From NCBI GenBank assembly GCA_052147455.1, contig JBKQKO010000128.1, forward strand, positions 7,548 to 71,547: DNA of 64,000 nucleotides, written 5' to 3'. Position 1 is the first letter of the stretch, and each line of letters opens with the position of its first letter. Below, piece by piece: positions 1-64,000 of this stretch. The stretch comes from Desulfobaccales bacterium (lineage in GTDB: Bacteria > Desulfobacterota > Desulfobaccia > Desulfobaccales > 0-14-0-80-60-11). The notes under the pieces were generated by a model. That model was given only the letters and a program-made list of their open reading frames with translations. It had not been told where the DNA came from and did no database searches. The position numbers were made by a program, and so were the translations under genes.

Positions 1-407
1 TCGCCGGTGCCTTTGGGAGGTTGGGGGCCGCCATAGCCCGGCTCGCCCCAGGAGTTCTTCAACTCCACCGCCCCAGGAGGCATCTTCCGGCCCGAGGCGC
101 CCTCTTCCAAGGAAACCGCGGCCCCTGGAATATCCTTCACCAGCCAGTGCACCCAATTCCGGGCCACCGGATGAGGATCGACGATGGACAATGCGAAGGA
201 CTTGGCGCCCGCCGGGGCCCCGGACCAGGCGAGGGGCAGTGATAAATTTTTACCGCCGGCTGCCACCATGACATAGGGCAGGGGAATCTTGCCGCCATTT
301 ATAAAGGCGCTGGATGTGAGCTGCATGACTTGACCTCCTGAGCTGGAATGGAGATTGATGGCCAAAAAAAGGGCCACCAGAAGACCTGAGAAACACCGGT
401 TTTTCAT
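1..407 (-). CDS. YbhB/YbcL (PEBP) family protein with signal peptide; 3' end lies outside the window
   Basis: Hand translation from ATG at 407 (GAGGTG SD 4 nt upstream) gives MKNRCFSGLLVALFLAINLHS..., then GKIPLPYV..LSLPLAWSGAPAGAKSFALSIVDPHP..NWVHWLVKDIP, a PEBP/YbhB pattern. It runs off the left edge, so it is absent from the ORF track. Confidence 0.7.
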   Translation of the reverse strand, partial: MKNRCFSGLLVALFLAINLHSSSGGQVMQLTSSAFINGGKIPLPYVMVAAGGKNLSLPLAWSGAPAGAKSFALSIVDPHPVARNWVHWLVKDIPGAAVSLEEGASGRKMPPGAVELKNSWGEPGYGGPQPPKGTG

Positions 408-450
408 AAGCACCTCGCGTTGAGTGCTGGAGTTCGTGCAGACCATGGCC

Positions 451-804
451 TCAGGCAGAGGTCTTTCCTTCCAAATAGAGTTTCAGGGCTGCCGCGGCGT
501 TGTGGATCTCATCCCGGGAGCCATACACCAGAGTGAGGTTGCCTTGCCGGCCCTTTTCCCGGAGCAGCCCGATTTCCTGGCCTTTGTCAGCCAATTCGGC
601 CCAATAACGCTGGCAAAACCTCTCCCATTTCCTGGGATCGTGGCCGAACCATTTGCGCAGCCCCGGGCTGGGGGCCACCTCCTTGAGCCAGAGGTCCAAC
701 GCCACCTCCGGTTTGCTCAGACCCCGGGGCCAGAGACGCTCCACCAGCACCCGGGAGCCGTCATCCGCCGTGGCGGGCAGATAGGCCCTTTTCGACTTGA
801 TCAT
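451..804 (-). CDS. DUF488 family protein
   Basis: 117-aa ORF with VLVERLWPRGLSK....WLKEVAPSPGLRKWFGHDPRKWERF, typical of DUF488. GAGGTG SD upstream. Confidence 0.8.
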   Translation of the reverse strand: MIKSKRAYLPATADDGSRVLVERLWPRGLSKPEVALDLWLKEVAPSPGLRKWFGHDPRKWERFCQRYWAELADKGQEIGLLREKGRQGNLTLVYGSRDEIHNAAAALKLYLEGKTSA

Positions 805-807
805 GAT

Positions 808-1008
808 TCACCTCGCGGGCTCCTGGGTGGGGGGTGCGCCCCCATAAAAATAGCCGCCAGGGGCCGGGTGCGCCGCCCCCACCGCGGCGGCGCTGGCCAG
901 TTCCCCCCAGCCCTCCAGGAGCTTGGCCAGGTTGTAGTTGCCCCCCACGTGATCGGGATTATGGAAAATCCGCAACCTGACACCAGGCGAATAGTCTAAC
1001 CACGCCAT
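808..1008 (-). CDS. hypothetical small protein (uncertain)
   Basis: 66-aa ORF ending 3 nt before the DUF488 start. No recognisable family. Could be a chance ORF in GC-rich DNA. Confidence 0.3.
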   Translation of the reverse strand: MAWLDYSPGVRLRIFHNPDHVGGNYNLAKLLEGWGELASAAAVGAAHPAPGGYFYGGAPPTQEPAR

Positions 1009-1187
1009 CTAACAGTGGAAGATAGGCACGGTCCTCACCTGAGGCAAGAGGGCGGGGGAAGATGCGGAGGTTAACGGCTGGGAATTTTTCCCGATTAGGC
1101 CGGCAAGGAGGAGCGCGGCGGGGAGGGTGAGGGCCGTGGCCCGCAGCCACTCCCCGCGTGGTTCAATTAGGTCAACCCGGCGCCCCT

Positions 1188-1631
1188 TTAAAAAGGAACC
1201 CGGCCGGTCTCCAGGGCTGCCAGGCGTTTTTTCAGCTCCTGTTCCCGCTGCCAGCGCGCGGTGACGTCCCGAATGATGGCCGCGGCGCCCAAGATCCGGC
1301 CCTCCTCGTTACGTATCAAGGTAATGGTAAATTCCAGGGAGAGGCGGCGGCCGTCCTTGGCCAGGCCCGGGACCGCCAGGAGTTCCTTGGCATATTTGCT
1401 GGCGCCGCTGGCCATAACCTGCCGATAGCCCTGGTTGTGCCGGACCCTCAACTTCTCAGGGATGATCAGGTCCAGGGGGTGGCCCAGGACCTCGGAGGGT
1501 TGATAGCCGAACAACTCCGCGGCCCCGGTGTTCCAGAGGCGAATGACCCCTTCCGGATCAGCAAAGATGATGGCATCCCGGCTGTCGGCCACCAGGCGGG
1601 CGCCTAGCCATTCCTGGGAAAATTCCCCCAT
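1188..1631 (-). CDS. PAS domain-containing protein
   Basis: PAS S-box pattern (IIFADPEGVIRLWNTGAAELFGY...GRILGAAAIIRDVT). I chose the ATG at 1631 because AAGGAGGAG lies about 10 nt upstream. The ORF is open to 1709. Confidence 0.75.
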   Translation of the reverse strand: MGEFSQEWLGARLVADSRDAIIFADPEGVIRLWNTGAAELFGYQPSEVLGHPLDLIIPEKLRVRHNQGYRQVMASGASKYAKELLAVPGLAKDGRRLSLEFTITLIRNEEGRILGAAAIIRDVTARWQREQELKKRLAALETGRVPF

Positions 1632-1876
1632 CTTCCCGCTCCTCCTTCGGGCCCCGGCGGGGGCGCCGCCGGCCCTCATCCCTAGATTTATCCAGGGGTT
1701 CAAGGGCAAGAAAACCCCTCCAGCCGGGCCGGAGGGGTTTTCTTTGGTGAGGGCTCTCCATCCGGAGCAGATCGGGTAAGGACTCTTCTCCTTGCCAGCT
1801 ATGGGAGTGCCCCTGGATTATTCTACCAAGCGCTCCATCGGAGAAGACCTGCCAAGATTCTGCGGCAGTCGCGAGC

Positions 1877-2317
1877 CTACGGATGAATGGTGAGCACCGG
1901 ACAAGGGGCGTTGGTTACCACCTTGTCGGCCACGCTGCCGAAGAAGACCCGCTCCAGGCCCGTGCGGCCGTGGGCGCCCATGATAATCAGATCAATTTTC
2001 TCTTTTTTGGCCAGCTCCAGGATCTTGGCGGCCGGGTCACCCGTCAGGACCCGGGACTCAAGTTTGGGGAATTGCCCAAAATGTTCCTTGATCGTGGCGG
2101 CCATCTTCTTGTTGGCGCCCGCCTCCGCCTGCTCCTGGAAACTCTGGATGTTGCCGTGGGGCACGTGAAAGCTGGAAAAGCTCGACAGGTCCTGGGTGAT
2201 GAACAGGACATAGAGGGTGGCGTCGAACTTGGTCACGAAGGTGGAGACCCAGGGCAACAGGGTATCGTAGTGCTCGGCAAAGTCGAGGGGGAAAAGGATT
2301 TTTGCAATTGGCTTCAT
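1877..2317 (-). CDS. universal stress protein (UspA family)
   Basis: 146 aa ending DLIIMGAHGRTGLERVFFGSVADKVVTNAPCPVLTI, the classic Usp C-terminal ATP-binding motif. Confidence 0.85.
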   Translation of the reverse strand: MKPIAKILFPLDFAEHYDTLLPWVSTFVTKFDATLYVLFITQDLSSFSSFHVPHGNIQSFQEQAEAGANKKMAATIKEHFGQFPKLESRVLTGDPAAKILELAKKEKIDLIIMGAHGRTGLERVFFGSVADKVVTNAPCPVLTIHP

Positions 2318-2593
2318 TAGTTATGCTCCCTTCGGCTATCTTTCCTTGTGATTGTGAAATATAGTGTAAACTAATTGCTGACCCTGATATTGTCAAGTAA
2401 AAAACCGGCCGCGGCAGATAATGCCGGGGAGCAGGGAGTGGGAAACAGGGCTATCCGGGAGGAGAAAAAATCCCGGCTTCTGTCAAAGTGACAAACCAGA
2501 CAAAAAATCCTTGCCAAACTGATTTTAGATTATTATATTTCCCAGCGTCTCCCTAGCAAAAAAAGCGGGGGAAGGCTGAGATCATCAGGGATT

Positions 2594-3004
2594 ATGGTGA
2601 GCGCCATCGGCGAAATGCGCTTCGGTCGGGACCATGTATGGGTGCGGATGGATGATGAAACCCAGGCCACCATCGGCCTGACGGATTATCTCCAGGAAAA
2701 GTTGGGAGAGATTTACGGCATCCGGCTCCCCGAAGAAGGTGAGGAGTTCCTTAAAGATGAGTCCTTTACCAAGGTCGAGGCTAAAAACGGCCGTCGTGAC
2801 GTAAAGGCGCCGGTTTCCGGTGAGGTCCTCGAGGTCAATTACGAAGTCGTGGAAGAACCGGAGATCATCAATGAGGACCCCTTGTCGGAAGGCTGGCTGG
2901 TCAAGGTGGAGTTGACTTCCAACCAGGAGTTTGACGAACTCCTAACCGAAGAGGAATACAAAGACTACTTGAGCGAAGAAGAAGAGGACCTGGAAGAAGA
3001 TTGA
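2594..3004 (+). CDS. glycine cleavage H-protein-like (GcvH-like) protein with acidic tail
   Basis: HVWVR..ATIGLTDYLQEKLGEI....VKAPVSGEVLEVN...PLSEGWLVKVEL matches the GcvH fold pattern. The lipoyl-lysine column is not conserved in register (see findings). Confidence 0.7.
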   Translation: MVSAIGEMRFGRDHVWVRMDDETQATIGLTDYLQEKLGEIYGIRLPEEGEEFLKDESFTKVEAKNGRRDVKAPVSGEVLEVNYEVVEEPEIINEDPLSEGWLVKVELTSNQEFDELLTEEEYKDYLSEEEEDLEED

Positions 3005-3110
3005 CGTAATAACCGCCTCTCCGGTTTCTTCCTCCATTCCCCTGGATCTTCCCTGAAGCTCCGATCCCCCGCCGTCTTGGCCGGGAAGTCCGAGGTCTGC
3101 ACCTAAACTC

Positions 3111-4469
3111 ATGTCCACCACCAAAAGGCAAGCCCAGCCGAAATCCCGACTGTGGGGCTGGCTGACCTCCATTCGCCTCACCGTCCACCTGCTGCTGATC
3201 CTGGCGGCCGTGGCCATCCTCGGCGCCGTGCTGCCCCAGCAGCAGCCGGCGGAGGTTTATGTTAGCAGCTTCGGGGACATCTGGGGCGCTATTATCTGGC
3301 GGAGCGGGCTGGCCAACATCTACTTCAGCATCTGGTTCCTGGCCCCCATTTGCCTCCTGGCCCTGAATATCCTGTCCTGCCTGATCCGCGGCCTGCCCCG
3401 GGCCTGGCGCCGTTCATTTACGCCCCTCAGCGGCGAGGCAGCCCTCACCCTGCCGCAGCGTGCCAGGCTCCAATGGCCCCGGGGAACGGACCCTCGGGAA
3501 GCGGTGGCCGGTATTTGGCGCCGGGAATTGGGCCGCACCCGGCGCCAGACCCTGCCGGGAAAAGAGGTCTTCTCTCATGAAACCGGCCGTTTCCGGCCCC
3601 TGGGGCCATACCTGGTGCACCTGGCCCTGTTGTTCATCCTGGCCGGGGGCCTGATCGGCAAGTTCTGGGGGATCGAAGGCAGTCTGCCCCTGACGCAGGG
3701 GGAAACGGCCCAGAGCTTCCTGGCGGGGGGCGCCGAGGTGCCCTTAGGTTTTCAGGTGCGCCTGGACCGCTTTCAGGTACAGTTCTATGAGGAAGGCGGC
3801 ATACCCAAAGAATTTCGCTCCGACCTCACATTTACCAAAAATACCAAAAATCTCCAAGACGGCCGTGAGCTGCGGGCCATTTGCCGGGTGAACGAACCGG
3901 TGAGCTTCGGCGGCTTCACCTTTTACCAGGCCTCCTACGGCACCCAACCTGAGGGCCAGGTGCGCTTGCAGGTCATCCAGGGGTCCCGCCGGGATAGCCT
4001 CCAGGCGTCCCTGCACCAGTGGCTGACCCTGCCCGGCGGCGAGGCGCAAATCATGGTCATCGAGGGGGAAGGCAACCTCCAGGGTTATGGACCGGCCGTG
4101 CAGCTCGCCTATAAAAGCGGCCCGGAGCATCCCTTATTTTTCTGGGTCCTAAAAGATCATCCGGAGATGCAGGAGCCCATCGGGCCTTACCGGTTTGCCC
4201 TGGAATCGGTAAATTTTCAATTTTATTCGGTATTCCAGGTGAGTCGGGATCCAGGGGTCCCCTGGGTTTACCTGGGATTTCTCCTGTTGTTGCCGGGATT
4301 TTACCTGGCCTTCTTCCGGCCCCACCAGTGTTGGGCGCTGGTCCTGGAAAAATCTCCCCAGGGGGACTGGCAGGGACGCCTCCTGGGGTCGAGTCCCCGG
4401 GCCCGGGAGGACTTTGACCTCCGCCAGACCCGCCTTCTGGAGGAACTCAAGAAGGGAACCCCATCATGA
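3111..4469 (+). CDS. ccsB: cytochrome c biogenesis protein ResB/CcsB
   Basis: 452-aa membrane protein with the ResB-like N-terminal pattern (SIRLTVHLLLILAAVAILG). Its stop overlaps the ccsA start (ATGA). Confidence 0.85.
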   Translation: MSTTKRQAQPKSRLWGWLTSIRLTVHLLLILAAVAILGAVLPQQQPAEVYVSSFGDIWGAIIWRSGLANIYFSIWFLAPICLLALNILSCLIRGLPRAWRRSFTPLSGEAALTLPQRARLQWPRGTDPREAVAGIWRRELGRTRRQTLPGKEVFSHETGRFRPLGPYLVHLALLFILAGGLIGKFWGIEGSLPLTQGETAQSFLAGGAEVPLGFQVRLDRFQVQFYEEGGIPKEFRSDLTFTKNTKNLQDGRELRAICRVNEPVSFGGFTFYQASYGTQPEGQVRLQVIQGSRRDSLQASLHQWLTLPGGEAQIMVIEGEGNLQGYGPAVQLAYKSGPEHPLFFWVLKDHPEMQEPIGPYRFALESVNFQFYSVFQVSRDPGVPWVYLGFLLLLPGFYLAFFRPHQCWALVLEKSPQGDWQGRLLGSSPRAREDFDLRQTRLLEELKKGTPS

Positions 4470-5323
4470 GTCAGTTACTTGGCGTGGCAATGTTGATCTA
4501 TTTGGGGGTGGCCATCATCCTGATCATGGCCGAGTTGTGGTCCTCCCCCTGGATGCAGCGGGCGGGGCGAGGGTTGCTGTGGGCCGGCCTGGCGCTGCAC
4601 AGCGGGGCCCTCGTCGGCCGCTGGTACGCCTCTTACCGGATGGCCGCCGGGCCCACCCCGCCGCCGGTCTTTCTGGAAAAGCTCCGCCTGGTTATCTTGC
4701 AGGCGCCGTTGTCAAATTATTACGATTCCCTGGTATTTTTCTCCTGGTGCCTGCCGGCCATGGGTCTGCTGGCATTCCGCCGCTATTTAAAGGGATGGCT
4801 GGGGGCGATCATCGCGATGCTGGCCTGCCTGCTCCTGGCCAAGGCCTCTTTCGGCGGGGTGGATGCCAACATTCAGCCCCTGATGCCGGCCCTGAAGAGC
4901 AACTGGCTCCTCATCCACGTGGTCGTTTGCTTTTTGGGCTACGCCGCCTTGACGGTGGCCTTCGGCGCCGCCCTCCTCTACCTGATCCAGGATTATAGTC
5001 CCAGGAAGGCCCTGCCGGCCCTGCCGTTGTTGGACCGACTCATCTACCGGGCTGCGATCCTGGGGTTTTTCCTGCTCACCTTCGGCATCCTGACGGGAGC
5101 GGTGTGGGCCGAAACCGCCTGGGGCAAGTACTGGAGTTGGGACCCCAAGGAGGACGCCTCTTTGGTCACCTGGCTCATTTACGCCGCCCTGCTTCACGCC
5201 CGCCTGCTGAAGGGGTGGCAGGGCCGCCGCATCGCCTGGCTGGCGGTCCTGGGCTTCCTGGCGATTATCTTCACCTACTTCGGCGTCAACTACCTGCAAA
5301 GCATGCACGCCTACATGACCTGA
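4466..5323 (+). CDS. ccsA: cytochrome c biogenesis protein CcsA (ResC)
   Basis: Polytopic membrane protein with the Trp-rich haem-handling motif WGKYWSWDPKE. Confidence 0.9.
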   Translation: MSQLLGVAMLIYLGVAIILIMAELWSSPWMQRAGRGLLWAGLALHSGALVGRWYASYRMAAGPTPPPVFLEKLRLVILQAPLSNYYDSLVFFSWCLPAMGLLAFRRYLKGWLGAIIAMLACLLLAKASFGGVDANIQPLMPALKSNWLLIHVVVCFLGYAALTVAFGAALLYLIQDYSPRKALPALPLLDRLIYRAAILGFFLLTFGILTGAVWAETAWGKYWSWDPKEDASLVTWLIYAALLHARLLKGWQGRRIAWLAVLGFLAIIFTYFGVNYLQSMHAYMT

Positions 5324-5338
5324 GATTCCTTCTCAGAA

Positions 5339-5371
5339 TCAAAAAAAAAGGGGCGCGGCCAACCGCGCCCC
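5339..5371 (-). terminator. Rho-independent terminator downstream of the Cys-rich ORF; the hairpin also follows ccsA
   Basis: GGGGCGCGG-ccaa-CCGCGCCCC hairpin at 5350-5371, followed on the minus strand by a run of 9-10 T. Confidence 0.55.
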
Positions 5372-5478
5372 ATAATCGTCCTGAGTCTAACCCAACCGGC
5401 GACCGGGAGTTCAAAGGCTGCAGCGATGCTGCGGCGATTTAGCCCCCAGAGCAACTCCTTACCGGCGAAAAGCGGGAT

Positions 5479-5715
5479 TCACTTTGTCGGCACACTGGTG
5501 GGTTCGCAGAGCAAATCCCCGGAAGTAGCCAGCCGGCCACATTTGCCGCAGACATACTTGATGTCTTCCAGCTTGCCCTTGCAATAATGCTTGGTGTGAG
5601 GGGCCTTCTCTCCGCAAAAGGCGCAGGTCATGGGGTCCATGTTGGGGTTGCACAGGTGTCCCGGCTCCTCGGCCAGGGCGCCGCAGCTCTGACAGGTATA
5701 AACTTTTTTTGCCAT
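5479..5715 (-). CDS. Cys-rich small protein with three internal CxxC-x10-C repeats
   Basis: 78 aa. Modules are C8xxC11-x10-C22, C31xxC34-x10-C45 and C56xxC59-x10-C70. It has its own terminator. No family recognised. Confidence 0.6.
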   Translation of the reverse strand: MAKKVYTCQSCGALAEEPGHLCNPNMDPMTCAFCGEKAPHTKHYCKGKLEDIKYVCGKCGRLATSGDLLCEPTSVPTK

Positions 5716-5856
5716 GTTTGCCTCCCGGCGATCTAGTCTTTAAAAAAGGTTAAGGCTCAAAAAGGCGATGTCAATGCGCCGGTCCAGAAAAATTACCCCC
5801 GAGGCGTCAGGCCAGCGGGCTTAGTGAATTGGCCGGGAATTAGGGGCGCGCGCGCT

Positions 5857-6801
5857 TTAGCCAGCAAGGGAGAGGCTGGCGGTACGTGAATCGAGGCGGG
5901 CCTGGGCCCCCAGGGGCAGGGTGTGGTTGTCCGGCTGGTGGCCCAGGGGCAGGCCGGCCAATACCGGCACCTTCAGGGGCTCCAAGGCTGCCGCGAAGAC
6001 CTCCAGCAGGCCCTCGCGGCTGCTGCAGCCGTTGAAGCCCCCCAGGACCACGCCCTTGACCCCGTCCAGGGCCTCGGCCAGCAGCAGGTGATGGATCATG
6101 CGGTCCAGGCGGTAAAGGGCCTCGCGGTGATCTTCCAGGAAGAGGAGATAGCCCCGCAGTTGCGGGGCAAACGGGGTTCCCAGCAGATGGCAGAGGGTGG
6201 TGAGGTTGCCGCCCGCCAGCGGGCCCTCGGCCACTCCGGGGCAGAGGACGGTCAGATCCGCAAAGGTGACCGCCCGGGGACCCGGGGCCGTCAGCCAGTC
6301 GAACAGGCTTTGCCGGGCGCCCTCGGTCATCTCCCCCAGTTGGGCCACGGTGGGGCCGTGGAAGGTCACCAGGCCCAGGCGCTGGTGCAGGTGCCAAAGG
6401 AGATTGGTAAGGTCGCTGAAGCCCACCAGGCGTTTGGGGACCGCCCCCAGGGAAGCCGGGTCCAGGTAGGGCAGGAGCTTCAGGGAGCCGTAGCCGCCCC
6501 GCACCCCCATGACCGCCTTGATTTCCGGGTCACACCAAAGCTCCTGGAAGCGCCGGGCCAACAGCCGGTCGGTCTCCCTTCCGGGGGCCCGGCTGGAGAA
6601 GACCTCCGGGCCGCACTTCACCCGAAAGCCCCAATCCCTCAGCACCCGCACCCCGGCCTCCCAGGCCTCCCGGGCCACGCAACTGGCCGGGGCCGCCAGG
6701 GCGATGGCCTCCCCGGGCGAGAGCGGCGGCGGCCAATGAAAGCTGGCCGGGGGCCGGGGGCCGCCCCCCTCCCCTCCCCTATCCTGGAAATCTGGCCCCA
6801 T
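5857..6801 (-). CDS. ldcA: LD-carboxypeptidase (peptidase S66, LdcA-like)
   Basis: Motifs VRGGYGS, nucleophile GFSDLTNLL, GGNLTTL, LFLED and LGH. The N-terminal 30-40 codons may be over-extended and the start is uncertain. Confidence 0.8.
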   Translation of the reverse strand: MGPDFQDRGGEGGGPRPPASFHWPPPLSPGEAIALAAPASCVAREAWEAGVRVLRDWGFRVKCGPEVFSSRAPGRETDRLLARRFQELWCDPEIKAVMGVRGGYGSLKLLPYLDPASLGAVPKRLVGFSDLTNLLWHLHQRLGLVTFHGPTVAQLGEMTEGARQSLFDWLTAPGPRAVTFADLTVLCPGVAEGPLAGGNLTTLCHLLGTPFAPQLRGYLLFLEDHREALYRLDRMIHHLLLAEALDGVKGVVLGGFNGCSSREGLLEVFAAALEPLKVPVLAGLPLGHQPDNHTLPLGAQARLDSRTASLSLAG

Positions 6802-7008
6802 TCGCTTTCCTTACCACAGGTTCCCAACAGTTGCTCATGAGCCGCGGGCTCACCAGTAAATCATAAAAATGTGGCGCCGCCGCCCCCGGCGGCGCGGGAA
6901 CCGGCTGCCAGAGGGTGAGTATTTCATAAGCAGTGCCCCCTCTCACATCCACATCCAAATTATTCCTAATGTCTTTACCGATTTTTATATTATAATAATC
7001 AAATTGAT

Positions 7009-8565
7009 ATGATTATTGCCAGTCATTTAGCTAACCTGGGGCGGCGCCTCCGGTCCCCGGCTGTCGCGGCGCCATTGGTCCTGGCCCTGATTTGGGTCCT
7101 GGCGTTGGCCTTTCGCCTCAGCGACCTGGCGGCCCGGGACTTATGGACCGACGAGGCCTGGGTTGCCCTGGCGGTCTTGAAATCCTCCGCAGCCGCGGCC
7201 CTGGCCGCGGGCCATTCCACCCCGCCCTGGTATCTCCTGGGCGTCTGGGCCGCGGCCAGGCTCCTGGGAGGCCAGGAATGGGCCCTGCGGTTTCTGTCCT
7301 TCGCCTTCGGGGCCGGCACCCTCCTGACCATCTGGCTGTTGGCCCGCAAACTTACCTCCCGGCCCGCCTCCTTGCTGGCCTTGGCCATGGTGGCCGTCTC
7401 CCCCGTAATGGTGTACTATTCCAAGGAGTTGAAGCAGTATAGCGGCGACGCCTTCTTTGCGGTACTGGTGTTTTATCTGGCGGAACGTCTCTGCTCCAGC
7501 CACGGCCGTCGCGGCTGGGCCGCCCTGGCCCTGACCGGGGTGCTGGGGATGGGCTTTTCCCATCCCCTGGTCTTCAGCCTGCCGGTGGCGGGGCTCATCC
7601 TGTGGCGCAAGCTGCCCGCGGCCCGGACCCGCCTGGCCCTCCTGGGGGGCCTTTGGCTCCTGGCCTTCGGGGCCTATTATTTTCTGTTCTTCCGCCACAA
7701 CGTAGACCCGGAGTTGGTGTCCTATTGGGTCAAGGACTATCCCGATCTCTCCGGCCCAGGCCGGTTTTTCCTCTGGCTGGGGCCCGCCCTGTACCGCTAC
7801 TTCTGGTATTTCCTGGGGAAATGGGGGGTGTTCTGGGGCCCGCCCCTGCTGGTGGCCGGGGCCTACGCCCTGTGGCGCACCGGCGGCAGCCGGGCGCTGG
7901 CCTACTGGGGCCTTCCCATCCTGCTGGCCCTGGGGGCCGCGGCGCTGCACCGCTACCCCTTTATGGCTGACTACGGCGGCAACCGGCTGATGCTGTTCAC
8001 CGCGCCCCTGCTCTATCTGGTGCTGGCCGCCGGGGCCTGCCTGGTGCTCTCCTACCTGTGGCACGGATGGCGCCGCGGGCTGGCCGTGGGGTTGACCGCG
8101 GCCCTGATTATCTCACTTAACCCCTGGCAAAACTTCCGGGAAAATCTCCACCCTTTGATGAACCGGGAGGAGATCAGTCCCCTGGTTGCCCGCCTGCAGC
8201 AGGAACTGCAGCCCCGGGATGAAGTCTACGTCTACTACTTTGCCCAATGGCCGTTTGCCTATTATTACCGCGGGCCCGGGGCGCGCCTCTGCATCGGCAA
8301 GTCGTGCATCGAGACCGGGCTGCAACCGGAGTCCCAGAGGCCGGCGCCGACGCGGCTCTGGCTCATCGCCTCCCACATTTCCAACCTCCGGGACATGCGG
8401 GAATTCGCCGCCAAACTGCTGGGGCCGGCCTGGCGGGAAGGCGCCTGCTACCAGGCCGACGCCGCGGTGCTCTTTTGCTTCCAGCGCGCCACTGAAACCA
8501 GGTTGGCGGTTAATCGCCACCGGGCGAAGCCAGGGCCGCCTGAATTTGCTGCTACAACTCGCTAA
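7009..8565 (+). CDS. GT-C glycosyltransferase (family 39 / ArnT-PMT-like) membrane protein
   Basis: 518 aa with many transmembrane segments and a first-loop LWTDEAW (DE) motif, typical of ArnT/PMT_2-type transferases. Confidence 0.7.
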   Translation: MIIASHLANLGRRLRSPAVAAPLVLALIWVLALAFRLSDLAARDLWTDEAWVALAVLKSSAAAALAAGHSTPPWYLLGVWAAARLLGGQEWALRFLSFAFGAGTLLTIWLLARKLTSRPASLLALAMVAVSPVMVYYSKELKQYSGDAFFAVLVFYLAERLCSSHGRRGWAALALTGVLGMGFSHPLVFSLPVAGLILWRKLPAARTRLALLGGLWLLAFGAYYFLFFRHNVDPELVSYWVKDYPDLSGPGRFFLWLGPALYRYFWYFLGKWGVFWGPPLLVAGAYALWRTGGSRALAYWGLPILLALGAAALHRYPFMADYGGNRLMLFTAPLLYLVLAAGACLVLSYLWHGWRRGLAVGLTAALIISLNPWQNFRENLHPLMNREEISPLVARLQQELQPRDEVYVYYFAQWPFAYYYRGPGARLCIGKSCIETGLQPESQRPAPTRLWLIASHISNLRDMREFAAKLLGPAWREGACYQADAAVLFCFQRATETRLAVNRHRAKPGPPEFAATTR

Positions 8566-8574
8566 CCCCCGTCT

Positions 8575-8889
8575 TTAAGAGCCCCCCACCCGGATACGCA
8601 GGTCCCGGACCTGGCCGGGCCCCAGGACCCTGGCCAGTTCCTCGAGGATTCTGGGTTTCAGGAATTGCAGTTCCTGGCCCCAGACGCCGTCCGGCACTTC
8701 CACCCAGAGCTCCCGCCGCCGGAGGTCCACCAGGCGGGCGTGTTCCCTAATGAAGGCGGGCGCCGCCCGCTCCCAGACCTGGCGGATGCGCTGGCGCAAC
8801 TCCAGGCCTTCCCGGTCCGCGGGCGAGAGCAAGTCCTGGAGCACGTCCTTGACGGCCAGCGGCCGGGACAATGGAGGGTGTTTTGCCAT
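8575..8889 (-). CDS. DUF721 (DciA-like) domain protein
   Basis: 104 aa with W..A.P.I..H.RLVDLRRRELWVEV.D..W..EL.FLKP.IL, the DUF721 pattern. Confidence 0.7.
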   Translation of the reverse strand: MAKHPPLSRPLAVKDVLQDLLSPADREGLELRQRIRQVWERAAPAFIREHARLVDLRRRELWVEVPDGVWGQELQFLKPRILEELARVLGPGQVRDLRIRVGGS

Positions 8890-8904
8890 ATGCCAGTTAT
8901 CGAA

Positions 8905-8986
8905 GGGTTAGGGACCAGGGGTTAGGGATCAGTTCAAAGAAAACCTTTCGTTTCTAACCCCTAACCCCAACCCCTAATCCCTGACC
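8905..8986. repeat. TTAGGG(G)-type G-run / C-run imperfect inverted repeat
   Basis: Plus strand reads GGGTTAGGGACCAGGGGTTAGGG (8905-8927), then CCCCTAACCCCAACCCCTAATCCC (8958-8981). GGGGTTAGGG at 8918-8927 is the exact reverse complement of 8959-8968. Confidence 0.85.
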
Positions 8987-8987
8987 T

Positions 8988-10169
8988 CTAACCTGCCCGC
9001 TCTCGCGCCCGGGCGAAGCCGGGGGCGGCATTTTCGATCACCGTTTCCGGCACGCAAAAGGCCAGGCGGAAATGGCCCGGCCGGCCGAAGCCCCGGCCCG
9101 GCACCGCCAGGATGTTCTCCTCCTTCAGGAGGGCCACGAAGGCCAGGTCGTCGCCCCCCGGGGCCTTGGGGAAGAGATAGAAGGCCCCTTTGGGTCTGAA
9201 AAATTCATAACCGGCCTGCTCCAGCACCTGGCAAAAAATCTCCCGGCGCCGGGCATAGGGTGCGATATCCACCCTAACTTCCGTCAGGGGAGCCACCACT
9301 CGCTGCATCAGGGCCGGGGCGTTGACAAATCCCAGGATGCGGTTGGCCAGCACCAGGCCGCCCGCCAGCTCCAGGCGCCCCGGGGTCCGGGGGCTCACCG
9401 CCACATAGCCCAGGCGCTCCCCGGCGATGGAGAGATCCTTGGAAAAGGAAGTGGCCAGCAAGGTGTCGGGGTAGGCCGCGAAGACGCTGGGGACCTCAAG
9501 TCCATCGTAGACGATGCGGCGGTAAGGCTCATCCGCCACCAGATAGACCGGCCGGCCGTGGGCTGCCGCATGCCGCCCCAGCAGTTGACCCAACTCCAGC
9601 AGGGCCGCGGCCTCATAGACCTGGCCGCTGGGATTGTTGGGGGAATTAATGATCACCGCCCGGGTCCTGGGGCTCAAGACCGCGGCCAGGCGGTTCAGGT
9701 CCAGTTGAAAGTTCGCATCGGTTTCCGCCACCCGGGCCACGCCGCCGTGGTTGTCGGCGTAAGCCAGATATTCCACGAAATAGGGGGCAAACACGATCAC
9801 CTCATCACCGGCGTCCAGGATGGTCTTGAGGATGACGTTGAGGGCCCCGGCGGCGCCGCAGGTGAGGATCAAGTCGTCGGCCCTGAAGTCCAGTTGATGG
9901 ACCCGGCCCAGGTGGGCGGCCAGGGCCTGGCGGGTCTCCGGCAACCCGGCGTTGGGCATATAGCCGTGGAGACCGGGGCGGGGGTCTTGCGCCGCGGCCA
10001 GCAGTTCCTCTTTGAACCGGCGGGGCGGCTCCAGGTCGGGATTGCCCAGGGTGAAATCGAAGACTTTATCCGCCCCCAGCCGCGCCCGGAGCTCCCGGCC
10101 CTCTTCGAACATCCTCCTAATCCAGGAGGAGCTCTCCATGGCCGACTTGATGCGAGAGGCAATGCTCAT
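8988..10169 (-). CDS. pyridoxal-phosphate-dependent aminotransferase (class I/II)
   Basis: 393 aa with the PLP-lysine motif SFSKDLSIAGERLGY and NPSG. Confidence 0.85.
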   Translation of the reverse strand: MSIASRIKSAMESSSWIRRMFEEGRELRARLGADKVFDFTLGNPDLEPPRRFKEELLAAAQDPRPGLHGYMPNAGLPETRQALAAHLGRVHQLDFRADDLILTCGAAGALNVILKTILDAGDEVIVFAPYFVEYLAYADNHGGVARVAETDANFQLDLNRLAAVLSPRTRAVIINSPNNPSGQVYEAAALLELGQLLGRHAAAHGRPVYLVADEPYRRIVYDGLEVPSVFAAYPDTLLATSFSKDLSIAGERLGYVAVSPRTPGRLELAGGLVLANRILGFVNAPALMQRVVAPLTEVRVDIAPYARRREIFCQVLEQAGYEFFRPKGAFYLFPKAPGGDDLAFVALLKEENILAVPGRGFGRPGHFRLAFCVPETVIENAAPGFARARERAG

Positions 10170-10178
10170 AAAGTGCCT

Positions 10179-10205
10179 GTTTTCCGTTTTCCGTTTTCCG
10201 TTTTC
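10179..10205 (-). repeat. heptanucleotide tandem repeat (GGAAAAC)x4 in the sense strand, 10 nt upstream of the aminotransferase ATG
   Basis: Plus strand reads GTTTTCC GTTTTCC GTTTTCC GTTTTC. It lies in the 53-nt ilvA-aminotransferase spacer. Confidence 0.9.
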
Positions 10206-10222
10206 AATTCGAAAACCGTCTG

Positions 10223-11434
10223 TTAAGCCTGTTCTTCCACCTGGTAGCCCGCTTCCTGGAGGGCCTGGAGCACCGCCTGGCCATGTTCCAGGTCCCGGGT
10301 CTCCAGATTCAGCTGCACCCGGGTATAGTCCAGGGGCAATTCCCGGGCCAGGCGGTCATGGAACAGGTGGAGGATGTTGGCCCCGGTCCGCCCCAGGAGG
10401 GTGGTGAGGCGCCCCAGAGACCCGGGATAATCTTCCAAGGCCACCCGCAGGGTCAGGAGGCGGCGTTTCTCCAGAAGGGCCCGGGTCAGCACCCGCTCCA
10501 GCAGGGGGATGTCGATATTGCCGCCGCTCACCAGCAGGACCACCCGCCGGCCCAGGGGGCGGGAGGCCAGTTGTCCCAGGAAGGCCGCGGTGGCCACGGC
10601 CCCGGCCCCTTCGGCCAGCACCTTTTTGCTTTCCAATAGCAGCAGCAAGGCCTGGGCGATTTCCTGCTCCTCTACCAATACCAGGTCATTCAGGTACTTT
10701 TTGAGCAAGGGATAGGGCCGGCTGCCGGTCAGGGGCACCCGGATGCCATCGGCCAGGGTGGGCAGGGCCGGCACCGCCGCCGGGGCCCCGTGCCGGAAGG
10801 CCGCCGCCAGGGAAGGCACCTGCACGGTCTGCGCCCCGATGATCCGGACTCCCGGCCGGGATTCGCTCAAGGCCAGGGCGGCGCCCGCCGCCAGGCCGCC
10901 GCCCCCCACCGGCAGCACCACGGTATCCACCTCCGGCAGGTCCTCCAGGATCTCCAGCCCCAGGGTCCCCTGGCCGGCCATCACTTCCTGGTCGTCATAG
11001 GGATGGATGAGGCTATAACCCGCGGCCTCCATGGCCCTGGCCTTCTCCAGGGACTGGGAGATGTCCTGGCCGGACAGGATGACCCGGGCCCCGTATGCCT
11101 GGGTGGCCATCTGCTTGGAAATGGAGGCCCCCTGGGGCATGACGATGGTGGCCGGGATTCCCAGATGAGCCGCCGCGAAGGCCACCCCCTGGCCATGGTT
11201 TCCCGCGGAGGCGGCAACCACCCTCCCACTTCCTTCGCCCCGCTCCTTCAGGAGGGAGAGGCGGTTCATCGCCCCCCGCAGCTTGAAGGAGCCGGTGGTC
11301 TGGAGATTCTCCAGCTTGAGATAGACCTCCCGGCCGCTTACCCGGCTCAAGGTGTGGGAATAAATCAGCGGGGTGTGCAGTACCACCCCTTTAATCCGCT
11401 CTCTGGCTGCTTTGATGTCTCGGAGGGTCAGCAT
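10223..11434 (-). CDS. ilvA: threonine ammonia-lyase (threonine dehydratase) with C-terminal ACT-like domain
   Basis: MLTLRDIKAARERI...LENLQTTGSFKLRGA (PLP lysine). Start set at ATG 11434. The 517-aa ORF extension upstream has no homology pattern. Confidence 0.85.
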   Translation of the reverse strand: MLTLRDIKAARERIKGVVLHTPLIYSHTLSRVSGREVYLKLENLQTTGSFKLRGAMNRLSLLKERGEGSGRVVAASAGNHGQGVAFAAAHLGIPATIVMPQGASISKQMATQAYGARVILSGQDISQSLEKARAMEAAGYSLIHPYDDQEVMAGQGTLGLEILEDLPEVDTVVLPVGGGGLAAGAALALSESRPGVRIIGAQTVQVPSLAAAFRHGAPAAVPALPTLADGIRVPLTGSRPYPLLKKYLNDLVLVEEQEIAQALLLLLESKKVLAEGAGAVATAAFLGQLASRPLGRRVVLLVSGGNIDIPLLERVLTRALLEKRRLLTLRVALEDYPGSLGRLTTLLGRTGANILHLFHDRLARELPLDYTRVQLNLETRDLEHGQAVLQALQEAGYQVEEQA

Positions 11435-11663
11435 CACATGCTTAGGTTTAGGGGAATATTCTCGCTTCAGGCAACCTGGGCCTGGCGCCCACCCCGGCTT
11501 GAGGCCGCCCGACTGGGCGATCCATTCGGCTTGCACGGACTTGAGGTTCAGGTTCAGGCCGGCCTGATCTCTCCAGGGGCCGTCGCCGCCATTGCCAGGG
11601 TCGGTTCTAGTTACTATTTTTCGGCTATAATGACAATACCTTAAAAGGGCCGGGACGCGGGTC

Positions 11664-12347
11664 ATGGAAGTCATGGCAACATTGCTAACCAGGTTCAAAG
11701 GCCGCTTCGCCGGGGAATTGGGGCTTAAGGTCTCCTCCGGCCCCGAGGCGCGGCAGCAGTGGTTTCTGGCGGCCATCTTCTACGGAGCCCGCATCTCCGG
11801 CCTCCTGGCCGCCCGCACCTTCCGGGTCTTCGCGGCGGCCGGAGTCACCTCACCCGAAGCCATCCTGGCCCGGGGCTGGGACGGACTGGTGGCCCTCCTG
11901 GACCAGGGCGGCTATACCCGCTATGACTTCAAGACGGCCAACAAGCTGCTCCAGGTGATGGCGTCTTTGCAAGAGCGCTATCAAGGCTCCCTGGAGCGCC
12001 TGCACGAGGTGGCGGCGGACCCTGCGGACCTGGAGCGGCGGATCATGCAACTGGCCCCGGGGATCGGCCCCGCCACGGTCAACATCTTTTTGCGGGAACT
12101 GCGGGGGATCTGGGTCAAGGCGGCGCCGCCCCTGAGCCCTTTGGCCCAGGCCGCCGCCGTAGAATCGGGACTGGCGCCCCGGGGGCTCAGCCCCCGGGAG
12201 GCCTTGGAGGAGCTTGGCCGCCACTGGCAGGCCCAGGCGCTGCCCGGCTATGACTTCGCCGACCTGGAAGCCGCCCTGGTGCGCCTCGGTCTGGAACTGC
12301 GCCGGGGCAGCCGAAAAAAGGTGGAGGCAGGGGATAAGGGGAGTTAA
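11664..12347 (+). CDS. HhH-GPD / endonuclease III-like domain protein
   Basis: Helix-hairpin-helix signature LAPGIGPATVNIFLRELRG. Family assignment is from memory of the motif only. Confidence 0.55.
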   Translation: MEVMATLLTRFKGRFAGELGLKVSSGPEARQQWFLAAIFYGARISGLLAARTFRVFAAAGVTSPEAILARGWDGLVALLDQGGYTRYDFKTANKLLQVMASLQERYQGSLERLHEVAADPADLERRIMQLAPGIGPATVNIFLRELRGIWVKAAPPLSPLAQAAAVESGLAPRGLSPREALEELGRHWQAQALPGYDFADLEAALVRLGLELRRGSRKKVEAGDKGS

Positions 12348-12420
12348 AACTAAAATAAAAACTCGAAACTCGAAACTGGGCGACCCAGCGGGTCGCCCCT
12401 ACGACTCGAAACTCAAAACT
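12346..12420 (+). repeat. A-rich heptad array (AAACTCG/GAAACTC type) interrupted by a REP-like hairpin, upstream of the HIT gene
   Basis: aaaactaaaataaaaACTCGAAACTCGAAACT, then hairpin GGGCGACCCagcGGGTCGCCCctac, then gACTCGAAACTCAAAACTCAGAGG, then the ATG at 12433. Confidence 0.85.
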
Positions 12421-12432
12421 CAGAGGAACCCC

Positions 12433-12846
12433 ATGCCAAACTGCATCTTCTGCCGGATCGCCTCCGGCCAGGCCCCGGCGGCGCGGGTCCTGGAGACCCC
12501 CGGGGTCCTGGCCTTCCTGGATATCGCCCCGGTGCACTATGGCCACACCCTGGTCATTCCCAAGGAGCATTATCCCACCCTGCTGGAGCTGCCCGACGAC
12601 CTCTGGATGGAAATGGGGTTGGTGAGCCGCCGGGTGGCCCGGGCCCTGGGGACCGCCCTTGCTGCCCCGGGCTTCAACATCGGTATGAATAATGGCGCAG
12701 CCGCCGGCCAGGCGGTCCCGCACGCCCACCTCCACGTCATCCCCCGCTATTTCGGCGATGGCCTGCAACTCTTTCCCCATGATAGCTATCGCCCCGGGGA
12801 TCTGGAAAAGACCGCAGCCCAATTGCGCCAGTCACTGCGGGGGTGA
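12433..12846 (+). CDS. HIT family hydrolase
   Basis: MPNCIFCRI...histidine triad HAHLHVIPR. AGAGGA SD upstream of ATG 12433. The longer ORF from 12214 overlaps the previous gene. Confidence 0.9.
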   Translation: MPNCIFCRIASGQAPAARVLETPGVLAFLDIAPVHYGHTLVIPKEHYPTLLELPDDLWMEMGLVSRRVARALGTALAAPGFNIGMNNGAAAGQAVPHAHLHVIPRYFGDGLQLFPHDSYRPGDLEKTAAQLRQSLRG

Positions 12847-12893
12847 AAACGTAATTTGGTTAAAGGCAGGGTGAGGGGGGAATGATATATTTT

Positions 12894-12994
12894 GTAGGGG
12901 CGCACCCATGTGTGCGCCCCCTTGGAAATGGCGGGCTGTAGGGGCGGGTTTTAAACCCGCCCTTACAGGGCGGACACATGGGTCCGCCCCTACG
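12894..12994. repeat. cluster of three REP-like palindromes (GTAGGGGCG family)
   Basis: GTAGGGGCGCACCCATGTGTGCGCCCC, GTAGGGGCGGGTTTTAAACCCGCCCTTAC and GGGCGGACACATGGGTCCGCCCCTAC. Confidence 0.85.
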
Positions 12995-13117
12995 AAAAAC
13001 CAAGCGAAGCCATTCCCGCGAGATAATGTAAGCTTTTTCAGGAAAATTGGATTATGCATAGTATTAAAATAATCTATGCATATTCTGGATCAGATTAAAT
13101 GCTTCGCCTATGGACTA

Positions 13118-13543
13118 TCAATGTTCTTCATAAATGCCGTATTTTGGATAAAGCATACCGGTAACATACCCTTCTATTGCACCTCTTTTTCGGATATCCG
13201 GCTCTTCAATCCAACGGACCCAGCAATATGATTTTATAAACTTTTTTGCTTCTTCTAATGAGACACACTCGCCAAAATCTATTAGGTACTTTTTAAGACG
13301 AGCATTAGAGAGAGGTCCCATGAGGTGATTGTTATATAATCTTTGTCTAAGATTCTTGCTCCTGCCAATATAGTATGGTATTTGCTTTTCTTCATGGCGT
13401 GCAGTTATGACGTACACACCAGGATTTTGAGGAATTACTGACGGGGTCAATTTCGAGAAAGCAAACGGAGCAGCAGAAAGTAATCTTTCATACGATTTCT
13501 TAAGAAATTCGAACCAGGCATCATCCGGCATATAAATATTCAT
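13118..13543 (-). CDS. GIY-YIG nuclease domain protein
   Basis: GVYVITAR....IPYYIGRSKNLRQRLYNNH matches the GIY...YIG...R motif spacing. It sits in an AT-rich patch of about 650 bp that contrasts with the flanks. Confidence 0.65.
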   Translation of the reverse strand: MNIYMPDDAWFEFLKKSYERLLSAAPFAFSKLTPSVIPQNPGVYVITARHEEKQIPYYIGRSKNLRQRLYNNHLMGPLSNARLKKYLIDFGECVSLEEAKKFIKSYCWVRWIEEPDIRKRGAIEGYVTGMLYPKYGIYEEH

Positions 13544-13670
13544 ATCTCTTTTTTCCTGTAAATTCTTTTTTACTTTATTGATTAATTTATTGCTAAATGT
13601 GCTCAGTTGTCAATTTTTTCTTCAAGAAACTTTGATAGCAAGGTGACATGGTAAGTCCCAACCATTTCAA

Positions 13671-13710
13671 ATAAAAAAGTCGGAGCGATTCACCCTCCGG
13701 CTTTTTTTTA
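13671..13710 (-). terminator. bidirectional Rho-independent terminator after pabC
   Basis: Stem GTCGGAG/CTCCGGC (13679-13701) flanked by A6 on the left and T8 on the right, so a T-run follows the hairpin on both strands. Confidence 0.6.
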
Positions 13711-13741
13711 GGTTAAGCGTTCAGGAGCGCCCGCAGCACCT

Positions 13742-14570
13742 TCACCGCCCGGCTTCGGCCCAGAGGCTTTCCCGCAGAGAATCGGACTTTTCGGAGATGG
13801 GAATTGCTTGACCGTCGATGGAGGCCACCGGCATCAGGCCCAGGAGGGCGTTGGCCAGCCAGATACCCTCGGCCTGGCGCAACCGGGTAGGCTCGGTGGG
13901 GACCACTTCCAGTAACAGACCCAGGCGGCCCAGGGCTAGGGTTAAAACAGCCAGGGTGACTCCCGGCAGGGCGCTGGCCGCCGCCGGGGTGCCATAGACC
14001 CCGCGGCTGAGATAGACCAGGCTGGTGGCGGCGCCTTCGGACACCAGGCCGTCGGCCTCCAGGATGAGGGCCTCCCTGGCCCCCCGTTCCAGGGCGTACT
14101 GCCGGGCCGTCAGGTAAAACAGGTAATTGAGGCTCTTGTGGCGGCCGAGGCAGGTGGTACGCCGCTCCGGAAAGGTGACCACCGGCCAGCCGGCGGCGTA
14201 CTCCGCGGGCGGCGGCGGTTCATAGGGCTGGGCCCAGATCACCAAAGTGGGGCGGCTCGCCGCCGGCAAACCCAGCCCCGCCACCGCACCTCGGCTAAGC
14301 AAGATCTTCACCCGGGCCACCCCCCGGTCCAGACCGTTCACCGTCAGCAGCCTATTCAGGTGCGCCTCCCAGGGCAGGTCCCCGGGAAAGGGCAGGCGGA
14401 AGGCCGTGGCCGAAGCCTCCAGGCGGATCAAATGTTCTCTGAGAAAATATATCCTGCCGGCCTCGGCCCGGATAGTTTCAAAAAGGCCGTCCCCGTATTG
14501 AAAGCCCCGATCATTCACCGACACCCGGGCCTGGTCCAGGGGAACCAGGTCATCATTGAGCCAGACAAAT

Positions 14571-14584
<14 letters not shown>
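13742..14584 (-). CDS. pabC: aminodeoxychorismate lyase (class IV aminotransferase fold)
   Basis: 280 aa with the class IV pattern (RGFQYGDGLFET, EGAATSLV). Overlaps the pabB stop and lies last in the pabA-pabB-pabC order. Confidence 0.75.
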
Positions 14585-16018
<1,434 letters not shown>

Positions 16019-16022
<4 letters not shown>

Positions 16023-16768
16023 TTCCCCCGCCCTCTCCTCAAGCTCTCCTGTCCACCCCCTGGATGGGGCAGGGGATTGGGGGAAGGTTTTGATATTTTG
16101 GGCAGTTCGGGTATTTTTGGAATTTTTCGTATTTTTGGTATTTTTTGTAAGGGCAGGGACCGTCGGCCCCCGGCGTTTTCCCAAAACTCCCCCCAACAAC
16201 TATCCCGCCCCTCCCGCAAAAAATTCGCCGCCAGTTGCCGGCCGTAACCGGTGAGGAAGGACTCCGGGTGGAACTGGACCCCGTGCAGGGGATAGCGCCG
16301 GTGGCTCAGGGCCATGATCACTCCATCTTCACTGCGGGCGGTGACCTCCAGGTCAGGGGCGACGGAGGCCGCCATCAGAGAATGGTAGCGGGCCGCGGCA
16401 AACGGCGACGGCAGGCCGGCAAACAGGCCCCGCCCCTGGTGGCAAACCTGGGAGGTCTTGCCATGCACCGGGGCCGGGGCCCGGACCGTGACGCCGCCGA
16501 AGACCTCGTTGATGGCCTGGTGGCCCAGGCAGACCCCCAGGATGGGCAGGCGCCGATGAAAATGGGCGATCGCCGCCTTGCTGATCCCGGCTTGGGCTGG
16601 GGCCTTGGGGCCGGGGGAGATGCAGAGCCAGGCGGGCTTGAGGGCCTCGATCTCCGCCAGGGTCACCGCGTCGTGACGGAAGACCAGGACCTCCAGGTTA
16701 AACTCATAGAAGAGCTGCACCAGGTTGAAAGTGAAAGAATCGTAATTATCGATCATCACCAGGCGCAT
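16019..16768 (-). CDS. pabA: aminodeoxychorismate/anthranilate synthase component II (glutamine amidotransferase) with about 55-aa K/P-rich tail
   Basis: MRLVMIDNYDSFTFNLVQ, catalytic GVCLGHQ and FHPES. The homology pattern ends near ANFLRE, but the ORF continues through the 9-nt repeat (KIPKIRKIPKIPELPKI). Confidence 0.85.
16111..16146 (-). repeat. 9-nt tandem repeat x4 (sense CAAAAATAC type) at the pabA/pabB junction
   Basis: Plus strand reads GTATTTTTG GAATTTTTC GTATTTTTG GTATTTTTT. Confidence 0.9.
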
Positions 16769-16884
16769 TCCAGCCCCCATAAAAAAAAGCCGCCCCAGGA
16801 GTCTGGGTGGCTTTGGCCTGAACATAACTCTCAGCTTTTATATATGGAGATTAACCGGCGGTGTCAATGGTTTTCTCAGGCCGC

Positions 16885-17238
16885 TCAGGACCCGGAGTTG
16901 CCCCGCATGCGGATGAAATAGAGGGTGCCGAAGGCGCTGCCAGCCAGGCAGTGATGCTCTAGGTCGTAATGCGAAACATAGCCAGCGTCGTAGTCCTCAC
17001 CTTCCCCCAGACCCATGGCCCGGTCCATATCGCCGTCAGTGGCCATAACCAGGGCCTGGAGGAAGACGGCGCCGCCGTTGCGGGCCGTGGGATCGTGGGC
17101 GAACACCGCCCCGCAGTCGCAGAATCCCCCGGCAAAATCGTACCACTGACCCTCCTGCAACTGCACCGGGCGCAGCACCTCAACGCCGCAAAAAGGGCAG
17201 CGCACCTTGTGGGTTTGGTCTGAAAACAGCTTCGGCAT
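16885..17238 (-). CDS. hypothetical protein with N-terminal CPFC...CDC zinc-ribbon-like motif
   Basis: 117 aa from ATG 17238 (GAGG SD 8 nt upstream). It is the first gene of the pabABC string. No family recognised. Confidence 0.55.
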   Translation of the reverse strand: MPKLFSDQTHKVRCPFCGVEVLRPVQLQEGQWYDFAGGFCDCGAVFAHDPTARNGGAVFLQALVMATDGDMDRAMGLGEGEDYDAGYVSHYDLEHHCLAGSAFGTLYFIRMRGNSGS

Positions 17239-17504
17239 CAAATAACCTCGCAAAGCATTGCTGGGCCGGGATCACCTCGGAGAGCCGCCGCCGGAGAAAA
17301 TTGCCGTTGGTGGGGCGGGCCGCAGTAATCGCCAGTTACGGCAGGCAGAGCCGCCTGCCCCACCCGGCCGCCGCACTAACCAAATCCCGGTTCAGTCCAT
17401 TATCCACCATTTTTCCGTTTTCGGCAATTATCTCCACTTCTATTGACACTGCGGCTTCTTAGCCTTAAATTATTCCATACCTCGCAGTCAAAGGAGAGGA
17501 AACC

Positions 17505-17684
17505 ATGGCTGACAAGATTATATCCTTTTCGGTCCAGGAGCAGATGAAGCTCGAGGCCATCGTCATCGACAAAGACGGGGAAGAGGCCTTGCGCTACCTG
17601 GCGCAACTGGATGACCGGTTAAATCCGCATTACGGCCACGCCTGCGGGCCGAAGACGGCGGAAGGCCCCCCGGGGCGCGGCTGA
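17505..17684 (+). CDS. small protein (59 aa), paralog 1, GHACG motif
   Basis: AGGAGAGG SD then ATG. Sequence MADKIISFSVQEQMKLEAIVIDKDGEEALRYLAQLDDRLNPHYGHACGPKTAEGPPGRG. Below the 60-aa cutoff of the ORF track. Confidence 0.55.
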   Translation: MADKIISFSVQEQMKLEAIVIDKDGEEALRYLAQLDDRLNPHYGHACGPKTAEGPPGRG

Positions 17685-17811
17685 TAACCATTTTTTTTAA
17701 CGAGAAAAGCGACGGCTACAGGGGCTGGACCGGCCCCTGGGCGCCCGCCGCGGCACCGCCCCCCCGATAAACCGCCATCCGGGGAGGGTTCACCTGGCAG
17801 ATGAGGACATT

Positions 17812-17976
17812 ATGGCAGACAAAGAGATCGTCTTTTCGGATCAGGAGCAGCAGCAGATACAGGCCATAGTCATTGACAAGGACAAAGACGAAGCCGTCCG
17901 TTATTTAGCCCGCCTGATGGACCGCATCAAGGGGCAGGCCGGCCATGCTTGCGGCTTCAAGCCGGCCAGGGGGTAA
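17812..17976 (+). CDS. small protein (54 aa), paralog 2, GHACG motif
   Basis: GAGGA SD then ATG. Sequence MADKEIVFSDQEQQQIQAIVIDKDKDEAVRYLARLMDRIKGQAGHACGFKPARG. About 60% identical to the upstream small ORF at protein level, with diverged DNA. Confidence 0.55.
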   Translation: MADKEIVFSDQEQQQIQAIVIDKDKDEAVRYLARLMDRIKGQAGHACGFKPARG

Positions 17977-18005
17977 AGAAGGCGATAAGCGCTCCTGAAG
18001 GCGAG

Positions 18006-18641
18006 ATGGACCGGTTGGCCCTGGTGTCCGACACCCACGCCTACCGGGCCGGTATGCCCGCGTTGTTCGTCTTTCTCCGGCGCCAGGGCCTGCGTCACCT
18101 GGCCTGCCTGGGGGACTGCCAGCCGGAGCCTTTCCGGGATTGGCTGTCCCTGGACCCCGGCCACCGCCTTTATTGGGTCTATGACGTCTTTGGCCCCCAG
18201 TTGCCGGGAGCCACCGCCTGCGGGGTGGTCCTGGAATTGGAGGCCAGGGTCTTTCTGGCCCATACCCGGGCTCTGATCTGGACCCATTACGATGAGCGCA
18301 TCCGGGCTTACCGGCGCGGGGCCCATACCTGCCGCCCGCCCCTGCTGGCCTGCCATGGGCATACCCACGTGCCTTGCGTCACCCGCTTTGCCCCACCCTT
18401 CAGCCGCCTGCTTTACATCAATGACGCCATCCGGCCCGCGGAGTTCCAGCCGCGCCAGGCCTGCCTGAGCCTGGAGCCGGACACCGTTTACCTCATAGTC
18501 CCCGGGGCCTTCACCCTGGAGGAGGGGCGTCATTCCACCTTCAGTTTCGCGGTGCTGGACCTCCTTACCTCACGGCTGGCCATGGTTTCCCTGCGGGACC
18601 TGGCCGTCCTGGATTCCTTGCAGCTGTTCCCCCCGGAGTAA
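18006..18641 (+). CDS. metallophosphoesterase family protein
   Basis: MDRLALVSDTH (DxH), CLGD (GD) and ACHGHTHVP (GHTH) motifs. Start set at ATG 18006. Confidence 0.7.
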   Translation: MDRLALVSDTHAYRAGMPALFVFLRRQGLRHLACLGDCQPEPFRDWLSLDPGHRLYWVYDVFGPQLPGATACGVVLELEARVFLAHTRALIWTHYDERIRAYRRGAHTCRPPLLACHGHTHVPCVTRFAPPFSRLLYINDAIRPAEFQPRQACLSLEPDTVYLIVPGAFTLEEGRHSTFSFAVLDLLTSRLAMVSLRDLAVLDSLQLFPPE

Positions 18642-18689
18642 GTAACCACGCGGCAATAATTACATAATTTCGTAATTATAGTAACGTTT

Positions 18690-18880
18690 CCCCCCCCCTC
18701 ACCCTATCCTCTCTCTTCCCCGGTAGGGGCGGCGTCTCGCCGCCCGGGCGGGGAAACCCCGCCCCTACGGCGGGGAGAGAGGGAGCAAAAAGCCGGTTTC
18801 CCCAGGTTTACTGAGAGCGTCAATGGGATTGTATCTTTAGCCCCTCTCCCCCAATGGGGGACGACACCGGGTGAGGGGGA
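18690..18880. repeat. nested REP-like palindromes (two families)
   Basis: CCTCTCTCTTCCCCG-GTAGGGGCGGCGTCTCGCCGCCCGGGCGGGGAAACCCCGCCCCTAC-GGCGGGGAGAGAGGGAG, and CCCCTCTCCCCCAATGGGGGACGACACCGGGTGAGGGGG. Confidence 0.85.
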
Positions 18881-19051
18881 AATAAGCGTCTCTCTCTTTA
18901 TCTTTGGTTTCCGTGCGTCCTGGCGCCTAGGGAGGAAAGTTTCTCTAACTTATTATAACTCCTGGGAAAAATATTCGCGACGAGGCGCGCCAGTGGGGAG
19001 CAAAATAATTTGAGAGGAGATTAGATGCGGGGACGCCGGGGATAACCGGCA

Positions 19052-19597
19052 TTAGCGGGTCGAAGACAGAATATCCGGGATCAGGTACATCTTTCCGGCT
19101 TGCAGTTCCCCGGCTACCAGGGCGTCGGTGGGAAAGGCCAGGGGCTGGGGCGGCTGGGCCACTGGGAAAAAGGCCACTTCGGTGAGATCGTCTCCGGCCC
19201 TCAGGTCCCCTCCCACCACGCGGCCGGCAAACCAGAGGCCCACGGTGAGACGCTCCGGGTCGTGGAAATTGGAGTGGGCCGCCAGCAGTTCCCCCACTTC
19301 CACCGCCAGGCCCGTCTCCTCCTGGAACTCCCGGGCCGCGGCCTCCCTGACCTCTTCTCCCCACTCCAGGTAACCGCAGGGGATGCACCAGGCCCCCGGT
19401 GCTGGTCCCCCGGCCCGGCGCCCCCATAAAATCTGCTCCCCCCGGCGCACCACCACTGCCACCCCCACCGCGGGGTTGACGTACAAAACCCGGCGGCAGT
19501 CCCGGCAGGCCAGGCGGTCCCGTCCCCCCAGGGGACGCCTCTCCAATGGCCCGCCGCAGCAGGGGCAGAAGCGGAAAGAGGGTGGATTGCAGGACAT
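19052..19597 (-). CDS. NUDIX hydrolase with N-terminal zinc ribbon
   Basis: MSCNPPSFRFCPCCGG...CRDC, then NUDIX box GYLEWGEEVREAAAREFQEETGL. Only the last 181 codons of the 407-aa ORF are NUDIX. Confidence 0.85.
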   Translation of the reverse strand: MSCNPPSFRFCPCCGGPLERRPLGGRDRLACRDCRRVLYVNPAVGVAVVVRRGEQILWGRRAGGPAPGAWCIPCGYLEWGEEVREAAAREFQEETGLAVEVGELLAAHSNFHDPERLTVGLWFAGRVVGGDLRAGDDLTEVAFFPVAQPPQPLAFPTDALVAGELQAGKMYLIPDILSSTR

Positions 19598-19601
19598 GTT
19601 A

Positions 19602-19650
19602 GTTTCGAGTTTCGAGTTTCGAGTTTCGAGTTTTGAGTTTTGAGTTTTGG
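19602..19650 (-). repeat. heptanucleotide tandem array x7 (sense TCGAAAC x4, TCAAAAC x2, CCAAAAC) ending 4 nt upstream of the NUDIX ATG
   Basis: Plus strand reads GTTTCGA x4, GTTTTGA x2, GTTTTGG. Confidence 0.9.
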
Positions 19651-19696
19651 TGGTTAATTGATTTGTGGAGCCCTGGCATACCCCTTCTCTTTTCTT

Positions 19697-19731
19697 ATAA
19701 ACCGAAAACTGAAAACCCAAAACCGATAAAT
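19697..19731 (+). repeat. heptad array (ATAAACC GAAAACT GAAAACC CAAAACC GATAAAT) in the sense strand upstream of EF-G
   Basis: Read directly. It is roughly the inverted counterpart of the 19602-19650 array in the same divergent spacer. Confidence 0.8.
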
Positions 19732-19804
19732 GTCTTTTAAGGTTGAAAGTGCAGGCAAATTCATTTAAAAAAAATCGTGGCTCCAATTTTTTCGGAGAAG
19801 TCCC

Positions 19805-21853
19805 GTGTCCAACCCCAGGCTCATGGCCATCCGCAATATCGGCATCATCGCCCACATCGACGCTGGGAAGACTACTCTCACGGAGCGCATCCTTTATTAC
19901 ACCGGCCGCACCCACAAGATGGGGGAGGTGCATAACGGCGCCGCGGTCATGGACTGGATGCCCGAAGAGCAGGAACGCGGCATCACCATCACCGCGGCGG
20001 TGACCACCTGCCAGTGGAAGGGGTGCGTCATCAATATCATCGACACCCCGGGACATGTGGACTTCACCATGGAAGTGGAGCGCTCCCTCCGGGTTCTGGA
20101 CGGCGCCATCGGGGTCTTCGACGCGGTGAGCGGGGTGGAGCCCCAGTCGGAAACCGTCTGGCACCAGGCCGACAGATACCGGGTGCCGAAATTGGCCTTC
20201 ATCAACAAGATGGACCGCCTGGGCGCCAACTTCTGGGCCGCGGTGGCCTCCTTGAAGGAGAAACTGGGGGCCCATCCCCTGGTGCTCACCATCCCCTGGG
20301 GGGAAGAAGACCAGTTCCAGGGGGTCATCGATCTTCTGGCCATGAAGGCCCTGAAATGGCGGCAGGAAACCCTGGGGGTAGCCTTCGAGGAACTAAAGAT
20401 CCCCCCGGACCAGGAGGCCGCGGCAGCCGCGGCCCGGGAAGCCCTGGTGGAGGCCCTGGCGGAGGTGGACGACGAAGTGATGGAGGCCTATCTGGCAGAA
20501 CGCCGGCTGCCCCCGGAGGAGATCAAGGCCGGGGTGCACCGCGCCACCCTGGCCCTCAAGGGGGTGCCCACCTACTGCGGCTCCGCCCTGCGCAACAAAG
20601 GGGTCCAACCCCTGCTGGATGGCATCAAGGATTTCCTGCCCAATCCCATGGAAGTGCCTGCCATCCTGGGGCAAAACCCCAAAACCGGGGCATCCGAACC
20701 GCGGCCGGCCCGGGACGACGGCCCCCTGGCTGCCCTGGCCTTCAAGATCATGGTGGACCAAAACCAGCGCCTCACCTATGTGCGCCTCTATTCCGGCACC
20801 CTGAAGGTGGGCCAGGAGGTCTTTAACCCGGTCAAAGGCGTCTCCGAAAAGGTGGCCCGCATCCTGTGGATGCACGCCAACAAGCGAGAACCCCTGGAGG
20901 AGGCCCACGCCGGCAGCATCGTCGCCCTCCTGGGCCTGAAGGCCACCACCACCGGAGACACCCTGTGCAGCCGGGACCGCCCCATCGTCCTGGAGCCCAT
21001 CTCCTCCTACCTGCCGGTAATTTCCCTGGCCATCGAACCGCTGACCCGGGACGATCAGGAGAAGCTGGAACCAGCCCTGGCCCGGGTGTCCGAAGAGGAT
21101 CCCAGCCTGCGCATCCATACCGATGAAGACACCGGCCAGACCCTGCTCTCCGGCATGGGAGAACTGCACCTGGAAGTGATTATCCACCGCCTGCAGCGGG
21201 AGTTCCACGCCCAGGTTCGGGCCGGCCGCCCCCAGGTGGTCTATCGGGAAACCATCGCCCTGGCAGCCGAAGAGTCCGGGACCTTCGACCGGGAATTGGC
21301 AGGCAAACACCACTTCGCCGAAGTGCGCCTGAGCCTCTCCCCCCGTCCCCGGGGCTCAGGCAATGCCTTCGTTTCCCTGCTGGCCGCGGAACACCCGGCC
21401 CAGGGCTGGGTTGCGGTCATTGGCCGGGCGGTGCAGGAAGCCCTGGAAGGGGGGGTGGTCTACGGCCACCCCGGGGTGGATGTGGCCGTGGCCCTGGCCG
21501 GGGCCGCGATCAAAGAGGGCCAGGCCTCGGAGATGGCCTTCCGCATCGCCGCCACGGCCGCCCTGAGGCAAGGGTTTAATCAGGCCCAGCCCCAACTGCT
21601 GGAACCCATCATGAAGGTGGAGATCATCACCCCGGAAGAGTTCACCGGGGAGGTCGTGGGAGACTTCGCGGCCCGCAAGGGCAAAGTGGAACAGCTCCTC
21701 GCCAAGGGGCCGGTGCGCCTCATCACCGGCGCCGCCCCCCTGGCGGAGATGTTCGGCTATGCCACCGCCCTGCGCTCCCTGACCCAGGGGCGGGGCACCT
21801 TTACCCTGCAGTTCGACCATTACGGCTCCGTGGAGCGGCGGGAGGAGAAGTGA
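19805..21853 (+). CDS. fusA: elongation factor G family GTPase (stand-alone paralog, GTG start)
   Basis: G motifs [14 protein letters not shown] and NKMD. 682 aa. It is not in an rpsL-rpsG context. Confidence 0.9.
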
Positions 21854-21897
21854 GTGAGCAGTGACCAGTGAAAGGGGCTAGTGGTCGTAGCATTTGG

Positions 21898-22072
21898 GTA
21901 GCCGCAGGCTTTAGCCTGCGCTATTGTTGTGCTTCGTAATAGTATGGCATTAAATCGAATGAAAACCTAAGTTCCAGGGGTATTAAAGTCCCCCTTTGGA
22001 AAAGGGGGATTTAGGGGGATTTCAGGAGGTTATTTTAAATCCCCCCCCTGCCCCCCTTTTTCAAAGGGGGGT
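21898..22072. repeat. REP-like hairpins and G/C-run palindromes between convergent fusA and prfB
   Basis: GCAGGCtttaGCCTGC, CCCCCTTTggaaAAGGGGG, GGGGGATTT x2 and CCCCCCTTTTcAAAGGGGGG. Confidence 0.7.
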
Positions 22073-22382
22073 TAAAAAACCGTAGTTTGAAATGTTTATA
22101 GCAATTATGAAGCATCACACCAGGGCCGGATTTTAAATACGCCCCTACGGAAACTCTGTTTCTCTTCGGCAGGGGTAATGGGTTGGAGTCCTGCCATGAA
22201 AACCGAGTTGAGGGAAACCGGGAGCCGCGTCATCAAAGAAGGCATGCCGCGCCAGTGCGCCCACGTCCAGGCGGCGGCGCCCTGGAGGGCGGAGTGCCCC
22301 CCGGCCCTCCGGCTGAGTGCGGAAATAACTCCCCGCCCGGGCCGGGCCGGGTAAGGGAAGGCATGAGGGGGTGGGGCGAGGA

Positions 22383-23514
22383 TCAGCGGCCGTTAGCCCG
22401 GGCCGGGGTCTGGAGTTCCTTCTTTTCATCCCGTTCCAGGATATAGGCCTCGATGAAGCCGTCCAGGTCGCCGTCCAGGACCGCATCGACGTTGCCGGCC
22501 TCGTACTTGGTACGGTGGTCTTTCACCAGCCGATAGGGCTGCATCACGTAAGAGCGAATCTGGCTGCCCCAGGCGATATCCTTCTGGGATTCCTGCATCT
22601 CGTGCTTCTTCTCTTGCTGCTTCCGCCTTTCCAGGTCATAGAGCCGGGCCCTGAGGACCTTCATGGCCAACTCCCGGTTGCGGTGCTGGGAGCGCTCCGT
22701 CTGGGAGGAGACCACGATGCCGCTGGGCAGGTGGGTGAGGCGCACCGCCGAGGAGGTCTTGTTGACGTGCTGGCCGCCGGGACCACTGGCCCGGAAGGTG
22801 TCGATGCGCAGGTCTTTCTCCTGGATGTCGATCTGGATGTGGTCGTCCACCTCCGGCAGTACCTGGACCGCGGCGAAGGAGGTGTGGCGGCGGCCGCTGG
22901 CGTCGAAGGGGGAGATGCGCACCAGCCGGTGGATGCCCGATTCGCTCTTCAGATAGCCATGAGCGTAAGGGCCGGAAACGCTGAAGGTGGCGCTCTTGAC
23001 CCCGGCTTCATCCCCCGGCAAGAGGTCGATGGTTTCGCTCTTAAAGCCGTGGCGTTCGGCGTAGCGCAGATACATGCGCAAGAGGATTTCAGTCCAATCC
23101 TGGGCCTCGGTGCCGCCGGCGCCGGCATGGATGGTAACGATGGCGTTGAGCGGGTCTTCCTCGGCCCCCAGCAGCAGCTTGAGCTCCCAATCCCGGAAGG
23201 TTTCCACCAGTTTGGCGAGCTCGCCGGCCACTTCCTTGAAGGCCTTGTGGTCTTCCTCCTCCACCGCCAGGTCCAGGAACACCTCGAGGTCCTCTACCTG
23301 GCGTTCCTTCCCTTGCCAGTCCGCCAGGGCCTGCAGCAAGGCGCCCCGCTCCTTGAGGATCTCCGCGGCTCGGGCCTGGTCGTCCCAGAGTTCCGGGGCG
23401 GCCAGCAGTTCTTCCAAATGGCGCAATCGCACCTGTTTTCCAGCCAGATCAAAGATGACCTCGGAGCAGTTCCAGCCGGTCTTTAAAGTCATTTATCTTA
23501 ACCCGGATTTCCAT
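22383..23514 (-). CDS. prfB: peptide chain release factor 2, requires programmed +1 frameshift
   Basis: Frame 0 from ATG 23514 reads [24 protein letters not shown]. The +1 frame continues [15 protein letters not shown]... with SPF and GGQ motifs. Confidence 0.9.
23449..23460 (-). promoter_or_regulatory. RF2 +1 frameshift site GGT CAT CTT TGA T with upstream GAGG SD-like element
   Basis: Minus strand CGAGGTCATCTTTGATCTG. The CTT TGA shift site is at 23454-23449. Confidence 0.85.
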
Positions 23515-23731
23515 GACGTCGGGTAACATAAGCCATCTCCATTAAGGGTTTTGATGAAATGCGCAGGCGGGAGTGAATCGGCCCCGCTGGGAGCGCACCC
23601 CCGGTACGTCCCGGATTTTTTCAAGGGGCGGCCTCCGCCTCTGCGGCCAGGAGTCGAAACCAGCCTGGGAAATCATCTTATTAAATTTTATCAGAAAAAT
23701 GGGAAATGGGAAGATCCGCAGGCCCCGGGCC

Positions 23732-24469
23732 CTAGTTAAAGAGCAGGGCTCCCAACAATACCGCAACCTCCACCACCTCGTTGGCCGCGCCCAGGGCGTC
23801 CCCGGTGACCCCGCCCAGGGTTCTCTTAAAATACCGGCTCATCAGCCAGATGAGGACCCCGGCCCCGGCCCAGAGGAGCAGACCCTTGAGTCTCAGCAAC
23901 AGCACCGCCAACCCCAAGGCGCTGAGACCGGCCCCGGCCGCGGTGCGGCGGCTCACGGTGGTCATGGCCTGCCCCAGTCCGCCTTCCGGACGGGCGTAAG
24001 GGGAGAGATAGGCGAGGAACACCATACCCCAGCGGCTCACCAGAGGATAAAGGATGAACTCGGCGCGCCAGCCCTGCTGCCCGGCGGCCAGAAAACAGGC
24101 GAATTTCAGCAGCAACACCAGGATCAGGCTCATTACCCCGAAGGCGCCCACCCGGGAGTCCTTCATGAGGCGCCGCCGCTCTTCCGGGGTGCGGCCGCCA
24201 CCCAGGCCGTCCATGGTATCCGCCAGGCCGTCCAGATGGAGGCCGCCGGTGATCCAGACACTGAGGCAAAGCAGCAGGGCCGCGGCCGCCGGCAACGGCA
24301 GCACCCGGGATAACCCCAGCCAGGCCCCCAGGAAGATCAGGCCCAGCAGGGCCCCCACCCAGGGAAACCAGAACAGGGAGCGGGCCAGGTCCTGCGGCGA
24401 CGCCAGCGGCGCCCGGGGCCAGGGCGCCTTGGTAAGAAAGGTGAGAGCCAGAGGAAAGGTGCAATTCAT
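23732..24469 (-). CDS. cobS: adenosylcobinamide-GDP ribazoletransferase (cobalamin synthase)
   Basis: 245-aa membrane protein with the GGLHLDGLADTMDGL motif. Confidence 0.9.
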   Translation of the reverse strand: MNCTFPLALTFLTKAPWPRAPLASPQDLARSLFWFPWVGALLGLIFLGAWLGLSRVLPLPAAAALLLCLSVWITGGLHLDGLADTMDGLGGGRTPEERRRLMKDSRVGAFGVMSLILVLLLKFACFLAAGQQGWRAEFILYPLVSRWGMVFLAYLSPYARPEGGLGQAMTTVSRRTAAGAGLSALGLAVLLLRLKGLLLWAGAGVLIWLMSRYFKRTLGGVTGDALGAANEVVEVAVLLGALLFN

Positions 24470-24595
24470 CGGATTTTCCGGGTTGACTTGCAGAGGCGGC
24501 AGTGCACCGGCCTCCGGGCGGTCAATCGAGTCGCCCGGGCGGCCCCATCACCGGCTGGAAACCTGCGCCACTGTCACCCCTACGCCTGAGAAAGG

Positions 24596-25657
24596 CTACC
24601 CCTCCTTTTCGGACACCCCGGCCTCGGCGAAGGTGGCCATCTCGCGGTAGATCTTGAGGGCGGCCTCCACCAACAGCATCCCCAGGGCGGCGCCGGTACC
24701 CTCTCCCAGCCGCATATTGAGTCGCAGCAAGGGGTTCAGCTTCAGATAATCCAATACTAACTGATGTCCCGGCTCCACCGAGCGATGGGCGGCGATGAGA
24801 TAATCGGTGGCCGCCGGCGCCAGGGCCGCGGCCACCAGGGCCCCGGCGCTGGCGATGAAGCCGTCCAGCAGCAGCGGCCGCCGGGCCGCGGCGCACCCCA
24901 GGATAAGCCCGGCGATCCCGGCAATCTCCAGGCCCCCCACCGCGGCCAGGGTCCCCAGAGGGTCGCTCGGGTCCGGCCGGTGCAGGTTGATGGCCGTGTT
25001 GATGACCGCCACCTTGTGTTGCCAAACCTTATCTTCGATACCGGTGCCCCGGCCGGTGACCGCGCTCACCGGGCGGCCGCAGAAGACCGAGGCCAGGGCC
25101 GAAGCCGGGGTAGTGTTGCCGATACCCATATCGCCGGCGGCGATCAGGTCCACCCCGGCGGCGACGGCCGCTTCAGACCGTTCCACCCCCACCAGCAAGG
25201 CCCGCAGGGCCTCCTCCCGGGTCATGGCCGGCTCCCGGGCCATATTCCGGGAGCCATAGGCCACCTTGCGGGAGATGAGCTCCGGGGCCTCGGCGAAATC
25301 GTGGTTGACCCCGATGTCCACTACTTCCACCCGGGCCTGGGCATGGCGGGCCAGGACATTGATGCCCGCGCCTCCATGGAGGAAGTTGTAGACCATCTGA
25401 AAGGTGACGTCCTGGGGGAAGGCGCTCACCCCTTCGGCGACCACTCCATGGTCCGCAGCAAAAACCACCACCCATTTTCTCTGCAGCTCCGGCCAGGGGT
25501 CCTGGCGGATGGCCACATAGCGGGCTGCCAGCTCCTCCAGGCGACCCAGGCTGCCCGGGGGCTTGGTGAGGGAATCCAGGCGCTCCTGGGCCCGGGCCAG
25601 CCAGGCGGGGTCCACCGGTTCTATCTGGGCGATTATCTGGGATAATTCCTTCATCAT
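24596..25657 (-). CDS. cobT: nicotinate-nucleotide--dimethylbenzimidazole phosphoribosyltransferase
   Basis: 353 aa with GDMGIGNTT and the GSLGRLEEL pattern. Confidence 0.9.
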   Translation of the reverse strand: MMKELSQIIAQIEPVDPAWLARAQERLDSLTKPPGSLGRLEELAARYVAIRQDPWPELQRKWVVVFAADHGVVAEGVSAFPQDVTFQMVYNFLHGGAGINVLARHAQARVEVVDIGVNHDFAEAPELISRKVAYGSRNMAREPAMTREEALRALLVGVERSEAAVAAGVDLIAAGDMGIGNTTPASALASVFCGRPVSAVTGRGTGIEDKVWQHKVAVINTAINLHRPDPSDPLGTLAAVGGLEIAGIAGLILGCAAARRPLLLDGFIASAGALVAAALAPAATDYLIAAHRSVEPGHQLVLDYLKLNPLLRLNMRLGEGTGAALGMLLVEAALKIYREMATFAEAGVSEKEG

Positions 25658-25856
25658 GGGAAATTTACCTTTTACCTTTCGCGACTGATTTTCAGGATAT
25701 CCATAAACCAGTGATTCTTCCGTTGCGCCGAAGGCTGATTAGCTCAGTAGTATCCGGCAACAAAATTGCATGGAGAAGGTTACGCTATCTCGCAGTTAAA
25801 CTCTATACCATTATAATTTCAACGATATCAACATATTATACCGATGCAACTAAATT

Positions 25857-26046
25857 CCCTCTCCCCTGCGAGGGGACGACACCGGGTGAGGGGTGGATTC
25901 ATCGGTCGTTCCATACCCCCCTCACCCTGCCATCTCCCCCCAGGGGGGGAGATGGAAATAACTTGTAAATTCCATGAATTGATTAGCCAGTGGGCATGCC
26001 TGAGTTAAAAAAGATCTCTGGTTTTGGTGGGCAGTGCCCACCCTAC
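25857..26046. repeat. REP-like palindrome cluster inside the cobU-cobT spacer
   Basis: CCCTCTCCCCTGCGAGGGGACGACACCGGGTGAGGGG (same family as 18841), CCATCTCCCCCCAGGGGGGGAGATGG, and GGTGGGCAGTGCCCACCCTAC (also at 29004). Confidence 0.85.
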
Positions 26047-26084
26047 ATGCCTCATAGCAAAAACCTTGCCGGACACTACGGTGA

Positions 26085-26639
26085 TTAGCTCCCCTTTAGA
26101 ACCAGCGGCAATCCTGCCACTACCAGGACCACCAGGTCCGCGGCCCGGGCCACTTGCTGGTGCAACCAGCCGAGGCCGTCCCGGTACCTGCGGGCCAGGG
26201 GACTCTCCGGGACAATCCCCAGACCCACTTCATTGCTGACGAAGATGGTGGGGGTGGTGAGCCTCGAAAGCAGCGCCAGTAGACGCCGGCTCCCCGCCTG
26301 CAAGTCTTCATCCGTGGCTGTTTCCCGGAGCATCAGATTGGCCAGCCACATGGTGAGGCAATCCACCAGGATGGCGCCGTAGCGCCCCTGGCCATGGCTG
26401 ACGGCCTCTGGCAGTTCCAGAGGCACTTCCCGGGTTTCCCAGCCGGGACCCCGTTCCTCCTGGTGGGCGGCGATGCGGGCCGCCATCTCCCCATCCCGAG
26501 CCTCGCCGGTGGCCAGGAAGAGACGGGGGGCCGGGAAAGACTCGGCCAGGGAGATGCCGTAGCGGCTTTTGCCGCTGCGGGCGCCCCCCAAAATTAGAGC
26601 CACCTTGAAGTTTGCCGGTAAGGGTCCGCCAGGATACAT
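26085..26639 (-). CDS. cobU: bifunctional adenosylcobinamide kinase / adenosylcobinamide-phosphate guanylyltransferase
   Basis: P-loop LILGGARSGKS. Start uncertain (ATG 26639 or 26675). Confidence 0.85.
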   Translation of the reverse strand: MYPGGPLPANFKVALILGGARSGKSRYGISLAESFPAPRLFLATGEARDGEMAARIAAHQEERGPGWETREVPLELPEAVSHGQGRYGAILVDCLTMWLANLMLRETATDEDLQAGSRRLLALLSRLTTPTIFVSNEVGLGIVPESPLARRYRDGLGWLHQQVARAADLVVLVVAGLPLVLKGS

Positions 26640-26687
26640 AGTCAACCAACTAATAATAATGAAACTCGGTGCCACAGGGTTCCTGCT

Positions 26688-26782
26688 GGTGAAAACCGTG
26701 GTGTAGCATTGCCGCCTCCCGGGCGGGGAAACCCCGCCCCTACAACCGCCGAGGGCGCTGGCTTTACACCACGATTTTCACC
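26688..26782. repeat. 95-bp compound palindrome with a REP-like core in the cobU/cobO divergent spacer
   Basis: GGTGAAAACCGTGGTGTAG ... CCCGGGCGGGGAAACCCCGCCCCTAC ... TACACCACGATTTTCACC. Confidence 0.8.
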
Positions 26783-26952
26783 GGCTGGAGGTCTGTGCTA
26801 GTAATCGTGCAAAATGTTACCTGAATTGACACCGTCTGCCAAGTGCAAGTCGTCCTTTCCTTGGGTCTGAGCTTTCCCATTGACCCTGGTCGGTAAATTT
26901 GAAAAAATAATAAAATTCACGCCTAGCAGAAACATTGATTAACGGAGAGAGT

Positions 26953-27492
26953 ATGCCCAGAGAACGTCTGGCCCAGGGGCTGCTCCAGGTGTACACCGGA
27001 GACGGCAAGGGCAAGACCACCTGTGCCCTGGGCCTGGGCCTGCGGGCCATCGGCCAGGGATTCCGGGTCTTCATGGTGCAGTTCATGAAAGGCCGGGACA
27101 CCGGCGAGGCCTTGATCGCCGCCCAACGCCTGGCCCCGGACTTCACCCTGCGTCATTTCGGGCGCCAGGCCCTGGTAAACCTGCGGGCCCCAGCCCCTGA
27201 AGATCTGGCCCTGATCCGGGAGGCCTGGGACCTGGCCCGGCAGGTCCTGCAGGCAGGGGAGCACGACCTGGTGATCCTGGATGAAATCAATTTGGCCCTG
27301 GCCTTCAACCTCATTCCCTTGGAGGAGGGACTGGAGGCGCTGCGCCGGCGGCCCCCCTGGGTGGAGGTGGTCCTCACCGGCCGTCAGGCCCCGCCGGAAC
27401 TCATCGAGCTGGCGGACCTGGTAACGGAAATGCGGCCCCTGAAGCACTACTTTGCCGCCGGAGTCCGGGCCCGCCGCGGGATTGAGTGGTAG
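26953..27492 (+). CDS. cobO: cob(I)yrinic acid a,c-diamide adenosyltransferase
   Basis: VYTGDGKGKTT P-loop, LVILDE, TGR. GGAGAG SD upstream of ATG 26953. Confidence 0.85.
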   Translation: MPRERLAQGLLQVYTGDGKGKTTCALGLGLRAIGQGFRVFMVQFMKGRDTGEALIAAQRLAPDFTLRHFGRQALVNLRAPAPEDLALIREAWDLARQVLQAGEHDLVILDEINLALAFNLIPLEEGLEALRRRPPWVEVVLTGRQAPPELIELADLVTEMRPLKHYFAAGVRARRGIEW

Positions 27493-27668
27493 GGTGCGGG
27501 GCCGGGGAGAGCCTTAAATGGCAAGATCTGGCCGCAGGTCGTCGCCACCCTCGGGGCGCCCGCCCTGGCTCATTACCTTACGGGGATTTGCGGGCGGGTT
27601 GGCTACCCGCGCCCGCACGAGACCGGGAATGCCTGATTACGGTCTAAACCGAGCCTAGCGATGCAATT

Positions 27669-28898
27669 ATGACCCCTGGAAAGGTTAAGAGATTCCTGGC
27701 GAACCTGACCTTGGTCCTGGCCGGTGTGCTGGCGGCAGCGCTCTTGCTGGAGGCCGCCCTGCACTTTACCCCATACCGCCGCCTGCTGCTCCGGTCCCAG
27801 TACCTTCGCTACTATTATCAGGCCGACGCCGCCAAGGGCTTCGACATCCGCCCCAACGTCGGCAAGATGCACACCTCGGTGGACATGAGCGTGGATTACG
27901 ACATCTGGTCCAACGAGCTGGGTTGTTTCGATGAACCCTACCGGGGGGAGCCGGACTTCATCCTCCTGGTGGGGGACAGCTTCACCCATATGTTCGCCCC
28001 TTTTAAGGACAAATGGGGCACCCGCATCGAAAAACTCCTGAACTACCGGGTCATCAAGGCGGGAGTCAGCGGCTACGGCACCAAACAGGAGCTATTGAAG
28101 GCCCAGGAGATCATCGCCCGCATCCATCGCAGCCCCCGCCTTATCATCGTGGGCTACTTCTGGGCCGCCTTGGACCGCGACCGCGCCTTTCCCGACATGA
28201 CCGTGGTGGACGGCTTTCTGGTGGTGGCCACCCAATATAAGGACCAGACCGGGCGCCTGGTCAACATCAAGGCCTTGGAAAGGCCTTACAGCTTCTGGGA
28301 TAAACTGACCGGGAACTACCCCTTGGGCTTCCGGCAGTTGGTTGACTTCTTTCTGGATCAGCACTTCATTCTGGTTAACCTGATCAATGATGCCGCGGCG
28401 CGGCTGGTTGTCCCCAAATTCTCGTACGCCAATCCCTTGGATTTTTTGGCCTTTTCCCAGGAGCCCTGGATAGCGCAGGAATGGGTCAAGCACGAAAAAA
28501 ACCTGGCGGCCTTTAAGGAATGGGCCGCGGCCCAGGGGGCCGAGCTGCTGGTGGTGCTGATTCCTACCAATACTCAGGTCTATCCCTTTCTCACCGGAGG
28601 CCGCCAGATCGACCTGGAGCGCCCCAACCGCATTCTGGGCGACTTTCTCCAGACAGAGCAGATCCGCTACCTGGACCTCCTATCCTTTTTCCGGAAATAT
28701 GCCGACGAGACTCCCCGAAAGCGCCTGGATTCGAAAAAAGACCTTTATTGGCAGTCCAATTCCCATTTCAGCTTCAAAGGCGAGCGCCTGGCGAGTTTGC
28801 TGGTTTCCAGGGAGATCCTGAAGGACAACCTGGTGCAGGTGGCGGACCGGGAGGGTAAGCTTAAGGAGATTGAAGAAAAGTTGAATAACTTTCATTAA
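27669..28898 (+). CDS. membrane-anchored SGNH/GDSL-like hydrolase family protein
   Basis: N-terminal transmembrane helix, then block I LLVGDSFTH. The family call is weak. Confidence 0.55.
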   Translation: MTPGKVKRFLANLTLVLAGVLAAALLLEAALHFTPYRRLLLRSQYLRYYYQADAAKGFDIRPNVGKMHTSVDMSVDYDIWSNELGCFDEPYRGEPDFILLVGDSFTHMFAPFKDKWGTRIEKLLNYRVIKAGVSGYGTKQELLKAQEIIARIHRSPRLIIVGYFWAALDRDRAFPDMTVVDGFLVVATQYKDQTGRLVNIKALERPYSFWDKLTGNYPLGFRQLVDFFLDQHFILVNLINDAAARLVVPKFSYANPLDFLAFSQEPWIAQEWVKHEKNLAAFKEWAAAQGAELLVVLIPTNTQVYPFLTGGRQIDLERPNRILGDFLQTEQIRYLDLLSFFRKYADETPRKRLDSKKDLYWQSNSHFSFKGERLASLLVSREILKDNLVQVADREGKLKEIEEKLNNFH

Positions 28899-28954
28899 GG
28901 GGCGGCAGTGGCGCCGGCATCCGGCCGGTGGCAACTCGCTTTGGGGCGACTCGC

Positions 28955-29026
28955 GTAGGGGCGCCTCGATCACAGGCTGGAAGCCTGTGCCACTTTAAGG
29001 AAATGGTGGGCAGTGCCCACCCTACA
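28955..29026. repeat. REP-like palindromes
   Basis: CGCGTAGGGGCGCC, CACAGGCTGGAAGCCTGTG and GGTGGGCAGTGCCCACCCTAC. Confidence 0.75.
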
Positions 29027-30043
29027 CTACTTCCACACCCCGTCCACGGGGGTCTGGCACTTGGGGCATTTGCCGTCTTTCAGCAGGTAACGCCGGATGG
29101 TATAGCCCTGGCGCTCGATGAGGAGTTCCTGGCAGCCGTGGCAATAGGTGTTCTCCCCACCCTCCCCGGGGGGGATGTTGCCGGTGTAGACATAGCGCAG
29201 CCCTGCCTGGATCCCGATCTCCCGGGCCCGGCGCAGGGTGGCCACCGGGGTGGCGGGGCGGTCCATCATCTTGAAGGTGGGATGAAAGGCGCTGACGTGC
29301 CAGGGTACCTCCGGGCCCACCCCCTTGATGAACTGGGCGATTTCGCTCAGTTCCGCCACCGAATCGTTGTGGCCGGGAATGACCAGGGTGGTGACCTCCA
29401 GCCAGATCCCCAACTGTTTGAGGCGCACGATGGTGTCCAGCACCGGCTGCAGCCGGGCCTTGCAGACCTTGCGGTAGAAATCGTCCCTAAAGCTCTTCAG
29501 ATCCACGTTGTCGGCGTCGACGAAATCCGCCAGCGCGGTAGCGGACTCCTCCGTCATGAAGCCGTTGGACACGAAGACGTTTTTCAGGCCCTGCTCCCGG
29601 GCTATTTTCCCCACGTCCTGGGCGTACTCCAGAAAGATGGTGGGCTCGGTGTAGGTATAAGCGATGCTGGCCGAATGGGAGGCCAGGGCGTAGGCCACGA
29701 TGCCCTCCGGCTCCCGCTCGTCCCCCCGGATCAGGCCGCCGTGGACCCGGGGATACTGGGAAATGTCGTAGTTCTGACAATGAAGGCACATGAAATTGCA
29801 GCCCGTGGTGGCGATGGAGTAAGAGCGGGTGCCGGGGAGAAAGTGAAAGAGAGGCTTCTTCTCGATGGGGTCGATGTGTTCGGCGATGATCCGGCCGTAA
29901 TTGAGGCTGAAGAGGCTGCCGTCCCGGTTTTCCCGCACGTGGCAGAGGCCCCGTTTCCCCGGGTCGATCTCACATTGATGGGCGCACAAATGGCACTGAA
30001 CCTTGCGCTCCTCCAGACTTTCCCACATTCTCGCCAGAATCAT
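29027..30043 (-). CDS. AmmeMemoRadiSam system radical SAM enzyme
   Basis: 338 aa with KVQCHLCAHQCEI..GKRGLCHVREN, IEKKPLFHF and the CNFMCLHCQN (CxxxCxxC) cluster. This pattern is typical of that family. Confidence 0.8.
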   Translation of the reverse strand: MILARMWESLEERKVQCHLCAHQCEIDPGKRGLCHVRENRDGSLFSLNYGRIIAEHIDPIEKKPLFHFLPGTRSYSIATTGCNFMCLHCQNYDISQYPRVHGGLIRGDEREPEGIVAYALASHSASIAYTYTEPTIFLEYAQDVGKIAREQGLKNVFVSNGFMTEESATALADFVDADNVDLKSFRDDFYRKVCKARLQPVLDTIVRLKQLGIWLEVTTLVIPGHNDSVAELSEIAQFIKGVGPEVPWHVSAFHPTFKMMDRPATPVATLRRAREIGIQAGLRYVYTGNIPPGEGGENTYCHGCQELLIERQGYTIRRYLLKDGKCPKCQTPVDGVWK

Positions 30044-30212
30044 AGGCCCTCCTCGGGGGCGGCTTCTTTTCTAAATTACAACCTGCGGCCCGAGATGTAA
30101 AGGGCTTCCAGGGCTTAAGAGGCGGGCCGCCGCCAGCGAAAGCGGATCCGGTCAGGCGCGGCAACGGGCCGGCATGAGCGCCAGGCGCGCCTCTTTCCGC
30201 AAGCCCTCACCC

Positions 30213-30241
30213 TTGCCAGGAGACGAATCCTGTGTTAAATA
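30213..30241 (+). promoter_or_regulatory. putative sigma70-type promoter of tRNA-His
   Basis: TTGCCA - 17 nt - TAAATA, ending 9 nt before the tRNA 5' end. Confidence 0.35.
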
Positions 30242-30250
30242 GGAGCGGAT

Positions 30251-30327
30251 GGTGGGCGTAGCTCAGACGGCAGAGCTCCGGGTTGTGGCCCCGGTGGTCG
30301 CGGGTTCAAGTCCCGTCGCTCACCCCA
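30251..30327 (+). tRNA. tRNA-His (anticodon GTG) with encoded G-1 and CCA
   Basis: Folded by hand. G-1; acceptor GTGGGCG/CGCTCAC; D stem GCTC/GAGC; anticodon stem CCGGG/CCCGG with loop TTGTGGC; T arm GCGGG-TTCAAGT-CCCGT; discriminator C; CCA. Confidence 0.95.
30306..30327 (+). repeat. attL core: 22-bp direct repeat (tRNA-His 3' end)
   Basis: TCAAGTCCCGTCGCTCACCCCA is repeated exactly at 51221-51242. Confidence 0.9.
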
Positions 30328-30346
30328 GTAATTTTCAAGTAATTTC

Positions 30347-30378
30347 GGGCTATTGGATGTTTCCAATAGCCCATTTTA
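30347..30378 (+). terminator. hairpin terminator immediately inside the island left end
   Basis: GGGCTATTGG-atgttt-CCAATAGCCC followed by ATTTTAT. Confidence 0.55.
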
Positions 30379-30380
30379 TG

Positions 30381-30400
30381 TGTCCGTAAACTGTCCGTAA
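30381..30400 (+). repeat. arm-type direct repeats TGTCCGTAA ACTGTCCGTAA (left arm)
   Basis: The same CTGTCCGTA motif is duplicated at 51139-51158, in the same orientation. Confidence 0.75.
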
Positions 30401-30520
30401 GCCCATGGGGATGCGATTGGCACCTTACTGTACCAACCCCAAAGGGGCCAAGTCCTACCACCTGACCCCTGGACATTGCTGATACTGAATTGATTTAAGC
30501 CGAAAACCTGGAAAAAATAA

Positions 30521-30904
30521 TTACATACGCAAATCATTCCGGTGGTAGGCCGTATTGCTGGCCAGGTCCATATTGTCCACCTTGTGGCGGTGGTGGACAC
30601 CAACCTGGTAAGCAAGTACAACCTCTTCATTCTGCAAGCTATCAAGGTCTGGACTGATCCTGAGCGCCAAGGTCGCCGGATGATCCATGCCAATGGGGAT
30701 GGCACCTTCGTGGTCGATGGCAGGACCATCAATCTGAAAAAAAAGATGGTGAAGTGGCAAGCCTTCGTGTGATCCTTTATAGATAATCATCACAAAGAGT
30801 ATTCCCAATAGGCAATCACTTTTCGGCCCAACACGTTTAATTTTGGCAAGTGAGCCGATATTTATCCTTAAAATTGCTAAGGTCTTGATTCCACCCTTAT
30901 ACAC
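30521..30904 (-). CDS. hypothetical ORF (possibly a gene remnant)
   Basis: 127-aa ORF downstream of the enolase-superfamily gene. No motif recognised, and competing ORFs exist on both strands. Confidence 0.25.
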   Translation of the reverse strand: MYKGGIKTLAILRINIGSLAKIKRVGPKSDCLLGILFVMIIYKGSHEGLPLHHLFFQIDGPAIDHEGAIPIGMDHPATLALRISPDLDSLQNEEVVLAYQVGVHHRHKVDNMDLASNTAYHRNDLRM

Positions 30905-30924
30905 ATATCGAGTGGAATTTCGGT

Positions 30925-32040
30925 TTAGTCGATTCGGTACCTCTTAACAGTCTCCAAATCGACTTCAACCCCCAGGCCCGGTCCATTAGGGATGGGGACG
31001 ACCCCATTTTTGATTACGCTTGGGTCACATAGGAGTTCACTACGGAGAGGGTTTGGTGTAGCATCGAGTTCAACAATAATTCCACCTGGTAAGGCCGCGA
31101 AAAGATGCAAAGTTGCTGCGAGACCAATGGCATTGCCAAAGAAATGTGGAGCCCACGGTAGCCCCCAAGCTTCTGCCATGTCACAAATGATTTTCATCTC
31201 AGAAATTCCGCCGGTTTTAGTAACGTCGGGCTGAGCAATGCGGAACAGTTTACCGGAAAATGCCTTCCGGAACCCATCCCGGCAGTAGACATTTTCTCCT
31301 CCAGAAACTGGGATCGGACTGTTGGCAGTGACATAAGCCAGGTGATCGGGTTCCTCACAGGAGCAGGGTTCTTCAAGCCATTCGATGCGGTATTTTGCTA
31401 GGATATCCGCCATTCTCAGCGCCTCTTCTGGCTTCCACCCCATATTGGCATCGATCATCAACTTGCCTTGAGGTCCGATTACCTTCCTGGTTTCACGAAT
31501 ATTCCGCACGTCTGTCTTCTCGCCAAATCCGACTTTGACTTTCACGGACCTGATGCCGAGTTCTATGCTTGCCTCAGCCCGAACTTCGGGGTTTTTTGGA
31601 CCAAGGCCGCTGGCATACACCGGTGCTTCGGATATAAATTTTCCGCCGAGAAGTTCGTAGATCGGCATATTTTTATATTTGCCTAATATGTCCCACAAAG
31701 CTATGTCTGCGCCGCTGATTGCCTGTATTAACTGCCCGCGACAACCTGCCTGAATGCCAATAGTATTTAATTGCCCGTACATTTTGTGCCAAAGGCGGCC
31801 GACATCAAGAGGATTTTCTCCTATTAAGAGGGGTTCGATGGCTTTGGCTATTGTTTTTTTCCGCTCCTCAAGAGCCCAGTATGGATGGTTTACAAAACTT
31901 TCCCCCCATCCTTCGATACCTGCGTCCGTCGTGATGTGAACCAGGCAGCTTTTCCTGTGCGTCATCAGGCCGAATGAGAAACTGAGAGGTTCTTGCAACG
32001 GAACTGCGAGGCTGATGGTCTCAACCTTGATTATTTTCAT
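30925..32040 (-). CDS. mandelate racemase / muconate lactonizing enzyme family (enolase superfamily) protein
   Basis: 371 aa with GIEGWGE, KVKVG, IDANMGW and WLEEP metal-ligand and barrel motifs. Confidence 0.85.
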   Translation of the reverse strand: MKIIKVETISLAVPLQEPLSFSFGLMTHRKSCLVHITTDAGIEGWGESFVNHPYWALEERKKTIAKAIEPLLIGENPLDVGRLWHKMYGQLNTIGIQAGCRGQLIQAISGADIALWDILGKYKNMPIYELLGGKFISEAPVYASGLGPKNPEVRAEASIELGIRSVKVKVGFGEKTDVRNIRETRKVIGPQGKLMIDANMGWKPEEALRMADILAKYRIEWLEEPCSCEEPDHLAYVTANSPIPVSGGENVYCRDGFRKAFSGKLFRIAQPDVTKTGGISEMKIICDMAEAWGLPWAPHFFGNAIGLAATLHLFAALPGGIIVELDATPNPLRSELLCDPSVIKNGVVPIPNGPGLGVEVDLETVKRYRID

Positions 32041-32057
32041 TTCATTTTACCCCTTCC

Positions 32058-32771
32058 TTAATGCTTCTCCGCTTCCGTCCAGATTGGCCTTAAGGGCCCG
32101 GTAACAAAAGTGAAAGAAGCCGCACCCAGAAGTGCGACTATACACATCATTAGAAAGGCCATCTCAAATGACCCGGTGCGCGTCACAATGATGCCGGTAA
32201 GGATGGGGGCGAGAACTCCGCCCCCAAACATTCCTGCGGTATTCATGATCCCGCCGATCGAACCCACATAGTCCGTTGCCGGTGCAATATCGGTAGGCGT
32301 CGCCCAAATACATCCATAAGCCATCCTCATGATAAATGCCGTAAGACAGAGAAGGGCAACGGCCATAAAGGGAGTATGCGCTCGTCCGACTGCAAATATA
32401 GAGATGGCGCCACCGATCATGCCGACACAGATAGGAATTTTTCTGGCAACCGCCAGACTCATCTTCCGGCGTACCATGGCATCAGACCAGGACCCGCCGA
32501 TCAAGCCGCCGATCAGACCTGCGATACCCGGCAACATTCCATAAATTCCCATTTTTATAATTGAAAAGTGCTGTGCTCTAACCAGGTAGGTGGGAAGCCA
32601 GGTATAGAAGAAGGCATACACAAATGGATAACAGAAATATCCGAGGGTAATTCCCCAGACTTGACGGTGCTTAAATAAAGAAAACCAGGATACATTCATT
32701 GAAGATGGCGTCGATAGTTTAGAGGCATCGGGGTGAATTGCAATTTCATCAACCTGTTCAATATAATCTAA
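32058..32771 (-). pseudogene. MFS transporter (ACS/hexuronate-galactonate type), C-terminal half, split by IS insertion
   Basis: Six-TM half starting ...DYIEQVDEIAIHPDASKLSTPSSMNVSWFSLFKHRQVWG. It joins in frame to 35680-36320 once the insertion is removed. Confidence 0.85.
32764..32771. repeat. 8-bp target site duplication TAATCTAA (left copy)
   Basis: Identical octamer at 35680-35687, directly abutting both terminal inverted repeats. Confidence 0.85.
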
Positions 32772-32794
32772 GGCGATTATCAGCTTGACACAGT
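32772..32794 (+). repeat. terminal inverted repeat (left) GGCGATTATCAGCTTGACACAGT
   Basis: The reverse complement of 35657-35679 is GGCGATTATCCGCTTGACAAAGT. Confidence 0.9.
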
Positions 32795-32963
32795 AAACCT
32801 AAAAAGTTTGCACGCAAATTGGAGGTTTTGCGTGAAGGTCGGAGCGAAGGAAAGTTTACCACGCCAAGGTGAACTTGACAAAAACTTTCCTTCATGGGAA
32901 GGTAATTTAAAATCAGGCGCATTGATTGAGTCTCTTTCTGGTAGCGGCAAAAGGTATATAACC

Positions 32964-33659
32964 GTGCTTGAAGCCTATTTGGATGAAAGTGGGACTCATG
33001 TTGGAGCAAATTTGCTTTGTGTCGCTGCATATGTAGGAAACCGCAAAGAATGGCTTGCCTTTGAGGAAAAATGGCAAAAGGAAATTGATAGAGCTAAATT
33101 ATCTTGTTTCCATGCCAAAGAACCGAAAAGTAGGCTTTTAAAACTACCCCTAATAGAAGCGATTGAAAATCGTAATTTTACTGGTTTCATTTGCTCTGTC
33201 CGACCAGAAGTTTTTAACCTTCATGCAGGGCCACAATATAGAAGTAGCTTAGGTAATGCGTATTCAGCTTGTACTCTTACTGTTGCAAAAGGTGTATTTG
33301 ACTTAACAAAGGATAAGAAATTAGGACCAATATTGTTTTACATAGAAGATGGTCAACCCAATGCTAGATTTGTTGAGCGAACCTTAAGATTATTGTTAAA
33401 TAATCGCCAATTTCCTGTGGCCGGTGTATTTCTTGGAAGAAAAGATGAATTTTTACCCCTTCAAACAGCAGATTTTTTAGCACATTCATATGCCATTAAG
33501 GATCAACCTTGGCTTGATTTATTGCTTCGGCGGCGAAAAGTCCACGGCGGGGAAATGACAGCGGAACACTTAATCAATGCATCAAGGGAAATTAAAAAGC
33601 TAATAAGTCGGCAGCGGAACATAAGGCGTAAAGCAAATAGAGGAAGGATTGAAATCTAA
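32964..33659 (+). CDS. DUF3800-like protein (passenger gene A)
   Basis: The N-terminal YLDESG and C-terminal LPLQTADFLAH motifs match my recollection of DUF3800 (DESG ... QxAD). I propose the GTG at 32964. The ORF is open from 32808, so the start is uncertain. Confidence 0.65.
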   Translation: MLEAYLDESGTHVGANLLCVAAYVGNRKEWLAFEEKWQKEIDRAKLSCFHAKEPKSRLLKLPLIEAIENRNFTGFICSVRPEVFNLHAGPQYRSSLGNAYSACTLTVAKGVFDLTKDKKLGPILFYIEDGQPNARFVERTLRLLLNNRQFPVAGVFLGRKDEFLPLQTADFLAHSYAIKDQPWLDLLLRRRKVHGGEMTAEHLINASREIKKLISRQRNIRRKANRGRIEI

Positions 33660-33692
33660 AGTTTATTTTGACTATAATTTTGGAGCTTACTT

Positions 33693-34193
33693 ATGTTCGA
33701 AAGGATTAAGACGTTTTATAAGGGTGTCAAAGGTGATCTAGCAATCAATAAAATTAATAGGCAATCTAATTTAGTTATGACCGGAGTGGGTATTATATTA
33801 CTTTGTGAATTCATAGAGGAAATGGGATTTGATAAAGCGCAAGTATTGGCCGCCCAAGTCGTAAACTACCTTCAAGGCTATGATATAGATAGAATGATTC
33901 TTGAATCAGAAGAGCCATTAAAATCACGGATTATTGCTGTAAAAGATATCGTGAAGGACCGGGCAATCAAGGTTATGGATAATAAAGGTGAAATAAAAGA
34001 AATGGTTGTCCATGAACTAAGGGTCCACAAAACACTAAGGTATTTGGGTATTGAAAATCCCATTCCTTCAGAAATAGAGCAGGTTGATTTTCTGCTTAAT
34101 AAATATGAAACAGATATTGATTATGATACATATAATTTCGTGGCTAGTATTTTTTGGGGGCGTGTTAAAAAAGCAGGGGGAAAGACAAAATGA
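33693..34193 (+). CDS. hypothetical 166-aa protein (passenger gene B), one hydrophobic segment
   Basis: TGGAG SD 7 nt upstream of the ATG. Hydrophobic stretch LVMTGVGIILLCEFI. No family recognised. Confidence 0.6.
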   Translation: MFERIKTFYKGVKGDLAINKINRQSNLVMTGVGIILLCEFIEEMGFDKAQVLAAQVVNYLQGYDIDRMILESEEPLKSRIIAVKDIVKDRAIKVMDNKGEIKEMVVHELRVHKTLRYLGIENPIPSEIEQVDFLLNKYETDIDYDTYNFVASIFWGRVKKAGGKTK

Positions 34194-34366
34194 GCACTCA
34201 ATTGCAAAGCAAAAAGGAAATTCTCAAAGACAGGGTGGTTACTTTGGTCAAGGAGTTTGTACAAGCCGAGGGCGGCATAACACTCGTGGATATTGAAGCC
34301 CTTTTTGGGCATAATCCCCACTACGAGGTTATTGCTGCTCTCTACCAAACACTTAGGCTTACTTAA
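34190..34366 (+). CDS. hypothetical 58-aa protein (passenger gene C)
   Basis: ATGA overlap with the stop of gene B. Sequence MSTQLQSKKEILKDRVVTLVKEFVQAEGGITLVDIEALFGHNPHYEVIAALYQTLRLT. Below the ORF-track cutoff. Possibly winged-helix-like. Confidence 0.5.
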   Translation: MSTQLQSKKEILKDRVVTLVKEFVQAEGGITLVDIEALFGHNPHYEVIAALYQTLRLT

Positions 34367-34372
34367 CTTAGG

Positions 34373-34573
34373 TCATTGTTGCGGGTACATTTTTTCGTAA
34401 AACCGCAACATAAGGTCTTTAATTTCATTGAGCCTGCGACCAGAAATAGTGAAAGCGCAATCTCCGCGAGCTTGTTTTGCGCCACCCATATATAGGGCGC
34501 AATTGGGGTCACATTTATCCTTAAAGGGACATGATCTATCTTCAAAGGTACACAAATCGTCATTGACAGCCAT
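34373..34573 (-). CDS. Cys-rich 66-aa protein (passenger gene D)
   Basis: AAGGAGA SD 10 nt upstream. Cysteine spacing CTFEDRSCPFKDKCDPNCALY...GDCAF (C-x7-C-x5-C-x3-C-x13-C). Lies downstream of the transposase on the same strand. Confidence 0.5.
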   Translation of the reverse strand: MAVNDDLCTFEDRSCPFKDKCDPNCALYMGGAKQARGDCAFTISGRRLNEIKDLMLRFYEKMYPQQ

Positions 34574-34672
34574 GGCTTCTCGTCTCCTTAGATATGTGAT
34601 TCGGCAAAATCAGCATACCATAGAGATAGACGGGAAGCCATGGGGTTTTAACGAGGCAATTTCATCTTGCCC

Positions 34673-35554
34673 TTAGAAAGTCGTTTTCAGGACCTCATCC
34701 ATGATATTGAAGTTATCCCGGTTGTTGAACCGGAAAGTGAACTCATTCAGATACAAGGGCAGATACTTAGCGGAAACCTTATGAAAGACGCCGGTAATGC
34801 CACGCTTGAAAAGGGACCAAACATTCTCAATTCCGTTTGTATGAATATTCCCGGCCTTCACATAGGTCATTCTATGGTTTACGGTATTGTGAACAAATTC
34901 AGAGGCGTCAATCCAGCAATAGGATTTAAACTCATCGGTATGAATTTCGGCCCCAGGCGCGGCATAATTGCGGATGAAAGCCGCAAGGGTGCTTTTCTTA
35001 ACGTTACTCACCGCTTTCAAGAGGATTTTACCCGATGTCCGCTCTTTTATTCCAACTACGGGAACTTTATTGGCGGCTCCGCGCCCGGATGGACCTTTTG
35101 CTTTGCCACCTATATAAGTCTCGTCAACTTCGCAAATCCCGGCGAACTTCTGACAAAAATCCTCATCTTCCTGCATAGCCAAGCGGATACGATGAGCCAT
35201 ATACCAAGCGGCCTCATAGCCGGTAGAAAGATGGCGTTGAAGATGCTTGGCAGAAACTCCCTTCTTGGCGGAGCAAATCAGGAAGATCGCCAGGAACCAC
35301 TTGGTAAGTGGCAAGTGGGAATCGTGAAAGACCGTTCCACTAGTGATCGAATATTGATAACGGCAATCCTTGCACTCGTACAGATGGCGCACCTTGCCGG
35401 TCTTGCCCTTGGCGTCAAACTTCATCACCCGAGGGCTACCGCACTTGACACAGACGAGACCTTGCGGCCAGCGAATCCGTTCAAAGTGCGCGATGCACTT
35501 TTCTTCGGTATCGAACCGCTTGACGATCTCGAAAAGGGAAGGTGGTTTGTTCAT
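34673..35554 (-). CDS. IS1595 family (ISXO2-like) transposase
   Basis: N-terminal zinc ribbon CVKCGS...CKDCRYQYS, HLPLTKWF and EVDETYIGGK. AAGGAG SD. Confidence 0.9.
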   Translation of the reverse strand: MNKPPSLFEIVKRFDTEEKCIAHFERIRWPQGLVCVKCGSPRVMKFDAKGKTGKVRHLYECKDCRYQYSITSGTVFHDSHLPLTKWFLAIFLICSAKKGVSAKHLQRHLSTGYEAAWYMAHRIRLAMQEDEDFCQKFAGICEVDETYIGGKAKGPSGRGAANKVPVVGIKERTSGKILLKAVSNVKKSTLAAFIRNYAAPGAEIHTDEFKSYCWIDASEFVHNTVNHRMTYVKAGNIHTNGIENVWSLFKRGITGVFHKVSAKYLPLYLNEFTFRFNNRDNFNIMDEVLKTTF

Positions 35555-35656
35555 GGCTTGCTCCTTATCCTGGTTTCTACCTATATCTATCTCTCTACGC
35601 GGGCGAGGTTTTATAGATATAGATAGCTGATAGTCTATATATAATACAGGAAATTC

Positions 35657-35679
35657 ACTTTGTCAAGCGGATAATCGCC
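35657..35679 (-). repeat. terminal inverted repeat (right)
   Basis: ACTTTGTCAAGCGGATAATCGCC on the plus strand. Confidence 0.9.
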
Positions 35680-35687
35680 TAATCTAA
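35680..35687. repeat. 8-bp target site duplication TAATCTAA (right copy)
   Basis: See 32764-32771. Confidence 0.85.
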
Positions 35688-36320
35688 TTCTTTTTTAGAT
35701 AACCTCTTATGCTTCCGGGGTTCGTCATAGAGCCACCACCAACCGATGGCCCACAACAAACTAATGGCAGCAAAAGCATAAAAAACCTGGCGCCAGCCAA
35801 AGGTAAAGAGTAACCAGGCAGCCAGGGGCATGCCGATAATGATGCCACCGTCATTTCCCAAGGCGTAAAGTGCGCTGGCAGTGGCGCGCTCCTGCTTTGG
35901 GAACCAGGCCCGGACCGTGTGTGCCGCTGCGGGAAAATTAGGAGCCTCGCCAGCTCCCAGCAGAATGCGTGCACCCATTAAACTCTTGAATCCGATGGAT
36001 AAACCGCTCGCCAAGGTGGCTATGGCCCACCAGATGCCTACTAATGTAAAAGTTCTCCGGGGTTTCCACTTGTCCACCAGAATACCGCCGGGGATATTAC
36101 CGGCCACATAGGTCCAGAAGAAGGCGGATATGACGATGCCCATCATTGTGGGGTCCAATCCCAGGTTTTTAGCGATAACAGGCACAGTCACCGCTAAATT
36201 TACGCGGTCCGCTGACTGGATAGTGATACCCAGAAAAAGCATTATTCCGATTGCCCAGCGAAACTTGGGGATCCGTTCTAAATGGTCCTTTACCACGGCC
36301 TCGCTGACTGCGTTGCTCAT
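35680..36320 (-). pseudogene. MFS transporter, N-terminal half, split by IS insertion
   Basis: Six-TM half with GGILVDKWKPRR and the GAGEAPNFPA motif. It ends ...LSKKELD at the IS junction, where a TAG is created across the TIR boundary. Confidence 0.85.
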
Positions 36321-36397
36321 AATAGGCTCCTTCTTATGAGATAGCTATACCGGGCGCCGGATTTGGGATTGCCACCCTGGCGTGGCTAAAGTTGAGA

Positions 36398-36636
36398 CTA
36401 GATCACCTGGCTAATGTGCACCACCTTATAGCGTGCTCCCTCAGCACCTGCTCTAGATAATTGGATCAGGCAGGCAGGACATTCGGTCGCAATGACGTCG
36501 GCCCCGGTTTTGCGAAAGGCGGCATTCTTTTCAGCCAGAATCTTTCTCGACTCTTGGGGAAAATCGAGGTAAAAGGTCCCCGCGCCACCGCAGCACATGT
36601 CCACCTTGGCCGATTCGACGAAATTCCCCGCCTTTC
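36398..36636 (-). pseudogene. C-terminal fragment of a CCG-domain (Fe-S)-binding oxidoreductase (GlcF/LutA-like), truncated by IS3
   Basis: ...FVESAKVDMCCGGAGTFYL...TGADVIATECPACLIQL. The reading frame runs straight into the IS end at 36637, and the 5' part is absent on the far side. Confidence 0.7.
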
Positions 36637-36749
36637 TGACCTGTCCCCAGTAGTTGTACCAAGTTTTAAGTTAGGAGGGGGTTAAGTTGGAGATGCCCCC
36701 AGCTTGGGACCATTTTGAGTGAGAAAATTCAGCTTCTTTTGGGGTTCCT

Positions 36750-37609
36750 TCACCCTGCCAGCCCCCCGGGGGGCTGGCCCGTCTGGAGACCGGTTGCCCT
36801 TCCGTCTTGGATTAGAGCCTGATGCTCCGCGGGAGACTTATATCCCAGGCTGCTGTGGGGCCGTTCTTCATTGTAGTGAAAACGCCAAGCATTGACCTTA
36901 TCTGTAGCATCTTCCAAGCTCAAAAACCAGTGCTCGTTCAAGCACTCCTGGCGAAAACGGCTGTTGAACGCTTCGATGAAGGCATTGTCCGTGGGCTTGC
37001 CAGGCCGGGAAAAATCTAGGACCACCCTATGGGCATAGGCCCATAGGTCTACCTCCTTGGAGATGAACTCCGGGCCATTGTCCACCCGGATACGCTCCGG
37101 CACCCCATATTGGGCCACTGCCAGGTTGAGGGCCGAGACCACATCATAGCCTTTGTAGCGGAATTCCACCCCGATAAAGGGACTAACACGGCTAAAGTTA
37201 TCGACTATCGTTAAGAGCCGCAAGCGTTTGCCGTCGAAGAGCTCATCGGCCATAAAATCCTGGACCAACACTGATTGGGACGAGTAGCATCCGTCCGGTC
37301 TTCCCGCAGTTGGGCGCTGACCCGGCGCCGGGGAGGCTTGTGGCGCATCTGCAAACCCTCCTGGCAATAGAGTCGATAGACCCGCTTATGGTTGACTACC
37401 CAGCCCTCCCGCTGCAGGAGGGTGTGAATCCGCCGGTAGCCATAACGAACCCGGACTGCAGCAATCTCTTTGATCCGTTGTCTCAGGGGTGCCTGCTCAG
37501 ACTTGCGGGACCGGTAGTAGAAGGTGGAGCGGGGACCGGGAAGCGTCTGGGAGGCCCGCCGGATGCTCACCTGGTAGCAGGTTCGCAAGAGCTCCACCAT
37601 GGCCCGCAC
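36750..37609 (-). pseudogene. IS3 transposase orfB (DDE/rve integrase core), carries an internal frameshift near 37350
   Basis: ...RPNQCWS in one frame and DFMADELFDGKRLRLLTIVDNFSR...RVDNGPEF...YNEERPHSSLGY in another. Confidence 0.8.
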
Positions 37610-37626
37610 CTGGGCAGGCTTTAGAG

Positions 37627-37633
37627 CTTTTTT
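37627..37633 (-). promoter_or_regulatory. IS3 programmed -1 frameshift heptamer A AAA AAG
   Basis: Minus strand reads CGAAAAAAGCTCTAA. The -1 frame continues KKALKPAQVRAMVELL. Confidence 0.7.
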
Positions 37634-37657
37634 CGGATCACCTCCTGGAGCATTTCC

Positions 37658-37918
37658 TTATCCAGGGAGAGATCGGCCACCAGCCGGCGCAGCCGGGCCA
37701 TTCTCCTCCTCAAACTGCTTGAGCTTGCGGACCTCCGAGGGCATCAGGCCCCCATACTTCTTCTTCCAACGGTAAAAAGTCTGCTCGCTGATGCCCATCT
37801 TGCGGGTGACCTCGGCCACCTGCGTCCCTTGCTCAGCCTGCTGCAGGGCAAAGGCAATCTGCTGCTCGGTAAATCGGGGCCGCTTCATCGAGAAAATCCT
37901 CCTTGCCAGATTTTTCAT
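37658..37918 (-). pseudogene. IS3 transposase orfA (HTH), disrupted by a 1-nt insertion near 37697
   Basis: MKRPRFTEQQIAFALQQAEQGTQVAEVTRKMGISEQTFYRWKKKYGG...LKQFEEEN. The expected ARLRRLVADLSLDKEMLQEVIRKKL is only readable after skipping one G. Confidence 0.75.
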
Positions 37919-38293
37919 CTTAGCAAAATTCTCTCATTATGAATGGTCCAGTTTTCGGGGAGCAGACCATCGGCAAGGGAAAAGAGTACCTCAGCATCCG
38001 GCAGGGCATTAAGTCAATCTAATAATGGCTGTTTTGGTTTGAGTACAGCTATTGAGCGGTTAATGGAGTACATTTGGCCTACTTCGATAACTACTACCTG
38101 GATTAATTATCTTGCTGAAATATGGGTATTTGTTAATTTTATATTAAGTATTTCCCTGTATGTCTTTTGGGATAGGCACCTCAATATAAATATCTTAGAT
38201 GAACTATTTATCTGAGATTTTGGGGTGCCTATATTTCAATTACAAATTACACAAAACAATGATCCGGCTTTCGGAGAACTATCAAACTGCCCT

Positions 38294-39037
38294 CTAAGGT
38301 AAGCTCACCATCTTCTGATAAATTAATTGAAAAGTGTCTGGTTTCACCGTAATGAAACCGGAAAACGGCGTGTTAATATCCCAAATAAAAAGGAGACAAG
38401 ACAAGACCATGAAGAAGACAATCAACTCAAAGATAAAGGACAACGCCGTTTGGTGCCGATTCAAGAGGACGAATCCGAACACCATCGCCCCAAAGCCAAA
38501 GATGAGAATGATCCAGACCGTTGGGTAAAGATTGCCTTTCATCATGGCAGAACGGGACAGGCGCAGTCGGTTGGCTTCCGTAAGACTATTATAAATTGCC
38601 CCGAGCTTGTCAGAATCGCCACTGATTGCAGAAAACTTGGCCAAGACGTCATCAAAACGACGACTGGCTGCCTCGCTCATCGAGTCTTGTCCCATTTGTG
38701 GCCATTCATCTTCGACCACCGTTTTGACATAGTTTTTCAGAGCTTGGCGGAAGGCCGCGGAATTCGGCAAATTTCGGGAGGCGTAGTAGGCGCTTATGAT
38801 CGTTGTAGCTTCACGGTTGACATCGGCTTTGGCAGTGAGAAACGTCGACCATAAGGTGACGATGGCAAAGCCGATGAAAAAGGCGTAGAGGGTAGTGAAG
38901 AAATCAAAAATAGAGGAGTGAATATATTCCTGGTCTTTCAGGCGCTGCCCAAAACGCCTGCGAATCAGCAGCAGCAGCCCCGAAAACAACGCACTGGCAA
39001 GCAAGATCAAAAAAAATATGAATACAAATGTTTTCAC
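38294..39037 (-). CDS. DUF4239-like membrane protein
   Basis: 247 aa. N-terminal transmembrane helix, LYAFFIGFAIVTLWSTF, REATTIISAYYASRNL, and a C-terminal pair of transmembrane helices. Family recalled from pattern only. Confidence 0.55.
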   Translation of the reverse strand: MKTFVFIFFLILLASALFSGLLLLIRRRFGQRLKDQEYIHSSIFDFFTTLYAFFIGFAIVTLWSTFLTAKADVNREATTIISAYYASRNLPNSAAFRQALKNYVKTVVEDEWPQMGQDSMSEAASRRFDDVLAKFSAISGDSDKLGAIYNSLTEANRLRLSRSAMMKGNLYPTVWIILIFGFGAMVFGFVLLNRHQTALSFIFELIVFFMVLSCLLFIWDINTPFSGFITVKPDTFQLIYQKMVSLP

Positions 39038-39266
39038 TTTAACCCGAGATTATGCGTCAATCTTGCCACTACAGTTTAAAAATTGGTTAGGGAACCTGAT
39101 CCGGTTTCAATTTAATCTAACCATGGTCAAAAGTTTGTCAATTTCCACAAAATAATTTTACCCCAAAATTTGCACCTGGGAGGCGACTGGGACGGGCGGC
39201 TGATTCAGGCAAAAGGATACAGACACCAATCTGCGGGGAAATCGAAGCAGATCTGATTCAAGACAG

Positions 39267-39623
39267 TTAATTCATTAACATCAATTTTTTCAGAGTCTGC
39301 AGATCATATCTCATATCGTTTTCGGACTTGATCTTACTGACGATTCCTTGTTTGTCGAAGAACACCGAAAGCTGGCGGGTCTTATTCGAAATCCCCAAAA
39401 CCGGATCGATGCTGGTCTGGGAATAGTTATAGTCCCATAATTCCCCATCCCGCAAAGGAGTGATTCTGGCTGGCGTCCCGAACGCATTCTGGACATCCGC
39501 TTTGGTAGATTTCCCTTCCTGAATACGATCCAGGTAGGTTTGTTGGGTAATAGCCTGATTGCCGCCGGAGGCGCAGCCTGCCAAAAGCATTAAACAGAAA
39601 AATATAGGCAAAAATTTGTTCAT
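39267..39623 (-). CDS. lipoprotein with SmpA/OmlA (BamE-like) domain
   Basis: Lipobox LLAGC, then GKSTKADVQNAFGTP... Confidence 0.6.
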   Translation of the reverse strand: MNKFLPIFFCLMLLAGCASGGNQAITQQTYLDRIQEGKSTKADVQNAFGTPARITPLRDGELWDYNYSQTSIDPVLGISNKTRQLSVFFDKQGIVSKIKSENDMRYDLQTLKKLMLMN

Positions 39624-40035
39624 TGCGGCGCTCTTTACCCCTCTTTAGGATTTATGTAAAAAAACCAATACTGCAACCACTACCAGATTTTTCAACAATA
39701 ACATAAACTTGAACCTTCCTCTTAGATATCGGGAATTCCTGATTTTTGGGGTGAAAAAGACTGAATTTTTAAAAAAACTACCAACAGAAGTTGAAGTGAG
39801 TATAGCTGGCAGGTGGGCTGAAAATGATTTAGTTTACTCGTGGTGACGGCGGCAGGTTAACGGCAATGGAATACAGAAACTAAACCTGCGGGGATAATGT
39901 CAAATTGAGTTTGATTTAGGACAAATAATTAATAGATTCTAGGCATTATTTTCTTCAGCAGCCGAGCCTCTCCCAAATTCAGTTGAAAGTGGCTGGCGGT
40001 TAAAGGTTGATAAAGATTAGGCTGCCATCCATCCT

Positions 40036-40467
40036 TTAGATTTGGATCAACGCTATTCCTGATGCAGGATCGAGTTTCTTCTGAAGATGAGTCGGACTCT
40101 CGGTCAAAATCAATTCGCATGTCGGACGCACGCGAGCCTCAAGGAGGTGCCCACCGTGGGCAGTCCCGTCGGAGCGTCCTACTACCGCGTGCGCATGCAC
40201 CTGTGGTTCTCCGTCCTTGAGGGCGATGTCGCCAATGAGCGAAAGCAGTTCCACTTGTTCGTGGAGAACGCTGGCTAGCTCGTACTTTTTCGTCTCCCAG
40301 TTGAACCAACCCAGCTTCGCGTAAGAAAGAGCGCCGATGGCTTGGAAGCTACTTCCCCCCAAACCCTGTTCCTTCGAGAACTGTTGCAGCACGCTGGCGA
40401 TCTCGTCGCCGGTCTCAAAGATTAGGGCAAAAACCTTCGGTTCATCCTCGATTTGTTTCCACCGCAT
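40036..40467 (-). CDS. PPC (DUF296) domain DNA-binding protein
   Basis: F.AIGALS.A.LG......Y.......E.VELLSL.G.I.....EP..H.H.V......A.GGHL pattern. Confidence 0.7.
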   Translation of the reverse strand: MRWKQIEDEPKVFALIFETGDEIASVLQQFSKEQGLGGSSFQAIGALSYAKLGWFNWETKKYELASVLHEQVELLSLIGDIALKDGEPQVHAHAVVGRSDGTAHGGHLLEARVRPTCELILTESPTHLQKKLDPASGIALIQI

Positions 40468-40641
40468 GTCGGCTCCTTTTCCTAAATGGGAATCAGAATT
40501 AGAGAGAAGGAAATCCTTTGGTAATCATCAAGAGCGGCCGAGATTCTCATAAACTTTTCCTCCGTGCTGTTCCGGCTCGGGCTTGACTTGGCAGGAATAC
40601 CCCCCGGTACCTTTCCGGGTACTTTAGTCTTTGAGAAAATC

Positions 40642-41148
40642 TTATAATTTCTTGGAGCAGGCCCGTATGAAAGCCGGGAGATCAGCGGGGCTGCGGCTAG
40701 AAATCAGGTTGCCGTCCTCAACGACCTCCTGATCAATAAATTCGGCCCCCGCATTTTTGATATCTTGGATCAAGGATTTCCAGCCGGTAATCTTGCGCCC
40801 TTTGAGCACCTGGGCGGTGATGAGAAGTTGCGGGGCATGGCAAATCAGGAAAACTGGTTTGCCGCTTTCCACGAACTCTTTGACAAACCACACCACATGG
40901 TCATCGACCCTCAATTTATCCGGCGAATAACCGCCGGGAATTAAGAGGGCGTCGAAGTCGCCTACCTTGACCTCCTGGGCGGCTTTGTCGACCTTAACCG
41001 GCGTGCCTTGCTTCTCGCCCTTCACGGTAACTCCACTTTTTAAACCGACATGAATCAGTTCGTGGCCGGCTTTCTTAAAGGCTTCGGCCGGCTGGGAATA
41101 TTCCGAATCTTCGAACCTGTCGGTGATCAAGACCGCCACTTTACTCAT
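40642..41148 (-). CDS. DJ-1/PfpI family type 1 glutamine amidotransferase / intracellular protease
   Basis: KVAVLITDRFEDSEY, ALLIPGG, and nucleophile elbow ICHAPQLL. Confidence 0.85.
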   Translation of the reverse strand: MSKVAVLITDRFEDSEYSQPAEAFKKAGHELIHVGLKSGVTVKGEKQGTPVKVDKAAQEVKVGDFDALLIPGGYSPDKLRVDDHVVWFVKEFVESGKPVFLICHAPQLLITAQVLKGRKITGWKSLIQDIKNAGAEFIDQEVVEDGNLISSRSPADLPAFIRACSKKL

Positions 41149-41196
41149 GGTGGTTCCCTCCTTTTGGGTGGATCGAATCCCCAGCCGGCGCTACGG

Positions 41197-42201
41197 TTAA
41201 CCCAGCCATTGGGGGTTGCGAGCCGTACTGTCGAAATGATCCGAGGTCTTGTAAAATTCAAATCTGCCCCGCGCCGCGGCTTTGGCAGTCTTGGCCAACA
41301 GGGCCGCGACTTCTTGGGCGCTCAAGGGCCGGAAGGTGCGGGCAGCAGTCAGGGCCTGCTCCAAAATGGGCCTGGAGTCGCAGCCGGTAATCACCACGGC
41401 AACCGGCAGATTCATGTCATAGTGCAGGCATTCCATGGGGGTTACGGTGTTGCTCTCCAGAAGGAAGTGGTCACCCATTGATTTCATCGCCAGGGGCCCG
41501 ATGCCGTGCTGCAGGAGCATGGGCAGAACCTGCTTTTGGAAGCTGTCATAGTGCGCGTCCATGAGATTCAAGGGCATTTGCACGGTGGCAGGGGTGAAGT
41601 TGTTAGCGAAGCAGAGTTCCAGCATCTTCAGGTGGATTGCGGGGCTCTTGTGCCCGGTGAAGCCGATATAGCGGATTTTTCCGGCTTTTTTGGCTGCGAC
41701 CATGGCCTCGTAGGCGCCGCGGGGGGCAAAGATACGCTCGGGGTCGGACATGCGAATCAATTCATGGAACTGCAGCAGATCGATGGTATCCGTTTGGAGG
41801 CGCTGGAGAGATTCATCCAGCTGTTTGGCGGCGGCTTCCGCAGTACGGCCGTCAATCTTGGTCATGAGAAAAACTTTCTGGCGATAGCCGTCTTTCAGGG
41901 CCTTGCCCAGGCGGATTTCGCTCTCGCCACTGTTGTAATCCCAGGAGTTGTCCATGAAGTTAATGCCGTTGTCGATGGCGGTGCGAATGATGCGGATGCT
42001 CTCCTGCTCCTCCGGCCGGCCGAGGTGAAAACCGCCCAGGCCGACGATGGAAACTTTCTCACCCGTGCTGCCCAACACACGGTAAGGCATCTGGCTTTTT
42101 TCTTGGACCGCCCAGGCATGAGGCAGCGGGCCGGGAATCCGCGCCACTCCTGCGGCTACTCCCAGGGCCGTTAAGTTCTTAATAAACTCGCGACGCTCCA
42201 T
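41197..42201 (-). CDS. aldo/keto reductase with twin-arginine (Tat) signal peptide
   Basis: MERREFIKNLTALGVAAGVA...AWA, then an AKR core (YRVLGSTGEKVSIVGLGG, IDLLQFHE). Confidence 0.85.
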   Translation of the reverse strand: MERREFIKNLTALGVAAGVARIPGPLPHAWAVQEKSQMPYRVLGSTGEKVSIVGLGGFHLGRPEEQESIRIIRTAIDNGINFMDNSWDYNSGESEIRLGKALKDGYRQKVFLMTKIDGRTAEAAAKQLDESLQRLQTDTIDLLQFHELIRMSDPERIFAPRGAYEAMVAAKKAGKIRYIGFTGHKSPAIHLKMLELCFANNFTPATVQMPLNLMDAHYDSFQKQVLPMLLQHGIGPLAMKSMGDHFLLESNTVTPMECLHYDMNLPVAVVITGCDSRPILEQALTAARTFRPLSAQEVAALLAKTAKAAARGRFEFYKTSDHFDSTARNPQWLG

Positions 42202-42216
42202 TTTTCGGTCCTTGCA

Positions 42217-42280
42217 ACCGAGATTATCCAGCAGCCTTGGCCACCACAGTCCAAAAATGTTTTTAGGGACCTCTTGCCCG
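42217..42280 (-). repeat. promoter-like module of about 64 bp, copy 1 (upstream of the AKR gene)
   Basis: About 80% identical to 43886-43949. The minus strand contains TTGGAC-N18-TGGATAAT. Confidence 0.7.
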
Positions 42281-42696
42281 AGTTAACCACAAAAAATGAC
42301 CAATTCTCTGAGATAATGCCTTTGATAAGCATGACTTTTATAAAAGTCAATATTTCCATAGACACGGCATACAACCTCTGAACTTCACGCCAGGATAGAG
42401 ATAACCCATAGAAAAAGCTGGGAAGGTGAAGGCGCTTTTCTTTGGTAAAAATTCAACATATCTTGCCCCTTTCATAATTTCCTAAAAATTGCCAAAATAT
42501 CAATATATCTCCTCAATATCAAAACCCTTCTTCTGATTACCCCACCCACCTCTTTTCAGCATTGACACGTTTACACCTACCACAAAAAGCCATTTATAAC
42601 AATAATATCAATATGTTTAATTTTATCAGGGGTTCACTGGGGGTGGTTACACCGGGTTTACACCTATGAAAACCCAAAAGAGTGCGACCTGCGTGG

Positions 42697-42807
42697 CTCA
42701 AGATGAGGGTTTGGGCCTACAACTTCCTGCATATGATCGGACAGTTCTATATCTGGGGGGAAGGAGTGCGTCGGTCAATGGATTGGCTGATCAAGCGTAT
42801 GATTAAG
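42697..42807 (+). pseudogene. IS1380-family transposase C-terminal fragment
   Basis: LKMRVWAYNFLHMIGQFYIWGEGVRRSMDWLIKRMIK aligns with the 44096-44400 fragment (LQMGILAYNFLHLIRQFYVWGAGVRRSIDWLIKRMIK). Confidence 0.6.
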
Positions 42808-43124
42808 TGGGAGCCAGTTCAGAATTGACCTGCTTCATTAAATTGTGTACGTTTTTAAAGATAATTGATGAGCAGAGTAATAATGACATTGAAAAGAAGG
42901 AGGCAATGATAATGATAAATGCAGAAAAGAAGAGTTTATAAATCGCCTGAAGGGCCTGCTTGAGGGCCTGAGAGAAAAAATCCCATTAGACACTTATCGT
43001 GGGGAGGGGAATCTCCATATATGGTCTGAATATCAGATGTAAAAAACCGATATTCACGTATACCATCAGGTGGCATAAAAAAAGGGTTGGCCCAAAACGA
43101 CTATTGCGAATAGTCGCGCTCTTA

Positions 43125-43808
43125 TCACCTCTTTGAAACTTCATCCAAAACTTTACGGTTTTCGGGGTAATCCGGAGCAAGACGGACGGCCTCCTGGGCC
43201 AAACTGAGGGCTTTGTCCCGATCACCAAAAGGCGTCCAACGCGGGGCCTGGAAATAAAGCTGACTAAGGACCCGGGAGGCGCCGGCATGATCTAAGGTTG
43301 GCGCAGTCTGACGCACTAGGTCCAATTCCCTGATGCCTTCTTTGACTATGGAAAACGCCCCCAGTCCACCTTTTTTTTGAGCCTTTTTAAGCAATGCCAA
43401 TCCATACCAATAGTGAGCCGCCGGGAGATTCTCCATATGCAATGCTGTTTGAGCGTAAGTCTCCGTCTTTTCGTAATACTGATATTCCCCGGCCACATCG
43501 GCATCAGGGTTGGCCAGGCGATAGTAGGCTTCAGCCAGATAGAGAGGGAATCGTACCTCTGCCGGAAACTGCGCGCTATTGCCTTCCAGAAGAGAGATGG
43601 CTTTACGCAGGCTCTGGGGATTGTCTTGGTTTATCAAGCCGTGAGCCTCTTGCAGGATAGCTTCTTTAGAGGGAGATGGCTGGCTGGCAGGAGCTGCCAG
43701 GAGCGGCTGGGTAAAAGAAAATAAAAGCCAAGACGCCAGTATGATTCTTATTCCGAAGGAGATTCTGTAGCCACGGCATTTGCTGGTTTCCGACAATATA
43801 TTTATCAT
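43125..43808 (-). CDS. secreted TPR-repeat protein
   Basis: Signal-like N-terminus and repeated AxxYY/ALxxA TPR-like helices. Confidence 0.65.
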   Translation of the reverse strand: MINILSETSKCRGYRISFGIRIILASWLLFSFTQPLLAAPASQPSPSKEAILQEAHGLINQDNPQSLRKAISLLEGNSAQFPAEVRFPLYLAEAYYRLANPDADVAGEYQYYEKTETYAQTALHMENLPAAHYWYGLALLKKAQKKGGLGAFSIVKEGIRELDLVRQTAPTLDHAGASRVLSQLYFQAPRWTPFGDRDKALSLAQEAVRLAPDYPENRKVLDEVSKR

Positions 43809-43885
43809 ACATTTTTCCTCGGGTGATCAAGGTCTGCCAGAATAGCTTAACCGGCAGTAGATAAGGAATTTTTTGATATATATTG

Positions 43886-43949
43886 ACCGAGATTAGGCGC
43901 CAGGCTTGCCCACCGCAGTCAAAAAAAGGTTTTTGGGACCTCTTGCCTG
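43886..43949 (-). repeat. promoter-like module of about 64 bp, copy 2 (upstream of the TPR gene)
   Basis: ACCGAGATTAGGCGCCAGGCTTGCCCACCGCAGTCAAAAAAAGGTTTTTGGGACCTCTTGCCTG. The minus strand has TTGACT-N17-CGCCTAAT. Confidence 0.7.
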
Positions 43950-44095
43950 GAAAAAATCCCCCCAAGTTTCTGTTCTTGAAGCCGAATCCTCTCGTCGACC
44001 ACATGGTAGCACAAGTTTCCTTGAAAAAATACTTTTTTCCTGAATTTTGGGCATATCTAATCCTCAGAACCCCAGACACTCTACTGCTGTGGAGG

Positions 44096-44400
44096 TTAAG
44101 GACCCCAGGCCGGCACCGCCCGGTAGTGGTGGGATAGAGGGAAAGCCGAGGCAACATGGACATACCACCTCCGGGCAGGATAAGAGACTCTGGCTCCCAC
44201 TTTAATCATACGCTTGATCAGCCAATCTATTGACCGACGCACTCCTGCACCCCAGACGTAGAACTGCCGGATCAGGTGCAGGAAGTTGTAGGCCAGAATC
44301 CCCATCTGTAGCCTGGCCTGGTTGGCCTCGAACCTTTGGCAACTGGTTTTGTCCCACCGAAGAGTGTGCTTCCCTTCCTTCTCGGGGATCTGGTGATTAC
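44096..44400 (-). pseudogene. IS1380-family transposase C-terminal fragment
   Basis: ...WDKTSCQRFEANQARLQMGILAYNFLHLIR...RRWYVHVASAFPLSHHYRAV. The N-terminal three quarters are missing. Abuts and overlaps the 3' end of livH. Confidence 0.65.
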
Positions 44401-44495
44401 CGGTCCCACCCGGACCGACGTCATGGATATTCGTTTGATGATGATTGGGTAAGACTTGACCGGCAAAATGGTGGGCGAGCCGATGAGCTTTTGGG

Positions 44496-45329
44496 TTACG
44501 CCTCAATCGGTTTGATGATCAATACCAGGCCCATCACTACGAATACCATCGTGTCGGCGGCGGGACCCCAGAACCTGCCGGTGACGGACATCACCATCCC
44601 CAGAGCAAAAGCAGCAACAAAAGTCCCTCTGATGCTTCCCAACCCTCCCACCACCACCACCGCGAAGCAGATCAAAAGAACCTGGAATCCCATGTAGGGA
44701 TTTACCGCAGTGATGGGCGCGTACAGGACGCCTCCGAGTGCCGCCAGGCAGCTTCCTAAAGTGAAGGCCACGGCAAAATATTTATCCACGTTGATTCCCA
44801 GGCTGGCAACCGCCTCCTTGTCCTCCAGGCCGGCGACGATGATTTTCCCCACCACTGTGCGGCTAAAGAAGAGTTCCAATCCGACAAAGATCAGCAGCGA
44901 AATCAGAATGATGATGAGACGGTAGACCGGAAGCTCCACGCCCAACAGGGAAAAGTAGGTGCCGACGGGATCGGATAAGGGAATGGGGCTGGCCCCCCAG
45001 ATCCATTTGATGGCATCAACCCCGATGAGGAGGACAGCATAGGTGGCAATGATGGCATAATCAACGGCTTGTCCATAGAGTCTGCGAATGACGTAGCGCT
45101 CGATCAGGTATGATATAGGGATGACGGCTATTACTGCGATAACGGCTGCTAGGAAAAATCCCAAGCCTAACTTTTGAAGGGTGGTGACCAGGATATAGGC
45201 GCCCAGCGTATATACCAGGGCATGAGCGAAGTTGACGATCCGCATGGTCCCGAACGTCAGGGACAGTCCGATGGAAATAATGTAGAGGATTCCCCCTACG
45301 GTTAATCCATAGGCAAGCGTGCTGATCAT
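44496..45329 (-). CDS. livH: branched-chain amino acid-type ABC transporter permease (LivH family)
   Basis: 277-aa polytopic permease, fourth gene after the binding protein. The last few codons may be altered by the adjacent IS remnant. Confidence 0.8.
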   Translation of the reverse strand: MISTLAYGLTVGGILYIISIGLSLTFGTMRIVNFAHALVYTLGAYILVTTLQKLGLGFFLAAVIAVIAVIPISYLIERYVIRRLYGQAVDYAIIATYAVLLIGVDAIKWIWGASPIPLSDPVGTYFSLLGVELPVYRLIIILISLLIFVGLELFFSRTVVGKIIVAGLEDKEAVASLGINVDKYFAVAFTLGSCLAALGGVLYAPITAVNPYMGFQVLLICFAVVVVGGLGSIRGTFVAAFALGMVMSVTGRFWGPAADTMVFVVMGLVLIIKPIEA

Positions 45330-46339
45330 CGTCTGATCTCCGACTGAGGCGTTGACTCCACGTTAGCCGGCTTTTCAAAACGGTTGAGCAATGCCACGAC
45401 ATATCCCCAAACCCCGGTTCTGAACTTGAACACCAGCAGAAGAAGGACAACCCCCAAAAACATCTCCCAGCGCTGAATGTAGTTGGGCAGGTAATTGCTT
45501 ATCAACTTATAGCTTACGCCTCCGATCAGCGCTCCATACACACTTCCCGCCCCGCCGATGAGGCTTGCAAAGATGACTTCTACACTCCTGAGGGGGTCGA
45601 TGAAGCTGGTGGTAACATAGCTGTAGTTGAGAATAAACAGTGCCCCGGCAAAACTGGACAGGCTGGTCGAGACGATAAAGGCCACCATTTTGACGGCAAA
45701 AGTATTATAGCCCAGGAACTGCACCCGGGTTTCATTTTCCTTGATACCGCGCAGGAGAAGGCCAAAGAGGGAGTTCGTGAGCCTCCGCACTAAAAATATG
45801 ACCAGGAGTAGACACACGAGGGTGAAGTAGAAAACTATCATGCGGTTGGCAAAGTTGAATATCCACACCTTCTGGAAAGAGGCGGACATGCCGTCTTCGC
45901 CCCCGGTCCAGCGCGAGAACGCCACCAGGGCCAGGAAAAATCCGAGCTGATTGAAGGCCAGATTAATGAGCGCAAAACAGGCGCCGGTGGTGCGCACAAT
46001 GATGGGCCCTAAGATAAGCCCCACGGCCGCACCCGATCCCACGGCAATAAGAAGGGCCAAAAAGGGATTTCCCGATAGGTGCTCCCCTGACAAGGCAAAG
46101 GCGTACGCCCCCACTCCCAGATAAAGCATATGGCCGAACGAAAGCCTTCCCATGTGGCCGTATAACAGATCGTAGGCCAGCACGAAGATACAGAAGATCA
46201 TAAAATCAATGGTTCGGTCCGCGGAGAGAAGCGGCATCAGCAGCAAAAAGAGGGCTGCGATGACGAGCAAATCAAATTTTCTGAGAAATTCGAGGGTGGA
46301 ACTGATCAGGGATTTGCCGCCGGTCCTGGGTAAGCTCAT
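45326..46339 (-). CDS. livM: branched-chain amino acid-type ABC transporter permease (LivM family)
   Basis: 337-aa permease. Its stop overlaps the livH start. Confidence 0.8.
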   Translation of the reverse strand: MSLPRTGGKSLISSTLEFLRKFDLLVIAALFLLLMPLLSADRTIDFMIFCIFVLAYDLLYGHMGRLSFGHMLYLGVGAYAFALSGEHLSGNPFLALLIAVGSGAAVGLILGPIIVRTTGACFALINLAFNQLGFFLALVAFSRWTGGEDGMSASFQKVWIFNFANRMIVFYFTLVCLLLVIFLVRRLTNSLFGLLLRGIKENETRVQFLGYNTFAVKMVAFIVSTSLSSFAGALFILNYSYVTTSFIDPLRSVEVIFASLIGGAGSVYGALIGGVSYKLISNYLPNYIQRWEMFLGVVLLLLVFKFRTGVWGYVVALLNRFEKPANVESTPQSEIRR

Positions 46340-46351
46340 GGTCGTGATCCG

Positions 46352-47044
46352 CTATAAATAAGTCTCCAGATAAGATTGATTCTGAATGGCGGCCGGCTCG
46401 GAAAGTTCCGCGGGTATGCGTCCTTCCTGCATGCAATAGATGCGGTCAGCCAATCGGGATACCACGGGAAGATTCTGTTCAACGATGACCATAGTCACTT
46501 CGCCTTTCATAAGTTCAAGGGCTTTCAAGACCTCTTCGATGGTACCCGCGGCCAGACCTTCGGTAGGCTCGTCGATGAGGAGCAGGCGAGGGGAGCCCAC
46601 CATCGCCCGGCCGATGAGGAGCAGTTGCCGTTGACCTCCTGAAAGCCCTCCTGCCTTGTTTTCCAGGAACCTGGAGATCTGCGGGTAGATTTGCACCACC
46701 CGATCCAGGGCATCTCTGAGCTTGACGTTGGCGGCGTAAGCGGCCAGCTCGATGTTCTCCCTGACTGTGAGTTTGGTGAACACCCGTTTATCCTGGAACA
46801 CGTACCTGATCCCCAGGCGAGCCACCTTATCAGGAGGCCTTCCGGATATTTCCTCCCCAGCAAATTTAATCGTGCCGCGTAAAGGGGGCAGAAAACCGGC
46901 AATGGTCTTCAACAGGGTGGTCTTGCCGGCCCCGTTGCGGCCCACGATAAATACGACTTCACCCAGCCTGGCGTGTAAGGAGACCTCTGAGAGAACCCGG
47001 GCATTCCCGTAAAACACATCGATCCGGTCTACCGACAACAGCAT
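46352..47044 (-). CDS. livF: ABC transporter ATP-binding protein (LivF family)
   Basis: Walker A GRNGAGKTT, signature LSGGQRQ, Walker B LLLIDEP. Confidence 0.85.
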   Translation of the reverse strand: MLLSVDRIDVFYGNARVLSEVSLHARLGEVVFIVGRNGAGKTTLLKTIAGFLPPLRGTIKFAGEEISGRPPDKVARLGIRYVFQDKRVFTKLTVRENIELAAYAANVKLRDALDRVVQIYPQISRFLENKAGGLSGGQRQLLLIGRAMVGSPRLLLIDEPTEGLAAGTIEEVLKALELMKGEVTMVIVEQNLPVVSRLADRIYCMQEGRIPAELSEPAAIQNQSYLETYL

Positions 47045-47045
47045 G

Positions 47046-47837
47046 CTAGGCTCCCTGAGGCTTGTCCGGGGGGCGGCAAGTCACGTCGCCCCAATAAACT
47101 CGCCGTACCGTCTCGTCGGCCAAAACAGCTTCGGGCAGGCCATCTGCAATCAACCTGCCCTCGTGCATGACACTGAGGCGCGTAACCAGGCCCAGGATGC
47201 GGGTAATCTTGTGCTCAATGATCACGAGCGTAAACTCATCCTTTAACTTATGGATCAGATCGAGGACATCGGTAATCTCCCCCTCACTCAGGCCGGCAAA
47301 GGGTTCATCCAGCAGAAGCACCTGAGGTCTGAGGGCCAGGGCCATGGCGATTTCGAGTTTACGTTTATCCCCATAAGAAAGTTCGGAGGTGGGTAGACTC
47401 ATCTTCTTGGCGAGGCCCGCTCTCTCCAGGGCAGATCTGCAGTTATCCACCACCTGGGGAGAATGCGGATTACCCAGGAGGCGCCATAGCAGTCCTTTGG
47501 ATTCGGGCTGGGAGTGAACGACCGCGAGGACGAGATTGTCAAGGACCGCCAAGGAGTCAAAGACGGAGACCAATTGAAAGGTCCGGATCAATCCGAGGGC
47601 TACCCGCTTATGGGCCCCCTGGTTGGTGATATCGGCGCCGAGGTAGGTAATGGTTCCTTCAGAAGGCGGGAAAAGGCCGGTAAGGAGATTGAAAAAAGTT
47701 GACTTGCCGGCGCCGTTGGGCCCAATAATGCCCGTAACTTCTCCTTTTCGGAGTCCGTAGTCCACGCCGTCAACCGCGGTGAAGTCGCCGAAACGCTTAC
47801 TAAGGCCATGGCTTTGGAGAATGACCTCTTCTGACAT
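47046..47837 (-). CDS. livG: ABC transporter ATP-binding protein (LivG family)
   Basis: Walker A GPNGAGKST, signature LSYGDKRKLE, Walker B LLLLDEP. Confidence 0.85.
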   Translation of the reverse strand: MSEEVILQSHGLSKRFGDFTAVDGVDYGLRKGEVTGIIGPNGAGKSTFFNLLTGLFPPSEGTITYLGADITNQGAHKRVALGLIRTFQLVSVFDSLAVLDNLVLAVVHSQPESKGLLWRLLGNPHSPQVVDNCRSALERAGLAKKMSLPTSELSYGDKRKLEIAMALALRPQVLLLDEPFAGLSEGEITDVLDLIHKLKDEFTLVIIEHKITRILGLVTRLSVMHEGRLIADGLPEAVLADETVRRVYWGDVTCRPPDKPQGA

Positions 47838-47972
47838 GCGGGGGGTCCTTGCCAGTGCGCCAACGACGGCGCGTCATTCTGAGAGGTGGTCTGTATAGGG
47901 CGGGAGGGCCATATCCTGACCTCGGGAGAGAGTAAATATCAACGGTCCGGGAGGCTGGTGGCCGGGGAGGCC

Positions 47973-49238
47973 TTAGTATCCCAGCGACTTTAAAGACGGC
48001 AGGTAATCTTCACCGGTATAGGCGCCGATAACCTTCACCAGGTCCCACTTAGGATCTTTCCGTTCCGCCGCTCCTTTGCCCACCACTACAAAGGCATTGT
48101 ATTTGAAGATTGGTTGGTGGTCGATGCGCCAGGTCCCTTGGCCCTTCATCGATTCGAAGGTGGGATTTGCCATAATGGCATTGGCGACGGCCATGCCTTC
48201 ACTACTCTTGGCGATAGAGATGCCGCGCAGGGCCTCCTTGGTGCCGATGTAGGCCATAGCCGAATAGGGATCAGGAGGATATCCATACGCCTTGGTAAAC
48301 TTATCGGAAAAGGCCTTGGCCTGCTTAACGATGGCTTCGTCCGGGAAGCCGCTCAAGTCATAATACCAAGCCATTAGGGAATAGACGCCTTCCAGGGCCT
48401 CGGGGGGCACACCACTGCCAAAGGCATCCGTCATCCAATCGAACCAGATCTTGGACTTCCTCTTCAAGCCGGTTTCGTGAGCTTGCTTGAGCACGTTGAT
48501 GGCATCAGTCCCCCAGTGGGCCAGCATGACGATCTGAGGATTCATCTCCATTATTTTCGTCATATACGGCGTGAAATCGCTCGTCCCCACCGGTGACTCC
48601 AGATACTCGACTTTGATACCCAGTTTGTCGAAGGCATCCTTGGCGCCACGCCATTGGTCCTGGCCAAAGGCATACGCCGGGCCGAAGAAGACGATTTTGT
48701 TCAACCCCAATTTGTTCACGATATAAGAAGCCCCGGCGTAACCGATGGAGTAGGCGCAGCCATTCACGGCAAAGGTAGTGGGAGCCATCTCCCCTTTCTC
48801 AAACATCTTCAAGGCCACTACATTGACGGGGAAATAACCGATGGGATGCTGTTTTACTTCCTTATTGAGCGCGGCACTGATGGGAGCAAAGGTCTGCCCG
48901 ACGACAACATCGACCTTGTCTTCATCGACCAACTCGCGGAAACGGCGAATGCCCACGTCCGATTTGGACTCATCGTCTTTAATGACATACTTAACGGGGA
49001 CCTTCTTGCCGCCCCAATCGAGACCGCCGGCCGCATTAATCTCATCGATGGCCAATTTGGAGCCATCCAACTGCACCGGGCCCACCGGGGAGGCGGCTCC
49101 GGTCAGACCATAGAGCAACCCCACCTTGACTTCCTTGGGCGGCTCCGTGGCCAGGGCCGTAACCCCAAGGGTAAATACCAGGCAGCTTACCGCAGCCGCA
49201 ACTATCAAAGCCGTCTTGCCAGATGTGCGCACCTGCAT
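47973..49238 (-). CDS. ABC transporter substrate-binding protein (type 1 periplasmic binding fold, LivK/amide-binding family)
   Basis: 421 aa with a signal peptide and VKVGLLYGLTGAAS near the N-terminus. Confidence 0.8.
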   Translation of the reverse strand: MQVRTSGKTALIVAAAVSCLVFTLGVTALATEPPKEVKVGLLYGLTGAASPVGPVQLDGSKLAIDEINAAGGLDWGGKKVPVKYVIKDDESKSDVGIRRFRELVDEDKVDVVVGQTFAPISAALNKEVKQHPIGYFPVNVVALKMFEKGEMAPTTFAVNGCAYSIGYAGASYIVNKLGLNKIVFFGPAYAFGQDQWRGAKDAFDKLGIKVEYLESPVGTSDFTPYMTKIMEMNPQIVMLAHWGTDAINVLKQAHETGLKRKSKIWFDWMTDAFGSGVPPEALEGVYSLMAWYYDLSGFPDEAIVKQAKAFSDKFTKAYGYPPDPYSAMAYIGTKEALRGISIAKSSEGMAVANAIMANPTFESMKGQGTWRIDHQPIFKYNAFVVVGKGAAERKDPKWDLVKVIGAYTGEDYLPSLKSLGY

Positions 49239-49293
49239 GAATGGAGCCCTCCTTATTTTTGCTGACTGAACTTAACTGGTGATTAGGAGTTGC

Positions 49294-49944
49294 CTAAGAG
49301 ATGGCCGTGAGAAACTCCTTACTCGTCATTACTTGACCGATGCGGGGAAAGATCACCTCTTCAGCATAGAGTTGCTCACGGTCGGTATCCGTCGCGGTGC
49401 AATCTTTAATCAGGATCACCCGATAGCCCAGGTCGTAAGCGGAACGGGCCGAAGATTCCACGCACCAGTTGGTATGGAATCCGGTGAACGCCACATACTC
49501 GATCTCATTGGCGCGCAGGAGGTAGTTAAGGGCGGTGGAGTGAAAGGCATCCAGGGTCAGCTTGCCGCGCACCAGGATGTCTCCTGCTTTCGGCTTCAGG
49601 GGCTCGATGATCTCCGGGCCTGGGGTCCCTTCCAACCAGGCCCCGGTACCCCAGTCAGCTTTCATCTCCATTTCTATGCCGCGCAGGCCCGCGGTTCCAG
49701 GTCCTCCCGGCTTCAATTCCGGAAAACCGGGCTTAAAAGCCTGAAAGGGGACATAGAAGATCTTTACCTTGCCCCGGGCGCCATCCAAAAGGGACTTCAA
49801 GTTATTGATAACGCCCCTTTTGGCTAGCTGGTCGGCAATGAACTGATACATCGTGCCCCCAGGGCTGAGAAAGTCGTTTTGGGCCTCAATGAGAACAATG
49901 GCTGTTCTGTCAGCCGGTAACTTCATAGCTGTCTCCTTCTGCAC
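49294..49944 (-). CDS. cysteine hydrolase (isochorismatase family)
   Basis: TAIVLIEAQNDF and catalytic Cys context FTGFHTNWCVESSARSA. Confidence 0.8.
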   Translation of the reverse strand: MQKETAMKLPADRTAIVLIEAQNDFLSPGGTMYQFIADQLAKRGVINNLKSLLDGARGKVKIFYVPFQAFKPGFPELKPGGPGTAGLRGIEMEMKADWGTGAWLEGTPGPEIIEPLKPKAGDILVRGKLTLDAFHSTALNYLLRANEIEYVAFTGFHTNWCVESSARSAYDLGYRVILIKDCTATDTDREQLYAEEVIFPRIGQVMTSKEFLTAIS

Positions 49945-49989
49945 AGGTTAAGGTGTATGGGTAGTCGAGTAGTTGGACGGGACCCTAGG

Positions 49990-50658
49990 TTACCGCCCCC
50001 CGAGCTGCTTCCAGCGGCCCGCGTCCAGATCTTCCCGAATTTGGGCCATCATATATCGGTTATGCCTGCGGAAGGCCTCCTCGGCCTTTTCCGGGTCGCG
50101 CCCTCGCAGGGCCCAGACAAGTTCAGCATGTTGGTCAATGAGCTTCGAGAAATCGGGCTGCATATGCAGGGTCAAGGGGCGCATCTTATTTTTGATGGTT
50201 TCGAGGAGTTCCTTGAGCCACTCGTTGCCACAGGCATCATATACGGTGGCATGGAATTCAAAGTCCAGCTTGGAGTAACCCAGGATATCGTGCTTCTCGA
50301 TCACCTCCCTCTGCCTCAGGATAAATTTGGCCATTTTTCCGAGGGAGCTTTCATCAATGCGGGTAGCCGCCAGTCGGGCGGCCATGCCCTCCAGTACCTC
50401 CCTTACCGCATACAGGTCCAGGGCATTCTCCGCGGTGAGCGATGACATGAAAACGCCTCGGTTGGGAATATTCTCCACGAGGCCTTCCTGCTCTAAACGC
50501 CTCACGGCTTCCCAGACAGGGGTGCGACTCACCTCGAGTTCCCTGGCGATGCTTTCGATGTTAAGGCGGGCTCCCGGCTGGAAGCGGTAATTAGCTATCA
50601 TCTTCTTCAAAACGGTGTAAATCTGATCGCCGAGCTTTTCCCGCTGTAGTTTTGCCAC
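49990..50658 (-). CDS. GntR family transcriptional regulator (FadR/FCD type)
   Basis: N-terminal wHTH (LNIESIARELEVSRTPVWEAVRRLEQEGLV) and a helical FCD-like C-terminal domain. Confidence 0.85.
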   Translation of the reverse strand: MAKLQREKLGDQIYTVLKKMIANYRFQPGARLNIESIARELEVSRTPVWEAVRRLEQEGLVENIPNRGVFMSSLTAENALDLYAVREVLEGMAARLAATRIDESSLGKMAKFILRQREVIEKHDILGYSKLDFEFHATVYDACGNEWLKELLETIKNKMRPLTLHMQPDFSKLIDQHAELVWALRGRDPEKAEEAFRRHNRYMMAQIREDLDAGRWKQLGGR

Positions 50659-50832
50659 TAATGCCTCCCGTGTCCCTGACCATAGAAACCAGCCGGTGAA
50701 TTGTCAAGCACATTTTTCATATTTCATTAAAAATAAATTATGAAGGAGCCCATCCGCTGAGATAGGCATCTGGAATCTATAAGAATTCACAGCATCAAAC
50801 TTGATAACGATTCATGAACTCCAGGCCCATAT

Positions 50833-50870
50833 TGACCTGCCCCCAGTAGTTGTACTAAGTTTTAAGTTAG
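50833..50870 (+). repeat. solo copy of the IS3/IS407-like terminal repeat
   Basis: TGACCTGCCCCCAGTAGTTGTACTAAGTTTTAAGTTAG here versus TGACCTGTCCCCAGTAGTTGTACCAAGTTTTAAGTTAG at 36637. Confidence 0.8.
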
Positions 50871-50939
50871 TCTGGGGGGCAAGTCAAGCCAGAGATCCCG
50901 GCGGAGCTGTGCTGCGCCAGGATCTCTGGGCATCACCTG

Positions 50940-51182
50940 GATGGCCTCGGGTGCGGGTGGCCGATAACCCAATGCACTGTGAGGCCTTACCGTATTGCCA
51001 CGCAAAAAGTTATCGCCGGGTATTCAGAGCGCAAGGTTGGGGCTGCCATGGGTCATAAAGACCCTTACTCCACCAGGCGCTATGCGAAAATGGCAACTGA
51101 AGCTCTGCGAGGGATGATCGAGGAGTGTCCGCCTGACACTGTCCGTACACTGTCCGTAGAAGTAGATAGACAGATTAATTGA
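50940..51182 (+). pseudogene. tyrosine recombinase (integrase) C-terminal remnant
   Basis: ...VRPYRIATQKVIAGYSERKVGAAMGHKDPYSTRRYAKM resembles box II (R...LGH....T..Y). The upstream three quarters of the gene are missing next to the solo IS end. Confidence 0.65.
51139..51158 (+). repeat. arm-type direct repeats CTGTCCGTAC ACTGTCCGTA (right arm); a third partial copy GTGTCCG lies at 51125
   Basis: Same motif and orientation as 30381-30400. Confidence 0.75.
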
Positions 51183-51220
51183 TTAATAATTTCAATATAT
51201 TTACGCAAATCGCGACGGGG

Positions 51221-51242
51221 TCAAGTCCCGTCGCTCACCCCA
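51221..51242 (+). repeat. attR core: 22-bp direct repeat of the tRNA-His 3' end
   Basis: TCAAGTCCCGTCGCTCACCCCA. Imperfect similarity extends about 11 nt further 5'. Confidence 0.9.
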
Positions 51243-51252
51243 AAGACTTTAG

Positions 51253-51287
51253 AGGGTTAGCTTTAATCGGCTAACCCTTCTATTTTT
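51253..51287 (+). terminator. probable original tRNA-His terminator, displaced by the island
   Basis: AGGGTTAGC-tttaatcg-GCTAACCCT then TCTATTTTTA, starting 11 nt after attR. Confidence 0.6.
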
Positions 51288-51415
51288 ATTTCCAACCCTA
51301 TTTGCAACCCAGGGCGGAAAAATCGGGGTAAACAGGGATTAGATGTCAAGATGGTACGCCGGAACCCCGAGATCCAGTCAAAAACCGCAACAAGAACGAG
51401 CTGTCCGCCAGATCC

Positions 51416-51985
51416 CTACCCCAGAACTTCCTGAACTTCCTGCAATATCAGCCGGGCTGCCGTCGGTATGGCCTTAGCCACCGCCGGAGAAAGTGTTTGT
51501 CCGACGCCAAAATCCTGGCCCTCGATGCCATAGACCACCAGAAAAGGCGGCAATTGCCGGAGGACCTGCCCCAAAGCCACGGCCTGGGCGATACCCCAGG
51601 CGTGGGTGGAGGCGGCCGGAAACAGGTCTGCCGGCAATGCGGCCTCGTGCACCGGGAAGCGGTAAATCTTGCCCGGCGGCCCGCCGGCCCGGACGGCGTC
51701 GGCCAGGATAACGGCGTCGGCCCCATCCCAGGCAGCCAACAAATCGCTGATCGAACCGGAGGTTTCCAAAACTGTCACCTGGGACCGATTTGGCGTCAAG
51801 GAAGCAGCATCTGTTGCAGGGGCGCTCCCAGGCGCGCGCCCTCCCGGGGTTGGACCCGCGGGTCCGCCCCTACAGGTCTGGGGAAGTTTCAAAAGTCGGG
51901 CCACCAGGAGCCCGGCCGCGTCGTCGCCCCGCCACTCCTGGCCGACGCCGATGATCTGCAGTTGAAAATTCTGGGGAAAAGCCAC
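51416..51985 (-). CDS. hydrogenase maturation endopeptidase (HoxW/FrhD-like) with insertion of about 30 aa
   Basis: IIGVGQEWRGDDAAG ... VILADAV ... H.WG pattern. GTG start 9 nt after the large-subunit stop. Confidence 0.8.
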   Translation of the reverse strand: MAFPQNFQLQIIGVGQEWRGDDAAGLLVARLLKLPQTCRGGPAGPTPGGRAPGSAPATDAASLTPNRSQVTVLETSGSISDLLAAWDGADAVILADAVRAGGPPGKIYRFPVHEAALPADLFPAASTHAWGIAQAVALGQVLRQLPPFLVVYGIEGQDFGVGQTLSPAVAKAIPTAARLILQEVQEVLG

Positions 51986-51994
51986 TGCGGTCCT

Positions 51995-53284
51995 TTACTG
52001 CCGCTCCAGCCGGATTTTCAAAAAGTGGGTGGCGCAGGAGATGCAGGGGTCGTAGTTGCGCACCAACTGTTCGCACTGCCAGGTAAGTTGGTCGTCAGGT
52101 AAATCGAGACGTTTTTCCACGAACCGCCAGAGGTCCTGTTCGATGATCTTCAGGTTTTGGGAGGTGGGCGGCACGATCTTGGCCTCCAGGATGGCCCCGG
52201 ACTCGTCCAGGCGATAGCGGTGGTAGAGCAGGCCCCGGGGCGCCTCGGTGGCGGCGCAGCCTACCCCGGAGCGGGGCTCCACTTTAATTGCCGGTTGATC
52301 AGGCCGGGCGTAGGCCGCGATGATCCTTAGAGCCTCATCCACCGCGTAAAGGGTTTCCACCGCCCGCACGATGATGCTCTGGAAGGGGTTGCGGCATTTC
52401 CGGCTCAATCCGGCCTCCTGCGCGGCTTCTTGGGCCAGGGGCGAGAGGCGGTCGAAATTCAGATGGTAGCGGGCCAGGGGGCCGACAAAATAGAGGCCGT
52501 GTCCCTGGTGCCGCGAGCGCAGGGCATTGGAGTATGAGACCTGCTCCTCGGCAAAGTGGGCCTCGTAGTCCTGAACCGCAATATCCAGGCCCTGATTGGA
52601 GACCAGCCGTCCTTCGTTGAAGGGGTATTCCTCGGCATGGCGCAGGGAGACGAATTCGTAATCCTGCTCAAACTCCGGCATGGGGAGAGCCGCCACCCAG
52701 CGCACCGTCTTCAGGGCCGCGTCCCGGGCCCACTTGAGTTCCTCCACCAGCGGGGCCAGTTCCGGTTTGGTGGGCACACGGTAGAACCCCCCCACCCGGA
52801 CGTTAATGGGATGGATCTCCCGGCCGCCCACCAGGGTGACCACCTCGTTGCCGATCTTTTTGAGCCGGAGGCCCATCTTGACCACATCCGGGTGATCCTG
52901 GGCCATGCGGATGGCGTCCTGGTAGCCCAGGAAATCCGGGGCGTGCAGCAGGAAGATGTGGAGGGCATGGGATTCGATCCACTCACCGCAATAAAGGAGG
53001 CGGCGCAGGTCCCTCAAGGGGCCGGTGACCTTCACCCCCATGGCGTCCTCCATGGCGTGCACCGCGCTCATCTGGTAGGCCACCGGGCAGATGCCGCAGA
53101 TGCGGGCAGTGATATCCGGGGCTTCGTGGAACTGGCGGCCTCTTAGGAAAGCCTCGAAAAACCGGGGCGGCTCGAAGATCTTCAGCTTGACTTCGGCCAC
53201 GGCGTCGCCTTTGACCCGGAGGTACAGGCCACCTTCGCCCTCCACCCGGGTCAGGATATCGACCTTGATGGTTCTACTTTTCAT
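51995..53284 (-). CDS. [NiFe] hydrogenase large (alpha) subunit, group 3-like
   Basis: [19 protein letters not shown]-terminal [11 protein letters not shown]-terminal DPCISCATH. Start set at ATG 53284. Confidence 0.9.
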
Positions 53285-54053
53285 GGGCCTCGCTCTCCCG
53301 GCGGAACTCCGGGGCATTGGCGTAGAATTTACGGAAGGCCTGCACCAAACCCGCTTCGGAGACCCCAAAACGCTGACTGAACCAGGCAGCCAGGGAGGCG
53401 GTGTTGGGCGTCTCCTTGGGGCCATAGCAGCCATAGCAGCCCCGGTGGTAGGTGGGGCACAGGGCCCCGCAGCCACCGTGGGTAACCGGCCCCAAACATG
53501 GAGTGCCCATGACCATGACGCAGATATTGCCCCGAGCCTTGCATTGCAGGCAGACGCTGTGGGGCGCCAGCAGCGGGGTGCAGCCGCTGAGGTAGGCGCT
53601 GATCACCTGCAGGAGCTGTCGTTTGTTGATGGGACAGCCGTTGAGCTGATAGTCCACCTTGATATGGGCCGACAGCGGCGTGGACTGTTCCAGGGTCTGG
53701 ATGTATTCCGGATGGGCGTAGACTGCCTTAATGAAATCGTTAACGTCCTTGAAGTTGCGCAGGGCCTGGATGCCGCCGGAGCAGGCGCAGGTGCCCATGG
53801 CCACCAGGTATTTGGAGTCCCGGCGCACCTTTTTAATGAGTTCGGCGTCGTGGGCCGTGGTGATGGAGCCGTCCACCAGGGTCAGGTCGTAGGGGCCCTT
53901 GCCCATGGCCCGGGAGGCCTCGACGAAAAAGGCCAGTTCCACCTCATTGGTGATGGCCAGCAGCTCGTCTTCGCAGTCCAGGAGGGATAGCTGGCAGCCG
54001 TCGCAGGAGGCGAATTTCCAGACCGAAAGCCGGGGCTTTTTTTTCAAGGCCAT
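53274..54053 (-). CDS. hydrogenase small (delta) subunit, NuoB/20-kDa-like
   Basis: [11 protein letters not shown]... and C-terminal Cys clusters. Overlaps the alpha start by 11 nt. Confidence 0.85.
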
Positions 54054-54056
54054 GAC

Positions 54057-54896
54057 TCAGACCTCCCGCCGTTCGAACCAGTCAGCGACCGCATCGTAGC
54101 GAAAGACCGGACCGTCCTTGCAGACGAAGAAGGGCCCCCACTGGCAGTGGCCGCAAAGGCCCAGGCCGCATTTCATGTGGCGTTCCATGGAGATGAAGAT
54201 TTGCCCGGGCCCCAGGCCCCGGCTCAGCAGTTCCATTACGGTGTAGCGCATCATCAACTGGGGGCCGCACACCAGGGCGGTGGTGTTGGCCAGGTCAAAG
54301 CGGGCCCGGGGAATGACGGTGGTCACCACCCCCACGCTCCCCAGCCAGTCTGCCGCGGCAGTGTCCACCGAGACGTGCACCCGGACGTCGAAGCGGCCCC
54401 GCCAACGCTCCAGTTCCTGGCGGTAGAGCAGGTCCGCGGGGGTGCGGGCCCCGTAAATCAACTCGAATTTTCCGTAGTCCGGGCGATGGCTAAGAAAGTG
54501 GTAAATGGCGGGCCTCAAAGGCGCCAGGCCTAGGCCCCCAGCCACGATGAGCACGTCCTGGCCGGCCATTTCCGTCACCGGCCAGGGGACGCCGAAGGGG
54601 CCCCGCACTCCCAGTTGCGCCCCGGGGCTAGCCTGACAAATAGCCCGGGTGATGTTGCCTAAACTGCGCACCGTGTGTGTCAGGCTTTCGGGCCGGGTCG
54701 GGTCGCCGCTGATGGAGATGGGCACCTCTCCCAGGCCGAAGGCGTAGAGCATGTTGAACTGCCCGGGCGCAAAGGCAAAGTCCGCCGTCGCGCCGGGCCG
54801 GGCCAGGTCAAGGGTGAAGGTGTCGGCGGTTTCGCGTCGCACCCGTTGGATCCGGAAGATTTCCGGCAGCATGGGGGACGGGTTATTTGCAATCAT
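54057..54896 (-). CDS. hydrogenase gamma subunit: FAD/NAD(P)-binding oxidoreductase with 2Fe-2S site
   Basis: Ferredoxin-reductase-like fold pattern and C-terminal CGLGLCGHCQ...C. Confidence 0.85.
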   Translation of the reverse strand: MIANNPSPMLPEIFRIQRVRRETADTFTLDLARPGATADFAFAPGQFNMLYAFGLGEVPISISGDPTRPESLTHTVRSLGNITRAICQASPGAQLGVRGPFGVPWPVTEMAGQDVLIVAGGLGLAPLRPAIYHFLSHRPDYGKFELIYGARTPADLLYRQELERWRGRFDVRVHVSVDTAAADWLGSVGVVTTVIPRARFDLANTTALVCGPQLMMRYTVMELLSRGLGPGQIFISMERHMKCGLGLCGHCQWGPFFVCKDGPVFRYDAVADWFERREV

Positions 54897-54916
54897 TTTC
54901 CTGCCAGGTTAGCTAT

Positions 54917-54983
54917 GGTGCGTCTTGCGCACCAGCAATTCTGTTCTGAAAAGGCTAATTATCGTTGGTGCTGAAGACGCACC
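54917..54983 (-). other. intercistronic long-stem hairpin between the cNMP-binding gene and the gamma subunit
   Basis: GGTGCGTCTT-gc-GCACCA ... 31 nt AT-rich loop ... TGGTGC-tg-AAGACGCACC. Confidence 0.5.
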
Positions 54984-55015
54984 CCACAGGGCGGGCCCGG
55001 AGACCCCCCACCCGT

Positions 55016-55474
55016 TCAGTCCTGAAACATGTCGGTGAGCTGCAGGCTGCACGCCCGGAAACGCACCGCCAGGGAATGGGCGTAGCGTTTCAACATTTCA
55101 TAGCCCAGCTCGTGGTCGGCCTCGCACTTTTCCCGGAGGCAGCTCAGCTCGAGGCCCAGGGCTCGAGTGAGGCCCACCGCCCGGGCGTCCGCGGGCCAGC
55201 GAGAAGGCTCATGGTTGACCCAAAGCCAACCCAGCGTGTCCCCTTCCCCTATGGTCTGCAAGGTCATGGGCCCGCGCCGGGCGCTGAAGATTTCCACCGA
55301 GACCCGGCCTTGGAGAATCAGGTAGAAGTGAGAAACCTTCTCCCCGGCCCGACTGAGAAACTGGCCGTCGGTAAAATTGAACCGGGAGGCGCAGGCGGCC
55401 ACCTCGTGGATATGCTGCGGCTGCATACCCCGGAAAAACGGTTGGGCCGCCAAGATGGGCTCAATGCTCTCCAT
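55016..55474 (-). CDS. cyclic nucleotide-binding domain protein embedded in the hydrogenase operon
   Basis: PFFRGM....I..........F..G..L...GE....[12 protein letters not shown]......G...L.T.G.GD..G pattern of cNMP/Crp-type beta-roll. No HTH follows. Confidence 0.75.
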
Positions 55475-56624
55475 GCTCGCTCTCCTTGAGAGGGACTTCA
55501 TTATCCCGAATGGCCCGGACCTCCTCGGTGAGGTCGATGCCCACCGGGCACCAGGTTAGACAACGGCCGCAGCCGACGCAGCCGGAGCAGCCGAACTGGT
55601 CATGCCAGGTAGCCAGTTTGTGGGTCAGCCACTGGCGGTAACGCGACCGGGGCGAGGAGCGGATACTGCCGCCATGAATGTAGGAATAGTCCACGGTGAA
55701 ACAGACGTCCTGGCGGCGCCATCTTTCGGCCACGGCGCCGGTCAAGTCGGTAACCTCTTCGACGGTATGGCAGAAGCAGGTGGGGCAGACCCAGGTGCAA
55801 TTGCCGCAGTTGAGGCAGCGGGACGTGACTTCATCCCAGCGGGGATGTTCGTAATTGCGATAGAGGAGTTCCTTGAGACCCTGGGTGTCCAGCTTCCGGC
55901 CAATATTGGCTGCCACAGCCGCGACTATGCTGGTGGCAGCCTCGATTTCCGCGAATTCGGCCGGTCGCTGGGGAACTGAATGGAGAACCCCGGCGCCCCG
56001 GCCGGTTCCCACTTCCACCAGGAAGTAATGTTTGCCTTCCTGCAAAACCTCGGTGAGCGCCAGATCGAAGCCGGAAGTGGCCCGGGGGCCGCTGCCCATG
56101 GAGACGCAGAAACATGTGCCGCAACCCCGGCCGCCGCAGTTGACCGCCAGGATGAAGGCCTGCTCCAGGCGAGCCTGATAAACCGGGTCAACGTGAGGGC
56201 CCTGAAGAAAGACCCGGCCCTGGACCGCCATGGCATGGAGGTCGCAGGCATGGACTCCGATGAAGGCGTAACGGGGGACGCTCTCGGCCGGCGGGATAAT
56301 CTGAAAGCCGCTGCCGTGGCGTTCGGCCCGCCAGAGCAGGTGCTGGGACGGAAACAGGAACTGCTTCCAGGACTGCTGCCCGACCCCGTAGCCGAAGAGG
56401 GCCTGGTCGCCCCGCGGTTGCAGACGGAAGGAGCCGGGTTCCTGCACGTCGGTCCAGCCCACGGGCAGGTCGGCCACCCCGGTCAGGTCACCGTAGAGCA
56501 ACTGGCCGTCCCGCAGAGTAGGCCCCACCAGGTGGTAGCCCCGGCGGTCCAGGGCTGCCAGGAGTTGTGGAAATTCTATTGCGGCCATCACCAGCTTGGC
56601 GCCAACCGACGCGGGAGCAGCCAT
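55461..56624 (-). CDS. hydrogenase beta subunit: 4Fe-4S dicluster protein (HydB/sulfhydrogenase beta-like)
   Basis: [16 protein letters not shown] and [14 protein letters not shown] clusters. First gene of the operon. Confidence 0.85.
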
Positions 56625-57409
56625 AACTCTCCAGGCTCGTAATTTAAAGGACTATCTCACTTATCGAACCGGTCCGCATAATCTTCACCCTATATATATG
56701 GCCTGGCTTACCTGGGGTCAAGGACAAGTTTAGTAAACGCGGGCTTTGAGGAAGCGAGAAACCGAGAGGTCGCGGGCGGGCCAGGCCCACCCGGCGCGTG
56801 GTTTTTAAGGTTAACGGGGCAGGAAGGATTTTCTGATGAACTCCAACCTCCGGCTAACAGCTCTTTTTGAGCCTTCGGCCTCATCTTCATGGGGCCGGCC
56901 ATATCAGTCTGTCGGTCCTCGGGGCCCTGCGGGATATCCCCTCAGCAAGCAATTTGCCTTTTTGACCATGACCCGGGCAGCTTTAAGGAATCAACTCCTC
57001 TGGTTGTCATAAAAGCACCGATCCAGGGTCAATCTCAAAAAGCAGTTCGTCCGCCACCCCTCCTCCCGCGGATATTCTGGAAAAAAATTATACAGGGTAC
57101 TTGCATTCCCCATAAAAATAATTATTAACAAATAATAAATATTATCTAAATTATTGGGCGTCAAATCACAGACCCATCTCCAAGGATGCGCCTGTGTATG
57201 TCCTCCGCCGAAATGTTGAGGTAAAAAGAGGCAGAAGATGGATTAACCTTTTCCCGAACCGGAACTCTTTCCGGATCGGCCTGAGTCCATCAAGGGAGAC
57301 GGGGTCCTTGACCACCCCCTCTCACTCAACTCCCTAAAACGGATATCTGGCTCAATCTCCCCCACCCGGTGCAATTAACCTGGAATGGGAATTATCCAAA
57401 GAGGATGTG

Positions 57410-57631
57410 ATGTCAAAACCGGAAGAGATGTGGCAGTGCCAAGTTACCAACTGTGGTTATATCTATGACCCGGCCCACGGAGATAAGAAGGGTAAGATCC
57501 CTCCGGGAACCCGTTTTGAGGACCTCCCTGAAGACTGGAAGTGCCCATGCTGCGGGTCAACCAAGAAAATGTTCCGACCCCTGGCAGGGCCCGGCTCGGT
57601 GGCCGAGCAGGCGAGCCACTGCGACACGTGA
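57410..57631 (+). CDS. rubredoxin-like protein (CX4C first pair, C-terminal extension)
   Basis: [16 protein letters not shown]....[28 protein letters not shown]. Confidence 0.85.
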
Positions 57632-57665
57632 CCTCCAAACCAATCAAATTACTAAGGAGTGAGAC

Positions 57666-58040
57666 ATGACTGAGAAATTGCAGGTTTACAAATGTGAAGT
57701 CTGTGGAAACATAGTGTCCATGTTGCATTCTGGAGCAGGCGATCTGGTATGTTGCGGCGCTCCCATGAAACTTATGTTGGAGAACGTGGTGGATGCTGCC
57801 AAGGAAAAGCATGTGCCGGTTATCGAGAAGACCGCCGCGGGCTTTAAAATAAAGGTGGGAAGCGTCGCCCATCCCATGGAGCAGACCCACTACATTGAAT
57901 GGATCGAGGTCATTGCCGACGGCAAAAGCGACCGCCAATTCCTGAGTCCGGGGGAAGCGCCGGAAGCCACTTTTGCCATCAAGGCTGAGAAGGTGGTGGC
58001 GCGGGAATATTGTAATCTGCACGGCCTCTGGAAGGCCTAA
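57666..58040 (+). CDS. dfx: desulfoferrodoxin (2Fe superoxide reductase)
   Basis: Centre I CEVCGNIV...CCG. Centre II H..E..H....H..CNLHGLW. 124 aa. Confidence 0.9.
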
Positions 58041-58128
58041 CCATTACGGCCTGGTTAAAGCCGCCATCCTACGCTCAACAAATTAAACACCCTTCGACCC
58101 CGAGGGGCAAATTAATCAGGTAATCATC

Positions 58129-58470
58129 ATGTCAGAGTTGATCAAATGGCGCCCGGACTGGCAGGAGGCCTTGCGCGAGGCGAAAAAAGCCAACCGCCCT
58201 CTTGCTCTGGAATTTTTTATGGAAGGGTGACCTCACTGTGACCGGTTGGTCCGTGAGACCCTCCAAGACCCCGCAGTGGTTCAGGCACTGAACGAGCGCT
58301 TCATCCCGGTGCGCCTGGAAGGACGCAGCCACCTGGATCTGGTGCGCCAATATCAGGTTACCGGGACGCCCACCACCATCCTGTTCTCTCCTGAGGGGGA
58401 GGAGAAGCACCGGTTCGCCGGTTTTTACCCCTCCGAGGAGTACCTCAAGGAACTGGCGAAAGGCGGCTGA
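58129..58470 (+). CDS. thioredoxin-fold protein, candidate selenoprotein (UGA at codon 34 in a U-P-H-C redox motif)
   Basis: MSELIKWRPDWQEALREAKKANRPLALEFFMEG-TGA-PHCDRLVRETLQDPAVVQALNERFIPVRLE...YQVTGTPTTILFSPEGEE. The same frame is kept across the TGA at 58228-58230, and a hairpin follows immediately. Confidence 0.65.
58232..58257 (+). promoter_or_regulatory. SECIS-like stem-loop 1 nt downstream of the in-frame UGA
   Basis: CUCAC-U-G-U-GACC GGUU GGUC-C-GUGAG. The stem has 10 bp with two bulged U and a GGUU apical loop starting 14 nt 3' of the UGA. Confidence 0.55.
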
Positions 58471-58613
58471 AGCACCTGCTGAAAGATTGTGTTACCCTGG
58501 GGCCTAGTCCGGAATCTCCTTTCTGTGTGATGAGTTATGGCTAACCCATCCTAACGGATTCAGGGAGTTTTCGGACTTTTTTTAATCATTTAACCGGACA
58601 ACCCTGTCCAACT

Positions 58614-60548
58614 TTATAATTGTTGTTCCGCCTCATTGGGTTTATTGATTTTTATAGGTAAAATAAAAGAAATCTTGGTTCCTTTGCCCTCTTGACTCCA
58701 TAATTTAAGAGTGCCGTCCAGCATCCGTACCCGTTCTTCCATAGATCCCAGCCCCATTCCACCTGCGGTGGCAGTTCCGGCCAAGACCTGCTCCACATTA
58801 AACCCGGTTCCGTTATCTTTCACGCTAAAATGGATGGTTTCCCCGCACTTTTTGATAGCCATCTCTACCTGGGTAGCCTGGGCATGTTTTCCAATATTAG
58901 TCAGAGTTTCCTGAAAGATTCGATAAATAATGATTTCCGTCTCCCGAGACAATGAGTTGGCGATATCATCCATGTCAATAGAACATTCAATCTCTTGTCC
59001 CTTACAAAATTCCTCAAACAGTCGTATGAGGGTCCCAGAGAGGCCAATATCTTCCAGAATTGAAGGCCTGAGGTCATTGGAAATGCGGCGGATATTATCA
59101 ATGATGCCGTCAAGATAGTTAAGCGCGACGGAACATCCATCCCTGGCGTCCTTAAGCTCAGGTGGCAGGTTCTTCTCAACAGCTCGCATCTGCAACTTTA
59201 AAACCATCAGGGATTGGCCCAAGTCATCATGTAATTCCAGCGAGATCCGCTTGCGCTCCCTTTCTTGGGCGGTTAAGAGCTGGGAAGCCAGGAAGCGGAG
59301 CCTCTGTTCAGCCTCCTTGAGGGCCTCCTCCGCGCGCAGGCGCTCCGTTATTTCCTCCTGCAAGGACTCCACCGTAAACTTTAATTCGGCAGTGCGCTCT
59401 TCCACCAAGCGTTCCAGGTCCGCGTGGGCTCTGTGCAGGGCTTCCTCGGCTCTTACCCGCTGGATAGCCGTGCCTAGTTGCATACCCAGCTTTTCTAGCA
59501 ATTCCACCGTGGCTAGCGGCATGAGGTCTTTCCGGGGATCGGCCGCATGGACCATGCCCAGGATCTGATCCCCAAGACGGATAGGCACCAGGGCCATGGA
59601 TTCGTAGCCGAACTTCCGGCAGTTGCCCCGAAGACCTTCCTGCACTTCCGGTGAAAGCTTGCAGAAAAATTCATCCAGGCGGTTTATGTAGAAAGAGCCG
59701 CCCGGGGTGTAATAGGGAAGTTGGGGATCGGTATCCCCCTTCACGATGTTGATGCACATGCACCGGTCCACCCAGATGGAGAGACGGTTTTCCAGGTCAT
59801 AGAATTGCTGCCTGAAGCCATCGTAGGACTCATAAGGGATCTCCCCATTTTCCTGGAGGATCCTGATCCCCGCCGCCTTATAGCCGGTGAGGTTCTTGAT
59901 TTCCGCCACAAAGGCCTGCAGCAAGGGAGCCATCCTCTTGTGGTAATTGGCAATTTCCAGAAACCGGTAGGAAGCCTGGAGGGCTTTCTCGGCCCACTTG
60001 CGCTTGCTGGTGTCCGAGAAGGCAGTTCTGACAAAACTTCTCCCGGCCGTATCCTGGTAGAAGGCGCTCTCCAGGAGGGTAAAAAACGCCTGCCCGTCTC
60101 TTATCTTCAATCTTAATTCGACGGTCTGCCGTTCCCGCCCCTTAAGCACCAGGTTGAGATGCCGGCGAAACGCCCCTCTATCTTCCGTAACCATGAAATG
60201 GGTCAATTGCCGGTCCATGAGCCGGCTTCTCTCCACCTGCAATAGCCGGGCGGCGGTGAGGTTGGCTTCTCTGATAATTCCGAGTTCATCAAGGGTGAGG
60301 TAGCCGATGGGGGCAAAGTCATAGAGGTCGCTGTAGCGGCTGCGGGATTCTTCCAATATTTCCTGAGCCTGGCGCAGTTCATCGTTCTGCATCTCCAACT
60401 CGATTTGATGCACCCGCAATTCGTGAATCAACTTTTGGGCCTCGGCCGGCGAAATTTCTTCCGGGAAAGGATTTTCCAATTGCAGTCTATCCTCGGCCTT
60501 CCCCCGGAGTTCCTCAGCGTGAGAACGATCCGGTTTTCTCTTCTTCAT
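58614..60548 (-). CDS. PAS/GAF sensor histidine kinase (HisKA_3 / NarX-type)
   Basis: Coiled coil, PAS, GAF, H-box ISLELHDDLGQSL, and HATPase N/G boxes (VKDNGTGF, GGMGLGSMEERV). I prefer ATG 60548 over the TTG at 60632. Confidence 0.85.
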   Translation of the reverse strand: MKKRKPDRSHAEELRGKAEDRLQLENPFPEEISPAEAQKLIHELRVHQIELEMQNDELRQAQEILEESRSRYSDLYDFAPIGYLTLDELGIIREANLTAARLLQVERSRLMDRQLTHFMVTEDRGAFRRHLNLVLKGRERQTVELRLKIRDGQAFFTLLESAFYQDTAGRSFVRTAFSDTSKRKWAEKALQASYRFLEIANYHKRMAPLLQAFVAEIKNLTGYKAAGIRILQENGEIPYESYDGFRQQFYDLENRLSIWVDRCMCINIVKGDTDPQLPYYTPGGSFYINRLDEFFCKLSPEVQEGLRGNCRKFGYESMALVPIRLGDQILGMVHAADPRKDLMPLATVELLEKLGMQLGTAIQRVRAEEALHRAHADLERLVEERTAELKFTVESLQEEITERLRAEEALKEAEQRLRFLASQLLTAQERERKRISLELHDDLGQSLMVLKLQMRAVEKNLPPELKDARDGCSVALNYLDGIIDNIRRISNDLRPSILEDIGLSGTLIRLFEEFCKGQEIECSIDMDDIANSLSRETEIIIYRIFQETLTNIGKHAQATQVEMAIKKCGETIHFSVKDNGTGFNVEQVLAGTATAGGMGLGSMEERVRMLDGTLKLWSQEGKGTKISFILPIKINKPNEAEQQL

Positions 60549-60638
60549 ATCCTTCCCCTTGTACTGATGCACAACTGGCGAAACTCCTAAGGTCCTAGCG
60601 GATGCTGCCTTTTGCCCCCGCGGTAGTTGCAATAATAG

Positions 60639-63545
60639 CTAATGTGGTCTCTTGTCGGTAATATCCTCCATCGCCAAGAGAAGGCGCGCCGGTTGACTCT
60701 CCCCGCCCGGAATCTGGCGGGCGTTGAGTAGCATTGTTTTCCTGCCTAAATCCGGGAATTCAACTTCCACCGCAAAGTCTTCAAATGAGGTATTCTGGGA
60801 GATAATCTCTTCCAGCAGTTCCCGCAGACTGGGAATATTCCATTGGCCTTTTCCCAGGTCGAAGATGTGCCGATTTTCGGTATCTGCCGCCGACATCCTG
60901 AAAAATCGGTAGAAAGACCGGTTGCCAGAGACCACCATCAAGTCGCCAGCGAGCACCAAAAGAGGCTCCCGCACGGTATCCACAATGCTTTCCGCATAGG
61001 TCCTGGCCGCCTGGATGAGGTCTTCCAGCCTTTTGCGTTCGGTAATATCGACGAAGGTAAGCACCACCCCGTCAATCATATTCTCCGAGGTCCGATAAGG
61101 CAAAAAGCGCAGATTATACCATTTGCCATCCACCCCGGCTTTAATCTCCCTTTCCTTGGTTTGCAGGGTGGCCAGCACCGCTTCAGCATCCTGGCAAATA
61201 TGGTCGTACCCGGTTTTTGAGGTGATATCCCGCAGGGATCGGCCGGCGTCGGTGGGAATCAGGTTAAAGAACTGGGTTATGTTGGGAGTGAAACGTCTGA
61301 TGCCTAACTGGCTGTCCAGAAAAATTATGCCGACCTCCGTACTGATAAACAGATTATTGATATCGTCATTAATTTCCGCCATATCATCTATTTTCATCTG
61401 AAGTTCTGAGTTTACCGAGACCAATTCCTCATTAGTGGATTGCAGCTCTTCTCTGCCGGTCTCCAACTCTTCATTGGTGCTTTGTAGCTCCTCGTTAGCC
61501 GACTGGAGTTCTTCATTGGAGGCTCCTAATTCTTCGATGGTAGTCTCCAAATATTCTTTGGTGGCCTGGAGTTCCTGTTCCAGAGTGGTGAGGCGCGCCT
61601 CGGCTTCTGCCGTCTCCGGTGGGGTTTCCCTGTCTGTTTCTTTCGGCCGGGCTGGAGTTTTTTCATCAAAGACTACCAGGAACAGGTTGGCGGGGGCTTC
61701 CGGTGTTTCGAGAAGGGGTTGAATATGCAGATCAACGGTTACCGAGCCATCTTTTTGTTTTAGTTGCACTCCCGGATAACTGACAGTTCTTTTTTCTTTC
61801 ATGGCTTGACGGAGTGCGGTGGTTAATTTATAGCGCAGACCTTCTCGGGCCATTTTTAAAATATTAAAACTCGGCTCTCCTGAAGGTGACGCCAAATATT
61901 GGTCGGTGTTCCCCTGGAAATAGAGAATCTCGTGCCGCTCATTAACGAGAACGGACGGAGGGGCGTACTTATCCAGAATAATTCTTCCCATGATTTCTCG
62001 CACATTCATTTCTCGCGTCACCCTTTTGATGGTTGGTTCGGTCTCCGGGGAAGTCGGCATAAACCCCCGGGCCGGATAGGCAGCCGGTTTCTGCCTGGCC
62101 AACCCCTTGCTTTGGAAAATTTTCCATTTCACGTCGATGGGGGTAAAGAGATCGGCAAATGCCCCGATGGTCTCGGATGAACCTAAAAATAAGTAACCTT
62201 CCGGATTTAAGGTGAAGTGAAACAGGGGCAGGATCTTTTTCTGTATCGTGGCATTCATATAGATGAGCAAATTGCGACAACAGATCAGGTCCAATTTGGT
62301 GAAGGGTGGATCGCTGACCAGGTTTTGGACGGCATAAAGCACCATCTCCCGAATTTTCTTCTTGATCTTATAGTTGCCGTCCTTTTTGACAAAAAAACGT
62401 TGCAGGCGCTCCGGAGAGACGTCGGCAACCACACTCTCCGGGTATTCCCCCAATCGAGCCCGTTCGATGGCGTCGGGATCGATGTCGCTGCCGAAGATTT
62501 GCACGTTAAGATGTTTTCCCAGCCGGTCCATGGCCTCCGCCATGATTATGGCAAGGGAGAGAGATTCTTCTCCGGATGCGCAGCCTGGGACCCAAACCCG
62601 CACGTTCCCATTCCCCCCTTTGCTTTCCAAAATGCGGGGTATTACCTTGTTAACCAAAACCTCAAACGCAGCAGGGTCTCTAAAAAAACTGGTCACCGTG
62701 ATCAGCAGGTCTTTAAAGAGGGCCTTTACTTCCGGCGGGTTCTCTTGAAGATAACGGTGGTATTCAGCAATCCGGGCAACTTTATGGAGGGCCATGCGCC
62801 GTTCTATTCGGCGGCAAATGGTGTTGGCCTTATAATGAGAAAAATCATGGCCGGTGGTGCTCCGAATCAGCATCAGAATTTTTGGCAAAAAGTTTTCACG
62901 TAGTCCTTCTCCGGTTATAGTCTCGGGCCCTTCCAGATAAGGCTGTTTTACATAGTTGATCAGTTCCCCCGGCATCTTTTCCACCGGCAACACCAGGTCC
63001 ACCATCCCGGTGTCAACCGCGCTTCGGGGCATGCCGGGGTATTTGGCCTGTTGTTCCGCTTGAGCCATGGTCAGACCCCCGGCTCCTTTAACTGCTTCCA
63101 ATCCCAAGGTCCCGTCGCTGCCGGTTCCCGAGAGGATTATGCAAATGGCCTTTTCCGCCTTTTCTTCCGCCAGAGAGCGGAAAAAATGATCGATGGGTAA
63201 CCTGATCTTCCGGGTTCTGTCCGGCTCCACCAGTTGAAAAATGCCATTGAAGATGCCGACCTCCTGGTCCGGTGGGTTCAAATAAATACAGTTGGGGACA
63301 ATCCTCATTCCATCTTGCACTTCTACGACCTTCATCGAGGTGTCTTTTTTAAGAATGTCCCCCAAGATACTTTTATGTTGGGGACTTAAATGCTGGATAG
63401 CCACAAAAGCCATACCCACTCCCGTTGGCATGTGGGCAAAGAAGGTTTCCAGGGCCTCCAGACCTCCGGCGGAGGCCCCTATCCCCACTATGGGAAAGGA
63501 CTGCTTACTTCTCGGTTTTCGGTCTTTTGGTTGGATCTGCTTCAT
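60639..63545 (-). CDS. CheB methylesterase - CheR methyltransferase - coiled coil - PAS fusion protein
   Basis: 968 aa. IVGIGASAGG (CheB-like), CheR SAM-binding region VWVPGCASGEE, the ELQSxNEEL heptad coiled coil, and two PAS-like regions. Confidence 0.85.
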   Translation of the reverse strand: MKQIQPKDRKPRSKQSFPIVGIGASAGGLEALETFFAHMPTGVGMAFVAIQHLSPQHKSILGDILKKDTSMKVVEVQDGMRIVPNCIYLNPPDQEVGIFNGIFQLVEPDRTRKIRLPIDHFFRSLAEEKAEKAICIILSGTGSDGTLGLEAVKGAGGLTMAQAEQQAKYPGMPRSAVDTGMVDLVLPVEKMPGELINYVKQPYLEGPETITGEGLRENFLPKILMLIRSTTGHDFSHYKANTICRRIERRMALHKVARIAEYHRYLQENPPEVKALFKDLLITVTSFFRDPAAFEVLVNKVIPRILESKGGNGNVRVWVPGCASGEESLSLAIIMAEAMDRLGKHLNVQIFGSDIDPDAIERARLGEYPESVVADVSPERLQRFFVKKDGNYKIKKKIREMVLYAVQNLVSDPPFTKLDLICCRNLLIYMNATIQKKILPLFHFTLNPEGYLFLGSSETIGAFADLFTPIDVKWKIFQSKGLARQKPAAYPARGFMPTSPETEPTIKRVTREMNVREIMGRIILDKYAPPSVLVNERHEILYFQGNTDQYLASPSGEPSFNILKMAREGLRYKLTTALRQAMKEKRTVSYPGVQLKQKDGSVTVDLHIQPLLETPEAPANLFLVVFDEKTPARPKETDRETPPETAEAEARLTTLEQELQATKEYLETTIEELGASNEELQSANEELQSTNEELETGREELQSTNEELVSVNSELQMKIDDMAEINDDINNLFISTEVGIIFLDSQLGIRRFTPNITQFFNLIPTDAGRSLRDITSKTGYDHICQDAEAVLATLQTKEREIKAGVDGKWYNLRFLPYRTSENMIDGVVLTFVDITERKRLEDLIQAARTYAESIVDTVREPLLVLAGDLMVVSGNRSFYRFFRMSAADTENRHIFDLGKGQWNIPSLRELLEEIISQNTSFEDFAVEVEFPDLGRKTMLLNARQIPGGESQPARLLLAMEDITDKRPH

Positions 63546-63830
63546 TTCTTCTTTCCTGATGAGGGATTTGCAGGTCGCCTGGCGCCAGTCAATGATACTG
63601 CCGTAGTCTCAGCAGGCGGCAGAATACCTTAAGTAAAAATAACCCTTCGGGATCGAAAATAAATTGCTGAGGTCTTGTAAACCATAATGGCAAGCATTTC
63701 CCATAAAAACCGGCTGAATTTTTAAAATTAATCATGCACTGCATTTTTTTCAACCCTCGTGAAACGACAAATTTTAGGCATGGCGGCACGGCAGGAGCAC
63801 GGGCAGGAAGATAATAAAGACGATCCTGCG

Positions 63831-64000
63831 CGGTTGCAGATGGAAGGCCCCGAGTTCCTGCGCCTCGGTCCAGCCCGCGGGCAGGTCGGCAACCATGACC
63901 AGGTCTCCTTAGATCAACGGGCCATCCCGCAGAGTAGGTCCCACCCTGCGGTAGCCCAGGCGGTCCACGGCTGCCAGAAGTTGCGGAAAATCTACTGCGG
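63831..64000 (-). pseudogene. 5' fragment of a second hydB-like gene with an in-frame stop, truncated at about 63831; start lies outside the window
   Basis: About 78% nt identity to 56424-56593. Reads ...[59 protein letters not shown], then homology is lost. Confidence 0.65.

Follow-up and report, generated by a model that had tools for sequence, protein, structure and literature searches.

The locus at 58129-58470 of the 64,000-nucleotide stretch of Desulfobaccales DNA analysed here (the window) raises a question that gene callers answer by default: does a TGA codon in the redox motif of a thioredoxin-like gene end translation, mark a broken gene, or encode selenocysteine (Sec)? The ORF lister reports a TTG-started piece of 74 codons, 58246-58470, and nothing else of the gene, as the initial annotation had pointed out. 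That annotation had also proposed a continuous frame from ATG 58129 across the TGA, and translation bears it out: on the plus strand a single frame of 113 codons runs from ATG 58129 to TGA 58468-58470, reading MSELIKWRPDWQEALREAKKANRPLALEFFMEG*PHCDRLVRET...KGG*, with the TGA at 58228-58230 as its sole interruption. Public assemblies, NCBI MAG records included, cut the gene into a 33-aa ORF and a 74-aa ORF, and the 74-aa fragment goes by the name "thioredoxin family protein" in the NCBI records. We put at roughly 90% the probability that 58129-58470 encodes a thioredoxin-fold selenoprotein with Sec at UGA34. An unannotated selenoprotein had been suspected from the outset, and the suspicion is strengthened by a Cys/Sec column in the homologues, by 66 conserved TGAs, by an RNA constraint confined to the Sec forms, and by the splitting of the gene by gene callers. 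The features under discussion are collected in Table 1. A variant genetic code (4 or 25) is rejected because TGA is the ordinary stop codon of 7 of the 19 confident genes in the window, among them rubredoxin and the selenoprotein gene itself.

Table 1. Features of the candidate selenoprotein locus (positions in the window)
Feature	Coordinates	Strand	Basis and remarks
Block of about 90% nucleotide identity common to the closest relatives	57003..58472	+	blastn against L078, L081 and L001, and alignment
Rubredoxin gene, first of the presumed operon	57407/57410..57631	+	Pfam Rubredoxin 76.5 bits
Desulfoferrodoxin (superoxide reductase) gene, second of the presumed operon	57666..58040	+	Desulfoferrod_N 70.4 bits, Desulfoferrodox 84.5 bits
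Shine-Dalgarno-like AGGT, 8 nt before ATG 58129	58118..58121	+	sequence
Full-length probable selenoprotein gene	58129..58470	+	113 codons, Sec34, active site G-U-P-H-C, stand-alone DsbD-gamma-like thioredoxin fold
UGA codon 34, proposed Sec; first (nucleophilic) position of CxxC	58228..58230	+	column comparison, DsbD-gamma alignment
Alternative hairpin, 10 bp, GGUU loop	58232..58257	+	minimum-energy fold in the window
Codon TGT of Cys37, resolving Cys of UxxC	58237..58239	+	Cys in 115/115 sequences
Family-conserved SECIS-like hairpin	58244..58264	+	GGU-U-GGUC-[CGUGA]-GACC-C-(A/U)CC, invariant core 58247-58260

The homologue set consists of 115 distinct genes, 49 with cysteine at codon 34 (Cys forms) and 66 with TGA (Sec forms, the distinct sequences from 72 loci). 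Codon 34 is TGT or TGC in 49/49 Cys forms, within the motifs CPHC, CPAC or CSHC, and TGA in 66/66 Sec forms, always within G-U-P-H-C. The initial annotation had placed the UGA exactly at the first redox cysteine and had suggested looking for Cys in that column of the homologues; every full-length homologue has Cys there. Median pairwise nucleotide identity among the Sec forms is 73%, and they are saturated at synonymous sites. Purifying selection acts on both sides of the UGA. For the 33 codons before it, pN/pS is 0.36 in the Sec forms versus 0.37 in the Cys forms; downstream of it the Sec forms show a pN/pS of 0.26, with pS at about 0.6. Nearly all Sec forms conserve an AGGAG or GGAGG 6-10 nt ahead of the upstream ATG (the AGGT of the window is weaker than the version found there in most relatives). 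With a pN/pS like that of the Cys forms and a conserved AGGAG, the part of the gene upstream of the UGA appears to be translated.

Immediately downstream of the UGA, the Sec forms, and only they, show a constraint at the RNA level. Synonymous variation collapses at codons 38-45 in the TGA forms only: pS there is 0.21, versus 0.61-0.65 in the flanks and 0.52 at the same codons of the Cys forms, while the entropy of third positions lies at 0-0.57 bits across codons 38-44, again in the Sec forms only. Positions 58247-58260 are unchanged in 64-66 of the 66 Sec forms, except for U/G at 58254, so that the invariant string in the TGA forms reads UUGGUCCG(U/G)GAGACC. The hairpin 58244-58264 begins 13 nt past the UGA. 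All 7 of its pairs form in 45/66 Sec forms versus 1/49 Cys forms, and its 4-bp core is the RNAalifold consensus, recovered in the Sec forms only. Within this hairpin 93.9% of cells are paired; the one pair that varies (GC in 41, GU in 10, AU in 3) gives no significant covariation, its score being reached by 29/500 shuffles. Because the element is almost invariant and shows almost no covariation, its structure is argued from conservation and from analogy with the SECIS of Escherichia coli fdhF. A search of the window against Rfam gives no match at the gathering thresholds, and relaxing the limit to E 10 for the stretch 58180-58330 gives none either.

The fdhF SECIS is a minimal 17-nt element, GGUUGCAGGUCUGCACC, folding as GGU-U-GCA-[GGUC]-UGC-ACC at 11 nt after its UGA (the reference string was verified in 5419/5426 E. 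coli genomes). Both elements are in-frame hairpins 11-13 nt past the UGA and fold analogously, with the same start of the 5' arm (GGUUG), the same 3' end (CACC), an unpaired U in the 5' side of the stem and a GU within the apical loop. They differ in that the upper stem of 58244-58264 has 4 bp rather than 3, its loop has 5 nt, CG(U/G)GA, rather than GGUC, its unpaired U opposes a C to give a 1x1 internal loop where fdhF has a bulge, and as a whole it is set about one codon farther from the UGA. By this analogy, hairpin 58244-58264 would be the element that SelB binds.

The initial annotation had instead assigned the SECIS to an overlapping hairpin, 58232-58257. Its description of that structure was accurate (ten base pairs, two unpaired U at 58237 and 58239, a GGUU loop, the minimum-energy fold in the window), but this is not the element that the family conserves, since the complete structure occurs in 3/66 relatives against 45/66 for 58244-58264. 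The two are mutually exclusive because both need GGUC 58248-58251, and it is unlikely, though a real possibility, that in this particular strain the SelB element is 58232-58257; the gene would still encode a selenoprotein. The energy of 58232-58257, -12.2 kcal/mol over 42 nt (-17 kcal/mol over 51 nt with 4 extra closing pairs) versus about -6.3 kcal/mol for isolated 58244-58264, speaks for this assignment, while its pair 58233-58256 forms in only 12/66 relatives and the 5' strand of its upper stem, 58240-58243, is variable among them. Its GGUU loop is similar to the GGUC loop of fdhF and is conserved (G58244 in 64/66, G58245 in 61/66, U58246 in 60/66, U58247 in 66/66), yet that loop would begin just 13 nt past the UGA, versus 18 nt in fdhF, and the invariant synonymous site C58260 is left unexplained. 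Substitutions specific to the window also favour it: T58233 and A58241 strengthen it, and the change of A58262 to U (His45Leu), unique to the window, puts a U.U mismatch into the lower stem of 58244-58264 and weakens that hairpin. Against this, RNAalifold does not recover 58232-58257, and the Sec-form alignment holds no covariation for it. Against shuffles, 58232-58257 has a z-score of just -0.5 to -1.0, a measure that does not discriminate, since the SECIS of fdhF itself does no better than shuffles (-1.3). It is the comparison of 66 TGA-bearing relatives, not thermodynamics, that shows that the feature is not a product of chance. We infer that the family-conserved hairpin 58244-58264 serves this strain too; a switch between two mutually exclusive hairpins that tunes Sec insertion would be a weak possibility, less likely than the dedicated-partner role considered below.

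Read-through of the UGA by something other than Sec (near-cognate Trp or Cys, for example), with the Sec pathway lacking or unused, is highly improbable. What favours it is that no Sec machinery is found in the sequence searched. ARAGORN reports no tRNA-Sec in the 64-kb window or in 36 loci. With SelA and SelB of Syntrophus, SelA of Moorella and SelD of Actinobacillus as queries, tblastn on the window and on every locus matches the EF-G GTPase domain only; neither the 64-kb window nor roughly 1 Mb of flanking sequence yields selA, selB or selD. In a database search with SelA, only Syntrophales-type sequences appear among the 120 matches listed, which is uninformative as to Desulfobaccales. We assume that the source genome is Sec-competent. 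Non-Sec read-through, however, does not account for a conserved hairpin of the fdhF-SECIS type at the right distance from the UGA and in the TGA forms only. Moreover, a Trp at this position, that of the catalytic Cys, would give no activity, and a homologue is the published selenoprotein of Geobacter and Syntrophus, with Sec in the same column.

Other selenoproteins were sought as well. The flanks contain no Sec-type FdhA, only matches to non-Sec molybdopterin oxidoreductases. A mechanical scan of the window gives 79 other TGA-split candidates, all of those inspected being neighbouring or spurious ORFs, and the large subunit of a [NiFe] hydrogenase is rejected as a selenoprotein, having DPCISC and no Sec. 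A literature search on Desulfobacca and selenocysteine found nothing relevant.

Annotation pipelines, by reporting ORFs of precisely 33 and 74 residues, in effect propose that translation stops at the UGA and that a 33-residue peptide, a separate 74-residue protein with TTG 58246 as its start, or both, are the true products. This is scarcely credible. The 74-residue piece would be left without strand beta1 and without the entire UxxC motif, whereas the Cys-form homologues are single proteins of 112-115 aa. Inspection of the sequence before TTG 58246 shows no Shine-Dalgarno motif, as against the conserved one at the upstream ATG, and the invariance of the TTG reflects its position within the conserved RNA element, not a role as start codon.

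The least tenable reading, that this is a defunct Cys-type thioredoxin-like gene whose TGA is a nonsense mutation or a sequencing or assembly error, can point to the two ORFs seen by gene callers and to an extra TAA in the relative L130, but is effectively refuted by the comparative data: in 66 distinct sequences the TGA falls at the same codon, and the frame is otherwise intact in about 62 of them (only L130, L008 with a C-terminal frameshift, and L057 and L152 with disrupted N-terminal frames look damaged), upstream purifying selection equals that of the Cys forms, the Shine-Dalgarno before the upstream ATG is conserved, one MAG holds three separate Sec copies, and the TGA is not an assembly error because the gene recurs with it, identical or 1 base different, in independent public assemblies.

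If the gene does encode a selenoprotein, its neighbours may say something of its role. Rubredoxin and desulfoferrodoxin had been noted at the start as preceding it, and both genes do come immediately before it, on the same strand. The block shared with the closest relatives holds the promoter region, the leader, rubredoxin, desulfoferrodoxin and the selenoprotein gene, and synteny with those relatives stops directly after the selenoprotein stop codon. (The leader 5' of rubredoxin was considered as a special RNA and rejected, its identity to L078 being 89%, versus 92-95% for the coding regions.) L078-L081 and L160-L162 share the order rubredoxin-desulfoferrodoxin-selenoprotein, and in L158 the order is rubredoxin-rubredoxin-rubrerythrin-desulfoferrodoxin-flavodoxin-selenoprotein. 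More distant Sec forms occur in other neighbourhoods, as in L159, where the gene adjoins nif genes; the oxidative-stress setting first proposed is thus found in close relatives but not across the whole family. Judged by association only, the selenoprotein most likely belongs to an oxygen/ROS-defence set, because it is presumably co-transcribed, as part of one operon, with rubredoxin and superoxide reductase. We consider it quite doubtful that the rubredoxin/superoxide-reductase module has the Sec thioredoxin as its dedicated partner; the protein might serve as a selenol peroxidase, or as a reductant for H2O2 or for oxidised thiols arising from the working of superoxide reductase. A dedicated partner, if that is what it is, would be a new component of anaerobe oxygen defence.

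The mechanism that we propose would begin with co-transcription of the gene with those for rubredoxin and superoxide reductase. Translation would start at ATG 58129, and UGA 58228-58230 would be decoded as Sec by SelB.GTP.Sec-tRNA(Sec), with SelB held on the mRNA by the short in-coding hairpin 13 nt past the UGA (58244-58264 here; GGU-U-GGUC-[CGUGA]-GACC-C-ACC in its family form), an arrangement as in the fdhF minimal SECIS. The predicted product is one 113-residue cytoplasmic protein with a thioredoxin fold of the DsbD-gamma or Thioredoxin_2/_7 type and the active site Sec34-Pro-His-Cys37. It would act as a selenol/thiol-disulfide oxidoreductase, in which Sec34 attacks and Cys37 resolves the selenenylsulfide.

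At least 66 distinct genes from Desulfobaccales- and Syntrophobacterales-type MAGs and from metagenomes are truncated in databases, because they are split as 33-aa and 74-aa ORFs and fall under no NCBIfam model. The alignment, together with a nearly invariant element of 14-21 nt, provides a ready signature for building a model that would cover them. The SECIS candidate is as short as the E. coli minimal element, and is embedded in, and constrains, 8 codons. The family also bears on evolution, as Sec and Cys paralogues coexist within the same genomes (at least eight MAGs). Its association with rubredoxin and superoxide reductase hints that oxygen defence in these anaerobes may include a selenium-dependent component.

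The window protein can be placed among known systems by its fold. It matches Pfam Thioredoxin_2 (PF13098) at 54.3 bits (gathering cut-off 27), Thioredoxin_7 at 49.9 and Thioredox_DsbH at 39.5. A structure model, built on a Cys form 81% identical to the window protein, has a pLDDT of 92 and a TM score of 0.84 to DsbD-gamma (1uc7), with residue 34 at the N-terminus of helix 35-46. The Thioredoxin_7/DsbD-C-like domain proposed in the initial annotation is thus a point on which Pfam, a PDB profile match and the structure model agree. E. coli DsbD-gamma (PDB 1uc7, 2fwe, 1vrs) has the same thioredoxin fold as the Cys-form model (TM 0.82-0.84, rmsd 1.8-2.0 A); its profile matches residues 5-110 at E 7e-13, with its CVAC aligned to (U/C)PHC. 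In DsbD itself, however, the gamma domain is periplasmic, belongs to a three-domain membrane protein and relies on Cys. The window protein is not a DsbD, because it stands alone at 113 aa, has a hydrophilic rather than a hydrophobic N-terminus, and carries Sec instead of Cys. Identification as DsbD was rejected on the absence of the three-domain membrane architecture and on a score of 45.7 bits to the NCBIfam DsbD model, against a cut-off of 330.

A nearer comparison is the "thiol:disulfide interchange protein" selenoprotein family (PF13098, UxxC), described in 2004-2006 and found in anaerobes of the former Deltaproteobacteria; the reviews PMC9312934 and PMC13188914 attribute it to their reference 12. 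Sequences of this family from Geobacter metallireducens, G. uraniireducens and Syntrophus aciditrophicus are given by Zhang et al. 2006 (PMC1794560, supplement 4). By BLASTP, the window protein shows 33% identity over 108 residues to the G. metallireducens selenoprotein (E 2e-20), with U33 aligned to U34, and 28% identity to that of G. uraniireducens (E 2e-17), again U to U. Common to the published family and the window protein are the blocks I-x-W near the N-terminus, L-x-F-F-x-x-G-U-x-x-C, V/I-P-V-R, T-P-T and R-x-x-G-F-x-P. The dipeptide within UxxC is I-G in the published family and P-H in the window protein. Published members have about 186-190 aa, with an extra C-terminal (helical) domain of about 80 residues, whereas the window protein ends at residue 113; the alignment with the G. 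metallireducens protein ends at residue 110 of its 190. We place the window protein in a short, distant subfamily rather than among the orthologues, because it ends at residue 113 and the C-terminal domain is absent, and we treat that subfamily as separate because identity to the published members is only about 30%. Three NCBIfam models of thioredoxin-type selenoproteins, seleno_TsoB (NF045694), Trx_VPGUxxT_two (NF041383) and trx7_PDZ_seleno (NF041199), match at 31-55 bits over the Trx_7-like domain only; their cut-offs of 275-805 bits are far above these matches, and their architectures differ. NCBIfam has no model that covers this subfamily, and the generic NCBI name of the 74-aa fragment fits that lack. 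Compared in this way, the protein appears to be a short relative of a selenoprotein family known since 2004-2006, and not new in kind.

Comparison with homologous sequences makes it very likely (probability roughly 0.9) that 58129-58470 is a selenoprotein gene. Translation from the ATG at 58129 bears out the split ORF and continuous frame described in the initial annotation: 33 sense codons, TGA at 58228-58230, 79 further sense codons and a TGA stop at 58468-58470; the mechanical ORF list gives just the last 74 codons, starting at TTG 58246. The Shine-Dalgarno-like motif is AGGT (58118-58121), weaker than the AGGAG/GGAGG conserved 6-10 nt upstream of the ATG in Sec-form relatives (homologous genes with TGA at codon 34). 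With the internal stop replaced by Cys, the product exceeds the cut-offs of four Pfam models (Thioredoxin_2, 54.3 bits; Thioredoxin_7, 49.9; Thioredox_DsbH, 39.5; Thioredoxin, 26.5). A model of P0001, an 81% identical protein with Cys at residue 34, built on 41 sequences (pLDDT 92), shows a thioredoxin fold that places this residue where a CxxC motif canonically lies, just past strand 25-30 and at the N-terminal end of helix 35-46. Its top structural matches are Thermus thioredoxin (TM 0.85), DsbD-gamma (1uc7, TM 0.84) and DsbH, and a PDB profile search puts DsbD-gamma first (E = 7e-13), its CVAC aligned to (U/C)PHC; together with the Thioredoxin_2 and Thioredoxin_7 scores, these results uphold the original thioredoxin-fold call. 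DsbA (CPHC) has the same P-H dipeptide. Because the translated N-terminus has no hydrophobic stretch, the protein is, judging from sequence, most likely cytoplasmic and stand-alone, and identity as DsbD itself is ruled out on the same grounds.

Positions of features in the window
Feature	Position	Strand	Remarks
Hydrogenase cluster	51995-56624	-	soluble, multi-subunit, [NiFe]
Hydrogenase large subunit	ends at 51995	-	C-terminal motif DPCISC
Hydrogenase small subunit	53274-54053	-	
Hydrogenase FAD/NAD-binding subunit	54057-54896	-	
cNMP-binding-domain ORF	55016-55501		inside hydrogenase cluster
Hydrogenase Fer4_22 iron-sulfur subunit	55461-56624	-	
AT-rich stretch	57105-57165		in front of rubredoxin operon
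Imperfect AT palindrome	57112-57145		ATAAAAATAATTATT / AATAATAAATATTAT
Sigma-70-like hexamers	57125-57152		TTAACA-16-TAAATT
Leader	57165-57405		about 250 nt
Leader hairpin	57254-57279		CCGAACCGGAA / TTCCGGATCGG
Rubredoxin	57407/57410-57631	+	upstream of selenoprotein gene
Desulfoferrodoxin	57666-58040	+	upstream of selenoprotein gene
Predicted selenoprotein gene	58129-58470	+	UGA at codon 34 of 113
Hairpin A	58232-58257	+	10 bp, U58237 and U58239 unpaired, GGUU loop
Hairpin B	58244-58264	+	GGU-U-GGUC-[CGUGA]-GACC-C-ACC
PAS/GAF histidine kinase	58614-60632	-	Pfam HisKA_3, HATPase_c
968-aa ORF	60639-63545	-	

A protein search recovered some 70 relatives of full length (112-115 aa), encoded by MAGs of Desulfobaccales, Syntrophobacterales and other 'Deltaproteobacteria'. 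More than 45 further clusters are exactly 74 aa long and repeat the truncated call made in the window. Alignment of homologues, a check proposed initially, places Cys at the UGA column in every full-length relative aligned (CPHC, CPAC, CHHC or CSHC). The JGI/IMG protein P0002 (146 aa), with W at both the Sec column and the normal stop, stems from a TGA-containing Sec-form gene to which genetic code 4 was applied, so that spurious extensions were added at both the N- and the C-terminus. Among 157 loci whose DNA was retrieved from metagenomes and species-representative genomes, codon 34 is TGA in 72 (66 distinct sequences, the Sec forms) and TGT or TGC in 51 (49 distinct, the Cys forms). G-U-P-H-C-x-R-L-V-R-E-T is common to all Sec forms, whose nucleotide identity has a median of 73% and a minimum of 55% and whose synonymous sites are almost saturated (pS about 0.6). 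Upstream of the UGA, pN/pS over 33 codons is 0.36 in Sec forms versus 0.37 in Cys forms. The frame is otherwise intact in about 62 of the 66, the damaged ones being L008 (C-terminal frameshift), L057 and L152 (N-terminal frame disrupted) and L130 (3001-3342), whose extra in-frame TAA at codon 52, the sole such case, is due to genuine pseudogenization or to a sequencing error.

Sec and Cys paralogues occur together in at least eight MAGs, and one MAG, MFD00032.bin.1.71 (loci L008, L010, L011, L023), has three separate Sec copies. Further Sec/Cys pairs are L005/L054 (on one contig, about 11 kb apart), L012/L016, L013/L051, L015/L022, L017/L021, L003/L042 and L009/L050; many Cys paralogues in genomes with both forms have CPAC, not CPHC. 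In an NJ tree Sec and Cys forms are intermixed, and parsimony counts at least about eight switches between them; the short length of the protein leaves this tree poorly resolved. The SECIS is essentially identical across all Sec forms. We infer that Sec is ancestral to the group and has been replaced by Cys repeatedly.

Constraint at the RNA level 3' of the UGA is specific to Sec forms. Their third-position entropy at codons 38-44 is 0.46, 0.44, 0, 0, 0.57, 0 and 0 bits, against about 1-1.8 bits in the rest of the gene and 0.66-1.2 bits at these codons in Cys forms; pS in codons 38-45 is 0.21, against 0.61-0.65 in the flanks and 0.52 in Cys forms. The block 58247-58260, UUGGUCCG(U/G)GAGACC, is invariant in 64-66 of 66 Sec forms save for U/G at 58254, and can be used by two overlapping, mutually exclusive hairpins: A, the SECIS originally proposed, and B, conserved in the family. 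No Rfam family matches the hairpin region or the window. All seven pairs of hairpin B form in 45/66 Sec forms versus 1/49 Cys forms, 93.9% of its cells are paired across Sec forms, and one pair varies as GC (41), GU (10) and AU (3). RNAalifold finds the 4-bp core of hairpin B as the sole consensus of the Sec forms, and no consensus whatever in the Cys forms. That hairpin A instead serves as SECIS in the window's strain seems unlikely, though it is the minimum-energy fold there (-12.2 kcal/mol) and more stable than B: the window's T58233 and A58241 strengthen A, while A58262U (His45Leu), unique among the 66 Sec forms, puts a U.U mismatch into the lower stem of B. Folding energy cannot decide the matter, because the genuine E. 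coli fdhF SECIS does no better against shuffles (z = -1.3) than hairpin A (-0.5 to -1.0). Across Sec forms, however, only 82.5% of the cells of A are paired, all ten pairs form in 3/66 and pair 58233-58256 in 12/66, its upper-stem 5' strand (58240-58243) is variable, covariation is absent, and the frozen synonymous site C58260 is explained by B but not by A. Hairpin B is probably the SECIS in this strain too; the fold first drawn is a real minimum-energy structure, but for the family the assignment shifts 12 nt downstream.

Pseudogene, assembly error and alternative genetic code are all excluded, since TGA is kept in 66 diverged sequences with mostly intact frames and upstream purifying selection, independent assemblies carry the gene identical or with one base changed (split there into 33-aa and 74-aa ORFs), and TGA is the normal stop of 7 of 19 confident window genes, this one included. 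No tRNA-Sec, selA, selB or selD gene was found within the 64-kb window or the fetched flanks; matches in a SelA database search were dominated by Syntrophales.

The rubredoxin and desulfoferrodoxin genes do precede the selenoprotein gene on the same strand, as first described. The nearest relatives share the block 57003-58472, comprising promoter region, leader and these three genes, at about 90% identity; immediately beyond the stop codon of the selenoprotein gene, synteny is lost. In other close Sec forms a rubredoxin gene follows directly downstream, and one shows the order rubredoxin-rubredoxin-rubrerythrin-desulfoferrodoxin-flavodoxin-selenoprotein. More distant Sec forms are located elsewhere, for example beside nif genes, and the proposed oxidative-stress setting therefore holds for the window's clade, not family-wide; a physiological role of the selenoprotein in oxidative stress may be suggested. 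The AT-rich stretch, which shares only about 64% identity with its counterpart in the closest relative (L078), contains the sigma-70-like hexamers, and its palindrome could be a putative Fur/PerR-type operator, which, if true, would suit an oxidative-stress regulon. The leader, between the promoter-like region and rubredoxin, has no Rfam match; it is conserved in L078, L079, L081 and L001, but at 89% its identity to L078 does not exceed the 92-95% of the coding genes, and its conservation is therefore put down to relatedness. Of the flanking genes, the hydrogenase large subunit, apparently followed by a maturation-protease-like ORF, uses Cys rather than Sec, as its C-terminal motif indicates. 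Two large sensory proteins (58614-63545, minus strand) converge on the selenoprotein gene; judged by its sequence motifs, the 968-aa ORF may be a methylesterase-methyltransferase fusion of the CheB/CheR type that carries PAS domains.

Hairpin B is strikingly similar to the minimal SECIS of E. coli fdhF, whose sequence was confirmed in the genomes (100% match inside fdhF in 5419/5426 E. coli genomes). The fdhF element reads UGA, 11 nt, GGU-U-GCA-[GGUC]-UGC-ACC, whereas hairpin B begins 13 nt after its UGA; common to the two are a 5'-side unpaired U and a GU in the loop. For E. coli, roles in SelB binding are established for the bulged U and for G/U of the loop.

NCBIfam has no model for the family, giving only sub-threshold domain matches (TsoB, DsbD, VPGUxxT, Trx7/PDZ selenoproteins), which is consistent with the truncated public annotations. 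A UxxC thiol:disulfide interchange selenoprotein has been predicted with high confidence, and is credited to an earlier study (reference 12) in reviews (PMC9312934, PMC13188914); Zhang et al. 2006 (PMC1794560) give family sequences from Geobacter metallireducens, G. uraniireducens and Syntrophus aciditrophicus. Against the G. metallireducens sequence, the window protein shows 33% identity over 108 residues (E = 2e-20), Sec aligned with Sec; the identity to the G. uraniireducens sequence is 28%. This published homologue, the Cys/TGA column, the conservation of TGA and the Sec-only RNA constraint bear out the initial annotation of a probable unannotated selenoprotein. Published members, at about 186-190 aa, have a C-terminal domain that the window protein lacks; the gene is a short, distant and currently mis-annotated member of this known thioredoxin-fold UxxC selenoprotein family.
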